A DNA stretch of 64,000 bases from Octopus bimaculoides (taxonomy: Eukaryota): positions 2,008,966-2,072,965 of the forward strand of contig NC_068990.1 of NCBI RefSeq assembly GCF_001194135.2, in the 5' to 3' direction. Under the pieces are notes generated by a model. That model worked only from the letters and a program-made list of their open reading frames with translations. It did no database searches and had not been told where the DNA came from. The position numbers were made by a program, and so were the translations under genes. Shown here piece by piece: positions 1 through 64,000 of the stretch; positions within the stretch are counted from its first letter, which is position 1, and each line of letters starts with the position of its first letter.

Positions 1-1184
1 TAGTAATCCGTGCAAATTTGGCTGAACATAATTACTAATACTACCTAAATCTTAACCCTTATCTGTCGTCTGTTTCATTATCATTTGAACCTTGAAGACT
101 TATTTATTTTAAGATTAAAAGCAAATAATTATAATACGTGGAATTTCTGCTGATTACGTTTTTCAATATGAATATTCCAGTCTCCAGTCTTTCTTTTATA
201 ATGTCATCTTTGCATTGGAACAGAGATGCAAATATTTCGCCCAATCCATAGTCGATAATTGTATCACTGAAAAATCATATCCTCGGGGTGAGGTGCTCCA
301 ACGATAATCAAAATAACCCGATGTTAGATATTCTGTTCAATTATTACTGTTACCGAAAACATCAAATGAGTTGTATCAAGTTGACATCGAAGTAATAGTG
401 TTATCGGGAATTAATGACAGCTCATTTGCATTCATATTTGTAAATACAATAATTTATTGAAGTTTTGCCGATAAAATGCTAAAAGAATCTGATAACATTC
501 ACTACTCTATTGAATCAGACAATAACATACTTGTTAAATACATATTTTATATAATCTGCAAGCTAGCTTTATTTTCTTTTAAACTTCCGATGTACAATTT
601 TGTCAATTTTGTCATTCAGTTAAATTACCTTTTATAAAAGTACAAAGTTAAACTCAAATACTCAACGGGTTTACATCTGTTTATAAATCGTGTTCAAACA
701 ATAAACATGACGTATGGATTATAAAAATGTCTTTATCTACAACTCTTCATAAAGTAATTCATATTGATGTATTTAATGAGAATCGAGGCTGCGCTTGTAA
801 AATATACATTCAAATCTGGCTACACATAATGCATTACTGAAATTGGAAGATCTTTTCCGTTCGCTTCCAATCATTTAAAGGCTTTTCAATTCTCAATGGA
901 TTGTTTTCAAATTTTCAACACATGCATTTTGCATGTCGATGACAAATATTACATTCATTTCCCCGAAAGCTTTGTAATTAACAAGAAAGAAGTATTTTAA
1001 GTTATATATTCTTAGCCAATGAAATTAGCTCAACGCTTTCACAAATGGAAGTCAAAACTATTTGCTGCCATATTTGCCATGGCAACAAACAAACTATCGT
1101 TGAAAAGACAGATAAGAGAGGCGTGAAAATTGAATAGGTCTTTTAAAAAAAGAATCTAATGAAAGCAAGCAAAAAGTGACTCAT
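1..1184 (-). pseudogene. Decayed leucine-rich-repeat gene, possibly a Toll-like receptor ectodomain; runs off the left edge
   Basis: Manual minus-strand translation, joined across many stops and frameshifts. It starts at ATG 1184 with a hydrophobic MSHFLLAFIRFF, followed by LRR-like pieces: NMAANS(L)TSI..SVELISLAKN, VEYLSL, FNxMTKLTKLYI, NMNANELSLIPDNTITSMST, EYLTSGYFDY, LEHLT, FSDTIIDYGLGEIF. No TM or TIR domain is inside the window. Confidence 0.4.
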
Positions 1185-1389
1185 TTTAAAGTAGGAATTT
1201 AATGGAAAAAAAAAGAGATTTAAAAAAGTAGGATTTAATTGAAAGAAAACAATGATGAAATATTTCCGACCTGCCGCTAGAAATAATAGCCAAAATGAAA
1301 CAAATTAATACAACAGAATGTTATGAAATTAATGAAACTAAGATATCCACCGCAGTATCTTTTGAAACAAGCCTTCTTTTTCAAATCTG

Positions 1390-1985
1390 CGGTGCCATAT
1401 AATCTCGCAGATACGAGTCCATTGTAAAACGGTTAGTGCCACTGCGCCATTTACTACCTCGCTCAAAACAGGTAGAAGTGCTTTGTACTTGTTTAGTATG
1501 GGTTTACAAACTCAACATTGTGGTTCACCGTTCTATAGCGAAACTGGCATCCTGGTATTTCAGGAATATGCCAGTAGGTACGTCAAAGGTCACTGTAAGT
1601 CGATGTTACCGGCAGAATTGATTGACGAACGCGTTCTTCGAGTGTGTTACGATCTCGAGAAGGTACGGCAGAAAAAAAACGAACGAAAGAAAAATCATTT
1701 GCTCAGACCTTCTGTAAATAATTTTCGTAATCTACTCCCGCACCGATCCCTTGTTCATCACAAAACTTACTCTCCTCTGCTCTTTGACACAACAGTAGAT
1801 AAATAAAATTATTCTCCTGAAGGAAAGGGTTCCCCCTTCCAACCACGTGTCTCTTCTAATAGACTCAGACCCTCGGCATTATCTCCTGCTACAAGTCCGT
1901 TATATGCAGTCATAGAATTAAGGAAGTGGAGTTGCCATGACAAGGAACAGTTTCGACTTCTTCTGTGAGGACATTGGTTTAAAAT
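1390..1985 (-). mobile_element. Merlin (IS1595/ISXO2-like) DNA transposon, transposase relic
   Basis: Minus frame reads EESKFCDEQGIGAG...QKV*...RFFSAVPSRDRNTLEERVRQSILPVTSTYSDL*RTYWHIPEIPGCQFRYRTVNHNVEFVNPY. This matches the DDE_Tnp_IS1595 pattern (VPxRxxxTL..I.PGT.I.SD.W.AY......H.TVNHS..FV.P). Several stops; TIRs not found. Track ORF 1483..1806+ is its antisense. Confidence 0.8.
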
Positions 1986-2224
1986 TCGTTGGCTGAAAAT
2001 ATACGTAACTTTAATTGCTTCTAACTTCTTTAGGTAAAAAATTTCAAAATAATAACTACGATATTCGCCATCAGTATGCAAAACTATATCAAAAGCGCAT
2101 GTTTTGAAAACTTCCAGATTAAGATTTGCGGTTGGAAGATAACGGAAATGATGTTAATTTATATTAGATTTCAATGACATGTTTTGAAAAGAAATAAAAT
2201 GAAATTCTTACTTTACTATACTAG

Positions 2225-3117
2225 AGTTAATATCGATTTCAAATTTTGGCCTACGGCCAACAATTTGCGGTGAGAAGGTAAGTCGATTACATCCACCCTG
2301 ATACGTAACTGGTACTTATTTTATCGACCACTGAAAGATAAAAAGCAGTCGACCTTGGCGGGATTTGACTTCAGAATGTGAAGACGGACGGAATGTCATC
2401 AAGCATCTTGCCTGGCATGCTAACGACTCTCTTAGCTTGCTGCTTTATGTAGATTTAATATTGGTTTCATATTTTGGCACAAGGCCAGCATTTTCGGGTG
2501 TGGGGTTTAATCGATTACATTGACCCCAGTGCTAAACTGGCACTTATTTTATCGACCCCAGAAGGATGAAAGGCAGAGCCTATCTCTGCGAAATTCGAAC
2601 AAAACATAAAGATGGACGAAAATCCATAAAGCATTTTGCCTTGTGCTAACGATTCTGCCTGCTCGCGGCCTTAAACACGGTCTAATATTCTTTTCTACTC
2701 TAGAAACAAGGTCCGAAATTTTTGGGGAGGAGGCCAGTCGATTAGATCACCCCAGGTCGCAACTGGTACTTAATTTATCGACCCCGAAAAGATGAAAGGC
2801 AAAGTCGACCTCGGCAGAATTTGAACTCAGAACGTAAAGACAGACGAAATAGCGCTAAGTATTTCGCTTGGCGTTCTAACATTTCTTATTTCTTTATTGC
2901 CCACAAGGGGCTAAACATAGAGGGGACAAACAAGGACAGCCAAAGGGATTAAGTCGATTACATCAACCCCAGTGCGTAACTGGTACTTAATTTATCGACC
3001 CCGAAAAGATGACAGGCAAAGTCGCCCTCGGCGGAATTTGAACTCTGAACGTAACGACAGACGAAATACCGCTTAGCATTTCGCCCGGCGTGCTAACGTT
3101 TCTGCCAGCTCGCCGCC
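2225..3117 (-). mobile_element. Head-to-tail train of four tRNA-derived SINEs (family A)
   Basis: Reverse complement repeats GGCGGCGAGCTGGCAGAA..GTTAGC (box A-like), GAGTTCAAATTCC (box B) and GAGGTCGACTTTGCCTTTCATCCTTTCGGGGTCGATAAA..AGTACCAG. The youngest copy is 2881-3117. Confidence 0.85.
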
Positions 3118-4209
3118 TTAACATGGTCTAATATTAATACCACTTCATGTTCATTTTAATAAAGTCTGAAGTACAGTTTGCTTGATTAATAAAGTAATTT
3201 AATTAATATTATACTAAATGCATCGTTATTGATTGGTTTCTGAAGTAATGTACTTACTGTGAAGTGTGTATATATGTATTTATGCATACATACCTTAACA
3301 TAGTACATAGAATATTTTAAACTTCGCATAAAAAAAAAAGATAAATGCTATTATTTGTTGCTAATGCAAGGCTTATTGGCTCATACCTTCTCGTACTCAT
3401 TTAGTTAATAATCTGCATATCATTGTTATGTTAATAAATTATTCATTCACCAACAATTTACTCTACTAAATTATATTTACATATTTTAAAGTATATGTGT
3501 GTAGAATTATTGACTTTTATTCCAAAAGATGTATTTTCCCGACCAGGTTTAAAATTTAAGTTAAAAAATTTAAGATAACTTTTTATTCGCATGGAACATT
3601 AAAAGCTACTGGAACCCTTGGTCGGAGGCATAACGTTTGTTGTCTACAGTTTAATATGTGAAATAGTGGTTGACTGAGCTGTATACAAACTGAGCTGTAT
3701 ACAAATAGTTGACTGAGATGTGGTATACAAATAAACAAACCACAGATCATTGAAATACGTCTCCTCTTTCGTGTTAAGATTCTGTTCAACATCAGAATAC
3801 TTAGTGCTTAACGGATTAGTCCACGTAAAGCTATGTAAAACAAAATAACTTTTTACTCAGTCACAAGACAGAAAGAAGATTTCGAAACATATCTTCTGAT
3901 TTATCATGCAATTAACCGTCGTAAAAAGTAGCGTCTGCAGGGTTTCACGGGAGATGCAAAAGCTAAGCTATTTTTGTATACACACGCACGCATATGTAGG
4001 CATTGGGTTCAATTTAATCGATTAGACCTCCTCCCTCAACATTGCTGGTCATGGACCAACATTTGAAACCATTATTATTATCATAATTATTATTATTTTG
4101 TTGCTGTTATCCATAATCTATTTCCTAAACTGTAATGAAATCCGTAGCAGGGAATGAATGAAAAATGTGACAAACTTTCTAGTCTTTGTTTTTATATATA
4201 TGTATGTAT

Positions 4210-4255
<46 letters not shown>

Positions 4256-4299
4256 CAAGAACATTTAGAAAAATCAAATAAAATAAACAACAAAAATCT

Positions 4300-4600
4300 A
4301 AGGGATGTTTACAGTTAAGGGATGTTTACTATTAGGTAGAAGCGCAATGACGGAAACAGATATAAGAGAAAGTTATTGATAAACGGTATGGCGCTTCGGG
4401 CATAGTCTTTCGTCGTGTATTCAGAGAAAAGTTCAGACGAAGACAGGTGGTTTAGACGACAAACAGATGTATTAGTATAACGCTCGGGAAGTGAAAACGT
4501 CTTTAACGTTTCGAGCCTACGCTCTTCCACAGAAAGGAACACAGAAAGAAACAAGGAGAGAAAATAAAGAATGTGTAAGTGGCTAGCGATTTATCATGGT
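4300..4600 (-). mobile_element. Penelope-like terminal (pseudo-LTR-like) fragment carrying a minimal hammerhead-like motif
   Basis: Contains the hammerhead motif at 4501-4536. The PLE assignment rests on the known association of minimal hammerheads with Penelope-like ends; no ORF is present. Confidence 0.45.
4501..4536 (-). ncRNA. Minimal type I hammerhead-like motif with variant core
   Basis: Minus strand: CTTT-CTGTGGA-A-GAG(CGTAGG)CTC-GAAA-CG-TT-AAAG. Stem I CTTT/AAAG, stem II GAG/CTC, palindromic loopless stem III (ACGT), GUU site. The core is CUGUGGA instead of CUGANGA. Confidence 0.55.
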
Positions 4601-4877
4601 GAATGTATACATATATTTATGTATACATTTCTCTCTCTTCGCTGTTTCTTACTGAGGAAGGCTTAAGAACCAGAAACGCACCTAGGAGTCCGACAGCAGG
4701 AGATACTGATCAGATATTTTGGTTTTACACCTTTTACCATAAGTGAGATTTTTCTTTACAGTAACTGCAGTGCATTTGCCTTTAGAATTTGACATATCAT
4801 ATGTCACAGACATAATTTAACTAACCTGAAGTTCGTTTATTCCTCATCACTGCTTAGCTCTGATACCACTGTATAAA

Positions 4878-4911
<34 letters not shown>

Positions 4912-5120
4912 CATATATATATATTTACACACACACACACACACACACATATAGTGTGCGTGTGTGCGTGCATGTACACACGACATGCACGCAGTTATAT
5001 ATTCTTACCTTCGCTTTTTTGCGTTGTACTGAAGAAAATAAAGAGATTACATTATCGCTGACTGAGGCGTCAGCAGTAATTTTAGTGTAGATAATGGTGA
5101 ATGGAGAAAGCTAAACAGAT

Positions 5121-5170
<50 letters not shown>

Positions 5171-6243
5171 AAAAAGTGAGCCGGAGATAGATGCAAAGAG
5201 AAAACATAGTTGGAAAAAAAAGGCAACAACGAAAATACAGCCTCAAAAAATTATAGAGTATTGGCAGCTGGAATATCTTATATCGTAAATCTTCCCAATG
5301 AAAGTCGCGGTTAAACACAATAACTGCAAACACAGTCGTTTAACTCGAATATTGGGAAACTAGGCAAAGGAACCGCATGCTTCTAAGATCTGACATACTG
5401 AACATAAATAAAATCTATAGTCACTCTTCTAAATTTCGAGGGAGAGCATGAATGTTAAAACAGTTCTATTTCCTCAAGTCTTGGTTTTTGAGTCACCTCA
5501 TCAGAATTGCTTGAGTAAGTTCTATGATCAAATGCGGTCGAGCTCTTACCCTACAGCCATTTTAGAGGTTTTGTACGACTAATTTTTTTTCCATACTCTT
5601 TATTTCTTCCACGGAGTTATAGCGGTGATATATATATATATAAATTTCTTCTGTATAAAACAGTACGATGAAACTGAGGTTTCTTTTATAATACTGCAAT
5701 CATCATGTCACGAACATGAATTTTACTTTCAGACAAATTCTTATAGGTAAACTTTTTTAATGACAAAAAGTTCCCGGAAGATTTCTTTTTTCCAAAGGTC
5801 CTTTGAGTCTCTCCTAAAAACTCACAACGTATCTTTACTAACCTTGTGTTTTATACACTCACTGTCATTACGACATGGTATGCTTAGATACACATTTCCT
5901 ACTATTACTACTTTCTTGTAGCTCAGGCGAGAACGCTGCATCGAGTTCATTTACTTGCTATTTTTTATAGTTCTTTATGCCCGGAGAGAAAAACAAAGAA
6001 AAAACCCTCAAAAAAACAAACAAACAAACAAACAAAAAATAAAGAAACTCTGTTTTCCTAGTATCGCAAGTGATGGGTTGTGATACATATATTCTTCGAG
6101 AATATAACAGTGTGTTGTTTGTAACAAAAACTGTTGTATACATTATTTTATACGTGAGTTATCATGTCTGTACGGCCAGTATATTGTTGATGTTTGCATT
6201 AGATTGTATATGTGTCACCGAGGCAGGTGATAGCTTTACGATC

Positions 6244-6753
6244 NNNNNNNNNNNNNNNNNNNNNNNNNNNNNNNNNNNNNNNNNNNNNNNNNNNNNNNNN
6301 NNNNNNNNNNNNNNNNNNNNNNNNNNNNNNNNNNNNNNNNNNNNNNNNNNNNNNNNNNNNNNNNNNNNNNNNNNNNNNNNNNNNNNNNNNNNNNNNNNNN
6401 NNNNNNNNNNNNNNNNNNNNNNNNNNNNNNNNNNNNNNNNNNNNNNNNNNNNNNNNNNNNNNNNNNNNNNNNNNNNNNNNNNNNNNNNNNNNNNNNNNNN
6501 NNNNNNNNNNNNNNNNNNNNNNNNNNNNNNNNNNNNNNNNNNNNNNNNNNNNNNNNNNNNNNNNNNNNNNNNNNNNNNNNNNNNNNNNNNNNNNNNNNNN
6601 NNNNNNNNNNNNNNNNNNNNNNNNNNNNNNNNNNNNNNNNNNNNNNNNNNNNNNNNNNNNNNNNNNNNNNNNNNNNNNNNNNNNNNNNNNNNNNNNNNNN
6701 NNNNNNNNNNNNNNNNNNNNNNNNNNNNNNNNNNNNNNNNNNNNNNNNNNNNN
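6244..6753. other. Assembly gap; other large gaps at about 15697-16164, 21465-21635, 23734-24022, 48643-48696, 55820-55964 and 62855-63320, plus several 10-N gaps
   Basis: N runs, nearly all flanked by (TA)n, (CA)n or (GA)n tracts. Confidence 0.98.
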
Positions 6754-6804
<51 letters not shown>

Positions 6805-8043
6805 TATGGTTAGTTGGTTAGTTGGTTGGTTTGTCGGTTTGTTGGTTCGTTTATTAGTTGGCTAGTTAGTAATTTATTTAGTCAGTTTGTTAGTAAGATA
6901 TTTATCTAGTTAATTATTTAGGTAGATATGAAGGTAGATATGTAGATAGGTGACTGTGTCATAGCAATGGAGTTTCATGATAACGTAACCGAAGAAATGG
7001 ACCTGGTTTCGAACTTAGTTTGGCATTATGCTTTAAATCAAATGACATTTTCACAATAGATTGGATTGAAGGCAAGCTGGTATTGTTGCTTAGGCATCGG
7101 ATGAAATGTTTTGTAACATTTGTTCCGGTTCTCACCATACTACCCACGGTGGTGCACCAGCATGACCGCAGCCACTTGGCTGAAACACATAAATAAATAA
7201 ATAAATACTAAGTTCAAAATCGGCTAAAATCAACTCTAATTTTCGTTCTTTTGGGGGTCGATAAATAAAGTATTAACCCAAGGTCGTGGATTGACAGAAT
7301 TGTTTAGAACGCCGGATGAGATATCTTGCTGTACCTGTTCCGGTTCTTTGTGCTCTGCTTTCAAATCACTTCTCCTTTAGCCTACATGGAAAAGGTAGCA
7401 TTTTTCTCAAAAGATGGGACCGACAAGTACTATTAGTAACTGAAAATCCAATTGGAAACACAGTTCATTTTGTTCCATCACAAAATCAGTTGCAATTCAG
7501 TGGGATACAATGCTATCTAATCGTAGAATAGTTATATGAAACGTTGCATCTTTTATCAAGCATGGCAACATAGTGTTCCTTCATTTTCTTTCATGTCGGT
7601 GCTGTTGCTTAAGCCAATGTTAGATCATAAAATAGCGAAGTCGTGATCAAAAGCATACAAGTGACAACCAACGTGTCTTTCATTTTCTTTTTTGAGCGTA
7701 GAATATATTTAAGTAAATTATCCAATATTTCCTACCTTTAATAAAATAGATGAAAGTAAAAAAAGATGGGACTTTAAGTGGGATTGTCAGGCTACGTCTA
7801 CGAAAGTTGGCGCAACAGACAAGTATTTTATCTGTTGACGATTTCTATATCTGTCACTTAATGCCATGAAGCAGAGTTAACTCTCATCCCTATATATATA
7901 TCTTTGTGAGTGGGAAGAAGCCTTCATATTTTGAGTTTATATCTCTTTAGGATTGGGGAAATAGATTGCATTTTACGTTCGTGTTTTCATTACTTTAGGC
8001 AGGGGAAATAGATTGCTTTTTACATTTAGTTTTATCTTTTCTG

Positions 8044-8285
8044 TGGTGGTGCGTGGCTTAGTGGTTAGGGGTGTTGCACTCATGATCGTAAGATTGTGGT
8101 TTCCATTCCTGGATCGTGTGACGTGTCGTGTTCTTGAGTCTTGAGAAAAACATTTCGTTTCATGTTGCTTCATTTCGCTCAGCTGGCAAACGTGAGTAAC
8201 CCTGCGACGGACTGGCGTCCCATCCAGGAGGGAAATAAGCACTCCATGAAAACTAGGAAACCAGCCCTATGAGTCTATATGATTT
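8044..8285 (+). mobile_element. tRNA-derived SINE, family C (CORE-like body)
   Basis: GTGGCTTAGTGGTTAGG box A, TTCCATTCC degenerate box B, then GTGTTCTTGAG..AAAACATTTC..GCTCAGCTGGCAAA. Homologous copies at 8690-8888(-), 16835-17075(-) and 57486-57715(+). Confidence 0.75.
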
Positions 8286-8689
8286 GGAAGGTACTTTCCC
8301 TTTTTTTATGCGCTTAGATCATGATTGATAGGATTAGGGCTGGCGAAAGAATATGTAGGGCTAGAGCTATTAACTTTAGATATTTTATTGTTTTCTTTGA
8401 GCTGCTTGGACATTTCTGCTGAGTAAAGATTAAATCAAATGCCCGAGAAATTAGAACTGTTGCTGATGTTTAACTCCGCGCCGGCCTTAATATAGCAGTC
8501 CTATGCTCAAAGGAATTTCAGCCTTAATATTTCTATAATATATCTGTAAAAGTATATATTATCAATGTGTCTCCCATATTTTTTAACGGTTATGAGTTAT
8601 CTGAAGGAGATTTGTCTACATTTCTATAGACTGGGAAATCATAAAGTCTTGAGTGCTAGGACACATAGGGCCAGCTACACGGTTTTTTT

Positions 8690-8888
8690 GATGTGTAAGT
8701 GACTACACTCATGACAACAGCTTTTAATGGGACGTCAGTCCGTCGCAGGAAATTACCATTTACTGCCGAGTGGACTGGAGCAACGTAAAATGAAGTATTT
8801 TGCTCAAGAACACAATGCCCGCTCCGGGAATCGAAACTACAACTGCAAGATCGTCAGTGTAACACACCAACTACTAGGCCACGTGCCG
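8690..8888 (-). mobile_element. SINE family C copy
   Basis: Reverse complement matches the 8044-8285 and 57486-57715 copies. Confidence 0.7.
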
Positions 8889-8996
8889 TCATGCAGACTG
8901 AAGAGCTGTGTAGAATTTAGAGATCGCGAAAGTTCCCGTGCCGACGGTGGTAACCCTGGAATCAGGTAGTCCAAGAAGTGAGCTTGTGTTATAAAT

Positions 8997-9180
8997 GGTG
9001 ACTGGTAATAAAGTCACAAGAAAAGAATTCACTGAAATAATGTCAAAATTTTGGTAGTTTATGGGATCCGGACAAACCCCACTCGGGAAAAACCACCTCA
9101 GACAAAACCCCTGTAACTTCTTTCCTATGATTTTATTACCGTGACTTTTTTTCCTGTGACTTTTTTTTTACCATGGATTC
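8997..9180. mobile_element. 184-bp MITE with a perfect 9-bp TSD (Mutator/MULE-type)
   Basis: GTTATAAAT at 8988-8996 and 9181-9189. Imperfect TIRs TGGTAATAAAGTCACAAGAAAA / TTTTCCTGTGACTTTTTTTTACCA, with internal GGACAAACCCC-type motifs. Confidence 0.75.
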
Positions 9181-9904
9181 GTTATAAATACCTACCGTTT
9201 TGGAGACTGAACTCAAGAAAAGTATCTCTAGTGAAGTGGACTACTGTCTCAGAAAGTTTTGTATGTTAAGTGCATGTTAGCTAGTTGTTAGCCACCTAGT
9301 TAGTTAGTTAAGTGCATGTTAGCTCGTGCATGTTGTACGTTAGCTAGAGCTGGCACTGTCAGGAGACCCAGTAGCTCTTATAAACGCAAGAGAAGTGAAG
9401 GACAAAATATTTCTTAGTGTTATATTAGTACGTTTAAAGTGTCTTGTAGAATCATAACGTTGGCTTTATGATCTGCATAGAAGCATATGGTTCTAACTGA
9501 AATAGTTAGAGGCTATTGTGTTGTTTCTACCTATTCAGATAATAATAAATACACTTTCTGTTTAGTAATGATAAGTAAAGAACATACATATATACATTCG
9601 TATAAACACAGACAAACAGACACACAACACGCACACACATACACACATATGCATATACATGCATACACACATACACACACATTTTATTGAAATAGTTTAT
9701 CATGGTACTTGAGTTTAGGTTGACACTAATCAATTCAAATTTCGCATTTGGTTGCGTGAGTAGATATGTATTTATGAATACATGCTTAAGCATCAGATAA
9801 ATGTATGCAGTTGACAATGAAATAAATGGATTTAATAGGAATCATGTCTGGTTTTCATTTAAAATTGTATTAGATCAAGAAATATATATATATANNNNNN
9901 NNNN

Positions 9905-9946
<42 letters not shown>

Positions 9947-10220
9947 AGTTTTGCTTCGTATTTTGTCTGTCATTTCAAGACAGTCTAAGATAGTGAAGTC
10001 CATAAGTTAATGACGCATGTAGAAACCTATGAGCTGTGAGAGTGCACCTTAGAGTTGCGATTCTTTGAGGTATAGGTCAGAGTGATATTGTTAGTATGGA
10101 GTGTGGTGCGTGAAACAATGTAGTGACCAGGAAGAGATGATGAATAGGTTAATATGATTATCTTACGCAGAGGAAATACATGGTTTGTTAGTTCACAAGC
10201 ACATAAACTATTTTAGTAAG

Positions 10221-13200
10221 TGTTATGGCGATAATAATAATAATGCAAAACCTCTCCCACGTGACGAGTGTTATGCGCCAGTCGTTACAAATACTGTAAA
10301 GTAGGAAGTCGAGTCTTCGAAAAGTTGGCGAAGTCGGTTATAGATAGTTCGTATCTTTACTTGTCTAACTAGCAATACTGGTATATTGGAGTGGACGTTA
10401 TAACAGTCCGACGTCGGATTACAACAGTGGCGACAAAGAATTAAGAAACTCACGAGGATTAAACAAACTCACAAGGGGTTTACGAATGTCATAAAAGTAA
10501 TGTGACATTTCATGACAAAATGAAAACGGCAAAATATGAGTTAAAAAAATTCAGTAAATTTGTTCATCACAGAGTGGATGGAACCCTTCAAATTATAGAA
10601 TACGCCCACAAGTGTTTGTATGGGAATATAGTTGGTTCAGTCGAAGGTTCGAATGCACCTGAAGGATTGAAACGAAGAATAAAATATTTATTCCCAGATG
10701 TTTTCTCGGATGAAGTGGGCTGCTGCACGAAAACGAAGGAAAAATTGTAAAACAAAGTGCAACACTTGTATTTAGGGCAAAACGTGATGTACCGTTCGCG
10801 GCGCTAGAACAGGTAAATAAACAACTTAAAAGACTTGAAAGACTAGGAATAATCGAGAAGACGGACCACTCATATTTGCGGTCTACTTAAAAAAAAAAAA
10901 TAATAATTTATTACGAATTTGTGCAGATTTTTCAACGGGTTTAAATGATTACTTAAGTTCACATAACTACCGATTACCGAGTCCTGAGGAAGTATTTGCA
11001 AAATTGAATGGAAGGAAATTCTTCTCAAAATTAGACCTCTCAGAGGCACACTTACAAATCCAAGTAGAAGAAGAATGCTAACATTTATTAGCCATTAACA
11101 CGCACCGTGACTTATTCAAATTTAAGCAGCTTCCCTTCGATGTAAAAGTGGCTCCTTCCATATTTCAACAGGTAATGGCTACAATGCTGGTGGACTGTGA
11201 TTTTGCTATCGCCTATTTAGACGATATCGTAGTAAAAAGCGAATCAGACGAACAACATGTAGAACACGTAAAAAGGGTATTCAAAAAGGTAAGAGAATAC
11301 TGCCTTAAGCTAAGCGAAGAAAAATGCGAGTTCTTTCTGTGAAAAATGAAATACTTGGGTCACATAATAAGCAAAAATAGACAGAAACCGGATCCATCCA
11401 GAGCAACTGCGATAATATGCCCACGCCGAATAATGTGACTATGATACAAGTATTTTGGGGATTAGTAAATTACTACCAAATTTATATTCCCAGTATACAA
11501 AATGTAAGGGCCACGCTAAATGATTTGTTAAAGAAAAATGCAAAATACTGCTGGACTGATAAGTGCCAGAGGGCATTTGACGAATAAAAAAACATTTGAA
11601 CATCGAACTTATCGATAACGCATTTTGATCCGAAGCTGGATATTATAGTCACTACAGATGCGAGTGATTATGGTGTAGGAGCAGTGCTTCTGCGCAAATA
11701 TGACAATGGGAGTATAAAGGCAACAGCCCACGTGTCACGATCGTTATTGACAGCAGAAAGGGACTACAGCCAAATAGAAAAGGAAGCGTTAGCAATTATA
11801 TTTGGTGTAAAAAAAAATTTAATACATTTATTCATGGAAGATATTTCTGTCTACAAACGAATCATCGTCCACTACTGTCGACATACGGTCCTAAAAAAGG
11901 AATACCAACACACACAATTAATAGACTACAGCGATGGGGCACCATATTATTGAATTATGATTTCAAAACAGAATATTTACCGTCAGAGAAACTAAAACAT
12001 TCGAAGATACAGTATGCGGTATGCGAATTACTGGTGACCCTAGAAGGCATAAAACGAAATGCGGAAAAGGACAAATTCATAACTGAAATGAAAAGAATAC
12101 TGTGGACAGGAAAAGTAAATAGGAACAGGATTGATGCGAAACGAAACGAAGCCGTGAACCTACACTCAATCGGTGATAGTGTACTGATCTATGCATAAAG
12201 AGTAGTAATACCTGAAACCCTGCAAAAGAAAACGGTGGGGGAATTCCATGTTGGACATTCTGGTATTTGGGGGATAAAAGCTTTAGTGCATAGCAACGTG
12301 TGCTGGCCAAAAATAGATAGAGAAATTTAAAGTTTAGTGAACGGCTGCAGAGGATGTGCTCTAGCAGCAAAATTACCGACGATAAAAAAGTGAATTTTGA
12401 CCAAAAGCAGGTGTCCCGTTGTCAAGACTACACATAGATTTCACTGGTCTCTTAAACGGTTCATACTACTTAGTGATAGTAGATGGTTTCTCTAAATGGA
12501 CAGAAATCTGTAAGTGTAAAAGGCCAACATCCTCAATTACGACAAACTTTTTACATGAGTTGTTTGCAACTGGAACACAATTTGTATCTTTTGAGTTTAA
12601 AAAGTTTTGTAAAACATTCCCTGTAGAACATGTAACTACGGCGTCATGCCATCCCAGATATAACGGATAAGCAGAACGCTTTGTCGATACGTTCAAGAGA
12701 ACCCTGAGAAAGTCCGTGACGGATGAAGTAGCTCTGCAACAGTTCCTAAAAGTATCCCGAGTGACACCAAATCCAAACACCAGCAGATATGTCACCAGCG
12801 GGGCTGATTTTTGCGAGGAAAATAAAATGCTTTTTCGACAAATTGCTACTTGGTATGAAAAAATAAATTGTAATGGATAAGAGAGCAAGATATTTCAAAA
12901 TTGGTGAAAATGTATTTGCTAGGGCACATAAGAACGGAAAAGAAAGTTGAGAAGACGGCGTGATTACCAAACGCATAGGAAAAATGCTATACTTGGTAAA
13001 AGGAAGAAAATGGGTATACAAGAGACACATAAATCAACTAAAAAAAAAAACATTCGTTGAGAGCGAACCAATGGAATGATTATGTGATACTTTTCAAGTA
13101 CCAACGGTACTACAAATAATTGAAGCCAGACACACGAGCGAAAGAAAAAGAAAATGTTCGGAGTTCCTGGAAGTAGATACCAAATTTGTAACTGTATGAA

Positions 13201-13326
13201 AAAAAAAAAGGGAGGTGGAGTGATGCAAAAATTATTGTTAATAAAAAGGAAGTTACATTCCCTAAGAGAAAAAAGACAACTTTAAACGGAGATGTTATGG
13301 GGATAACAACAACAACAACAATAATG

Positions 13327-13371
<45 letters not shown>

Positions 13372-13543
13372 GAACACCTCTCCCACGTGACTAGTGGTAT
13401 GTGCTAGTCATTACAAATACTGTAACGTAGGAAGCCGAGACGTCGGCAAACTTGGTTATAGATAGTCGTATCTTTACTTGTCTAACTAACAATACTGCTA
13501 TACCGGAGTGGACATTATAACAGTCCTACGTTGGATTACAACA
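10221..13543 (+). mobile_element. Ty3/Gypsy LTR retrotransposon (Mag-like), gag and protease deleted, pol decayed
   Basis: 5' LTR 10221-10426 and 3' LTR 13293-13543, both TG...CA. PBS TGGCGAC at 10428-10434, consistent with tRNA-Ser(GCU). Purine-rich AAACGGAGA before the 3' LTR. TSD GTAAG/GCAAG. RT YLDD at 11214-11225, RNase H TDASDYGVGAVL at about 11650, integrase RLHIDF..YLVIVDGFSKW at about 12420, in RT-RH-INT order. Confidence 0.95.
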
Positions 13544-14443
13544 GCAAGGATAAAAAACACTGGGAATTTTAAAGAAGCGTTAACTGCACATAGGTTTTGC
13601 CATAGTTACAAACCTCAATTAAAAGTCGACCTTGAATTTGGATATGTAGAAATGATTAAAAATTTTTTGTTCTCGAGTGCATATTTTATGCTCTATTCTA
13701 TTCCATTAATTGTTGGTATTAATTCCTTTTGTATTCACCTCTTTGCGTAAACCATCCTACGTATTACGATTTTATGCCCAGAGTTGTTCTTTTCCTAATT
13801 TTACTACCTCCTAAGCTTGCTGAGGCCAGATCACTTGTTCAGTTATAGCTGTTCTGTGGGTAAAGAAGTACCCTTTCCTAGAGACATGCTTTAGCAAATG
13901 CTAAAAGATACTCCACAGTCTAACAGCACGTCAAATGAATGTGTAGAGCCGTGGTTGCGTCTGAGGATACCGGGACACAACCTAGAGAATGGGTACGATT
14001 TTTTCATTTTTTTTATATAACTTTTACATAACTTTTGGCCAAATATATGTTCATCAAGCTGTGGTCATTAGTATTTCAGCCGCATTCTTAGCAAATTTGA
14101 CATACATTAATGTCAATTTGGTAAATAAACCATAATAAAGATATTGTTAATTTGTAGACTGGAAATATTTCTACTAGTGAAGTTTACAAAGCAGAAATTG
14201 GTAAAGTATAATAGGCAGAACTACCAAATAAATAGTAGAGGAAATAAGATTCAAGTGACATTTGATTCCTGTTGAAATACGAGACCGATTTTTAATTGCC
14301 TGAATCTACATTCTATAACGCAATTAATTCTCATAGACTGAATTTTGCTAAATCTACAATTCTCAATTGACTTTTACCAACTCAGCACAAAACAGATGCA
14401 GATAGATACACACATATATGTATTATATATTATATGCTATGAT

Positions 14444-14480
<37 letters not shown>

Positions 14481-14850
14481 GCATGTCCGGCCCAGCGGAC
14501 ATGTCGCAAGGTTCACAGACAGCAAGTGGATCCATGCAGTTTGCCAAGTGGTTTCCAAGAGATCGAAAAAAGGCCACTTGGAAGGCTGTACGGGGATACA
14601 TAGACGAGGTAGTTAAGCGATTTGGGAAAGATGGGTATAAATTGCAAGTCTTTTCGTGCGTAGAAAAAGGAAAAACAAATAAAAAGCTGATAACCAATCA
14701 AATAGGTCATAATGCAAATGTGGATTATATACACCCGTCTTCTCCACAATTAAGCAGTGTGTCAATAAGCTACACCCGTCTTCTGCTGACGAAAGTATGT
14801 TGTGTCAATGAGCCACACCCGAAAGTAGTAGTCCGAGATTTATCCTGTTA
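14481..14850 (+). mobile_element. 5'-truncated RTE-clade LINE 3' end abutting (TA)n
   Basis: Across frameshifts: SGHVARFTDSKWIHAV / KWFPRDRKRPLGR / IDEVVKRFG. This matches the RTE C-terminal pattern WAGHVAR..D.RW...V..W.P...KR..GRP..RW.D. It explains track ORF 14345..14911. Confidence 0.75.
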
Positions 14851-14854
14851 CATG

Positions 14855-15014
14855 TTTCAGTCATTAGACTGTCTGTGGCCATGCTGGGGCACGGCCTTGA
14901 AGAACATTTAGCTGAATAAATCGACCCCAGTACTTATTTTTTTAAAGCCTGGTAATCATTATGTCGGTGTCATTGGCCGAACCGCTAATTTATGCGGACG
15001 TAATCAACAGTAGT

Positions 15015-15052
<38 letters not shown>

Positions 15053-15218
15053 CACACGCACTTACACGCATACACACACCTGACTGGCTTCTTTCATTTT
15101 TTCTATCAAATCCACTCACAATGCTTTGATCAGCTCACAGGTATAGAACGAGATGACATGAAATGGGACTGAGCCTGGGGCCATGTAGTTGGAAAGGGAT
15201 CTTTTCACACTAGCGCAG
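14855..15218 (-). mobile_element. SINE family B (CORE-like, with internal microsatellite)
   Basis: Reverse complement of the 25573-25980 type; tail CAGCATGGCC(GC)AGTCTAATGACTGAAA; internal (CA)n. Confidence 0.7.
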
Positions 15219-16834
15219 CGACGCTTTGAAGCTATTCACTCATTGGGTCGTACGTATAAATATATACTTACTACACACACAAACATACAAACACTACGAG
15301 AAAAGGCAAACAAACAGTAATCACTGCGACCGTCATCAAATGACTAAGAACGATAATCTCAAGATATCTACAAGTTTATGGAATTAACATATCATTAAGG
15401 AAAAGATATGCTGTCCTTTACTTTCATTTTCAGTGGCATAAACACATCTGTGAACACGCGTTCCTGCATCAAAAGACGTCACCCACACACAGTGCCCAAA
15501 GTTGCTTGCATCCAGCTAAATCCAGAAATTTCTTGAGTCCATGAGAAAGTGAAAAGGACATGCAAGCTGGAACAGGAAGTGTATATTTAAGCATACGATA
15601 TACTGACCATAATACTAACCTAAGAAAATATACTCATACAAATATGTCAAGTGGAGGAAAAATGGGCTAATTGGAATATACATATAAATACATACANNNN
15701 NNNNNNNNNNNNNNNNNNNNNNNNNNNNNNNNNNNNNNNNNNNNNNNNNNNNNNNNNNNNNNNNNNNNNNNNNNNNNNNNNNNNNNNNNNNNNNNNNNNN
15801 NNNNNNNNNNNNNNNNNNNNNNNNNNNNNNNNNNNNNNNNNNNNNNNNNNNNNNNNNNNNNNNNNNNNNNNNNNNNNNNNNNNNNNNNNNNNNNNNNNNN
15901 NNNNNNNNNNNNNNNNNNNNNNNNNNNNNNNNNNNNNNNNNNNNNNNNNNNNNNNNNNNNNNNNNNNNNNNNNNNNNNNNNNNNNNNNNNNNNNNNNNNN
16001 NNNNNNNNNNNNNNNNNNNNNNNNNNNNNNNNNNNNNNNNNNNNNNNNNNNNNNNNNNNNNNNNNNNNNNNNNNNNNNNNNNNNNNNNNNNNNNNNNNNN
16101 NNNNNNNNNNNNNNNNNNNNNNNNNNNNNNNNNNNNNNNNNNNNNNNNNNNNNNNNNNNNNNNNATATATATATATATATATATATATAAAATCTACTGC
16201 TCCGTGATATATATGTATGTATATAATTATTGTCCACCCATTATAATTCTACAAAACAGTAAGAAATATGTTGAAGGCAATTAAACGATAATGAGGAAAG
16301 TGGAGTATAGAAATTAAATGTTGGTAAATCGGATGAAGCACAAGTAGAGATGGAATATGGATGGACGTTTTGATATGTGCTAATGTGTAGGAAGTTTATA
16401 TATTTATTTGTGTGTACGTGCCTGTGTCTGCGTGCGTGCTTGTGTGTGTGTGTGCGTGTTTGTTTGTGTGTGTGAATGTAAGTATATAGGCACATACATA
16501 TGTACAGTTCGAGTAGTTTTTGTAACTTGAAGTTCGTCTCCTACTCTTCTACCACAATATCCACACTTCAACATCGATAGTTCTTCAATTGCCTTGACAC
16601 CTATTTTTAACATTATTAGGGCAATTATGATTATGAGAACAATATTTCTTTATGTGCCTATTAGACTATTTTTTTCCATCAATCAGTATGTTATTTTGTT
16701 CAAAATAGATATATATTTTACAGTAAGCATAGAAAAGGGTAAAAACTGCATTTGGTTATGAATGACGATGGGATTTCACCTAGTAAGTTCCTGTCCAAGG
16801 CACAAATCCGTGTAAGGTTATTTATGGAAGATCA

Positions 16835-17075
16835 GCAGTCATCTATGCGTACTTGTCTCCCCTCTTCACGCTAACGAGGCTATCCAAGGGAAAGGCAAAG
16901 GGGCCGATGCAGCTAGGCCCCTGTGACGTTGCAACTAATTTCTACAGCTGAGTGAACTGGAACAACGTAAATTAAAATATCTTGCTCAAGAACACAACGC
17001 AAAGCCCGATCCGGGAATCGAACTCACTACCTCATGTCTGTGAGCCCGATGCTCTAACCACCGAGACATGCATCT
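16835..17075 (-). mobile_element. SINE, family C-like
   Basis: Reverse complement shows GTGGTTAGAGCATCGGGCTCACAG..GAGTTCGATTCCCGG head and GTGTTCTTGAGCAAGA body. Confidence 0.7.
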
Positions 17076-17269
17076 TCTCATAGTACGCATAGCGTTTACT
17101 TAAATACATCCTTCATATAATCCATTTTTGTCATAACACAAAACTTCATTGTAATTCCCATTCTAGGCCCGAACTCTGGCATTAGCCACTCTCTTCCCTC
17201 CACTGCTTCTTCTCACAATGTGACTGGAAAATGGTCAATATCGGCGGTATTTCCGCAAGGTGTGCTCAT

Positions 17270-17412
17270 TCTTCTTCTTCTTCTTCTTCTTCTTCTTCTT
17301 CTTCTTCTTCTTCTTCTTCTTCTTCTTCTTCTTCTTCTTCTTCTTCTTCTTCTTCTTCTTCTTCTTCTTCTTCTTCTTCTTCTTCTCTTCTTCTTCTTCT
17401 TCTTCTTCTTCT
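17270..17412 (+). repeat. (CTT)n/(TTC)n microsatellite, about 45 units, grading into a (CCT)/C-rich stretch
   Basis: Seen directly; it produces the poly-L/S/F ORFs. Confidence 0.98.
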
Positions 17413-17439
17413 CCTCCTACCCCTCCCCCTCCTCCTCCA

Positions 17440-18310
17440 CAGATGAGGCCCTGATCAATTTAGATCACTCTATATCTTTCGATAGGGTCGACCATCTATA
17501 CCTGGCGGTGGTCCTCAAGGCAGCTGGTTTCGGGCCTGTATTCAGCGGCTGGATCGCTACAATGCACAGTGACACCTGTTCAGTCGTGAAAGTGAACGGT
17601 CACATCTCAGAGCCGTTCGACATCATGCGCTCGGTCCAGCAAGATTTCCCCCTCTCGTCTCTCTTGTGCGTACTGACTCACGAGCCACTACTACAGAAAC
17701 TGGAGGTGTTGAGAACTATCTCGCGTGACCTAGGATGTGCGAGATGCGTGTCAGCATGTGCTAACGACGTCACCGTGGTGGTGTCGGATCGGATCATAAC
17801 CACATAGAAATGATCAGCACGCCCTCAGGGACTACGAGGCGGTTTCAGGAAAAATCAGTGGGCTTGCGGCTCGGCACCTGGAAAAGTAAGTCCATGCCAT
17901 CCAAATGCGTCGATGGGCGCTAGACGGTCGATCCAGTTACATTGCTCGGGGTCTGGTTCAGTCCGGATCTTCAGATGGACAAAAGCTGGGGACGAGGTAA
18001 TGAGCAGGGTGATTACTCTCACCCAGAAATGAGCCGAGAGAAAGCTATCCCTGAAAGGTCGGGCAGAGGTGGCTAACACGTATATCGCGTCCGTCATCTA
18101 CTATCACTTGACCGACATACCTTGTCCTGGTCACCGTCTGATTACGCTGGAGCTTATACTCTTCCGCTTCTTATGGAAGAGACGCGTCCCGATGGTTAGG
18201 CGGTTTATCTGCTGTCAGCACCCGCTGCGTGATGGCCTGGGCATGACGTGATTGATGATGTGCAGAGATACGGTGAGGCTGCCACATTTCCAGTGCTCCC
18301 TTAACGGTGA
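17440..18310 (+). mobile_element. L1 superfamily, Tx1-clade LINE, RT fragment
   Basis: LDHSISFDRVDHLYLAVVLKAAGFGPVFSGWI...VNGHISEPFDIMRSVQQDFPLSSLL..HEPLL..SACANDVTV (decayed SAYADDVT). Downstream ANTYIASVIYY..FRFLW...GLGM. GC-rich island. Confidence 0.9.
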
Positions 18311-18389
18311 ATCAGACACCGTTCACCAGACACGTATTTCATCTGCATTGTTGCTATTTTCATTTAGTCTACTGTGAGATATTTGTGTC

Positions 18390-18918
18390 CTTATTTGGCT
18401 AATTTCAGCGTCAGTTAAGCTGTTATCTTTATCATTACTTAATTTATTAGCATCTATATATCTGCGTACTTCGTTGCCTACGATGTTCCTCCATGAAGTG
18501 TATCTTTGTCCAATGAGGTTATTGTTTGGGCTGATGAGTAGAAAGCTTTCAACTCGTCTCCTTAATCCTCTCTATTTCATTTTATGCATTTTGCCTTCGA
18601 TGATATTTTTAGAGGCGTCACTACAGGTCCCGGGTTATAATTATCCTGGTTCTGGCTACCTGGTAGATAGTTTTTAGAGTGTTTACTTCAGCAGCGCTTT
18701 TTCGACCCCCGTCTGGTTACCCACTGGTACCTTGTTGTGCCGAGGGATTACCGATTCGGCATGAGTCTTGCCTTGTCATTAAAGCATTGACGGTGACAAT
18801 ATTAGACAGGTCTGTTTGTACAGAATTGACATTTTGGCATCACACCGCTTCCTTTTTTTTTCCGAATGGATATATTTGTCATATTTTAGGTTGAAGGATC
18901 GGAAATTGCCTCTGTTTT
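18390..18918 (-). mobile_element. R4/Dong-like non-LTR element, 5' end and ORF N-terminus
   Basis: Minus: YTSWRNIVGNEVRRYIDANKLV / DNSLTDAEISQIRTQI, resembling the N-terminus of R4/Dong-clade ORFs. Begins immediately after a (TAA)n tract. Confidence 0.6.
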
Positions 18919-18956
18919 TATTATTATTATTATTATTATTAGTAGTAGTAGTAGTT

Positions 18957-19041
<85 letters not shown>

Positions 19042-19055
19042 CAGTAGTATTAGTA
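18918..19055 (+). repeat. Compound trinucleotide microsatellite (TTA)n-(GTA)n-(GCA)n-(GTA)n
   Basis: Seen directly. Confidence 0.97.
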
Positions 19056-19342
19056 TTACCCTTCTCTGCAAAAGACGGACGTCAGTAGGACTGATCACTG
19101 TGTCTGTCCACAAAGAAACCGCAAAAAGTAGAAAGATCATTGCGAATGTTTGTCTATTGTAGTGGTTAACTGCCTAATTGTATTTGAACATAAACAGCAA
19201 AGAGTTTGATGATTCCCTTGGTAAGCAGACGAGACTTTGAAAAATTAACATATGTCAAGTTGGACTTCGGTAATCATTTCATATCACCCTTTGGCAAATA
19301 TAGCAAATAAACTTAACCACGAATTACCGCACTCTATCAAAG

Positions 19343-19410
<68 letters not shown>

Positions 19411-19513
19411 AAAGATTGAACAAGAAACAACGATAGGTGTCCATGTCAGCCATATATAGCAACAGTATCACAGTATCTTGTAGAAAAGGATACTGATATA
19501 TAATCAAGAGAAA

Positions 19514-20170
19514 GGCGGTGAGCTGGCACAAACGTTAGTACGCCGGGTGAAATGCTCGGCGGTATTTCGTCTGTTTTTGCGTTCTGAGTTCAAAATTCCA
19601 CCGAGGTCGACTTTGCCTTTCATCCTCTCGTGGTCGATAAATGATGTGCCACTTGCGTACTGGGATCGATCTAATCGACTGGCTCCCTCCCCAAAAATTT
19701 CGAGCCTTGTGCCTAAAGTAGAAAAGAAAAGAAAGCGGCGAGCTGGCAGAACCGTTCGGACGCTGGACGAAATGCTTAGCGGTATTTCGCCCGTCGCTAC
19801 ATTCTGAGTTCGAATTCTGCCGAGGTCGACTTTGCCTTTCATCCCTTCGTGGTCGATGAAATAAATACCAGTTACGCACTGAGGTCAATGAAATCGACTA
19901 TCCCCCCTCCCCCAAATTTTAGGCCTTGTGCCTAATGAAGAAAAGAATATTAAAGGCGGCGAGCTGGCAGAATCGTTAGCTGCCCGGATGGAATGCTTAG
20001 CGGTATTTCGTCTGTCTTTATGTTCTGAGTTCAAATTCCGCCGAAGTCGACTTTACCTTTCATCCTTTCGCGGTCGATAAATTATATACCAGTTGCGTAC
20101 TGGGGTCGATCTAATCGACTGGTCCCTTCCCCCAAAATTTCAGGCTTTGTACCCAGAGTTGAAAAGATAT
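19514..20170 (+). mobile_element. Three head-to-tail SINE family A copies
   Basis: Starts at 19514, 19735 and 19955 (period about 220). Each has box A/B, the GTCGACTTTGCCTTTCATCC core and a CCCCAAAATTTC..CTTGTGCC..GAAAAGAA tail. Confidence 0.9.
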
Positions 20171-21419
20171 ATAACCAAGAGAGTCAAGAAGACACAGACA
20201 TTTGATTGCTGTAAACAGTTTATCTCAGAAGATTGTCCAGAAAGTTAATGCGAAACACTCATCAGTAATCTACGAGAGTATTTGATTTGTTTTAATGTCT
20301 TACGTTCTGAGTTCAAATCCGCTTATAAACAAATTTTCTATTCATCCAACTAGGGTTGGCAACATAAAATACCAGTCAAGTAACTTGGGCCTTTAAATTT
20401 GTAGCCGTGTTAGAAATTCATGCTATTACCAACCCGATATCACTACACATATTTACTTACACTAACAATCGACATTACTGTTACAACATTACAATGTCAC
20501 CGCTTCAACATCATTTTCATATCAATAACTACAAATCCACGTCGTTGACACAAAAGCATTCTCATGACAACGTTATGTATGCAGCAGCATAGCAATTCGT
20601 TCTTTGTCACCCTATTTTGCTGTTTTTTGTTACATGGGGCATTTGCGCGCGCTGCCGATTTCTTATAGCATTTTAAGACATTTCAGTAAAAAAAATAAAT
20701 AAATAAATAAATAGACGATATTCGCTAATGTCTGTTTTGCCCAAACGTCTCGCTAATATCCTTGCCGATTCTCATTAGCGTCCATCGACACATCTCCAAC
20801 CAATTATGTACGTATGCACTTTGGTAGGTGGTTATGCATGAATGCATGCATATATTTATTTATATATGTATGTATGCATGTATGCGTCTGCATGTATGCT
20901 TGTGTATGTATGTGTATACTCACATATAAATACTCTGGAAGTCATTTCGTGTCCGAATACAGTGACTTGTAAATTTCTTGGAAAACAGCAAAGGGAGAGT
21001 ATCTTCAGTAGCAGAGTCAATGGTTACTTCCTGATTTATGCAATCGTTAGGTGTGGATTGCTATCCTAAGAAAGTGAACGATCATCAGGTTTTATGTCAG
21101 ATTTTCTTCCTTCACAAAATTTATTACAACACATAGGAGTCTTCACAACAAGTAGTCTTGCTGCATGCTCGTACACTTATCACGAATGTTTCTAAGGCCC
21201 ACGCACATTTGCTAGATAGTCGGTGAGCATATATAAGGTTCATCGCCCGTTTTGGCCTACTGAGTTTAAAGCAACCGTCATCACTAGGCAAGCATAGAGT
21301 AACCAATTTAGTCACCGATGACCAGACAATCCAATATTTGTACAGAAATGCATATCATCTGTAGTACCGGTGAATGAAATGAAATGCAGACTTATACTAA
21401 TATCCATCTATCTATATAT

Positions 21420-21464
<45 letters not shown>

Positions 21465-21635
21465 NNNNNNNNNNNNNNNNNNNNNNNNNNNNNNNNNNNN
21501 NNNNNNNNNNNNNNNNNNNNNNNNNNNNNNNNNNNNNNNNNNNNNNNNNNNNNNNNNNNNNNNNNNNNNNNNNNNNNNNNNNNNNNNNNNNNNNNNNNNN
21601 NNNNNNNNNNNNNNNNNNNNNNNNNNNNNNNNNNN

Positions 21636-21676
<41 letters not shown>

Positions 21677-23042
21677 CATACATATATATACATACATACA
21701 TACATACATATATATATACGTACATACATGCATACTGATTGGAGTAATGATTGCAAAAACCTATCGTCTGTATTTGTGCGTGAGAATGTGTACGCGTGCG
21801 TAGGTGTGTTACTTACATAGGTTTCAGCCATTACTGATCCAAGCCATGAATAACCTAATACCACCATTTGGAGTGGTCGTTTAAATTATCTTTTGAGATG
21901 TCATAGCCTGCTCGAGTTCTGAGTTGCTGTTTGTCGAAATCTATCCATATGTTCTTGACTAGAAAGAATTTGTCTAGATACTGTTTAAATCTAATGGAGT
22001 GACTTTCTTCAATTTCTGTGGGGGATAAATGATAAATACTATTGCATCATTTGAGATAAAACACAAACAAATTGTGCTGCATTGTTGTTATATGATGTGA
22101 GTTCGAATTTTGTAACAGGCGTATAGCATTGGGTGTGCCTGCTTATGGATGACTTGTAAAATTGATACCGGTATCGATTATATAACATCCAAGAAACTAT
22201 TTTCCCCATCGTACAAAATCGTACAAATGATGTTGTGTTCATGGCAGCATTACACAGAATATATTTTGAACTTTTTGAGGCGGTCCTGGTAATCATAGAC
22301 TGTCATCGCATTTATTTTATGTGATCAACGTATCAGGTGCTATAATTCACATAATGTTTTGCTTTGAATACGGAGAACACAGTTGGCAGTACAATTTAAA
22401 TGACGTGTGTTGGAACTATCTCCCATAGAATAGAAAGTGTCATTGAGGCAGTGCAGAAGCTGTGACAGGCAAGACCTATAGTAATACAGATCATTTCTCT
22501 CTAGGAAGGCAGTTATATTTTTTTATCACACCAACTTCTAGTGTATTTAGATGATATGATAGGTTAGTGAGATCGGATAGTAATCACTGCCAGCCATTTA
22601 TTTCAGTGTTTTAAAAATTAGGATGACAGACAAGGATAGTCAGTGTTCAGGTATAAATCCTATGACCAACAGTTTCCTACATAGAATAACCAGAGTAGAA
22701 GCTAGATGATGTTTGCACTCCTTCATGACACTAGTGAGGAAGATGACACGATCGACTACTAAAATACTTCACCTTTAAAAATTGTCACAATGTTGCCCAT
22801 TGTGCCGAAAGTTATGTCAAGAGGATATACAGTGAATTTAATTCATTGATACTGCATAGTTCAGCTACATCAAGATCATTAAGCATAAACCAGTAGTGTG
22901 TCTATAATATATAATTATGTATATGTATATAAGCACATTCAAACACACAAGTGCACATAAACAGGTATATAGCAATGTACATAATTTTTTTATAAAAGCA
23001 CGCAGACGCATACATATGCATACATACAGGAACATACATAAA

Positions 23043-23108
<66 letters not shown>

Positions 23109-24357
23109 CCAGACAGAAAGGAATACATGTAAATAAGTAGTTATATACATATAGTTAGTAAGACTGATAAATAGACGCAAAGAATTTTACAGTGGACACT
23201 TTAGGACAGTAGAATCATTAATGTTAGCTAGCTTTAGAACTTCAGATTTCTCATTGTCGCATTCTACTTAAAAATATTACAGGAAACTTAGTCAATTTGC
23301 CTGGAGACTTAGACATTTGATAATGACAGTAGCTTGTTAGTGTTGTTTGATGTTGCTGCCATCGATCTCCATTGAAACAGCCCAGCAAGTTCGCTGTGTT
23401 TGATTGTGACTTTTATTTTTATCAGCGATAATCCACCATGAAATTACTCGAGCTCACACACACACGCACTAACACACACACAAACACACACACACACACA
23501 TACACACACACACACACACATGCAAACCTACACATTCACANNNNNNNNNNCACACACACACACACACATGCAAACCTACACATTCACACAAGACAGGTTG
23601 TGTGTGAGATCTGTCGTGGTAACGAAAGAGATTGTACATCAAACTTTTTATATGGTTTAAACGAAAATTGTTACACCAAAGTTATTTGACATGCAGCACT
23701 ACATCTAAAGAGAATAGGTACGTATATATATATNNNNNNNNNNNNNNNNNNNNNNNNNNNNNNNNNNNNNNNNNNNNNNNNNNNNNNNNNNNNNNNNNNN
23801 NNNNNNNNNNNNNNNNNNNNNNNNNNNNNNNNNNNNNNNNNNNNNNNNNNNNNNNNNNNNNNNNNNNNNNNNNNNNNNNNNNNNNNNNNNNNNNNNNNNN
23901 NNNNNNNNNNNNNNNNNNNNNNNNNNNNNNNNNNNNNNNNNNNNNNNNNNNNNNNNNNNNNNNNNNNNNNNNNNNNNNNNNNNNNNNNNNNNNNNNNNNN
24001 NNNNNNNNNNNNNNNNNNNNNNTATATATGTATATGTATATATACATATATGTATATATATACGTGTGTGTGTGTATACACATACACACGCACATAATTT
24101 GGAGAGCGACCCAACAATGCTGATAATCTGAAGGCGTTATGTAAGGTGAAACAGGTTGGTGCAGTATAAAATCTCAAACAATCTCTTTAATAGCATTTTA
24201 GGTTAAATTAGCGAGTTGTGAGGAAGGGTTGTCGTGTTGCAGAAACATGGCGTTTCATCGGTCGGGTCGCTGCAGTTGGATTGCCCATTAGGTGAAGGTC
24301 ACGGGCAACCCATCTGCTCGGCCAATTTCCCATTGGATTGGCGCTAATCCTCTAGAA

Positions 24358-24666
24358 CAGTGGTTCTCAACAGGAGTCCATATAAGATTTTTTGGGTGAG
24401 AGGTAGGTCACAAAAGCAATATAATAAATTTGGGGTCCATGGTAATATTTTAGAGGCCATGAAAAAGCTGTGGTCCAGACCGTTAAGTTGTTTGTGCAAT
24501 AAATTCGTTATACATAAAACATTTTTACAATATTTGTACAAGTCATAATAATGCTTAATTATAAAAACACAATAGGAATTTTTAAACCTCGAATGGCTTT
24601 GGGGTTCCACACAAGTAAAATAGGAATCAAAAGGGTCCCTATGTAGAAAATGGTTGAGAAACCCTG
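24358..24666. mobile_element. 309-bp hAT (Charlie-like) MITE
   Basis: TIRs CAGTGGTTCTCAAC / GTTGAGAAACCCTG (12/14). 8-bp TSD CTCTAGAA / CACTAGAA, matching the NTCTAGAN preference of Charlie hATs. Confidence 0.88.
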
Positions 24667-25116
24667 CACTAGAATGAGCTCTTTCAATTAATCCAGATTG
24701 AAGTTAACAGATGAACCGGAATGCGGAGAAAACTACTTCTGTGAACTTCTTTTATTAATAATGCTCTATCTGTATTCGATACAAATATCACGACCAGCTT
24801 TGGCAACTTTGGAACTTTGACTGAAAGCGAAGAGAAACAGGTGGCAAAATTGCTCATGCATTTACTTGTCATTCCGTAGTCATGTGTTTGAAGTTTTTTT
24901 CAAAACGATAAGCAAAATTTATAGAGGAAGCACAAATCTACAGATAAAAAAATATCTGTGTTAATTTTCCGTGTCAGTTCAATTAAATTCAAATAATATT
25001 AGAAAGAAACGAGCTCATTTATCCGAATTGTGTGTGTGTGTGTGTGTGTGTGCATTAGTATAATGCACTCGCACGTGAGAGAGAGAATGAGAGTAACATA
25101 TGTACATACATACATT

Positions 25117-25191
<75 letters not shown>

Positions 25192-25202
25192 TTACAAATA
25201 GA

Positions 25203-25320
25203 AAGGAACGCAGAAAAAGGGTGCCTCCTTGAAATATTCCTCTTCTAATGGGGATGTCTTTTGTTTTTAAAATTCTCTTTTTCGTTTGTAGCTGCAAAAT
25301 GGTTTGTCGTTTACTCATTG
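25203..25320 (-). mobile_element. Small RT fragment of an R4/Dong-like element
   Basis: TKDIPIRRGIFQGGTL resembles the I.IKRGIFQGDSLSP RT motif. Confidence 0.6.
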
Positions 25321-25572
25321 CAGTTTTTATGTATTTTTTCCATTATTGCAATTGTTACCTAACTCATAGCTAATATTTCTGGGATTCACGTGTATGGAAT
25401 AATCGTTAAAAGCCTTCCAGTAGTCAATCCATACCATACTCAGATTCGTTTCCCTTCGGCAGTTTTCAGTTATGACTTTGTTGATAAATAACTTCTCTTT
25501 ATAGCCATATGAGCCTGGGGCAGCATACTTTCTTTTCTTTTGGAAACAATTTGTTTTCTTCCAGATATCATA

Positions 25573-25749
25573 GGCGCAGGAGTGGCTGTGTGGTAAGAAG
25601 CTTGCTTTCTAACCACATAGTTCTAGGTTCAGTCCCACAGCGTGCTTTGTGGCACCTTGGGCAAATGTCTTCTACCATAGCCTCAGGCCGATCAAAGCCT
25701 TGTGAATGGATTTGGTAGACATAAACTGAAAGAAGCTCGNNNNNNNNNN

Positions 25750-25788
<39 letters not shown>

Positions 25789-25980
25789 GCGTGTGTGTGC
25801 GTGTCACCACCGATTGACAATCTGTGTTGACGTGTTTACGTCACCGTAACTTTGCAGTTCGGCAAAGCGACTGATAGAAAAAAACTGGGGGTCGATTCGT
25901 TTGACTAAAATTCTTTAAGGTGGTGCCTTAGCATGGCCGCAGTCTAATGAACGAAACAAGTACAAAAGTAAAAGAATAAA
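25573..25980 (+). mobile_element. SINE family B
   Basis: GGCGCAGGAGTGGCTGTGTGGTAAG head, GGTTCAGTCCC box B, CORE-like GGCACCTTGGGCAAATGTC, internal (TA)n/(TG)n, GCATGGCCGCAGTC tail. Confidence 0.85.
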
Positions 25981-26829
25981 AGTATATCTGCTTACTCCTG
26001 CAATATTATTTCAGTAAAGGCTTTGTAAGTTGCAGTGAGACATAGTTCTGTGGGTTTTTAGCTGATTTTGTTTTGCAATTTCTTTATTTTTCTGTGTAAG
26101 TTCATGTTATTGCAGTTATAACCAAATATATTACAACTACGTCCATTTTGTCTCGTGTTTCAAGTTCCACATTATCGAATTCGTTCCTTTATTAAATCGA
26201 GAGTACGATGTACGCAGATCCGGTTGCTATTTCTAGCAGGTCGTCGACTTCTTAGGTGGCTATATCCCTCTCCCGTTGTTGTAGTTGTTGATGCTGTTTA
26301 GACCCCCAGATCAGTTCTGGTGTTATGAATAACTAAGATTACCGAATGTGAACTTAATATTTTGAAGACGCCAAGGTGTGATTTCAGGAGCAGTTGGCTA
26401 CTTATTATTGCACGTCGAACAGCCAATTAGAAGCTCCTTCATAAACTTGTTAAGCCAGGTATCGATTCCTTGACAGCTTCGCTTTTAAAAACATCGCTAT
26501 TGCTGCGGACGTAGTCGTTAATGGGATTTTCGTTATCGTAGTTGTTATCTTTTACTCGGTATTGTTATATTTATTGTTAAGTCCGAGCCCAGTTTAGGTT
26601 GCGCAAACCTATAATCAAAGGCTTTCCATCCGTGTCCATCACTTACTGTTCCCAGACCTACTGCAACTAGGCGTATCCAATTTGTCCTTTGCATTTTGGT
26701 AGTGTATGATATCAAACAGTACGAAAATATAAGCATGAAATATAACCGCTATTTCGATGTGACAGGTTAAGCTATCTTTGAGAGGCTTCGTCACAGAATG
26801 AATGCTGTTGTTAACATGGAAAATTAGTG

Positions 26830-27020
26830 TGAAACGGAGAGCTGGCATGATCGTTAGTACGCCGGGAAAAATGCTTAACGGCATTTCGACCGTCTTTAGA
26901 TTTTGAGTTCAAATGCCACTGAGGTCAATTTGGCCGTTCATCCTTTCGGTGTCTATAGATTACATACCAGTTGATCACTGGGGCCGATGTCACCGACGAG
27001 TCTCTTTAGCCCCAAATCGT
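26830..27020 (+). mobile_element. SINE family A, diverged; further copies at about 30690-30890(+), 31340-31500(-), 38600-38790(-), 42200-42280(-), 42830-43045(-), 44170-44365(-), 52405-52560(+) and 55455-55540(-)
   Basis: Same box A/B and GTCGACTTTGCCTTTCATCC core, variably decayed. Confidence 0.75.
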
Positions 27021-27574
27021 TGGCTGTGTGAAGAGATTGAGTGGTTATATGGAATTGCACTGTCGGTTCATGGGTTTTAAGGTAAAGTACTTTTGGCTTT
27101 TATTTCATTATGCTTGTAATGATACGATGAAACTTGAACAAATAGTTAAAAAGGTTACTTCTCAATTACAAGCTCCCGAATTCAATCCCTCCGCGTCGTC
27201 TCCTCCACAATTGTCTTTTACAATAGCCTTAACACAACTCAAGCTTTGTGACTTATATTTAGTAGACAACATCTACTCAGTAGCCCGTCAGGTGGTGCAA
27301 ATGATCTAACGGGTAATTTAAAAATTCGGTCCTGTCACATACTGTGTTTGCTGAATTGTGTCAATACGTACCTGTGGAATACTTGGAATACTTTCTCACT
27401 AAGATACTAATTTAACGAAGGAATTAATTCAGTTGGTCAAATAACTAACTGAGATCATACAAGCCATAACTAAACAGCTGTCGAGAATTGGTACAAGCAG
27501 ACGTAGAAATGCTACTTGGAAAAGGAAAAATAAACGTCCTACAATAGTAGAGAGAAAGACAGACAGACAACAAG

Positions 27575-27818
<244 letters not shown>

Positions 27819-28158
27819 CGAAGGACTGATTTACTACAGACCTACCGAGGTTGACGTGATTTATTAGCCACAAGTCAAATTTGGTAAAAAAACTCTATGA
27901 ACAAAGATGTTCTAATGTGACCATCCTGTCTGATTTTGACATCAGGGACTGACTACATTGTCTATAAAATGATAGGTCAGTGGAATTGAGCCATATTTGG
28001 TTGCTGTTTCTAGTTTGTTGAGCATCCACGTCACTACTCGTCTCCCCCACTTCTCTCTTCTTGGTTTGCTCAGAAAATTGGAGTTAGGTCTGGCGGATCA
28101 AGATTAACCGTAGCCAGCTAACGAGGTGTCCTCTCGTGACTCATCTGGGGATAAACAA

Positions 28159-28194
<36 letters not shown>

Positions 28195-28833
28195 AAACGA
28201 CCATAACACCACGAACAATATAACATCAACACGGACAGCAGCAGCAACAACAACGAATTCTCTTATATCTGAAACTATAGAGAAGAGAATTGATTAAAGT
28301 CTTCTGTAGTAAGAGTTACTTTGAAAAATTTAACAAATAAATAAATATATAAAAAGGAAAGACTGAAAGAAAAAAGAAGAAACAGAAATTATTTACAAAT
28401 TATTGACGGTGATATTAATTTTCATAAAACTGGATAACTTTGTAGACAGTTATTTGGAAATTTGAAATCCACTTTCATTGATAATCATGCCACGTAAATA
28501 ACTAAATTGAATTCTTCTTCATAGAAAGACTACCTACTTGAGATTTTGTTTGATATTCCATCCAAAACAGTGTACCGTTCTTATAATACAACTTTTCTGT
28601 TTACATATTCAAATTTCTATTTGTTTCGTTTCTTTTTTTTTAATTTTATTTATTCTCATTCTTGAATCAAGCTATCTATTCAGTCGAAATTGTTATTCTG
28701 TGTATTTCCCTCCCCCCCCCAACACTTCCTCATGCCTCTCCACTTCCTTCCAATTTTTATATATCATTGTATTAAACGTAGCATTCGCCTTATTGTATTT
28801 CTGTCTGTGAGTTTAAAAGAGCTACGACTCTAT

Positions 28834-29867
28834 TGTTTCTATGCACACTCCCCACTGTGCTGCTATCTTTCACTATTATGTTACTCTCTTAACTCCAGTC
28901 ATCAAATTATCATATTTTAAACTGTAAAACCGATATCCGTCATATAGAATTCATTTTGTAGTAGTAGTTTTCTTATTCTGTAATAATTTCCATTTTATTC
29001 ATCATTAGTACAGATTTTTGAAAGCATTGAATCTACAAATACATCTATGAAAAGAAGAAAAGAAATGGTCGGCCCAGACAATTCTAATATTTATATGTCT
29101 CTCTTTCGAATTTATTGCTTTTTTTTATATCTTCATCAGTAGTTTGGTATAGTATTTCTTTTATTGCAAAGAAGTTTTAAAGTTTCACCACTTTTGTTTG
29201 GTTAGTTATCATATAGCGCAATTAAGTTAGACACTGTCGGAGCAATATCACAATTTGACAGGGCGCAGCCATTTCATCATCATCGCATCGCCCAAACTTA
29301 TCGATTTATAGACTTCAGATTGGGAGAAACAATCGATGTTTTAAACATGTTCTCGTAATGCTGAGTACAGATTTTAGATTGTGCTATATTTCGGTGAATG
29401 TCTTTTCTTTTTAAAAACTATTTTAGATCACGAATGATACGGAATATAGTGGTTTCTAAAATGCTCATTTCTAGTTCATTGTATTTCTGACGAGAGAGCA
29501 ACACAGCATTGCTAACAATGTTTCGTTGTTCTCCTGGAACAGATATCATTTTTCAGTCTAGCCTCCATCCAAATATAGTATAAACTAGGACTAGATTTAT
29601 GTGGTGAATTAACCCAGTCGTTAGCGTGTTGGTTTTGAATAAATGCTGCCTCAGAGTACTTGTTCCATTTCTGTTTCTATGCTCACTCCCCACTGTGCTG
29701 CTATCTTCCACTATTATGTTGCTCTCTCAACTCCAGTCATCAAATTATCATATTTTAAACTGTAAAACCGATATCCGTCATATAGAATTCATTTTGTAGT
29801 AGTAGTTTTCTTATTCTGTAATAATTTCCATTTTATTCATCATTAGTGCAGATTTTTGAAAGCATTG
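28834..29867 (+). repeat. 196-bp direct repeat pair (28834-29029 and 29672-29867)
   Basis: By-eye alignment gives 5 substitutions, no indels, offset 838 bp. Confidence 0.92.
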
Positions 29868-30204
29868 TGGCCTGTGTTCAAATCTAGTTCACTGTGGCCT
29901 GAGTTCAAATCTAGCCGAAATTATCTTGGACTCTCATCCTTTCAGGGATCAGCAAAATAAGATATCGGTGTAAAGTGGTTAACTGGCGGAATTCTTAGAT
30001 CGTTGGATGGAATGCCTTACGATAGCTGTCCTGGATCTGTGCAATCGAATTTCAAATCCCATTCCGTCTCCGAAAATCAGTGACACGTGTTAGAGTTTGC
30101 GACAGACAGAAAGTATCAGCTATTTGTAAAAAAAATAAAAGAAAAAAGTGATCACGTGTCCCACCAATTTTTTAAAGAATTCCTCTTGACACATGGTTAT
30201 AAAG

Positions 30205-30620
30205 ATTCCCTACCCGCTACTTCTGCTCGTGATCAGAGATGCACATATCGTCACCCACTAAGGGACATACTCAACTGGTTAAGGTAAAGCAACTGACAAG
30301 TAAATCTGTGGTATTGATGAACAAAATACCTTTTTTTTTTTTCCAAAGGTGAATTATTCAGACCCCACCAAATTCCTCTCAATACATGGCCATGATGATC
30401 CCCTACTACTTCTCCTTATGATCAGAGATGTACATATCGCCAGCCACTAAGGGAAATGCCCAACTGCTTGAGGTTAGACACCCGACGAGCAAATCTGTGG
30501 TATTGAGCAGAATATTTGCTGTAGCCTATCTTTTACCCCATAACAAACATGGTCGTGATAACACTTATAATCTGTTAAGATCAGAGGCCATGAATGCTAC
30601 TACCTGGTACTGCATCATCA
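30205..30620 (+). repeat. Two tandem copies of an unclassified interspersed repeat, also present at about 41405-41500(-)
   Basis: CTACTTCT..GTGATCAGAGATGCACATATCG.CA.CCACTAAGGG...AAATCTGTGGTATTGA occurs twice here, and AAATCTGTGATATTGAGC..CCATCTTTTATACC occurs inverted near 41450. Confidence 0.7.
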
Positions 30621-32705
30621 TCATCATCATCATCGTCGTCGTCGTCGTCATAATCATCATCATTGCCTTCATCATAATGAAAATGCTTTGCAGCATTTCG
30701 TCAGTTTTTACGTTCTGAATTCAATGCCGTTGTGGTCGAGTTTGCCTTTCATCCTTTCGATGTCGATGAAATAAATACCATTTGAATATAGGAGTCGATG
30801 AAATGAATAACATCTAATCATTGGTGTTGATGTAATCGACTAACCCTCTGCCGCCCAAAATTCCAGGCCTTGTACCTGTAGTGGAAAGGATTGTTAGATT
30901 TGAAAGATTATGTGTCTTACAGAAGGAGAACAAATTCTCAACTAATAAAGATTAATTGACATTGGTAAGATGAAGAGTGAAATCATTACTGGAATGAATG
31001 AAATTCAGGAAGAAAATTGAGCTAAGCAAATAACCCTCCGAATTTAGTGTAACTCATCCTTCAACGGAACCGATGAGTAACGCAGGGTCGGCTGAGAAAT
31101 GGCTTACAGCCACTGCAAAACACTCGCATAACCACTGCATCCTTAATATAAAAGCAGGAGATAATAAAGGTGGTTCTGTGTGCTGGTTCGACCTGTTACA
31201 AACAATTTTCATATTCTACCATCTTGGGGAAGAAAAAATAATAACATCAATTAATATAGCTTTCGAAACATTTTTCCTGATAATAAATATATGACGACTA
31301 CCCTAGGAACGTCTTTGATCATAGTTTCTTTTTTCTTTTCTGGTGAAGGCACAGGACTAATGATATCGACCCAAGTACTTGATTGGTACCTAATTTATCG
31401 ACTGGTACCTAATTTATCGACTTCGCTGAGAATAGAACTCTGAACATATATGGACGTAGCTAAGTACGACCAGACTTCTGCCTGACACTAACACTTCTGC
31501 CAATTCCCTGTCCACATAATATCACAAATGATCGCAAAATATTGCCAATCGTAAAACCTTTCAAAGAGACCAATCAATGTAACTGCTAATACGATGGCTA
31601 ATAATACGCAGTGTTAAAATATATATATTTTACTATGGCTTGTAGTTGGGAACCAATAAAGCTAGTGTGAATACCATTAATTTGCCTCCCGAATAACACC
31701 CATATTACTAGGTAAAGCAATAATAAGAGTAAGCACAAATAAAAAAAAAATAAATAAATCACCCACTGTAGTAAGGCTGCAATTAACGTTCTGAAAGTTA
31801 AGATCGTGGCCAATCACAGAACATAAATGTCGAGTTTATTCCCCACAACATTATGCATGGTCATGTATCTGTACAATTACACATATCATCACGTACACAC
31901 ACACGCATGCAAACATACACACACGCACAGATATATATATATATATATAGATACACACACACGCACATATGTGTGTTTATTTCTGTGTCTTTGTGTATGT
32001 GTGCGTGCTTGTGTGTCTGTGTGTGTACACGCTTGTACAAACACACAAATGCGCATAAATACACATACATAAACATTCTCGCACAACACAAAGACACACA
32101 CACACACACACACATACATACATACATACATACATACATNNNNNNNNNNTATATATATATATTTGTTTATAGTCTCAGCTTAGAGCTGCGGCCATGCTGA
32201 TGTACCTCCGTATATAAACTACATTCATACTGATGCGTATGCGCTTCTTACATATACACAACTAACTCACCTTCCTTTCTTCCACCACAACAACCTCCAT
32301 ACTATCTACTTATCTACAAACTTTCAATACACTCATATTAACATTTAGGAAAAAAACGTGTTTAACTGCAGATTAAAGATACCCTTACTAAACAGCAAGA
32401 AAGGTTCGAATAAAAATGGGACGATGAAAAAGAAAGAAAGAAAGACGGAAGAGACAGTGAGAGCTGACAGTATAAACAAAGGAATCAGAACAACAGCCGT
32501 ATTAAATGTGCAGAAATGTGGAGACAAGTATCTGCATTACATACAATTTCATTTCATTTCTTTTTACTTAAATATATTTATTTAAACATTCGCTGCAGAC
32601 AAAAGTAGTGGAAGTGATTCATAAAATGTCTGTTGTTGTGTGTTTTCCATTAACCACTTGCGGAAGATTCACAGACGGAATAATTTGAAAGACGCGTTCA
32701 ACGAT

Positions 32706-32761
<56 letters not shown>

Positions 32762-33592
32762 TTATATATTTATACATACGTACACACACACACACATACA
32801 CACACACATATATATATATGTATACACACATATATATATACATATTTATGAACATGCAGTCAAATGTATAAATATATTACTGATCTATGATTTAGACTGT
32901 GCTCCTTTTTCGGAATATATAATACACTGACGATATATATATATATATATATATATAATATTTATATAAACTCACACGCACGCACNNNNNNNNNNTATAT
33001 ATATATAATATTTATATAAACTCACACGCACGCACACACACACATACAAAGTATTTACGTGTCTCGTGTGATTTAGATCCGATTCTCATCTGACAGTCTG
33101 ATCTCAACGGAGACGAACGAATAAAAGAATGATGCAATTGTACAGAATAAAGGATCTAAAAGAAATGTGTGTGTGTGTGTGTGTGTGTGTGTTCCAGAAG
33201 AGAGCTACGGAACAAAGCACACTAAATATGTAAGGAATCAATAGTGACGTAAATAACTGACTAGGCTCTGTTTACGAAGTATCCGATTTTGTACTACGTG
33301 AATTTTTTTTTGTTTCGTTCGTTATACGTCCATTTATCAATGCCATCATGGACTTAACAAATATGTTATTGCGGCATTGTTTCACAGCGGGATGGGTTTT
33401 CCCCACGCTAATCGTTATCTTTTACCTGGTAAAGGATCTCTCCTTTCACAAGTTTCGAGGGTGCGAGACGAGCGAATGATCTAGTGGCAGGAGAAATGTT
33501 AACAAAACACTGCGTGGAGGTTGTGATTTCTGAATAAACACGACATAGATGGAAACAGAGACACAGGCACACACACGTGCACGTACAAAAGC

Positions 33593-33640
<48 letters not shown>

Positions 33641-34215
33641 AGACACGCACACACAAGGTGATGCATGTATGTATGTATGTATGTATGACATGTTTGTTCA
33701 GGTCTCACTCTTCGTTCTTTCGTTCCCCCTCTCTCACATGTCATTGCCTTCTCTTCATGCTCACTTTCCCTCGTCTTTTCACTTCATTGTCTCCCTGTTA
33801 TTTTCTCTCTTCCCTCCTTATTTCTTCTGTTCCTCTGCCTCTACCTCTCTCTCTCTCTCTCTTCTCTCCCCAGGTGACCGGTGTTAGGCCAAGCCTGACC
33901 TTTCTCTCTTGGTTTGGCCGCTGTTTGTGCAACATCTATATTCTTCCCTGTGCCTGTGAAACATTGTATCCCTGCCGTAAGGCCCTACTTCCACACACGC
34001 CAGCTTAATCTAATTCGTCCTTAACCGAAAGACGCCTGTTGTTTTGTCCTGTTATTTGTATTTGTGTAACCTTCTCGGTTTTTTTCCGTCCTTGTTTACT
34101 TTGTATCGTCTATCTGGATGTTTTGTTGTCCCTTTCTTGTATTCTTGTAGCACCCAACTGCCTGGATATTTTGCGTTCTTGTCCCGTTTTGTATATCTAT
34201 ATCTATATATATATA

Positions 34216-34254
<39 letters not shown>

Positions 34255-34959
34255 CCTGATAGCCCGAAAATTATCTATCTATCTACCCGTACCTGCGTGC
34301 GCACGTACACACATATACATACACCCCCCACACACACTGTCTCACATACACATGTATATATAATTGGCCAATATCGTTTTAGTCAAGTGAAAAGTAATAG
34401 AATTGCCCATTTACAAAAATTTTTCATGTTAGATATTGAGAGGCAAATCAAACTATCATCGGGGATAGCTGAAACGACCCGTTATTTGTTACTAGAAGTC
34501 TGAAAGCATAAATGCCGATGTATGTGTCTCAGTGATGCTGCAAGAAAGCACACGAATCGAAATCAAATAGAAAAAAGAATAGGTAAACTTATTTCGCTTA
34601 TCAGAACTCTACTCCTTAGATTAGTCCCTTTTAGCCAGTGAGTAGCCATGACAAAGGGTTCACTCCCATTTATAGGATATTTTTTTAGAGAGGAGATGGG
34701 ATAAGGGCTGAATGAGATTGTGACGCAAAGACATGTTGAGCAGCGGAAATACTGACGGTGTTGGGGAGGGTAACAATTCTTAAATCTGTGTGTGAACTTG
34801 TACATTAATCTATGTTGATAGGTCTGTACACATAAAAGCTGAAGGTTGCGAAAACATTAACTCTGGGAGAGAAAAATAGTGAGAGTGGAAGCTATGACTA
34901 TAATATTCATATTCATGGTTCAGCTGGTCAGGTAGCTAAAACATACCTGGGGTAAAATA

Positions 34960-35735
34960 AACCTCACTTTCAAGGTTCAGGTATACTTCTGGATGGAGCA
35001 TGTTATTCAGTTGGATTCTTTTCTCTGTGAAGCATTCTATAACTCTTACTTTTGCTAAGTCAAGGTCTGAAATTTTCCAGTATCCTACAGGTGATGTTGT
35101 AATGTGCAATATTCTCTTTCAATATCGATATATGTCTCGCAAAAGTTGTGACATTACGGCTCTCCTGCATATATTAACCGTGGATTTGGGGTTGATGAAC
35201 CTGGACATAAAGAAGCTTCCGTCGCACTCAGGTATTCCCATACACATCTTCTTCGACACAATCTCCGCCTCATGCACGAAGGGACCCGTATTGCCTCAAC
35301 CGTTTAAGGGACATGTGCTGTTACTTCTGCACGAGGAGTCTACTTATTTGCTATATGTGAATTTAATATTTTCTTTATACCTGGTGCACAGCTGAAAGAA
35401 ATCCTTAAAATATGGCTATTAAGTATGCCTATTCTATACCTATGTTTTTGAGGAAAATGACATTTTATAAACATAAGGGAGAGCCCATCTACACAATTTG
35501 TAGTATTAATGGAAAGCGGAATTGTGAATCATATGAACAAATGGGAGTACTTCATTTTTGAGAGGTTAGAGCCAGGGCCTCACTATTGTGTGGGATGCGG
35601 CGTGGAAGACCCCTTAATTGAAGATGACTTGGACATTCTTCTACTAACATTCTTTACCAAACTAGGTTTTTGAAAACTATGGTTAGATGGTAGAAAGGAT
35701 GCCGATATGTTAGCATCTAATTCGGTTTCCTGACA
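34960..35735 (-). mobile_element. Penelope-like element: RT-EN linker and GIY-YIG endonuclease, decayed
   Basis: Minus, across frameshifts: SNHS..LVKNVSRRMSKSSS / FTIPLS...KCHFPQKHRY...ILRISFSCAPGIKKILNSH / CRSNSTCPLNG*GNTGPFVHEAEI..MGIPE..FMSRFINPKST / LKENIAHYNITCRIL..SKSKSY..REK. This follows the PLE pattern SNHP..KRIS.LSS, WFNPPYS, HFP, K+SYSC, CNC...CPL.G.C, GIY-YIG. Confidence 0.8.
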
Positions 35736-35739
35736 CGTG

Positions 35740-35772
<33 letters not shown>

Positions 35773-35780
35773 TAGATATA

Positions 35781-36393
35781 TTCATGACACGCATTCAGTC
35801 GTGACTGCTTTTGATCTTCCGTAAGCAAGCGAAAAACAAATTTTGCTGCAACTCTTTTCATTCGTAATTCCTCTCTCAGCATTCGTTTGGCGAAGCTCAA
35901 GGACACACCGGTCATATCAACAATTTCGGCAATTGTCCGGTGACGGTCCTCCGAGATCAGTTCATGAATTTTCGTGACTTTTGCATTCGTTCGGGAGTTC
36001 GACGGTCGCCCTGAACAACGTTGGCCTTCAAGCGAAAAGTGGCCATTTCTAAAGCGCAAAAACCACTCATAAACTTGTGCTTTACTCATAGTAGCATCCT
36101 TGTAAGCTGTTTGAAGCATGAGAACTGTTTGGGTCAATAATTTCCCCAGCAGAAAGCAAAATTGCATGGAAGTATGTTGTTCCTTCGTTCATGTATCACA
36201 AAAATCGATCGATGAACAGGGCAGAAGCACTGCATAACAAAACGCAGCACACGGCAGTCTGACACCACATGACAACGCCAATCGGCAGACTGATGCCTGA
36301 GAATCGCAACAAGTGGCTTCTAGCGGCAGAACTCTGAAATACAACGGGCTTGTTCCACAGAGAACGTACCTGATTACTTTTAGGTACCTCCTA
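35781..36393 (-). mobile_element. Mariner (Tc1/mariner) 5' fragment: TIR plus HTH half of the transposase
   Basis: EQHTSMQFCFLLGK...AYKDATMSKAQVYEWFLRFRNG..SLE....SGRP...IHELISEDRHRTI.EI...LREELRMKRVAAKFVFRLLTEDQKQSRLNACHE. TIR-like TA-GGAGGTACCTAAAAGTAATCAGG at about 36369-36393. DD34D domain absent. Confidence 0.92.
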
Positions 36394-36430
36394 GTGTATA
36401 CACACACACACACACACATACACACACACA

Positions 36431-36529
<99 letters not shown>

Positions 36530-36993
36530 AATCCAATATAAAGAAAGATTGGAAATTAAAACAAAATAACTCATGGGCGATTTTAGCAAGCTGCTGATTC
36601 AGCCAATGTAAATTATTTTAACCGTTACACTACATTTCGTCCATGTGTTAGAAAGATAATAGGAATACTTTGCATTGAAAATTCTATCGTATATCAGATA
36701 AGTGGTCGAATTCATCTCAGAATGGAAAACTGTATAATACAGTTAAAGTAACCTATGACACGCGTGTTAGCAGTGATATTCGCTGTCGTTTCTAGGTGAC
36801 AGCCATGGAATTTGAAGTATCTCTCAGGATTAAATTAGACAAACATTGTATATTGTGAGGGTCATTTTTTTGCCAATAAAACGTACACACGAGTTCTATT
36901 TCACTTATCATCCTCCACCTCCTCTTCATTATCATCATCAACATCGTCATTGCCGTCGTCCTTATAATCAATATTACTATTAACACTAACATT

Positions 36994-37412
36994 GCGAGCT
37001 GGCAAGATGGGTAGCATACCGGGGGGAAACGCTTGCGGCACTTCGTTCATTTTTACATTACGAGTTAAAATTCCGCCGAGTCGACATTGCCTTTCATCAC
37101 TTCAGGGTCTAAAAAATAAGTACCATTTGAGGATTGGAGTCAATGTAGCCGACATACTTCTCCGAAATTGATGGCATTGTACCATAATTTGAAACTAATT
37201 AAGGTGGTGAGCTGGCAGAGTCGTTGGCATACCGGTAGAAATGCATAGCAACATTTCGTCAGTCTTTATGTTCTAAGTTCAATTTCCACCGAGGTCGACT
37301 TTGCCTCTCATCCTTTCGGGGCCGATAAAACAAGTCCTGGTTGACCATTGAGGTCGATGTAAGCGACTACTCCTTCCCCCAAATTTCGGACCTTGTGCCT
37401 ATAATAGAAAGG

Positions 37413-37413
<1 letters not shown>
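36994..37413 (+). mobile_element. Two tandem SINE family A copies
   Basis: Starts at about 36994 and 37203; the second ends in a (TTA)n tract. Confidence 0.8.
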
Positions 37414-37457
<44 letters not shown>

Positions 37458-37460
<3 letters not shown>

Positions 37461-38157
37461 TAGTTTTATTTTTATAACGTGCTTTCACTTCACTACCGAG
37501 CGCAGCTCTGTGTGCCTTGGGTATGTGCTGTAGTTTGCTGTGATGCTCTTATGGTTACTGTATTGAAAGTGTTTTGCGTAGGATGTGTGCAGTGCCCATT
37601 AGTGCAATTTTCTGTATGTTATATATATTTGTAAGTCCTGGTGTTTTTGTTATGTATTTGACTGAATATTTTTTTTATTATACCTAAGNNNNNNNNNNTG
37701 GTATTGATACATCAATTAGAAAGCATTTTTTTCTTCATGATCTTTGACAACTATATCTGGTCTATTTGCCTTAATTTCTCTATCTGTGTGTATTGGCATA
37801 TCCCAGAGTATGGTTGCTTTCTCGTTTTCTGTGACCTTTTCTGGCGTGTGTTTATACCATTTTTTTTTATGTTGTTATTCCATAGTGTTGGCATAGCTTC
37901 TAGTGTATATAGGTCCCAGCTCTGTGGTGTCTGTGAATATATTCCTTCTTAGCCAGGACTGGGCAGCCAGAGATAATATGATTTATTATTTCTTGTCTAT
38001 CTCCACATATTCTACAGTTAGTTGTTATGTTTCTTTTCATTATATGTTTTTGGTAATTTCTGGTGGGGAGGCTTTGGTTTTGTGCAGCAATTAAAAATCC
38101 TTCAGTCTCTGCTTTGAGTCCTGAGCTTCTCAACCATTGCTGGGATTTTTCTTCGTC

Positions 38158-38160
<3 letters not shown>
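37458..38160 (-). mobile_element. 5'-truncated R4/Dong-like non-LTR element (copy A)
   Basis: IDEEKSQQWLRSSGLKAETEGFLIAAQNQSLPTRNY...CRICGDRQEIINHIISGCPVLAKKEYIHRH (CCHC) and C-terminus IQKIALMGTAHILRKTL*, then 3' UTR. (TAA)n on both sides; 10-N gap inside. Confidence 0.88.
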
Positions 38161-38222
<62 letters not shown>

Positions 38223-38289
38223 GTAGTAGTAGTAGTAGTAGTAGTAGTAATACCAGTTGTTTATTTAAGTAATCAAACGATAAATATTG

Positions 38290-38580
38290 AAAACATTTGC
38301 TAATCGAATGGGTAATTAACTCTTTGATTAGCTATTCGACCAATTAATCTGTTAAGCAGTTAATTGTCATTCATTCATGGCCTAATCACCATTCACGGCC
38401 TCATCAATGGCGCACCCTCGTTACTCCAACCCTGTCACGTGACAAACCTGGAATGACAAGGGCGCATCAGTGATGAGCTCACAAAGGGCAACGAATGGAC
38501 CCTAACAAACCAATTCTTTCATTTCTTGACTGATTGAATGATCGAACGGTTAATCAAACGATAAATTAGTTAATTGATTC
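38290..38580. repeat. Degenerate palindrome or foldback element centred on TGTCACGTGACA (38433-38444)
   Basis: Arm matches: TCATCAATGGCGCACCCTCG vs rc of the right arm TCATCACTGATGCGCCCTTG; TTCGACCAATTAATCTGTTAAG vs TTCGATCATTCAATCAGTCAAG. About 70% identity by eye, with indels. Confidence 0.65.
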
Positions 38581-38813
38581 AAAGCTTAATTAATTATCTA
38601 GTTGACAAATGATAATACTTTCTAATTTTGACACAAGGATATACTTGATTGGAATTTTGTGTTACCATGCCCGAAAGGATGAAAGACAAAGTCGATACCA
38701 GCGGGATTTGAGTCTGCCACGTAAAGAACCGGAAGAACTTTCACTAAACATGTTTTTCTGGGGCACTAATGATGTTGCCTGCTCGACAACTAATAATAAT
38801 AATAATAATAATA

Positions 38814-40245
38814 GTGAGTTTATATGCATGTTGTGACTTAGTTTCAATATTATCAACTGGTCAGTTACCGAAATCTGTAAACTTGGTAGAATTCGAAAAT
38901 TGTTGACAATGAATAGAAAGACCACCCTAAGGCAGATGTAGAACGACTTTACTTGCCAAGAAAAGAAGATGGCCGTGACAGCTTACAATTGAATTGACAC
39001 TGAAAATTGCCACAATTGGCCTAAAAGTTTATCTGAAAATCTCTAATGACTGGATTCTAAAACTTGTCTCGAAACACTAAACCAAGAATATTTCAGACTC
39101 AGTAACAAAAAAAGGTGAAGAAATATCTAAGTGAAGTCCAAATACAGCAATTCCCAGAATTAGATGTACTGGAAACAAGCATCGAAAAAGCTATACGTAT
39201 GAAAACCTCTGCTAAAACTGCCGCCTTAGTTATTCTCATTGGTAATTGGCAAGGAAAATCTCTGAATGGTAAATACTCAGAGAGCTGTTGCCCATCAATG
39301 GTTAACGTCTTTTGGCTTAAAATCAGAAACAGAAGGGTTTATCATAGCAACCCGGGATCAATGCCTACCCAGAAAAATCTACCAGGCCAATATCTTAAAT
39401 CACGGCAGTAACTCAGCATGTCATGTGCGTAAACAACAGACTGAAACCATCGATCATACTGTCTCTATGTGCCACATTCTTGCGCCCAGAGAGTAAACAG
39501 TATATTTTCTAGGTAATTTGCAAAAACCTGGACCTGCCCCATGATAAATCTGGTGGGAACCCCCACTCCAGTCCTTGAAAATTATCATATGCCATTCCTT
39601 TGGAGCTTTACTGTTCAAACTGACGGAAACAAGACTGACATTATATTGAAGGATTTCTGACAAAAATCATGCCACCTTATTGATATGACTGTCCCAATCG
39701 ACATAAATATATCTGTCAAAACCTACCAAAAATCGGAGCAAATATAAAAATCTTGAAGTCGAAATTGACAAAATGTGGAACCTACAGATTAGAACAATAC
39801 CTGTTGTCATAGATGTCATAGAATGATAGCAAAAGGGATAGATTCCTACCTTGCACAGATACCAGGGAATCCCAAATGGAAGAAATCCAAAAAATAGTAC
39901 TCATGGGAACTGCCAGTATCCTACGTAAAATATTGTCTATGTAATCCCCACAAGATTTTAATCCATAAGCAATGTCAAAATACTTTTAAGTGTACATAAC
40001 AACAAACACCTTTTACTGTGATCTTATGATCACTATCATATCAAATTACATTTAAAAGTAACATAATTTTCTCGTGGTTTGACAGACATTCTCTTGAACA
40101 ATACTCTGTGCAGAACCAAATATATGGCACCCTAGTCATAATACCGATTTGAACATCTAACTTTTTGTCTCTTGAGGTCTCTGAGTGAAGCTCGGAGTCA
40201 ACTTGTACAAATACCAAGCAAAACCCAAATATATGATAATGATAA
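38814..40245 (+). mobile_element. 5'-truncated R4/Dong-like element (copy B) with 3' UTR
   Basis: Starts directly after (TAA)n. SFNIINWS..IRKLLTMN..HPKADVERLYLPRKE, WLTSFGLKSETEGFIIATRDQCL, CH..ETIDH...CHILAPRE, IDMTVPID, C-terminus IQKIVLMGTASILRKILSM* (39945). Ends at GATAATGATAAT. Confidence 0.88.
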
Positions 40246-41305
40246 TGTGAGCAACCCCGTAGTCGAAAATGGTGTTCATCTTAGGGGACACCGAACAAGT
40301 ATGTATGATCAATGGAGAGAAAGATGATTGTTTCAACTCACGGAACAGAGATTATGTGATCAAGCTAGAGAAATAAGAAAAAAAATCATTGGTTCACAGA
40401 AGTAAAGCTTGAAGCTATTAGAAGACGGATATTGGAAAACAGCAGCAGAGAAAACGATGAAAATAAGTTCCTACTGATAAAAGTAATCTCATAGCAGAAA
40501 ACAGAGGTGAAATATCTAATAAACCACAGAAAAGGAACAGTGATAGTTTGTTCGATGAGAGATATATTGATGGTTTGGAAGACAATAAAACTAATGGTGA
40601 CGTGACAGATGGGCAAAAGGCAATCTACGACAGAATAAAGGTAATGCTACAGGAGAACGATAGCGACATTATTTGCAACCTTAAAAAGGTTGATGGGTGG
40701 AAATTGAACCAAGAAACGAAAAATGTGAATGAAATTCTGAAATACATCAGAACAAAAAAAAAAAACACCACAGAAACAAATAATTTGATCAAGGCAACGA
40801 GTATTGTTGCAGCAGAAAATGTGGGTGCTGAAGTCAAGAAAAAGAAATATAATGGGTGTGACAAAAGACAAGATCCATGGTGGAAAAGAAAAATACAGGT
40901 AGGGTTAGATATGCTCTCGAAGGCCATTTCTGTGTTAGACCGAAAAGAGAAGGGGGAACTTAAAAACTTATACAAAATACAGGGCACTGAACAGGAAGTA
41001 TGATATTGAAGGAAAGGGCCTGAAAGTGGTAATGGAGGAATGGAAACAGCGCCTCATTGCAAAGAAAGCAAAGATGGTAAGATATCTTGACCATTGGAAG
41101 TCAAGATATTTTGAACAAATAGCTGCACAACTGAATTCCTCGTTAAATGCCGACCAAGTAACACCAGAGTAGTTGACAATGGGTTGGACAGCCCTCTGCT
41201 TGAAAACCATCGAATAAGGCAAAACGGTAGACAATAACAGGCCGACATCCTGCTTACCACTTATTTGGAAATTATTGACTGGAATAGTCGCAGACAATAG
41301 TCTCA
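40246..41305 (+). mobile_element. R4/Dong-like element (copy C): ORF N-terminus to start of RT, internally deleted
   Basis: TEQRLCDQAREIRK, LKKVD..KL..E...VNEILKYI.T..TETNNLI..., [41 protein letters not shown]. Followed by (CAA)n(TAA)n. Confidence 0.85.
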
Positions 41306-41320
41306 CACAACAACAACAAC

Positions 41321-41355
<35 letters not shown>

Positions 41356-41499
41356 TAATAATAATAATAATAATAATAATGATGATGTTGATGATGATGA
41401 TAATAACCTACTAGAAATGTTATCATGTACATTGCTTCGTATTGGTATAAAAGATGGGTTACAGTAAATATGCCGCTCAATATCACAGATTTGCTTATC

Positions 41500-42122
41500 A
41501 GTTCTTAACAAGGCTGCTTTTAGCACCATCCCCATTCTGAAAATAATTCCTAGTTTCTCAAGTCATGCATCCAACCTTTTATTAACTGCTTCCAGTGCCC
41601 CAACTACAATCGGTACCAATTCTATGTGCCTGATTCTCCATAGTTTCCTGATTTCCCACTTCAATTGCTGATATTTCTCCACTTTCTCACTTTTATTCTC
41701 ATTTATCCTGTGGTTCCACGGTGAAGCAATATCCACAATAATTGCGTTGTTCTTTTCCACGACAACAATGTCAAGCTTTCTATCCACAATAAAATGGTCT
41801 CACTGGATGGTCATGTCCCATAAGATCTTATATTGATCCTTTTCAGCAACCTTTTCCGGTTGGTGTTAATAACATTCCTCACTTCTACTCATGTCATACT
41901 TATAACAAAGCTTTCATTGAACGAATCTGGCACTGTTGTCATGCCTTCTCTTGTACTCTTTTTGGTGCGAGCATCTTGCATTCATTAATAATGTAGTATA
42001 CTATTTCACCTTTCTCATCACACAACCTACAAGGTGGGTCAGTCACTGCCTTGTCAATCCTGAACTTGATACAAATCATTCTCAGAGCCTGTTCAGGACG
42101 CTTTTCCTAGTCCATTGCCAGA
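41500..42122 (-). mobile_element. R4/Dong-like element (copy D): CCHC plus restriction-like endonuclease
   Basis: CRLCDEKGE...IINEC..LA.KEYKRRHD and RKLDIVVVEKNNAIIVDIASP...EKVEKYQQLKWEIRKLW..VPIVVGAL (PD-(D/E)xK-type). Begins after (TAA)n. Confidence 0.88.
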
Positions 42123-42185
<63 letters not shown>

Positions 42186-42280
42186 CCTCATCATCATCAT
42201 TATAATTTTGGGGGAGGTGGATTGTCGATTACATCAGTTCCAGTACTCACCTGGTACTTATTTTATCGACCCCATGAAAG

Positions 42281-42800
42281 GAACCCTAAACAAAACAGAC
42301 CGAGAGATTTATACTGGCAGTGCAGGACCTAGTACTGGCTACGAACTGGAGGGTCAACCTGAGGAATGAACAAGGTTTTCCACTGTGCCGCATTTGCAAT
42401 AGAGTGGATGAAACCATTGAGCATATCATGAACGAATGCCCTAGACTTGCCCCAGTCCACTACAAGTTGTGTCGACACGACCATGTAGCGAAAGTGCTAT
42501 ATTGGAAGCTCTGCGAAAAGTGGGGGCTAGAGAGAGGCAAGACGTGGTATGAGCACAAACCGCAGACAGTGGTGGAGTCGGAAGGCATCAAGAAGAATAT
42601 AAAGGGAATTGGAATAGAGTACCCAGTAGAACTGTTACAAAAGGTTTGCCTCCTTGGCACGGCCAGAATAATCAGGGAAGTATTAGATAGCTGAAAAACA
42701 AAACAAAACGAATAGCATGACACCATAGGCTGCGGGTAGCAAGCCCGCTATGCACGCTAGATTCCAGGAGTTCCCCAACAAAATATGTGATAAAGAGAAA
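42281..42800 (+). mobile_element. R4/Dong-like element (copy E): 3' end with the endonuclease core deleted
   Basis: AVQDLVLATN...CRICNRVDETIEHIMNECPRLA..Y...RHDHVAKVLYWKLC..W...WYEHKPQTVVESE joined directly to GIKKNI..LLQKVCLLGTARIIREVL*. Decayed (TAA)n tail. Confidence 0.88.
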
Positions 42801-43109
42801 ATAATAACAATAATCATAATTATAATAATGGTTTCCAATTTTTTGCCACAAGGGGAGTAATTTTGGAGGAGGGGATGAGTCAATTACATCAACCCAGTGT
42901 TCAATTGGTACTTATTTTATTTACCCCGAAAGGATGAAAGGTAAAGTCAACCTCAGTGGAATTTGAACTCTGAACGTAGCGACGGGCGAAATACTGCTAA
43001 ACATTTCGTCCAGCGCGCTAACGTTTTTGCCAGCTCACCGTCTTAATAATAATGGGCTTCGTATATTTTACCTCAGTGTCACTTTGATGGCATGCAATGC
43101 TCTCTCACT

Positions 43110-43117
43110 CAATAATG

Positions 43118-43151
<34 letters not shown>

Positions 43152-43161
43152 CAACAACAAC

Positions 43162-43235
<74 letters not shown>
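43110..43235 (+). repeat. (AAT)n/(AAC)n microsatellite
   Basis: Seen directly. Confidence 0.97.
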
Positions 43236-43236
<1 letters not shown>

Positions 43237-44961
43237 CGTGAATCAGAGTCGGTGCGTGTGTTAATATTGGCAGAAAGAGCTGTCTCCAGATAGAATATCA
43301 TTTGTTTCAATACAAAAAAACTTCATATCATCGGTCGTGCAAGCAGACTCATACAGATGGTACGTAAAAACATTTGTCTCAAACTACGAGACACGTATAA
43401 ATCTAATATGGCGCCTCAGGTGCAGGATTATTTGTGCCATTAAAATTGAAGCACACCGACCTAAAAGGGTTCGCATCCGCTTTTCATCAGTAATGACATT
43501 TACAGCGGTTTACTCCATTTAATAGATGTTAGATTTAGTCGCAGCTGTTGCAATGCACAATGACGTTAGATTTAAATAAATCCATCAAGTGAATTCTTAG
43601 TAATCCTTTGATCTGCTCAAAAGCTTAATATCTTTAAACTGAGAATCACAGGTTAGAGGCCATGAAAATATAAGGATTATGTTGCCGGTATAAGAACGGA
43701 CTTTCCATTTAATTCAAGTATCTTAGTAAGTGCGTTGTTTAGCCCCAGGTCAGTATTGGATGAGTAAACCTATGAACGATGGTCTTTCAGGTATGCCCAT
43801 TCCATCTTACGGATATGTAGGACGACATTACCCAATGTGCCCTTTATTGTTATAGTGTATGTTCGACTAATGATTATATTAATGAACGAAAAATATTGCA
43901 TTAATTTTAAAACGAAATTGAAAAGGTAAGCTGTAAATGCAGTTGACCACGATGTAAGTGAATAAGCCGGAATGCCGAACAAGCACCAAGCAGTGGACGA
44001 AGAATAAATCTATAAAATGAGTCAACGAATAAAATATTTCACCTGATGGAGTCAGTAATGTGTCATGCGATTGGATGAACAGGCGTAAGCTGAAAGACAA
44101 ACAAGTCGGAGTACGAAAACGTCACATGATTGAATCGTGTCACGTGATTGGATGGATGAAAATAGACAATCTTTTCTTTCTACTAAAGGCACAGGCTACT
44201 AGTCGATTACATCGACCCGTGTTTCACTTGTACTTAATAATCGACCTCGAAAAGATGAAAGGCAAAGTTGACCTTGGTGGAATTTGAACTCAGAATATAA
44301 AGACTCACGAAATGCCGCTAAGGATTTTGTCTAGCGTGTTAACGGTTCTGCCAGGTCACTCTTTATTTCAAACTTTTGGCCATTAAGGCCTTTCTGCCAG
44401 GTCACTCTTAATAGACAATGTTTGTGGTGAGACAACTGAGGTTGTCTGTTTTATATCTATTTAAGACAGTAGATATAATTTAAGGAAATTTGGTTCCTAT
44501 TGTCCGCAAAGGTAGGGACCACGTCTTGTTGGTTCTGTGAGCGATCCCTAAGCGATCAGTTTGTTTTTTAATCTCCATGCTGAAGAGGAGGTGACTAAAC
44601 CTATTTTCGTCACCGTTACTACCACCATCACTGAGAATGGCGCTCCTAAATATCACTCCACATACAAGAGATAATCCCTAAATTCCGTTAAATATGTTCA
44701 CTACTGCATCAAAATAGGAAGGGCATATTGGACATTATCATCTGAAATATATCAAAATGTGGCATGGTCCTTAACCAGGGCTTAGCTAGAACCAAACAGG
44801 AACAAAAGCAACAATGGCAGAAGCAATGATTTGATGCTGGAAACCCTTATATAGTCAGACCATATGCTAGAAATTACAGCCCAGTCTATTTCATACTATG
44901 TGCTGCAGAGATAAGAGATAGTAGAGGACCAGGTGCAACAAGTGTGAATGACTTTGATTTA

Positions 44962-45016
<55 letters not shown>

Positions 45017-46276
45017 CCACCACCTTACCGTCAGTATCTCTCGCCTGCTCCCCCTACCATTACTGTCGCGACCGCCACAACTATCAGGAGCAGCTGCAAT
45101 AACAGCAGCAGCAGCTGAAATAGCACCATTACCAATGACAACAATGACAACACCACAATCAACAAGAACACTGTCATCATCTTTGTTGTCGTCACTAGGA
45201 AATACGTGAATCATCTTCGTCGTCGTCGCCATCATCGTCGTCGTCATCAATAGCAAGTTACCAAACACTGCACTATAACTCGACTTCTATCAATAGCCGC
45301 CATCAATAGTGTGTTTGCAGCAGCAATAGGAATTAAATGTAATAAGATACAAAAGATGATGCTGCGATAATATAGATAGCCAAAATATTTTAGCTATTCA
45401 AAATTACATCTTAATCAGAGAGGAAAAAATATGGATTATCCAAAGATTAATTATAGAAGGTTAGTAAAAGAAAAAAGAAAATATCCCGAATTGTTAATTG
45501 AAAATCATAAATATGTAATGCAATACAAAATGAGGCTGATCTTTGGTACAACGCTGTCAATTCAACAGTTGTGAGGGTACTCGGAGAACTAACAACGTAT
45601 TTCAACCTTATTAGGCCTTCTCAGCAAAGGATCATCTATCAGGTTGTTGTTACTGATGTGTTAATTGTTATTGTTGTTGCTTAGCCCCATACCAGCCTTT
45701 ATCGAAAAGATCTATGCGTTCCAAACATAGCCATCCCGTCTATTATTTTGTTTTCTCACGTATAGTCCAGGGAAAGTTACATTAACCAGTGGATACTTAT
45801 TTTTCTTTTACTTTTATACAGCAGGATGTGATTCGAGTAAGATATAGTTACTATTTTTAGCTGAGGCAAAGACCACACAAAGACTTTCTGAATAGTTTTG
45901 ATAGTTATAATAGTTTTGCACATAACCAATATCAGTAAACGGTGTGATTAATATTCTCTGTGTACAATTAAAAGAAACCACTGAGGTGGTATGATTAATG
46001 ACCTTTGAAGTTTAAGATGTTAAGTATCGAAAGAGATTCAATAATGTTAAAACATAAGTCTTAGTTGTGATCTGTGATGTCGATAACGGTGATAAATTGT
46101 GCTTCTGGTTGTACGCATTCAAGTGATCGCAGTAATGGACTTATGGCTTAGACCCTTACCAGCAAAATGGTTTCAGACACTGCGTCAGTGGTAACCATTA
46201 GATTTCTGTTGTAGAAGATTACAATTCCATAATATATGTGCATAACTATATACATATATTCATACACACACACGCG

Positions 46277-46309
<33 letters not shown>

Positions 46310-46358
46310 TTATATATATATATGTTTATATATATGTGTGTGTGCATAAATACATATT

Positions 46359-46830
46359 GGCGCGGGTGTGGCTAAATGGTAAGAAGTTTGATTCTCAAAC
46401 ACATAGTTCCGTGTTCAGTCTCACTGCATGGTACCTTGAGCAAATGTGTTCTGCTATAGCCGCGGACCGACCAGAGACTTGTGGGTGGATTTCGTAGATG
46501 AAAATCGAAAGAAGTCTGTCGTATACACACACAGAGACACATACGAACACACACACACATACACTCGCACACACGTACACGCGCACGCGCGCACGCGCAC
46601 ACACACACGTGTGTTGGTGTTTTTATGTCTGTGTTTGTTCCTCACTGCTGCTTGGCAACCAGTGCTGGTGTGTTTACATCCTAATAACCTAACGGTTTGG
46701 CAAAAGACACCGATAGAATGAGAACCTGTTTGAAGAAATTAGTCCTGGACTCGATATGTTCGACTAAAATTCTTCAAGTCAGTACTTTAGCACGGTCGTA
46801 GTCTGAAAGAAATGAAAGGCACAAAGACAG
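46359..46830 (+). mobile_element. SINE family B
   Basis: GGCGCGGGTGTGGCTAAATGGTAAG head, GGTACCTTGAGCAAATGTG CORE-like segment, internal (CA)n, family B tail. Confidence 0.8.
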
Positions 46831-46939
46831 TTAGATAGACAGACAGACAGACAGTTAGATAAATAGGTAGACACAACCGTCCAACCCATGCTAACATGGA
46901 AACGGATGTTGAATAATGATGATGATGACGGTGATGACG

Positions 46940-46976
<37 letters not shown>

Positions 46977-47229
46977 ACTGACGGTGCAGAGTAGCACCTA
47001 CATTGCTAGAAATAAGATGTACAAAGCCTCTTAGTCGCGAAGAAGCACACATCTGTGTACCGAGAGAAGAACTAACCGCCCCACAGCGAGCAAGATCACC
47101 AGAGTGGAATTCTGGTTTCGCTTGAAATTAAAGTCCTTCACTAAATGGTTTCGCGAAATCCCGACTGTCAGTATATAGTATTTACCATTTGAACCAATAG
47201 TTTATTCAGCAAAATGGTAATGTGAAAAT

Positions 47230-47650
47230 TATGAAATAACGTAGGTGGCTATAAGCAATCTGAAACCAAAAAGCAAGAATTCAATTGTCACTAATTGTAA
47301 CTCATGGTGCATGGTAGCAACTACATTGCTGGAAAGAAAGGGCTTGTAAATGACCACCTACAGTCAGGACCTGATAATGTATAAGGTTAAGGCTGAAACA
47401 CAACTCTTTGATGATAAGCAAGATAAAAAAAAAAAGCAATATTAACTCAAGACATTTACATTCCGAAGATGTGAGACACACCTGGACTACATTTTTTATA
47501 TTTATTTGAGATCCGCAGACAAATTTCTGCCCGAATTTGGGCAGCGGTATCCAAACTCTCACTTGCGACAAAAACCAACCACAGAGCGAATGCAGACAGA
47601 ATGAATATGGCAGTAAGGTTGTTTCACCAGAATGACCATAACCAATAGGT
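47230..47650 (+). mobile_element. Possible, highly decayed Penelope-like endonuclease fragment
   Basis: NNVGGYK..., NCN...LERKGL..SQDLIMYKVKAETQ weakly follows the PLE pattern N.KVSYS..CNC...CPL.G.C...VIYKA.V. Confidence 0.3.
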
Positions 47651-47872
47651 TGAAATATCGTAAGATAGATACGAACATACATGATGGCTTTCTACTCATG
47701 ACCAAGGAAAACAGTCAGGTCGGCTTCACTTGGGTTTGTAACCGTGTTTTTTGATGCTCACTGCATCGCTCTCCAACTCAACCAGGCATCTAAAACCGCC
47801 TCGTCGGTGATTGTTAGATGACTACTATATATACATATAATCTGAATTTTATAGTGTTAATTATCCATCAGG

Positions 47873-47962
47873 GCTGGTCTTACCAATCGGTTTCGCGTGA
47901 AATTATATAATGGAGTGTTAGGTAACAAACCTGTTATATAATATATGCTCGTTAGAGACAGC
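47873..47962 (-). ncRNA. Type I hammerhead ribozyme, left-arm copy (core G5->A)
   Basis: Minus: GCTGTCT-CTAACGA-GCAT...ACGC-GAAA-CC(GATT)GG-TA-AGACCAGC. Stem I 7 bp with one bulge, perfect stem III with GUA site, long stem II. Core CUAACGA is mutated. Confidence 0.75.
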
Positions 47963-47991
47963 CGACATAGAAAGGGACCCCTTCTATGTCA

Positions 47992-48081
47992 GCTACCTCT
48001 GACGAGCGTATATTATATAATTGATTTGTTGCCTAACACTCCATTATATAATTTCACGCGAAACCGATTGATAAGACCAGC
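47992..48081 (+). ncRNA. Type I hammerhead ribozyme, right-arm copy (core intact, stems I and III mutated)
   Basis: CTGACGA 47999-48005, GCGT/ACGC 48006-48009/48056-48059, GAAA 48060-48063, ACC-GATT-GAT-A (site 48073), AGACCAGC 48074-48081. Confidence 0.75.
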
Positions 48082-48594
48082 TGTGATGGATAATTAACAC
48101 TATAAAATTCAAACAATATACCCACTCTACTAACAGTTATACGAGCGCATCTCCCTGACTTATGATCTCCTTGAGGACTGAAGCAGTATACATATAGTTT
48201 CAATGATGCAAAAAAAAAATCTCTATTTTCATTGCATGTGTCTAAGTCTGTATGTGCCTCGAGTTATGATAAAAAATAAAATGTACGATGCATTGTGAAG
48301 GAATGGGTAACCGTGTGGTTCCACAATGGAATTCTTAACACTGCAGCCATGGTTGCTCCCGTGTTTACTGTGTTTCTGTATGGGATTAATAATTGTATTT
48401 GGAAAAGTTTGTTTATTTTACCGTTTGTTATTTCCTATTCTTGGTATCATTAGTTTCTGGATAATATCGATTTCTGCAATGAAGTTATTGTTGTCGCTGT
48501 TGCCTGTCAGTGTTGAAAAGATCGTTAGATGAATACGTTATTTTTTTTTTACTTCTTCTGTCTCCGGACACGGCTAGCCTTAATGATTATATAA

Positions 48595-48642
<48 letters not shown>

Positions 48643-48696
48643 NNNNNNNNNNNNNNNNNNNNNNNNNNNNNNNNNNNNNNNNNNNNNNNNNNNNNN

Positions 48697-48756
<60 letters not shown>

Positions 48757-49165
48757 CACATAGATATGCATATATATATAACACATAGATATGCATACAC
48801 ACACACGCACACAAACGTGCACAAGAAATGCACACCCATATAATGTGTAAATAGGAGTGTTTGGATTGTACAAACACGCTTTATTGCATAATTCTACAAC
48901 TTTTTCATTTTCGCTTTTCTGGCAGAAAATTACTGAAATATATCAATGTAATAGATACATGAAATTTATTACATCGCATTAGTTCAGTAATATTGGTAAA
49001 TGAAGTCACAGCGGAAATTCATAGATATCCTGATATACAATAAGTTTTCTTTGTTACACTGTGCCTGGTCGCCAATACATGCGGCCGAGCTTTATAAAGT
49101 GTACTACAAGTTTCATACTCAAATGGAATTTAGATACATATATATATATATATATATACATATAT

Positions 49166-51215
49166 ACTTAACTACTCGTGACCCGTTGCGTCGCCTGCAA
49201 AGTCTGAGAGTTTTGTTTCGTGGTTTTCTTTTCCTTTCCAGCCTATTTCACATTCTTTCCATGAATGTGACATCGAAATCACGCGTAAAGGGTTCCTTTC
49301 CACAGAAAAGCAAATATATAGCTGCTATTTCTTACACGTCCTCCCACCATGTCACAGGTATTTCGGGTTCTTTATCGCAAATAGTTATTACGTGGTAGCA
49401 GGGCGTGCTAGAGAAAGCAGCCAAATCTATGGAGCTGAGGCACGTTGAATGCATGGAAAAATGTGAATAATAGAAATCACGTCTGGTAAATTACAGAACA
49501 AGAAAATTCTTACTTAAAATATTGCAGCTAAGGATAAAATTTCAAATAAAACATTTAGATTTAGAAAATATTAGCCTTTATTAAAAACTAAAAATTTTAT
49601 TACAAGTTATTATTTCTATTTGTTATTACTTGTTACTCCTATTCAAATCTAAAAATAACTCAATTGAAATATGTTTTGCACTATAAAATTTTATTTTTTT
49701 TAAGTATTAATTAAGAAGTAGAAATTTGAAAATAGGTTGTAAAACATAATAGTAGTACTAATTAGTATAATAATTTGAATAATAAAGAAAAAAGTTATAT
49801 ATCAAAGTAAAATCTACCTTTTACAACAAATTCACTGTCAAATGTGCTTGAGTGATTGCTTAAGTTATTGCCAAGCCTTCACATTTTTAGACTTGACCTA
49901 GTGCCTACTTTTACATAATGAATTTACCTACCATACATTGTATTCTACTTTGCATAAAACGTTAGCTATATTGGTACTTTTGGCTGTCATTTTTTAAGTA
50001 TTTTAGTGTGTCGATATTTTAACATAATGATGACACCTTTTTAATTATAATGTTACTTTATAAATTAAAATCAAATAATTTTGAATATTCAAATTTTATC
50101 CTTAGCTGCAATATTTTAAGTAAAAATCTTCTTTTTCTGTACTTTACCAGACGTGATAACTTGTTCTAAACCTTTCTAAGTGTAATAAATTGTCCTGTAC
50201 TTTGCCAGATTCATGATATTAAAAATATTATTTCTCTTGCGCGCATTTTCCCATGTAATCCATGTTTTTTTCCCGGCTGTGCTATCATGCTAACTAATAA
50301 TGCGTTAATTAATAATTTGAGATTTTATCTTAGTGAAAATTACCTCAATGAAGCCGGTGACATATTAAAAGTCCCTTATAGAACTATATTCATAAAGTAT
50401 AGAACTATATTATCACCCTTAAATTTGAGATACAAGCACTCATAACTTTTTACTTTTAAAACTTCTGTCTCGTCTCAGATATTACGGAACTGTGTTTACT
50501 TGGTATAATTGCATTAATTAATACAGATGACATAGTTAAACTAATTATAAATTAGCGTCGTCGCTGATAATTTTTCCTTACCTCAATGATGCCGGTGACA
50601 TTTATTAAAAGTCTACTAATAGAACTATATTCATAAAAAAGTATAGAACTATATTATCACCCTCAACTTTGAGAAAAACGCTCATAACATTTTTCTTTTA
50701 ACACTTCATTGCATGAGATTGATACCATGAAATGCCTCGAATTGAGTTCTATCATTTAAACTTAATTAAAATAGTTTGTCGTTAAAACAAAAAAAAAAGT
50801 ATTTATGCTTAAATCTAAATTTTTGCCATATACTTTTTTCATGATATTTTACCTCACAACCTTTTCGATACACATTTTTGTGGCATGAGAACAAAACTAT
50901 GAAATTCTTCATGCTTTCTGCTATCGACGAAGCTAAGATAAATATATTTTGCTTTTAAAATAAAAAAGTTATTTAGATCTAAACTTCATTGAAGACGTTA
51001 CTCTACTATAACGTTGCTCCATATTTTTTCTACTGGGCCAAATCTCAATTTTCGTATGCCCAAATGTAGCTAGGGACCGGTCCTTTTCCAAAATGTTAAC
51101 AGTTTTCAATTTGGTTATGAACTGAATTAGCAACAAAGCTCTGAAGTTGCTGCGTCTGAGTAAATTGCGGCCCGAATATTATTCAACTCCTACCGTAGTT
51201 GAATGATATGTATAT
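49166..51215 (+). mobile_element. Putative non-autonomous Helitron/Helentron (HINE-like) element
   Basis: Sits between (TA)n tracts. 5' end ACTACTCGTGACCCGTTGCGTCGCC resembles Helitron-type non-autonomous 5' ends. Internal 130-bp direct repeat (50340-50465 / 50578-50707). 3' hairpin ATTCAACT-8nt-AGTTGAAT (51181-51204) just before the end. No TIR or TSD. Confidence 0.4.
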
Positions 51216-51722
51216 CTATATCTATCTATCTATATATATATATACATATGCATAAACATTTTTATAATTTACTGGTTTCACTCAAAGGCTGAGGTCATGC
51301 TGGAGCATTGCCCTCCAATGTATTTGGGTTTCTTATCGGTATTGTTTGCGGTGTAGTAGCATTTCTGATAAAAATTTCTTCCAATGCTCTTTGAAGACCT
51401 CCACATTTGTACAAGCAATTGTTGTAAGTATATAAAATTGTTATATGTCAAACTTAATCGTTATATGTGTAAATAAATTGTTATATGTACAAGTAAATTG
51501 TCTGCATCAATTGTTGAGAAATTGAAATATGATAAAAAAGAAATTATTTGTATATCTAATTACTTTAAATTTAACAGTTATCGTCACCAGGTGTTTGTTT
51601 TTAATATCTTATGTCTGCTTGTCGGATGAATAAGTGTCATATATTAATTAACTGATATCAGTCTGGCAAGATATAAATTGTAATGCGTGGCAAGTTATTG
51701 AAGTACCGGTGTGTAACATCTC

Positions 51723-51761
<39 letters not shown>

Positions 51762-51899
51762 TATGTGATTGTTTTGATGTGAAACTTGGAACTGTACCGA
51801 GTGTTGCTTTAGCTTTTTACTATATTTAATATCACAGAATTTCTATTTAATAATAGCATACAAACCGTAATTATCTCCGACATCTTTTATTTGTTTCAG

Positions 51900-51977
51900 A
51901 TTTACGAATTGTATAATGGTGGAGCAGTAACTGTCAAATATAAAGTTGACACTCATCCTCTGAAGTTACTTAACGCG
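51900..51977 (+). CDS. Candidate internal coding exon, 78 nt, phase 0-0: IYELYNGGAVTVKYKVDTHPLKLLNA; product unknown
   Basis: Acceptor CATCTTTTATTTGTTTCAG|, donor GCG|GTAAGT, length a multiple of 3, open in frame 0, non-repetitive context. Confidence 0.55.
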
Positions 51978-52730
51978 GTAAGTTGCATCTTTTCTAGCTA
52001 CACAATCAGAGATGCTTTGAAATCCTATTTGTGAAGACACGAAAGAAATGTCAACGGATAACTGAATTTTTGACTCCTAGGGCTCAAGAATTTATATATA
52101 TATATATATATATATAAGTTTAAAATAGGGGCAGCTGATGAAGGAAATGTTCTCTATGTGGCCTGTCTGTTTTCCGGTGTGTTCCTACCGTTGTCCGAAA
52201 AAAGTTTGTTTTCCGTGCTTTGTTTATGTTTTATTTTTCATTTTGTCCACGTTTTTTTATATCGTCTAGTGGTGGTGGTCATCATCGTCACCATTAGAAA
52301 TGTCAACATTACCTTTTATTCTACCGGACTTTAAGGAACTAAGTATCAGCAATGTACGTGGGTCAACCAGATATGTTAATTTGCTACCATTTCTTGGTCA
52401 TCTAATGCATTGAGCTATCAGAATCGTTAGCGTGTCGGACAAAATGCTTTGCGAAATTTCTTCCTATTGAGTCCGGAGTTTAAGTTCCGCTGGGGTCGAC
52501 TTTGCCTTTCATTCTTTTGGTGTCGATAGCAGAAGTACCAGTTGATCTCTGTACTTCTGCCAAAATTTGGAGCCATTTCTTGGTCGTCTGCCAAAATATC
52601 ACCTGTGTTTTCTAAACTACATTTAAGATCTCAAAGAAAGAGTGAAATCTGTGTAACGTAAAGGGCGATAAAAATAAAGCTAGCTAGCTAGTTAGGTAGG
52701 TAGGTAGATAGATAAATAGATGGAAAGAAA

Positions 52731-52803
<73 letters not shown>

Positions 52804-54983
52804 GTAAGAAGAGAAAATAGAGAGGTGGAACATTGAGAGGGAGAAAAGAAAGAATAGGAAGTTAGATTTATATTAGTCAAAGACTATGTTTTATTTTGTC
52901 GTTTTGCAGACAACCTAAAATAAGATATTGATTCTTGTTTGTAGTCCTAAAGAAAAGCATTCTTTATTTTGCCTCTTCTCAAAATTAATGGAACATTCTA
53001 CCATTACCAGATAAATTCCTTATTTATTTTGAGTGAAATCTGTAAAGTTTACAAACGCTGTTGCTAAGTGGATGGTGGGGGAGGGGGCAGTGACTTATAT
53101 TCACTGCTTCCAAACATCTTAATTCACTCATCTCTCCCTCAAAATTTGAAATCTTGTGCTTATAAAACACATTTTATCTAATGGTAAGAAATAGGAAAAA
53201 CGGAAGCGAACGTTGAGTTCAGTATTAAAAAACATTTATAACCGTTGTATTGTTATAATTCATTACATTTAGAGTTCAAACTTCAAGAATGCATGCCCGT
53301 TTTTAATTCTACGAAGAGATATCAATCGACGACGGGTATCTATTCATTTGTTTCTATATTTCATGTACGACTTTAGGATGTTGTGCCACTTTGAATAAGT
53401 GTTTTTCACACATGATCAAATTTATGTGCGCTGTATCCTTCCGTAGCCTCAGAGTTACATTTTGCCTCTTCCTCTCAGAGAGGAAAGAGATTTTGTAAAT
53501 GGCTCACGATATTCTTCTAGTGTGCAATGCAGCGCTTCTGAGAAAGGGGAAACAAGAGATAGCAAGGTCTGCTCCAGTGTTTGACTAAACACTTTGCTTC
53601 CAGAAAGATGAGAGCAAATGTTTTCCTAAGGGACATTTAGATTTACAATACAAAGAGCCAAAACAAATTCTGTTAGGTATTTATCCAACACTCTAAAGAC
53701 TCTGCTCTTCGGCTGTTTTGTTATTTCAACATAATGTCGAATTAATAAAGGCATGCAATGGATGTTCGTGACCTAGAAAAATGTGTCACGTGAGCAAATG
53801 GAAGAGACTTCATTTCCTCGCTAGATCTTGTAAAAGTAGCAGCCAAATCTCTCTCAAATCACTAGTTACCATCTTTAAAGTAAGAAATACATGTTGAATA
53901 ATACAATGTCTGAACAGTGTGGGTGATCCACTTTCTGGAGAGGACTTTGGGTCATTGTTAATATCTATTTGAGATCAGGTTTCAAACGAACTTACCAACA
54001 GCAGATACAACAGCAACAACATGTAAAACAGAAATTCCTACTTCATTTCAACAACTTAAACTGTTTACGCTACATACTTAAAGAACGTTGTATTTCGCAT
54101 CATCAGCTAACTCTGTCTCAGACGTTCTTATGTTATGGACATGAGGACGTGTTCTACGGTCACGAAACGTAAATGTGAAACTGAAGTAAACTCCAATTAA
54201 ATTTATGAGTATTACTTCCTGTAGTGTGTTCACACACTTCACATATGCGTATATACGTATGTATGCATGTATGTATGTATGTGTATATGTTTCTATCAAT
54301 CAATCTATCTATCTATCCAGCTATATATATGCGAAATACCTATATTATGGAAAAGTGAGGGTAAACCAAATGAGCTGAAATCAATTTAAACACAGCGAAT
54401 TCCTAATGGCAGTCAAATAAGAATGTAAGCATATTCTTTCTCTGAGATTGATATCCGTAAAATAGTTCGTCAGAAGATTCCTTTCCTCTTTATTCTGCAG
54501 ATCAGTCCCGTAGAAAGTATATCTTTACGTTCTTTTATAAAACTTTGAGTAATTTTATAAATCATCCTTTCGAAGTAAAATTATAGATATTTGGTTCGAT
54601 ATTTCACGAACAAATGATGAGAATAGCATGAACTCGTTGAAATCCATTAATGATCTTTGACCCAATGACCTTTGACCCAATAACCTTTGACCCAATGTGC
54701 TTTGAAATGATTTAACAAAAATCACCAGGAGAGCAGTTTTCATGTGCTCTATATAACTGTTTCTAAAATAGCCACAAAACCATAATTGCGTAAGGAGCAG
54801 TTAGTTTGTTACAGTACCTGACGTGTATTGTGTTTTATTGACCAGAGAAGGACGAAATACAAAGCTGACATTAGTGGTGTTTGAAATCAGAAGAGGAAGG
54901 ACAACAGCGAAATACGGAAAGAGATTTCGTCCGATGGAGTAGTAATTCTGCCTTATTTACTATATCACTATTTGATGTAGAAA

Positions 54984-55425
54984 GAGGCGAGCTGGCATGA
55001 ATGTTTGCACGCCGGGCCCAATGCCTAGGGTACTTCGTCCGTCTATATGTTCTGACTTCAAATTCCTCCGAGTTCAACTTTGGTTTTGTTCTTTCGTGGT
55101 CGATCAGATAAGTACCACTTGAATACTACGGTCGATGTAATTGACTAACCCATCCACCGAAATTACTTATCTTGTGTCAAGATTTGAAATCGATATTTGG
55201 TGCATGAAAGGGTGATGAGCTGGCATAATTGTTATCATGCCGGGTAAAATGCTTAGCGGTATTTCGTTGGACTTTACGTTCAAAGTTCAAATTCCGTCCA
55301 TGTCATCTTTGCCTTTCATCATTTCAGGGTCGAAAAAATGAGCACCAGTCGGTCACTGGCGGTCGTTGTAACCGAGTGACTCTCCCGCCCCGTGAAATTA
55401 CTAACCTTGCGCTAAACATTGACAA
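54984..55425 (+). mobile_element. Two tandem SINE family A copies
   Basis: Starts at about 54984 and 55211. Confidence 0.78.
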
Positions 55426-55726
55426 TGTTTGATATATATGCGAAGCATTTACACGCAAACACACTCACAATTCGATCGACCCCCGTAACTTGACTAGTGT
55501 CTTAATTTATCGACACTGGAAAGATGACTGCAAAGTTGTTCTCAGGAAATCGAATGAGACTAATTACCACATAACATTTTCCGTAGCAGATATTAATTAT
55601 AGAGAAATAGTTCTTTCAATTATACTTTTTCTGTCTTTAATTTATCATAATTTTTTTTACATACACTGTATGCAAATTACTTTCGATAAATAATATGCCT
55701 AGCAGAAATTACGTACGTTTTCGATA

Positions 55727-55780
<54 letters not shown>

Positions 55781-55964
55781 GTATGCATGTATGGATATAT
55801 GCATATATATATATATATANNNNNNNNNNNNNNNNNNNNNNNNNNNNNNNNNNNNNNNNNNNNNNNNNNNNNNNNNNNNNNNNNNNNNNNNNNNNNNNNN
55901 NNNNNNNNNNNNNNNNNNNNNNNNNNNNNNNNNNNNNNNNNNNNNNNNNNNNNNNNNNNNNNNN

Positions 55965-55998
<34 letters not shown>

Positions 55999-56219
55999 CT
56001 TATATAGTTAGATATGCTTACATATTTCCGGTTTACATCTATGATTGAAGACATATCGGAGTTAGAATTATGTTTTTGTTAAATAAAACTCGCATAGAAT
56101 CTTGCCTTTCCCATGGACAACACACACACACGCACACGCACACACACACACACACAAACACACGCACACACACTCACACACAGAAACACACACACACACA
56201 GAAACACAAACACATACAG

Positions 56220-56250
<31 letters not shown>

Positions 56251-57485
56251 TTCATACACCGATACATCATTCACTTGCAGAACACACGCAGCCATAGCGG
56301 CAAAAGACACAAATGCGTTTATCCAGTGCCTTTGAAAAAAGAAAAAAAAAAGAATATGAGCACGTCGATAAATCATGGAGGATTCCTTATCAAATTGTAT
56401 TACAATTATACTGATGTCAGTATTTCGTAAATCTACCTTTTGTAACAGTAAATCATGTACAATATAGGATATTACTCTCGACAATGTATGCAGCACCATA
56501 GATTCGATTTCATGTCAGAATATTCCATATATTTCCCGTAGATACTAATTTGAAGATATTTTACGCGTATCATCTTTTCTATTCGTTATATTTTGTCGTG
56601 CAGTTCATTTGCTGTTATCGGTATCATATTACCATGCAGTGATACAACCCAGAGTAGCCACGATCTGCTTTCTAGAGCAAGTGATGTTATCCTTTCTAGC
56701 ATATTCAGAATCTGAGAGAAAGCGGTTGAGCTCATGGTCCAGAAATGTCAAGGATGCTATCTATTCCTCCATATATATATACATTGTATAAAGGATCAGG
56801 GGTAAGGCCAGAACAATGCGAGGTAAATGCAAGGCAAATCACAAGAAAACAAATATATTAATGTTTTCTTGCTATTTGCCTTGCATTTACTTCGCATTGT
56901 TCTGGCCTTACCTACGACCCTTTATACAATATATTCTACACAATGCTTCATAGTAATTATTCCACATGTGTGTGTGTGTGTGTGTGTGTGTATTTTCAAC
57001 CACTCTATTTACTATTCTCCCTACCACATCTTCAGTACATAACGAAGTCAACAACGACAAGATCAAGTAGCGACACCACTATACATCAATCCTGTTATTT
57101 AGTTTCAAGGTTAGCCCCGACAAAACAAATCGGAATTCCAGGCATGACATCCCATCTTATATTCAAAGACTGCATCCAACAATGCATTTTTTAATGCATC
57201 CTTCTCTTTTAAGGTGTTAAAGTGTTTCCCGTGCAACTTGGCTGCTGTTTTAGCATTTCAAGTGGCCACGTAGATAAACTGAGCATATTGTTGTTCTTTT
57301 ATTGTATTGTTGTTATTAGTGTTGTTGTTTATCACTTGACCGGACAATCAAAGGCATTTGAGCTATGACCTTTTTTTTTGTATATCATGAACTATATTGT
57401 CTGAAATATTTAAGATTATACCATGTAATTTGAAGAAGGATTGACTGCTATTTCTAACATGTGGAACTACTATACAGAAGATGTG

Positions 57486-57715
57486 GAGGAGTGTGGCTTA
57501 GTGGTCAGGGTGTTGGACTCATGATCGTAAGATTGTGGTTTCGATTCCTGGACCGGGCGACGCGTTGTGTTCTTGAGCAAAACACTTCATTTCACATCAC
57601 TCCAGTCCACTCAGTTGGCAAAGATGAGGAATCCTGCGATGGACCTGTGTCCCGTCTAGGTGGGGAATTTATACGTCATGGAAATTGGGAAACTGGCTCT
57701 TATGAGTCGGCAAAA
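57486..57715 (+). mobile_element. SINE family C
   Basis: GTGGCTTAGTGGTCAGGG box A, GGTTTCGATTCCTGG box B, GTGTTCTTGAGCAAAACACTTC body. Confidence 0.8.
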
Positions 57716-57849
57716 CTCGATTAGGTTGCCTTCACCTTCACCAAACAGAAAGATTATCTCGTGATAGACGTGCTTGGGCATTGTTCAAATAGTTCTGTGA
57801 TCAAATCTATTATAATCATGATAATCCTGTTCATTCACGGGTATATGTA

Positions 57850-58950
57850 GGACTGAGTAATTTAGCATCCTTCCCTTTCTGTAAGATACCACTGAGATGT
57901 GGTCTTAGTGAACTTTGGCTGAGTTGAATTATTTATCAGTTCCCTCATGCATTCACTAACTTTGATGCTTATATTCGTGAGCTGTATCTTCGTACTGCAC
58001 TTATTTTCTTCTGAAAGTGGAGGATTTACCTTTAAGATTCCAGAGATTTTGTTACCAACAGTAACGTAAACTAGCCTCCTTTCGGGCTAATGCATTTCTT
58101 GCTTTCATATTAAGAGCGATAATTAAGGATGTATCAGTTGTTTAAGAGACATTGTACAGTACCTAGAGGGATATAAAGACTTCCAAGTTTTGACATGTTA
58201 CACAGATTTACGGATGAGTTAGTTTTACAAATTAACGTTATGGAGTTTATCCAACTAATGCTATTTGTGCGCTGATATTTCAGAGTTATTCAGCTGCATC
58301 TGCCATCTTGCTCTTGTTGATAAGATGTTTATTAATCCGCATATTCCCAGAGCTGTCCTTAGGCAATCTTTTATTAGTTTTACCGAATGCATGATCGAAC
58401 ACACTAGATCTCATAATATCTGACTAACTCTCATGGAGTCCTCACCTTACATGTGATATTGCCAAAACTATAAGGGTCAGAGAATGCTCCAAACTTAGCT
58501 GTGGGCCAACAACAAAGCATTGGAATATTGCTCACATATCTAGTATGTATCTTGTATGATACGTGTAATGCTAACACACATGTTTTAGATTATTTTCCCA
58601 CTCCAAAGAAAACCATCGCACTTAGTGTACAAGATTAATTTATCAACACACTAACTTTATGTTTTACAGATATATCTCTTCTCTCAACTCTTCTACCAAT
58701 TATTTAGCCTCTGCTTTATTGAACAAAGGTGTATACCACCTCGACCAAAACTTGCTGCACCTCTTTCTCGGTTTGTTGTCGTTTCTGCTGCCTACCAACT
58801 ACAGATACTGCTCAAATAATCTAACAAATCTATCCTATATTTTGGACTGTAAATTACTTCACTACCAATGTTTTCCTGTAGATGTCAACGTACAATATCT
58901 TAAACCGAACAGTAAACACATGGCTCATACGTGTTTAAGGAGAGATGGAC
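57850..58950 (-). mobile_element. Old, heavily decayed LINE (RTE-like endonuclease to start of RT)
   Basis: A-rich minus strand with weak echoes of RTE motifs: VVGPQ (~AYAPQ), NKHLINKS (~HLITYKSG), WxQNLWNLK, YRKG(K)DA. Many stops. Confidence 0.35.
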
Positions 58951-60048
58951 TACAGTGTCATTAGAGAGTGTTAAAAATATTTAGAACTATTTGTTCCAGC
59001 TCTGTTTGCTTAAATTTCAAATCTTACCGAAGTAAACTACACATTTGAACCTTTCGGTGGATCAATAGATTAAGGTTCTGATCAAGGATGGCAAAATGGT
59101 AGAATTATTAGTGTTGAATAAAATACCTCCCATATTTATTCCAGCACTTTAGTTGAACGTATCAACGCCAGAATTTCTTTTTTGCTTTTACTTATTGCAG
59201 TTATTAGACTGCGGCCATGCTGGGGTACCAACTTGAAGCATTTTGAGTCGATAGTTCTTGGGTTTGAATCCTTTTAACACTCATCAGTCATTGGATGCGT
59301 AAACAGTGTGGAATCTGTTACAAACACTGGAGTCAGGTCTTCATTTGTGAAAAATCTCCTTCCTTTTATCCATCAGTTTCAGAGATCCTGAAATAAAGGG
59401 CCTCGATGAATGCTGTTCCATTCCTGACTAAACGGTAAAAAAGTAAAATGAATAAATAAATAAAAAAGTCAGTGATGATTTTACTGCTCTAAACTAATTA
59501 ATAAAATGATACTTTGGAATCAAATTGTTTATGTCGTTATGTCCTTATATGAGAAACAATTGTCTCCGTGTATCAATTTTACACTCAAAATTTTACTACT
59601 CAAAAACTTAGCAGGTGATAACTAAACTTACTTTTTAACTTACAAAGTCTGAATGTAGTCTTAAAAGCTTTGAGAAATAAGAGATTTTCATGTATCAATA
59701 ACCTGGATTAAATTGAAAGCGCTTGTGAGGAGTGCAGAATACAATACAATAAAGCTGCAAATAATAATAGACTTGAACACAAGATTCAGACATTTTCTGA
59801 ATATATCGGCTCAAATACTCTACTAGTCTATAATATATCGAGTAAAGTTTAACGGAAGAGAAAGACGATAAAAAGGCGAGACTTGAAATAAGATCATGGC
59901 ATGGTATGTTGACCGTCACCATACATTTTTATCTAATCTTTCACATTTAGATCAGCGAATAATAAAAAAATACTTTTTATAATTATGAACTCTAATATTT
60001 TGGGATTTATACATCATCCACACACACATACACACATACACACATTTA

Positions 60049-60282
60049 GGCGGCGAGCTGGCAGAAACGTTAGCACACCGGGCGAAATGCTTAGCCGTAT
60101 TTCGTCTGCCGCTACGTTCTGAGTTCAAATTCCGCCGAGGTCGACTTTGCCTTTCATCCTTTCGGGGTCGATTAAATAAGTACCAGTTACGCATTGGGGT
60201 CGATATAATCGACTTAATCCGTGTTTGTCTGTCCTTGTTTGTCCCCTCTGTGTGTAGCCCCTTGCGGGTAGTAAAGAAATAA
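60049..60282 (+). mobile_element. SINE family A, best-preserved full-length copy
   Basis: GGCGGCGAGCTGGCAGAAACGTTAGC...GAGTTCAAATTCCGCCGAGGTCGACTTTGCCTTTCATCCTTTCGGGGTCGAT...GTAAAGAAATAA. Confidence 0.92.
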
Positions 60283-60996
60283 CACATACACACACACACA
60301 TACACACATACAAATTACATACACACATAAGAACAACCTCACGATTTCTTTCTTACTCATTCCGCTTAATAACAAGAACCCAAGAATTTAGATTATTCTC
60401 TTCTCCACCATTTGAGGATCTCGAATGAATTTATGAACTCTTGCATTAAACTATAAATACTGAGTCTATTCTTAATAACCGTTTCGTCATATTCAATATT
60501 TTCCATTTTTCTTTCCTTATAGCTAAACTATAATTATCCAATATTTGTCTGCAATAATCCCACGGGTGAGATCGAACCAGGTGGAACAGCAATTGTGGAA
60601 TGGATTTTCTCTCCACTGGAAAGTAAAACATATTCAGTAAGTGAACTTAAATATTTAAAATCAAAATGCCATTATTTGTCAACCGATAAAATGATTAAGT
60701 TGTTGTCCAAGGTTCAGATAAAATAAAGAAAAAGCCACAGCCTTTTGAGGCATAAATATGCATTTCATTAAAATATGCATGCACTAAAATGAAATGGAAA
60801 CGTTCGTAAACTGTCAAACCAACAATGGGGGGCTTGACGTTGATGTAGTACATAGGAAAAAAGTCACTCATGGAGATACAGTTCAATTACAGCTATTGAA
60901 TATTATCTGATATCACAATTTCGAGAAGTAGAATTAAATACTCGATCATAAGTCGCATATTTACAATACACTGCATTGTTCAAATCTATGCTTATC

Positions 60997-62148
60997 GGGA
61001 TCCTGACAAAAGCGCCCCCACGGACAAAAGCCCCCCACGGACAAAAGCCCCCCACGGACAAAAGCCCCCCACGGACAAAAGCCCCTCGGACAAAAGCTCC
61101 ACTGTTATATTTTTTGTTATTTATTTTTTCTTTTTACTTGTTGCAGTCATTAGACTGTGGCCATGCTGGGGCACCACCTTGAGGAATTTTTAGTATCGAC
61201 CGCAGAAATTTTTTTTAATGATTTCCAACCAGCGCATGAAGTTAAACCCAGAAGGTCTCTCTATATGCTAGAAATAACAGTCAAATCTCTTGAAAATCCT
61301 TTTTAGTTGATTTTCAACCAGCACAAGAAGTTAAGCCTAGAAGGTCTCTCCATATGCTAGAAATAACAGCCAAATCTTTGATATAATTTTTATAATTTCA
61401 CATAAACAAAAACGGAAATTGCTGTTATAAAAAAATGTTGTTCCAAAATCCCAATTTTCAAATAAACAAAATATATTCAATCGGAAATAATTAAGTAGAA
61501 TAGAATAACAGAACACAAGACACTTTACGACTCAATGTACATATTGTCTGAATTCTAACAAAAGGGAAAGCATTTACTTCAAGGAATGTGTAGAAACATA
61601 AAATCGATAAGAAGCACGTTCGAACGACTAGCTTTCGGCGCCATAATTCTGTTAGACCTTCAACGGCCGGAGAAAGTTCAAAAGGTCGGTTCATTCTCAT
61701 TACTCTGTAAGTGCTGAGGGAAGAAAACAAAATACTTAAATTTTAAAATGCTGATTTTTCTGCGACTAAAAATTCTTCAGGGCGGTACCCCAGCATTGCA
61801 CCCTTCTAATAACTACAACAAGTAAAAATCTAAAAAGAATTGGCGTCGATACATTCGACTAAAAATTCTTCGAGGTGGTGCTCCAGCATGGCCGCAGTCT
61901 ACTAACTGCAGCAACAAGTAAAAATATAAAAAATTCTTGTGTCGATTTGTTCAGCTAAAGCCGGTGCACCAGCATGGCCATAGTCTAATGACTGAAATAA
62001 GTAAAAGAATAAAAGAAAAACGAAACAAAAAAACCGAAAAATCTAACCGTGGGGCTTTTGTCCACTATCACATCTTAACTATGAGGCTTTTGTCCGAGGC
62101 ACATTTGTCCGTGGGGCTTTTGTCTTAGAGGACCTTTGTCCTACTCTC
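60997..62148. mobile_element. Non-autonomous MULE-like element with inverted subterminal arrays and nested SINE fragments
   Basis: Left end has about six copies of CGGACAAAAGCCCCCCA (17-mer, 61004-61098). Right end has inverted GGGGCTTTTGTCC copies (62047-62141). Flanks ATGCTTATC / ATTGCTATC look like a decayed 9-bp TSD. Confidence 0.55.
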
Positions 62149-63320
62149 ATTGCTATCACTTCAAAAGGTCTGTACGTAGATGTTTCGCTTTATTAGTGCA
62201 TTTCAAAGGAAAGGCTAACAGACTGCACAATCTATGCCAATTAGTAATATATATATAATAATATTACTCTCAAATTTGTTTATACTCTCTACGCAATATG
62301 TTCAAATCCCGCCAAGGTCATCTTTATTCTCCATCCTTTTGAGATCGCTAAAATATATGTACCAACTTAAAACGCTAGATTGAAATCGTCACTTACTTTA
62401 AAACCACTTTCTGGTTCAAGCTCTTCAGTTTGAGTATACGCTTTTCCTCTCCCTAATCACATGGATCCTTTAAATGGATATAAAAAGTACCTTCCGTCTT
62501 GACTAAAACATTAAAATAAATGGCTTAAATAATTGTTTCAATGCAACAGCAATCACAAAGCTTACCAAGCTTTCACTATCATGTTATACTTGTGTTTATA
62601 ATATACCTCTTCGTAATGCTTTTTCGTTTCGTTTTCTCTTTTACTTCTCTTCTAAAATCGCTTCATCGATATAGTAATGGACAGCGACACAAATTGCTTG
62701 CGATTTATACCTAGTCGTTTCTCACCAGCTTTGTATGGTTGCTACCAATACATATTCTCTCAGTCAGACCGCATAAATATCAGTCAATATCTAGCTTAAA
62801 GTAACTTGTACCCCAAAGCTTAATTTAAAACTGACTGATATATATATATATATANNNNNNNNNNNNNNNNNNNNNNNNNNNNNNNNNNNNNNNNNNNNNN
62901 NNNNNNNNNNNNNNNNNNNNNNNNNNNNNNNNNNNNNNNNNNNNNNNNNNNNNNNNNNNNNNNNNNNNNNNNNNNNNNNNNNNNNNNNNNNNNNNNNNNN
63001 NNNNNNNNNNNNNNNNNNNNNNNNNNNNNNNNNNNNNNNNNNNNNNNNNNNNNNNNNNNNNNNNNNNNNNNNNNNNNNNNNNNNNNNNNNNNNNNNNNNN
63101 NNNNNNNNNNNNNNNNNNNNNNNNNNNNNNNNNNNNNNNNNNNNNNNNNNNNNNNNNNNNNNNNNNNNNNNNNNNNNNNNNNNNNNNNNNNNNNNNNNNN
63201 NNNNNNNNNNNNNNNNNNNNNNNNNNNNNNNNNNNNNNNNNNNNNNNNNNNNNNNNNNNNNNNNNNNNNNNNNNNNNNNNNNNNNNNNNNNNNNNNNNNN
63301 NNNNNNNNNNNNNNNNNNNN

Positions 63321-63357
<37 letters not shown>

Positions 63358-63933
63358 ATATACATATATACACTTTCTAATGTAGAATTAATTTATAATC
63401 CCTATGATCTCTAACAATTTTTCTCGAACATAAATTGCCAAATCGACAGCAGATGCTATATTCTGTATATTAAATGATTTACAAACTGTGTGGACAAAAG
63501 AATATAGTATTTCTGAACGCACCGATGAGATAAGACATAACGAATCTTCAAATAATAGACCTTCTCGCTAAATATTATGATATTCACACAGTTTCATTGC
63601 AAGGCTACAAATAGTTTTGTATACAGAAACTTGGTCGAAGCTTTATAAATGATATACATCATCAAGTGGATATGGTGTCTGATTATCAGTACGTAGTTTG
63701 TTTGTTTCATCGATGTATAATAATAATTTAGATTGTCTCTCTGAAGTACAATGCTCTTTCATCAGTATCGACAATAGTTACTTGTTCAACAAATGTAACC
63801 GATACTGATTGATATTTTCCAAAGCAACAGATATATGCACAACGCACATACACACTAACACGTTCAGACGCAGAATAAATAAACACACACATACACACGT
63901 TCAAACGCGTGCATACACACGTTCAAAGACACA

Positions 63934-64000
<67 letters not shown>

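What the first reader, a model, noticed from the sequence alone, without database searches (positions are those of the whole stretch)
47843..48111. Palindrome made of two head-to-head hammerhead ribozymes with complementary lesions and a long stem II
Seen: a 269-bp palindrome (about 90% arm identity, 1-nt centre, no indels). Each arm encodes a full type I hammerhead pointing outward. The plus copy has an intact CUGACGA core, GCGU/ACGC and GAAA, but a G->A in stem III and two stem I changes. The minus copy has perfect stem III (ACC/GGU, GAUU loop, GUA site) and a 7-bp stem I, but CUAACGA and one stem II mismatch. The consensus of the arms is a textbook-complete hammerhead. Stem II is extended to about 54 nt through ATTATATAA/TTATATAAT and TGTT/AACA helices, unlike the minimal hammerheads of Penelope-like elements. 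Established: PLEs and retrozymes carry hammerheads, and PLE insertions often have inverted terminal repeats. Inference: this is an inverted-dimer insertion of a hammerhead-bearing retroelement family. A transcript from either strand would carry one ribozyme plus its full antisense, i.e. a self-sequestering 134-bp dsRNA that is also a candidate ADAR or siRNA substrate in a lineage known for extensive A-to-I editing.
Basis: partly seen in the sequence, partly recalled or inferred. Interest (0 to 1): 0.9.

Follow-up and report, generated by a model that had tools for sequence, protein, structure and literature searches.

The report
Decayed head-to-head hammerhead ribozyme repeat
A 285-bp DNA palindrome in a repeat-rich animal genome is made of two mutated, back-to-back copies of the end of a mobile element that once carried a self-cutting hammerhead RNA; it is a real but dead example of a known kind of element, not a new mechanism.

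Summary
Arms 47835-47976 and 47978-48119 form a 142-nt inverted repeat (126/142 identical, no indels, 1-nt centre). Each arm read outward carries a type I hammerhead. A full hammerhead in the either-arm consensus is not chance (about 2e-7 per nt in 25 Mb of random sequence, so about 6e-5 for these arms; the extended stem I adds a further factor of about 5e-3). That consensus folds into the three-way junction by plain MFE. Both extant copies are damaged: the plus copy has stem III and stem I mismatches, and the minus copy has G5>A in the core plus stem II and stem I mismatches. Differences are as dense inside the ribozyme as outside, so nothing has constrained it since the duplication. Rfam's hammerhead models do not match at any threshold. 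No third copy was found in the window or in any searchable collection, so family conservation and covariation could not be tested. There is no tandem array, no RT/GIY-YIG gene and no clear target-site duplication. The best reading is one insertion of a hammerhead-bearing Penelope-like/retrozyme-class retroelement as a 5'-truncated inverted dimer, a documented Penelope-like architecture, now decayed. The dsRNA/ADAR/siRNA idea is untested inference. New member of a known kind; modest interest.

The parts
47835..48119 (.). Whole palindrome (two 142-nt arms around centre base 47977)
   Evidence: the repeat finder I1, 89% complementary, 1 nt between the arms; 126/142 identical, 0 indels; no N within it, nearest N run 48643-48696
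47978..48119 (+). Right arm = 'plus' copy of the element's 3' end (arm position p = window 47977+p)
   Evidence: model R1 scores 132.1 bits at 47982-48092
47835..47976 (-). Left arm = 'minus' copy (arm position p = window 47977-p)
   Evidence: model R1 scores 132.4 bits at 47972-47862
47983..48090 (+). Plus-copy type I hammerhead (outer helix, stem I, core, stem II, stem III). The core is intact; C.A mismatch in stem III (A48071) and two stem I mismatches (47995-47996)
   Evidence: sequence; non-pairs 87/94, 19/99 and 18/100 in arm coordinates, hammerhead-structure energy -16.5 against MFE -23.3 kcal/mol
47999..48005 (+). Plus-copy core strand CUGACGA (C3-A9), intact
   Evidence: read directly
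48006..48059 (+). Plus-copy stem II, 54 nt: 4-bp base GCGU/ACGC, internal loop, 10-bp AUUAUAUAAU/AUUAUAUAAU helix, GA/UC, UGUU/AACA, loop GCCU
   Evidence: RNAfold of the arm; pair counts for helices 2 and 3
48060..48073 (+). Plus-copy GAAA, stem III (ACC / GAUU / GAU) and the A17 cleavage-site nucleotide; predicted scission between 48073 and 48074
   Evidence: read directly; arm positions 83-96
47864..47971 (-). Minus-copy type I hammerhead. Stem III and the GUA site are perfect; core G5>A, A.C in the stem II base, C.A in the stem II extension, C.C at the distal end of stem I
   Evidence: non-pairs 44/66, 31/80 and 13/106; hammerhead-structure energy -19.4 against MFE -24.7 kcal/mol
47949..47955 (-). 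Minus-copy core strand CUAACGA; lesion G5>A at 47953
   Evidence: read directly; difference at arm position 24
47881..47894 (-). Minus-copy GAAA, stem III ACC/GAUU/GGU and A17; predicted scission between 47881 and 47880
   Evidence: read directly
48091..48119 (+). Right-arm 3' tail after the ribozyme (...AUAAUUAACACUAUAAAAUUCA, then 8 poorly matching bases). Its outer end is the presumed 3' terminus of the element
   Evidence: arm identity is perfect over positions 107-134 and drops after 134
47835..47863 (-). Left-arm 3' tail (mirror of the above), abutting a TA-rich flank (47812-47840 CTACTATATATACATATAAT)

Best explanation
The locus is a dead relic of one insertion of a hammerhead-bearing retroelement of the Penelope-like (PLE) / non-LTR retrozyme class. 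It holds two copies of the element's last ~134-142 nt. Both copies are truncated at the same 5' point (the palindrome centre), both end at the same 3' terminus, and they are joined head to head.

Inferred mechanism. Reverse transcription started at the element RNA's 3' end at a nicked, TA-rich target and copied about 140 nt through the ribozyme. It then turned back, either by template switch onto the nascent cDNA or by a second priming on the other target strand. That produced the inverted 5'-truncated dimer that PLE-type integration often leaves behind. In the parent element the type I hammerhead would have cut multimeric or read-through transcripts to unit length after GUA. It has a 4-bp helix II base extended by a long imperfect hairpin, a 3-bp helix III with a GAUU loop, and a long bulged helix I.

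Since insertion the two arms have drifted apart by 11% with no constraint, and each now carries lesions expected to cripple cleavage. Any transcript spanning the palindrome would fold into a ~134-bp hairpin rather than a ribozyme.

Shown: the palindrome, the hammerhead anatomy and its statistical reality, the lesions, the lack of constraint, and the energetics. Inferred: the retroelement class, the single-event origin, the ribozyme's former role, and the inactivity of the extant copies.
For: Palindrome geometry, with identical inner and outer ends for both arms.

A complete hammerhead in the either-arm consensus. Chance rate: 5 hits in 25 Mb under the lenient rule and 0 under the strict rule. 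The extended stem I has a chance factor of 5.5e-3.

The unconstrained MFE of the consensus (-31.7 kcal/mol) is the three-way hammerhead junction. 91.9% of cells pair, against 26-45% when the 3' partners are slid. The base that fits the hammerhead at the stem II difference (arm position 31, GCGU vs GCAU) is also the one expected to be ancestral from CpG decay.

Neutral decay: 12/108 differences inside the ribozyme against 4/34 outside, 1 of 14 invariant core positions hit, 13/16 transitions.

Arms have 37-39% GC. The left flank is TA-microsatellite-like.

Literature. PLE insertions are highly 5'-truncated and often have an inverted 5'-truncated copy adjacent; the hammerhead lies in the pLTR near the 3' end; they favour microsatellite/(TA)n targets (PMC8557442). 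Canonical metazoan type I hammerheads have a 4-bp helix II and a short helix III with a small loop (PMC4209133). They sit in low-GC non-LTR retrozymes (PMC7229834). Those retrozymes appear to be non-autonomous, pLTR-derived relatives of PLEs (bioRxiv 10.64898/2026.07.22.740005).

The hairpin of -195 to -198 kcal/mol against -16 to -28 for the ribozyme fold supports sequestration in read-through RNA.
Against: No second locus of this family was found: blastn, nhmmer and a structure-aware model find only the two arms in 64 kb. DNA scans of metagenome, prokaryote-genome and viral collections find nothing related. So 'repeated family' is assumed, not shown.

No RT or GIY-YIG remnant in the window. 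No convincing target-site duplication or 30-40 bp tail. No direct tandem copies.

Rfam hammerhead models do not match at any threshold.

The ribozyme is not the minimal type usual for metazoan PLEs (PMC4209133). A 54-nt stem II is atypical, since stems II are usually short (PMC3088659, PMC4209133).

Covariation between the two copies is not significant: one compensatory pair, with 282/500 shuffles doing as well.
Confidence: 0.55

Rival explanations
1. Post-insertion DNA palindrome. A single hammerhead-bearing repeat, or part of one, was later duplicated in inverted orientation by a DNA-level event such as fold-back repair of a break or a replication template switch. Integration had nothing to do with it.
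For: A 1-nt centre and perfectly symmetric arms without indels are what fold-back priming at a break gives. No target-site duplication flanks the pair. There is no RT/endonuclease remnant nearby.
Against: Both arms stop matching at the same outer point right after a perfectly shared 28-nt tail. That fits a defined element terminus better than an arbitrary duplication breakpoint, although without other copies the element's end is unknown. Inverted 5'-truncated partners are a known direct product of PLE integration (PMC8557442).
Confidence: 0.2
2. Palindromic MITE or foldback DNA transposon whose arms happen to derive from, or contain, a hammerhead sequence. It would move as DNA, and the ribozyme would be a passenger.
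For: It is a 270-285 bp, AT-rich, nearly full-length inverted repeat with no coding capacity. It sits next to TA-rich sequence. A mariner-type transposase remnant lies in the same window.
Against: There is no recognisable terminal motif or target-site duplication such as TA, TTAA or 8 bp. There is no second copy in 64 kb, whereas the window's SINE-like repeat has at least 18. MITE arms are normally only terminally inverted or kept similar across many copies. Hammerheads in animals are otherwise tied to retroelements (PMC4209133, PMC7229834).
Confidence: 0.1
3. The hammerhead is a chance resemblance inside an ordinary AT-rich palindrome, read into the sequence by picking the convenient base from either arm.
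For: Neither arm alone passes a standard descriptor. Rfam finds no hammerhead. Consensus-conforming hammerheads are expected by chance in very large databases (PMC3088659). The number of windows the first stage read is unknown.
Against: Even with the either-arm leniency the rate is 2e-7 per nt, so about 6e-5 for these arms and about 0.03 for the whole window. The extra 10 bp of stem I adds a factor of about 5e-3. The plus arm has all invariant core nucleotides intact. The consensus adopts the fold as its unconstrained MFE.
Confidence: 0.05
4. Assembly artefact: a chimeric or fold-back read produced a false palindrome.
For: The assembly is gapped: 13 N runs in the window, with the nearest 524 bp away. 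PLE-type inverted structures are known to trouble short-read assemblies (PMC8557442).
Against: Artefactual fold-backs give near-identical arms. Here the arms differ at 16 sites, 13 of them transitions including CpG-decay-type changes, and have no indels. That is an evolutionary signature, not a technical one. There is no N inside or adjacent to the palindrome.
Confidence: 0.03

Closest known systems
Penelope-like element (PLE) insertions with pLTR hammerheads and an adjacent inverted 5'-truncated copy (PMC8557442, PMC4209133, PMC11167929)
   Same: A hammerhead near the element terminus; strong 5' truncation; an inverted partner copy abutting it; no poly(A); a TA-rich/microsatellite target; no clear target-site duplication.
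   Different: There is no RT/GIY-YIG ORF or longer pLTR here. The ribozyme has a proper helix III and a 4-bp helix II base, unlike the minimal hammerheads of metazoan PLEs (no helix III, 7-8 bp helix II). No sequence link to any PLE could be tested.
Metazoan non-LTR retrozymes carrying canonical type I hammerheads (PMC7229834; bioRxiv 10.64898/2026.07.22.740005)
   Same: A type I hammerhead with a short helix III capped by a tetraloop; low GC; small and non-coding; proposed to be PLE-derived and PLE-mobilised.
   Different: Retrozymes are direct tandem repeats of 170-400 bp expressed as circular RNAs. Here there is no direct repeat, only an inverted pair of ~140-nt 3' fragments. Helix II carries a ~46-nt extension in place of the loop 2 that normally contacts helix I.
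Schistosoma Sm-alpha and amphibian satellite 2 type I hammerheads (as summarised in PMC4209133 and PMC7229834)
   Same: The same core, the same type I topology, and a repeat-associated context in an animal genome.
   Different: Those have a 4-bp helix II closed by a short conserved loop and a 1-2 bp helix III with a palindromic loop that allows dimeric action. Here the GAUU loop is not palindromic and helix II is long. Rfam models built on such sequences do not match.
Hairpin-RNA (inverted-repeat) loci that feed endo-siRNA or ADAR pathways
   Same: A read-through transcript would form a ~134-bp, ~89% paired hairpin of about -195 kcal/mol.
   Different: There is no evidence of transcription, small RNAs or editing. 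This is a resemblance in predicted structure only.

Membership tests
Hammerhead ribozyme, type I | Invariant core: C3 U4 G5 A6 N7 G8 A9, G12 A13 A14, A15.1-U16.1, H17, and the G10.1-C11.1 pair | tested here: met
   All are present in the plus copy (47999-48005, 48006/48059, 48060-48063, 48072-48073) and in the either-arm consensus. The minus copy fails at G5 (A at 47953).
Hammerhead ribozyme, type I | Three helices around the core, with helix I open and helices II and III closed by loops | tested here: met
   The consensus passes the descriptor and folds this way as its unconstrained MFE. 91.9% of cells pair, against 26-45% in slid controls. Each extant arm has 3 non-pairs.
Hammerhead ribozyme, type I | Match to a curated covariance model (the Rfam hammerhead families) at or above gathering score | tested here: not met
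   No hammerhead family matched at gathering score or at E<=10 on 551 nt or on each arm alone. The likely causes are the ~46-nt helix II insertion plus the lesions, but that was not tested.
Hammerhead ribozyme, type I | Conservation of the core and covariation in the stems across independent copies | tested here: inconclusive
   Only two copies exist to compare. There is one compensatory pair (A-U / G-C at arm positions 14/105), which is not significant (282/500 shuffles). No further copies could be retrieved.
Hammerhead ribozyme, type I | Site-specific self-cleavage after the H17 nucleotide | not testable with these tools
   This needs in vitro transcription of the consensus and of each arm.
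Hammerhead ribozyme, type I | Loop 1 / loop 2 tertiary contact of canonical metazoan motifs | not tested
   Loop 2 is replaced by an internal loop (AU/UUC) plus a long hairpin, and helix I has a bulged C after 4 bp. Whether these make contact cannot be judged from sequence.
Penelope-like element | ORF with a telomerase-like RT and a GIY-YIG endonuclease | tested here: not met
   There is no GIY-YIG or PLE-type RT signature in six-frame translations of the window; the only YxDD belongs to an LTR-element RT at about 11.2 kb. Pfam finds nothing on the neighbouring ORFs. An ORF is not expected in a strongly 5'-truncated copy, so this only shows the locus is not an autonomous element.
Penelope-like element | Insertion architecture: 5'-truncated copies, with an inverted 5'-truncated copy adjacent, forming inverted repeats | tested here: met
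   Two outward-facing 3' fragments are joined at one point, an architecture described in PMC8557442.
Penelope-like element | 30-40 bp 'tail' extension, target-site duplication, and a microsatellite target | tested here: inconclusive
   The left flank is TA-rich. No duplication beyond a low-complexity ATATA could be identified, and no tail.
Penelope-like element | Sequence homology of the arm to the pLTR of an autonomous PLE in the same genome | not testable with these tools
   The source genome and Repbase/Dfam are not searchable here.
Non-LTR retrozyme | Direct tandem repeats (170-400 bp) that each carry a type I hammerhead | tested here: not met
   TRF finds only microsatellites in 45.5-50.5 kb. 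The model R1 finds only the two inverted copies.
Non-LTR retrozyme | Low GC content and a canonical type I hammerhead with a short helix III plus a small loop | tested here: met
   Arms have 0.37-0.39 GC. Helix III is ACC/GGU with a GAUU loop. Compare PMC7229834.
Non-LTR retrozyme | Expression as linear and circular RNAs of unit length | not testable with these tools
   No transcriptome data are available here.
MITE / foldback DNA transposon | Terminal inverted repeats flanked by a fixed-length target-site duplication, present in many copies | tested here: inconclusive
   The inverted repeat is trivially present. No target-site duplication was found, and there is no second copy in 64 kb. The genome-wide copy number is unknown.

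The most novel reading that the evidence does not exclude
The arms sample an undescribed, possibly still active family of type I hammerheads in which loop 2 is replaced by a ~46-nt imperfect hairpin. The family would be mobilised by PLE machinery. Its frequent head-to-head insertions would act as built-in hairpin-RNA loci that mask the ribozyme and feed siRNA or ADAR pathways against the family itself.
Probability: 0.1. Interest if true: 0.55.

Novelty: new member of a known kind. Interest (0 to 1): 0.3.

Why it matters
If the family exists elsewhere in this genome, the locus would add a hammerhead with an unusually long helix II to the catalogue of animal retroelement ribozymes. It would also be a clean example of the inverted-dimer product of PLE-type integration acting on a tiny non-autonomous element, which supports the recent view that animal retrozymes are PLE dependants. 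It is also a practical warning: curated covariance models miss real but decayed, insertion-bearing hammerheads. As it stands, this single decayed locus has no evident present function and changes no open question.

Tried and rejected
1. Rfam on the whole window at gathering score, and on 551 nt and each arm alone at E<=10. No hammerhead matched. The only hits were generic long-hairpin matches (MIR6217, mir-599 and others), rejected because they simply reflect the palindrome.

2. A search for family copies.
- blastn, nhmmer and a purpose-built covariance model on the window found only the two arms.
- Exact or degenerate DNA scans of metagenome contigs, prokaryote genomes and viral contigs found nothing related. 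The one viral hit (L001 8533-8609) lies in a phage coding region, has no supporting stems and no Rfam match, and about one such hit is expected by chance, so it was rejected.
- Searching the open frame across the ribozyme as a pseudo-protein profile found no candidates.
- A search of sequence strings in the paper library found nothing.

3. Reaching the source genome through TE proteins.
- The exact mariner ORF is not on record.
- The LINE zf-RVT ORF has no homologues.
- The mariner N-terminus has two distant metagenomic relatives, with no trace of the repeat and no megablast similarity to the window.
- The host organism therefore remains unidentified.

4. The 'CGCGAAACC' / 'AGCGAAACC' fragments at 47098-47165(-) were considered as an older copy. 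They were rejected as not significant (E=2.3, no hit, and the core reads CUGACAG).

5. Target-site duplication, tail, and flank-to-flank repeats: only low-complexity matches.

6. Tandem retrozyme array: absent.

7. PLE ORF remnants: absent.
Full report
**1. What is in the sequence**

The repeat finder reports one long inverted repeat: arms 47835-47976 and 47978-48119, 142 nt, 89% complementary, with a single base (47977) between them. Aligning the right arm with the reverse complement of the left arm gives 126/142 identities. There are 16 differences, 13 of them transitions, and no indels.

There are no N runs in or next to the palindrome; the nearest is 48643-48696. Eleven per cent divergence dominated by transitions, with two CpG-decay-type changes and no indels, is an evolutionary signature. 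A fold-back sequencing artefact would not look like this.

**2. The hammerhead anatomy**

Read outward from the centre, each arm has the order expected of a type I hammerhead. Arm position p equals window 47977+p on the plus strand and 47977-p on the minus strand.

| Part | Arm positions | Sequence |
|---|---|---|
| Outer helix | 6-10 / 109-113 | UCUAU / AUGGA |
| Helix I | 13-21 / 97-106 | 4 bp next to the core, a bulged C101, then 5 bp |
| Core strand | 22-28 | CUGACGA |
| Helix II base | 29-32 / 79-82 | GCGU / ACGC |
| Second core strand | 83-86 | GAAA |
| Helix III | 86-95 | ACC / GAUU / GGU |
| Cleavage nucleotide | 96 | A17 |

Helix II is extended by an internal loop, a 10-bp helix made of the self-complementary decamer AUUAUAUAAU, then GA/UC and UGUU/AACA, with a GCCU loop. 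It spans 54 nt in all.

- **Plus copy.** It keeps every invariant core nucleotide. It has C.A in helix III (A at 48071) and two mismatches in helix I (47995-47996).
- **Minus copy.** It has a perfect helix III and GUA site. It carries G5>A in the core (47953), an A.C in the helix II base (47946), a C.A in the extension and a C.C at the distal end of helix I.

**3. Is it more than chance?**

I wrote a descriptor requiring the following:
- CUGANGA;
- at least 4 bp of helix II adjacent to the core;
- GAAA;
- a 3-bp helix III including A15.1-U16.1, with a 3-8 nt loop;
- H17;
- at least 4 bp of helix I.

It finds nothing intact in the window, and neither arm alone passes. The either-arm consensus does pass.

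In 25 Mb of first-order Markov sequence with the window's composition there were 0 strict hits. That is about 2e-7 per nt, so about 6e-5 for the 284 positions of the two arms and about 0.03 for the whole window on both strands. The additional helix I pairs (5 bp after the bulge plus the 5-bp outer helix) occur by chance with probability about 5.5e-3, which lowers these figures further.

Several other results support the motif:
- The consensus adopts the three-way junction as its unconstrained minimum-free-energy structure, at -31.7 kcal/mol.
- On the two-arm alignment 91.9% of cells pair in the proposed structure, against 26-45% when the partners are slid by 1-3 columns. That control is partly circular, because the structure was derived from these sequences.
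- At the helix II difference (GCGU vs GCAU), CpG decay independently points to the hammerhead-compatible G as ancestral.

I conclude with roughly 0.9 confidence that the common ancestor of the arms encoded a complete hammerhead.

**4. What the curated models say**

Rfam's hammerhead families give no match at gathering score on the window. They also give none at E<=10 on 551 nt or on each arm alone with the laxest filters. The matches that do appear are microRNA-precursor and sRNA models that simply fit a long hairpin.

The ~46-nt insertion in helix II plus three lesions per copy are plausible reasons, but I could not submit a repaired or shortened sequence to test that. This membership feature is recorded as not met.

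**5. State of the two copies**

Differences between the arms are as frequent inside the ribozyme (12/108) as outside it (4/34). One of the 14 invariant core positions is hit, and 9 of the 74 paired positions differ. Among the changes in helices there is one compensatory pair (A-U vs G-C at arm positions 14/105) and one A-U to G.U change. Six changes break pairs. The covariation measures are matched by 282 of 500 shuffles.

There is thus no sign of purifying selection since the duplication. Each arm's own MFE structure is not the hammerhead: -23.3 against -16.5 kcal/mol for the plus arm, and -24.7 against -19.4 for the minus arm. From general knowledge of the ribozyme, G5 substitutions and loss of helix III severely reduce cleavage. 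I infer, but cannot show, that both copies are inactive.

**6. Context**

The window is AT-rich (35% GC) and gapped, and full of animal-type repeats:
- a SINE-like repeat with at least 18 copies;
- LTR-retrotransposon pol remnants near 10-13 kb;
- a mariner-type HTH_48 ORF;
- LINE zf-RVT fragments.

Around the palindrome I found none of the following:
- a direct tandem repeat of long period;
- an RT or GIY-YIG signature;
- a convincing target-site duplication or tail.

The left flank is TA-microsatellite-like. blastn, nhmmer and a covariance model built from the arms with the hammerhead structure find only the two arms in 64 kb. The 'CGCGAAACC' fragments at 47.1 kb are not significant.

**7. 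Attempts to find the family elsewhere**

- Exact and degenerate DNA patterns found nothing related in the metagenome, prokaryote-genome or viral collections. One viral hit was a chance match inside a phage gene.
- The open frame across the ribozyme, used as a pseudo-protein profile, found no candidates.
- TE proteins of the window did not lead to the source genome.
- The ribozyme's sequence is not printed in any searchable paper.

The decisive test, conservation and covariation across genomic copies, therefore could not be run.

**8. Interpretation**

Each arm is a 3'-terminal fragment that reads outward. The arms share the same outer end, with a perfectly shared 28-nt tail up to ...CACUAUAAAAUUCA, and the same inner truncation point. 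This is what one insertion event that produces an inverted pair of 5'-truncated copies would leave.

That architecture is documented for Penelope-like elements (PLEs). They show a high degree of 5' truncation, often have an inverted 5'-truncated copy immediately adjacent, carry hammerheads within pLTRs near the 3' ends, and favour microsatellite/(TA)n targets (PMC8557442; see also PMC11167929).

The ribozyme itself is not the minimal PLE type, which lacks helix III and has a 7-8 bp helix II (PMC4209133). It resembles the canonical metazoan type I of low-GC non-LTR retrozymes (PMC7229834). A 2026 preprint argues that those retrozymes are non-autonomous, pLTR-derived dependants of PLEs (10.64898/2026.07.22.740005).

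Putting these together, the best explanation is a decayed inverted-dimer insertion of a small hammerhead-bearing element of the PLE/retrozyme class (confidence about 0.55). The rivals are:

| Rival | Confidence |
|---|---|
| Later DNA-level inverted duplication of a solo copy | 0.2 |
| Palindromic MITE carrying the motif | 0.1 |
| Chance resemblance | 0.05 |
| Assembly artefact | 0.03 |

**9. The dsRNA idea**

Folded as RNA, the whole palindrome gives a hairpin of -195.4 kcal/mol on the plus strand and -198.2 on the minus strand. The ribozyme fold is worth only -16 to -28. In a read-through transcript the antisense arm is made first, and the ribozyme's 5' strand emerges right next to it.

So sequestration of the ribozyme in a ~134-bp duplex is the expected outcome. 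Whether the locus is transcribed, edited or diced is entirely untested.

**10. Verdict**

The object is a dead relic of a known kind of element with one unusual feature, the long helix II. Novelty: new member of a known kind. Interest: about 0.3.

Noticed in passing
window 2262-3103, 19530-20172, 37052-37419, 42204-43026, 44201-44349, 60063-60282 and others: A ~200-bp SINE-like repeat occurs at least 18 times in the window (75-89% identity to the query copy). It gives recurrent pseudo-peptides such as 'RPRKDERQSRPRRNLNSE'. ARAGORN finds no tRNA-like head.
   Followed up: partly
window ~9900-13000 (+): Remnants of an LTR-retrotransposon pol: an RT with YLDD at about 11214, RNase H-like and integrase-like stretches, broken by stops. 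It was not assembled or analysed further.
   Followed up: no
window 35583-36167 (-): A mariner/Mos1-type transposase N-terminus (Pfam HTH_48, E=3.6e-8), truncated. Its nearest database relatives are 68% and 51% identical and sit on metagenomic contigs (L002, L003).
   Followed up: partly
window 42320-42694 (+), with related fragments in 38-42 kb: A LINE 3' ORF with a zf-RVT match (E=1.5e-4, below Pfam's cut-off) and several paralogous CxxC...H...C fragments nearby. The protein collection holds no homologue.
   Followed up: partly
window 47098-47165 (-): The sequence 'CUGACAG..CGCGAAACCAUUUAGU..AGCGAAACCAGA' lies 700 bp upstream and looks like hammerhead 3' halves. It is not significant (nhmmer E=2.3, no covariance-model hit) and its core is wrong.
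   Followed up: yes
window 48012-48021, 48043-48052, 47902-47911, 48586-48595: The self-complementary decamer ATTATATAAT supplies both strands of the helix II extension, so it is at once a direct and an inverted repeat. An extra copy lies about 470 bp to the right of the palindrome. The antisense of helix II folds similarly (hits 3-4).
   Followed up: partly
window 48598-48780: An assembly gap (54 N, 48643-48696) sits between a (TC)n run and an (AT)n run. The window has 13 N runs, and at this site the gap coincides with microsatellites.
   Followed up: no
L003 5590-5856 and 9157-9351: A JGI metagenome contig (sample 3300042609) carries SMG1-like exons and a mariner fragment, so it is eukaryotic DNA inside a metagenome. 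It is unrelated to the finding.
   Followed up: no
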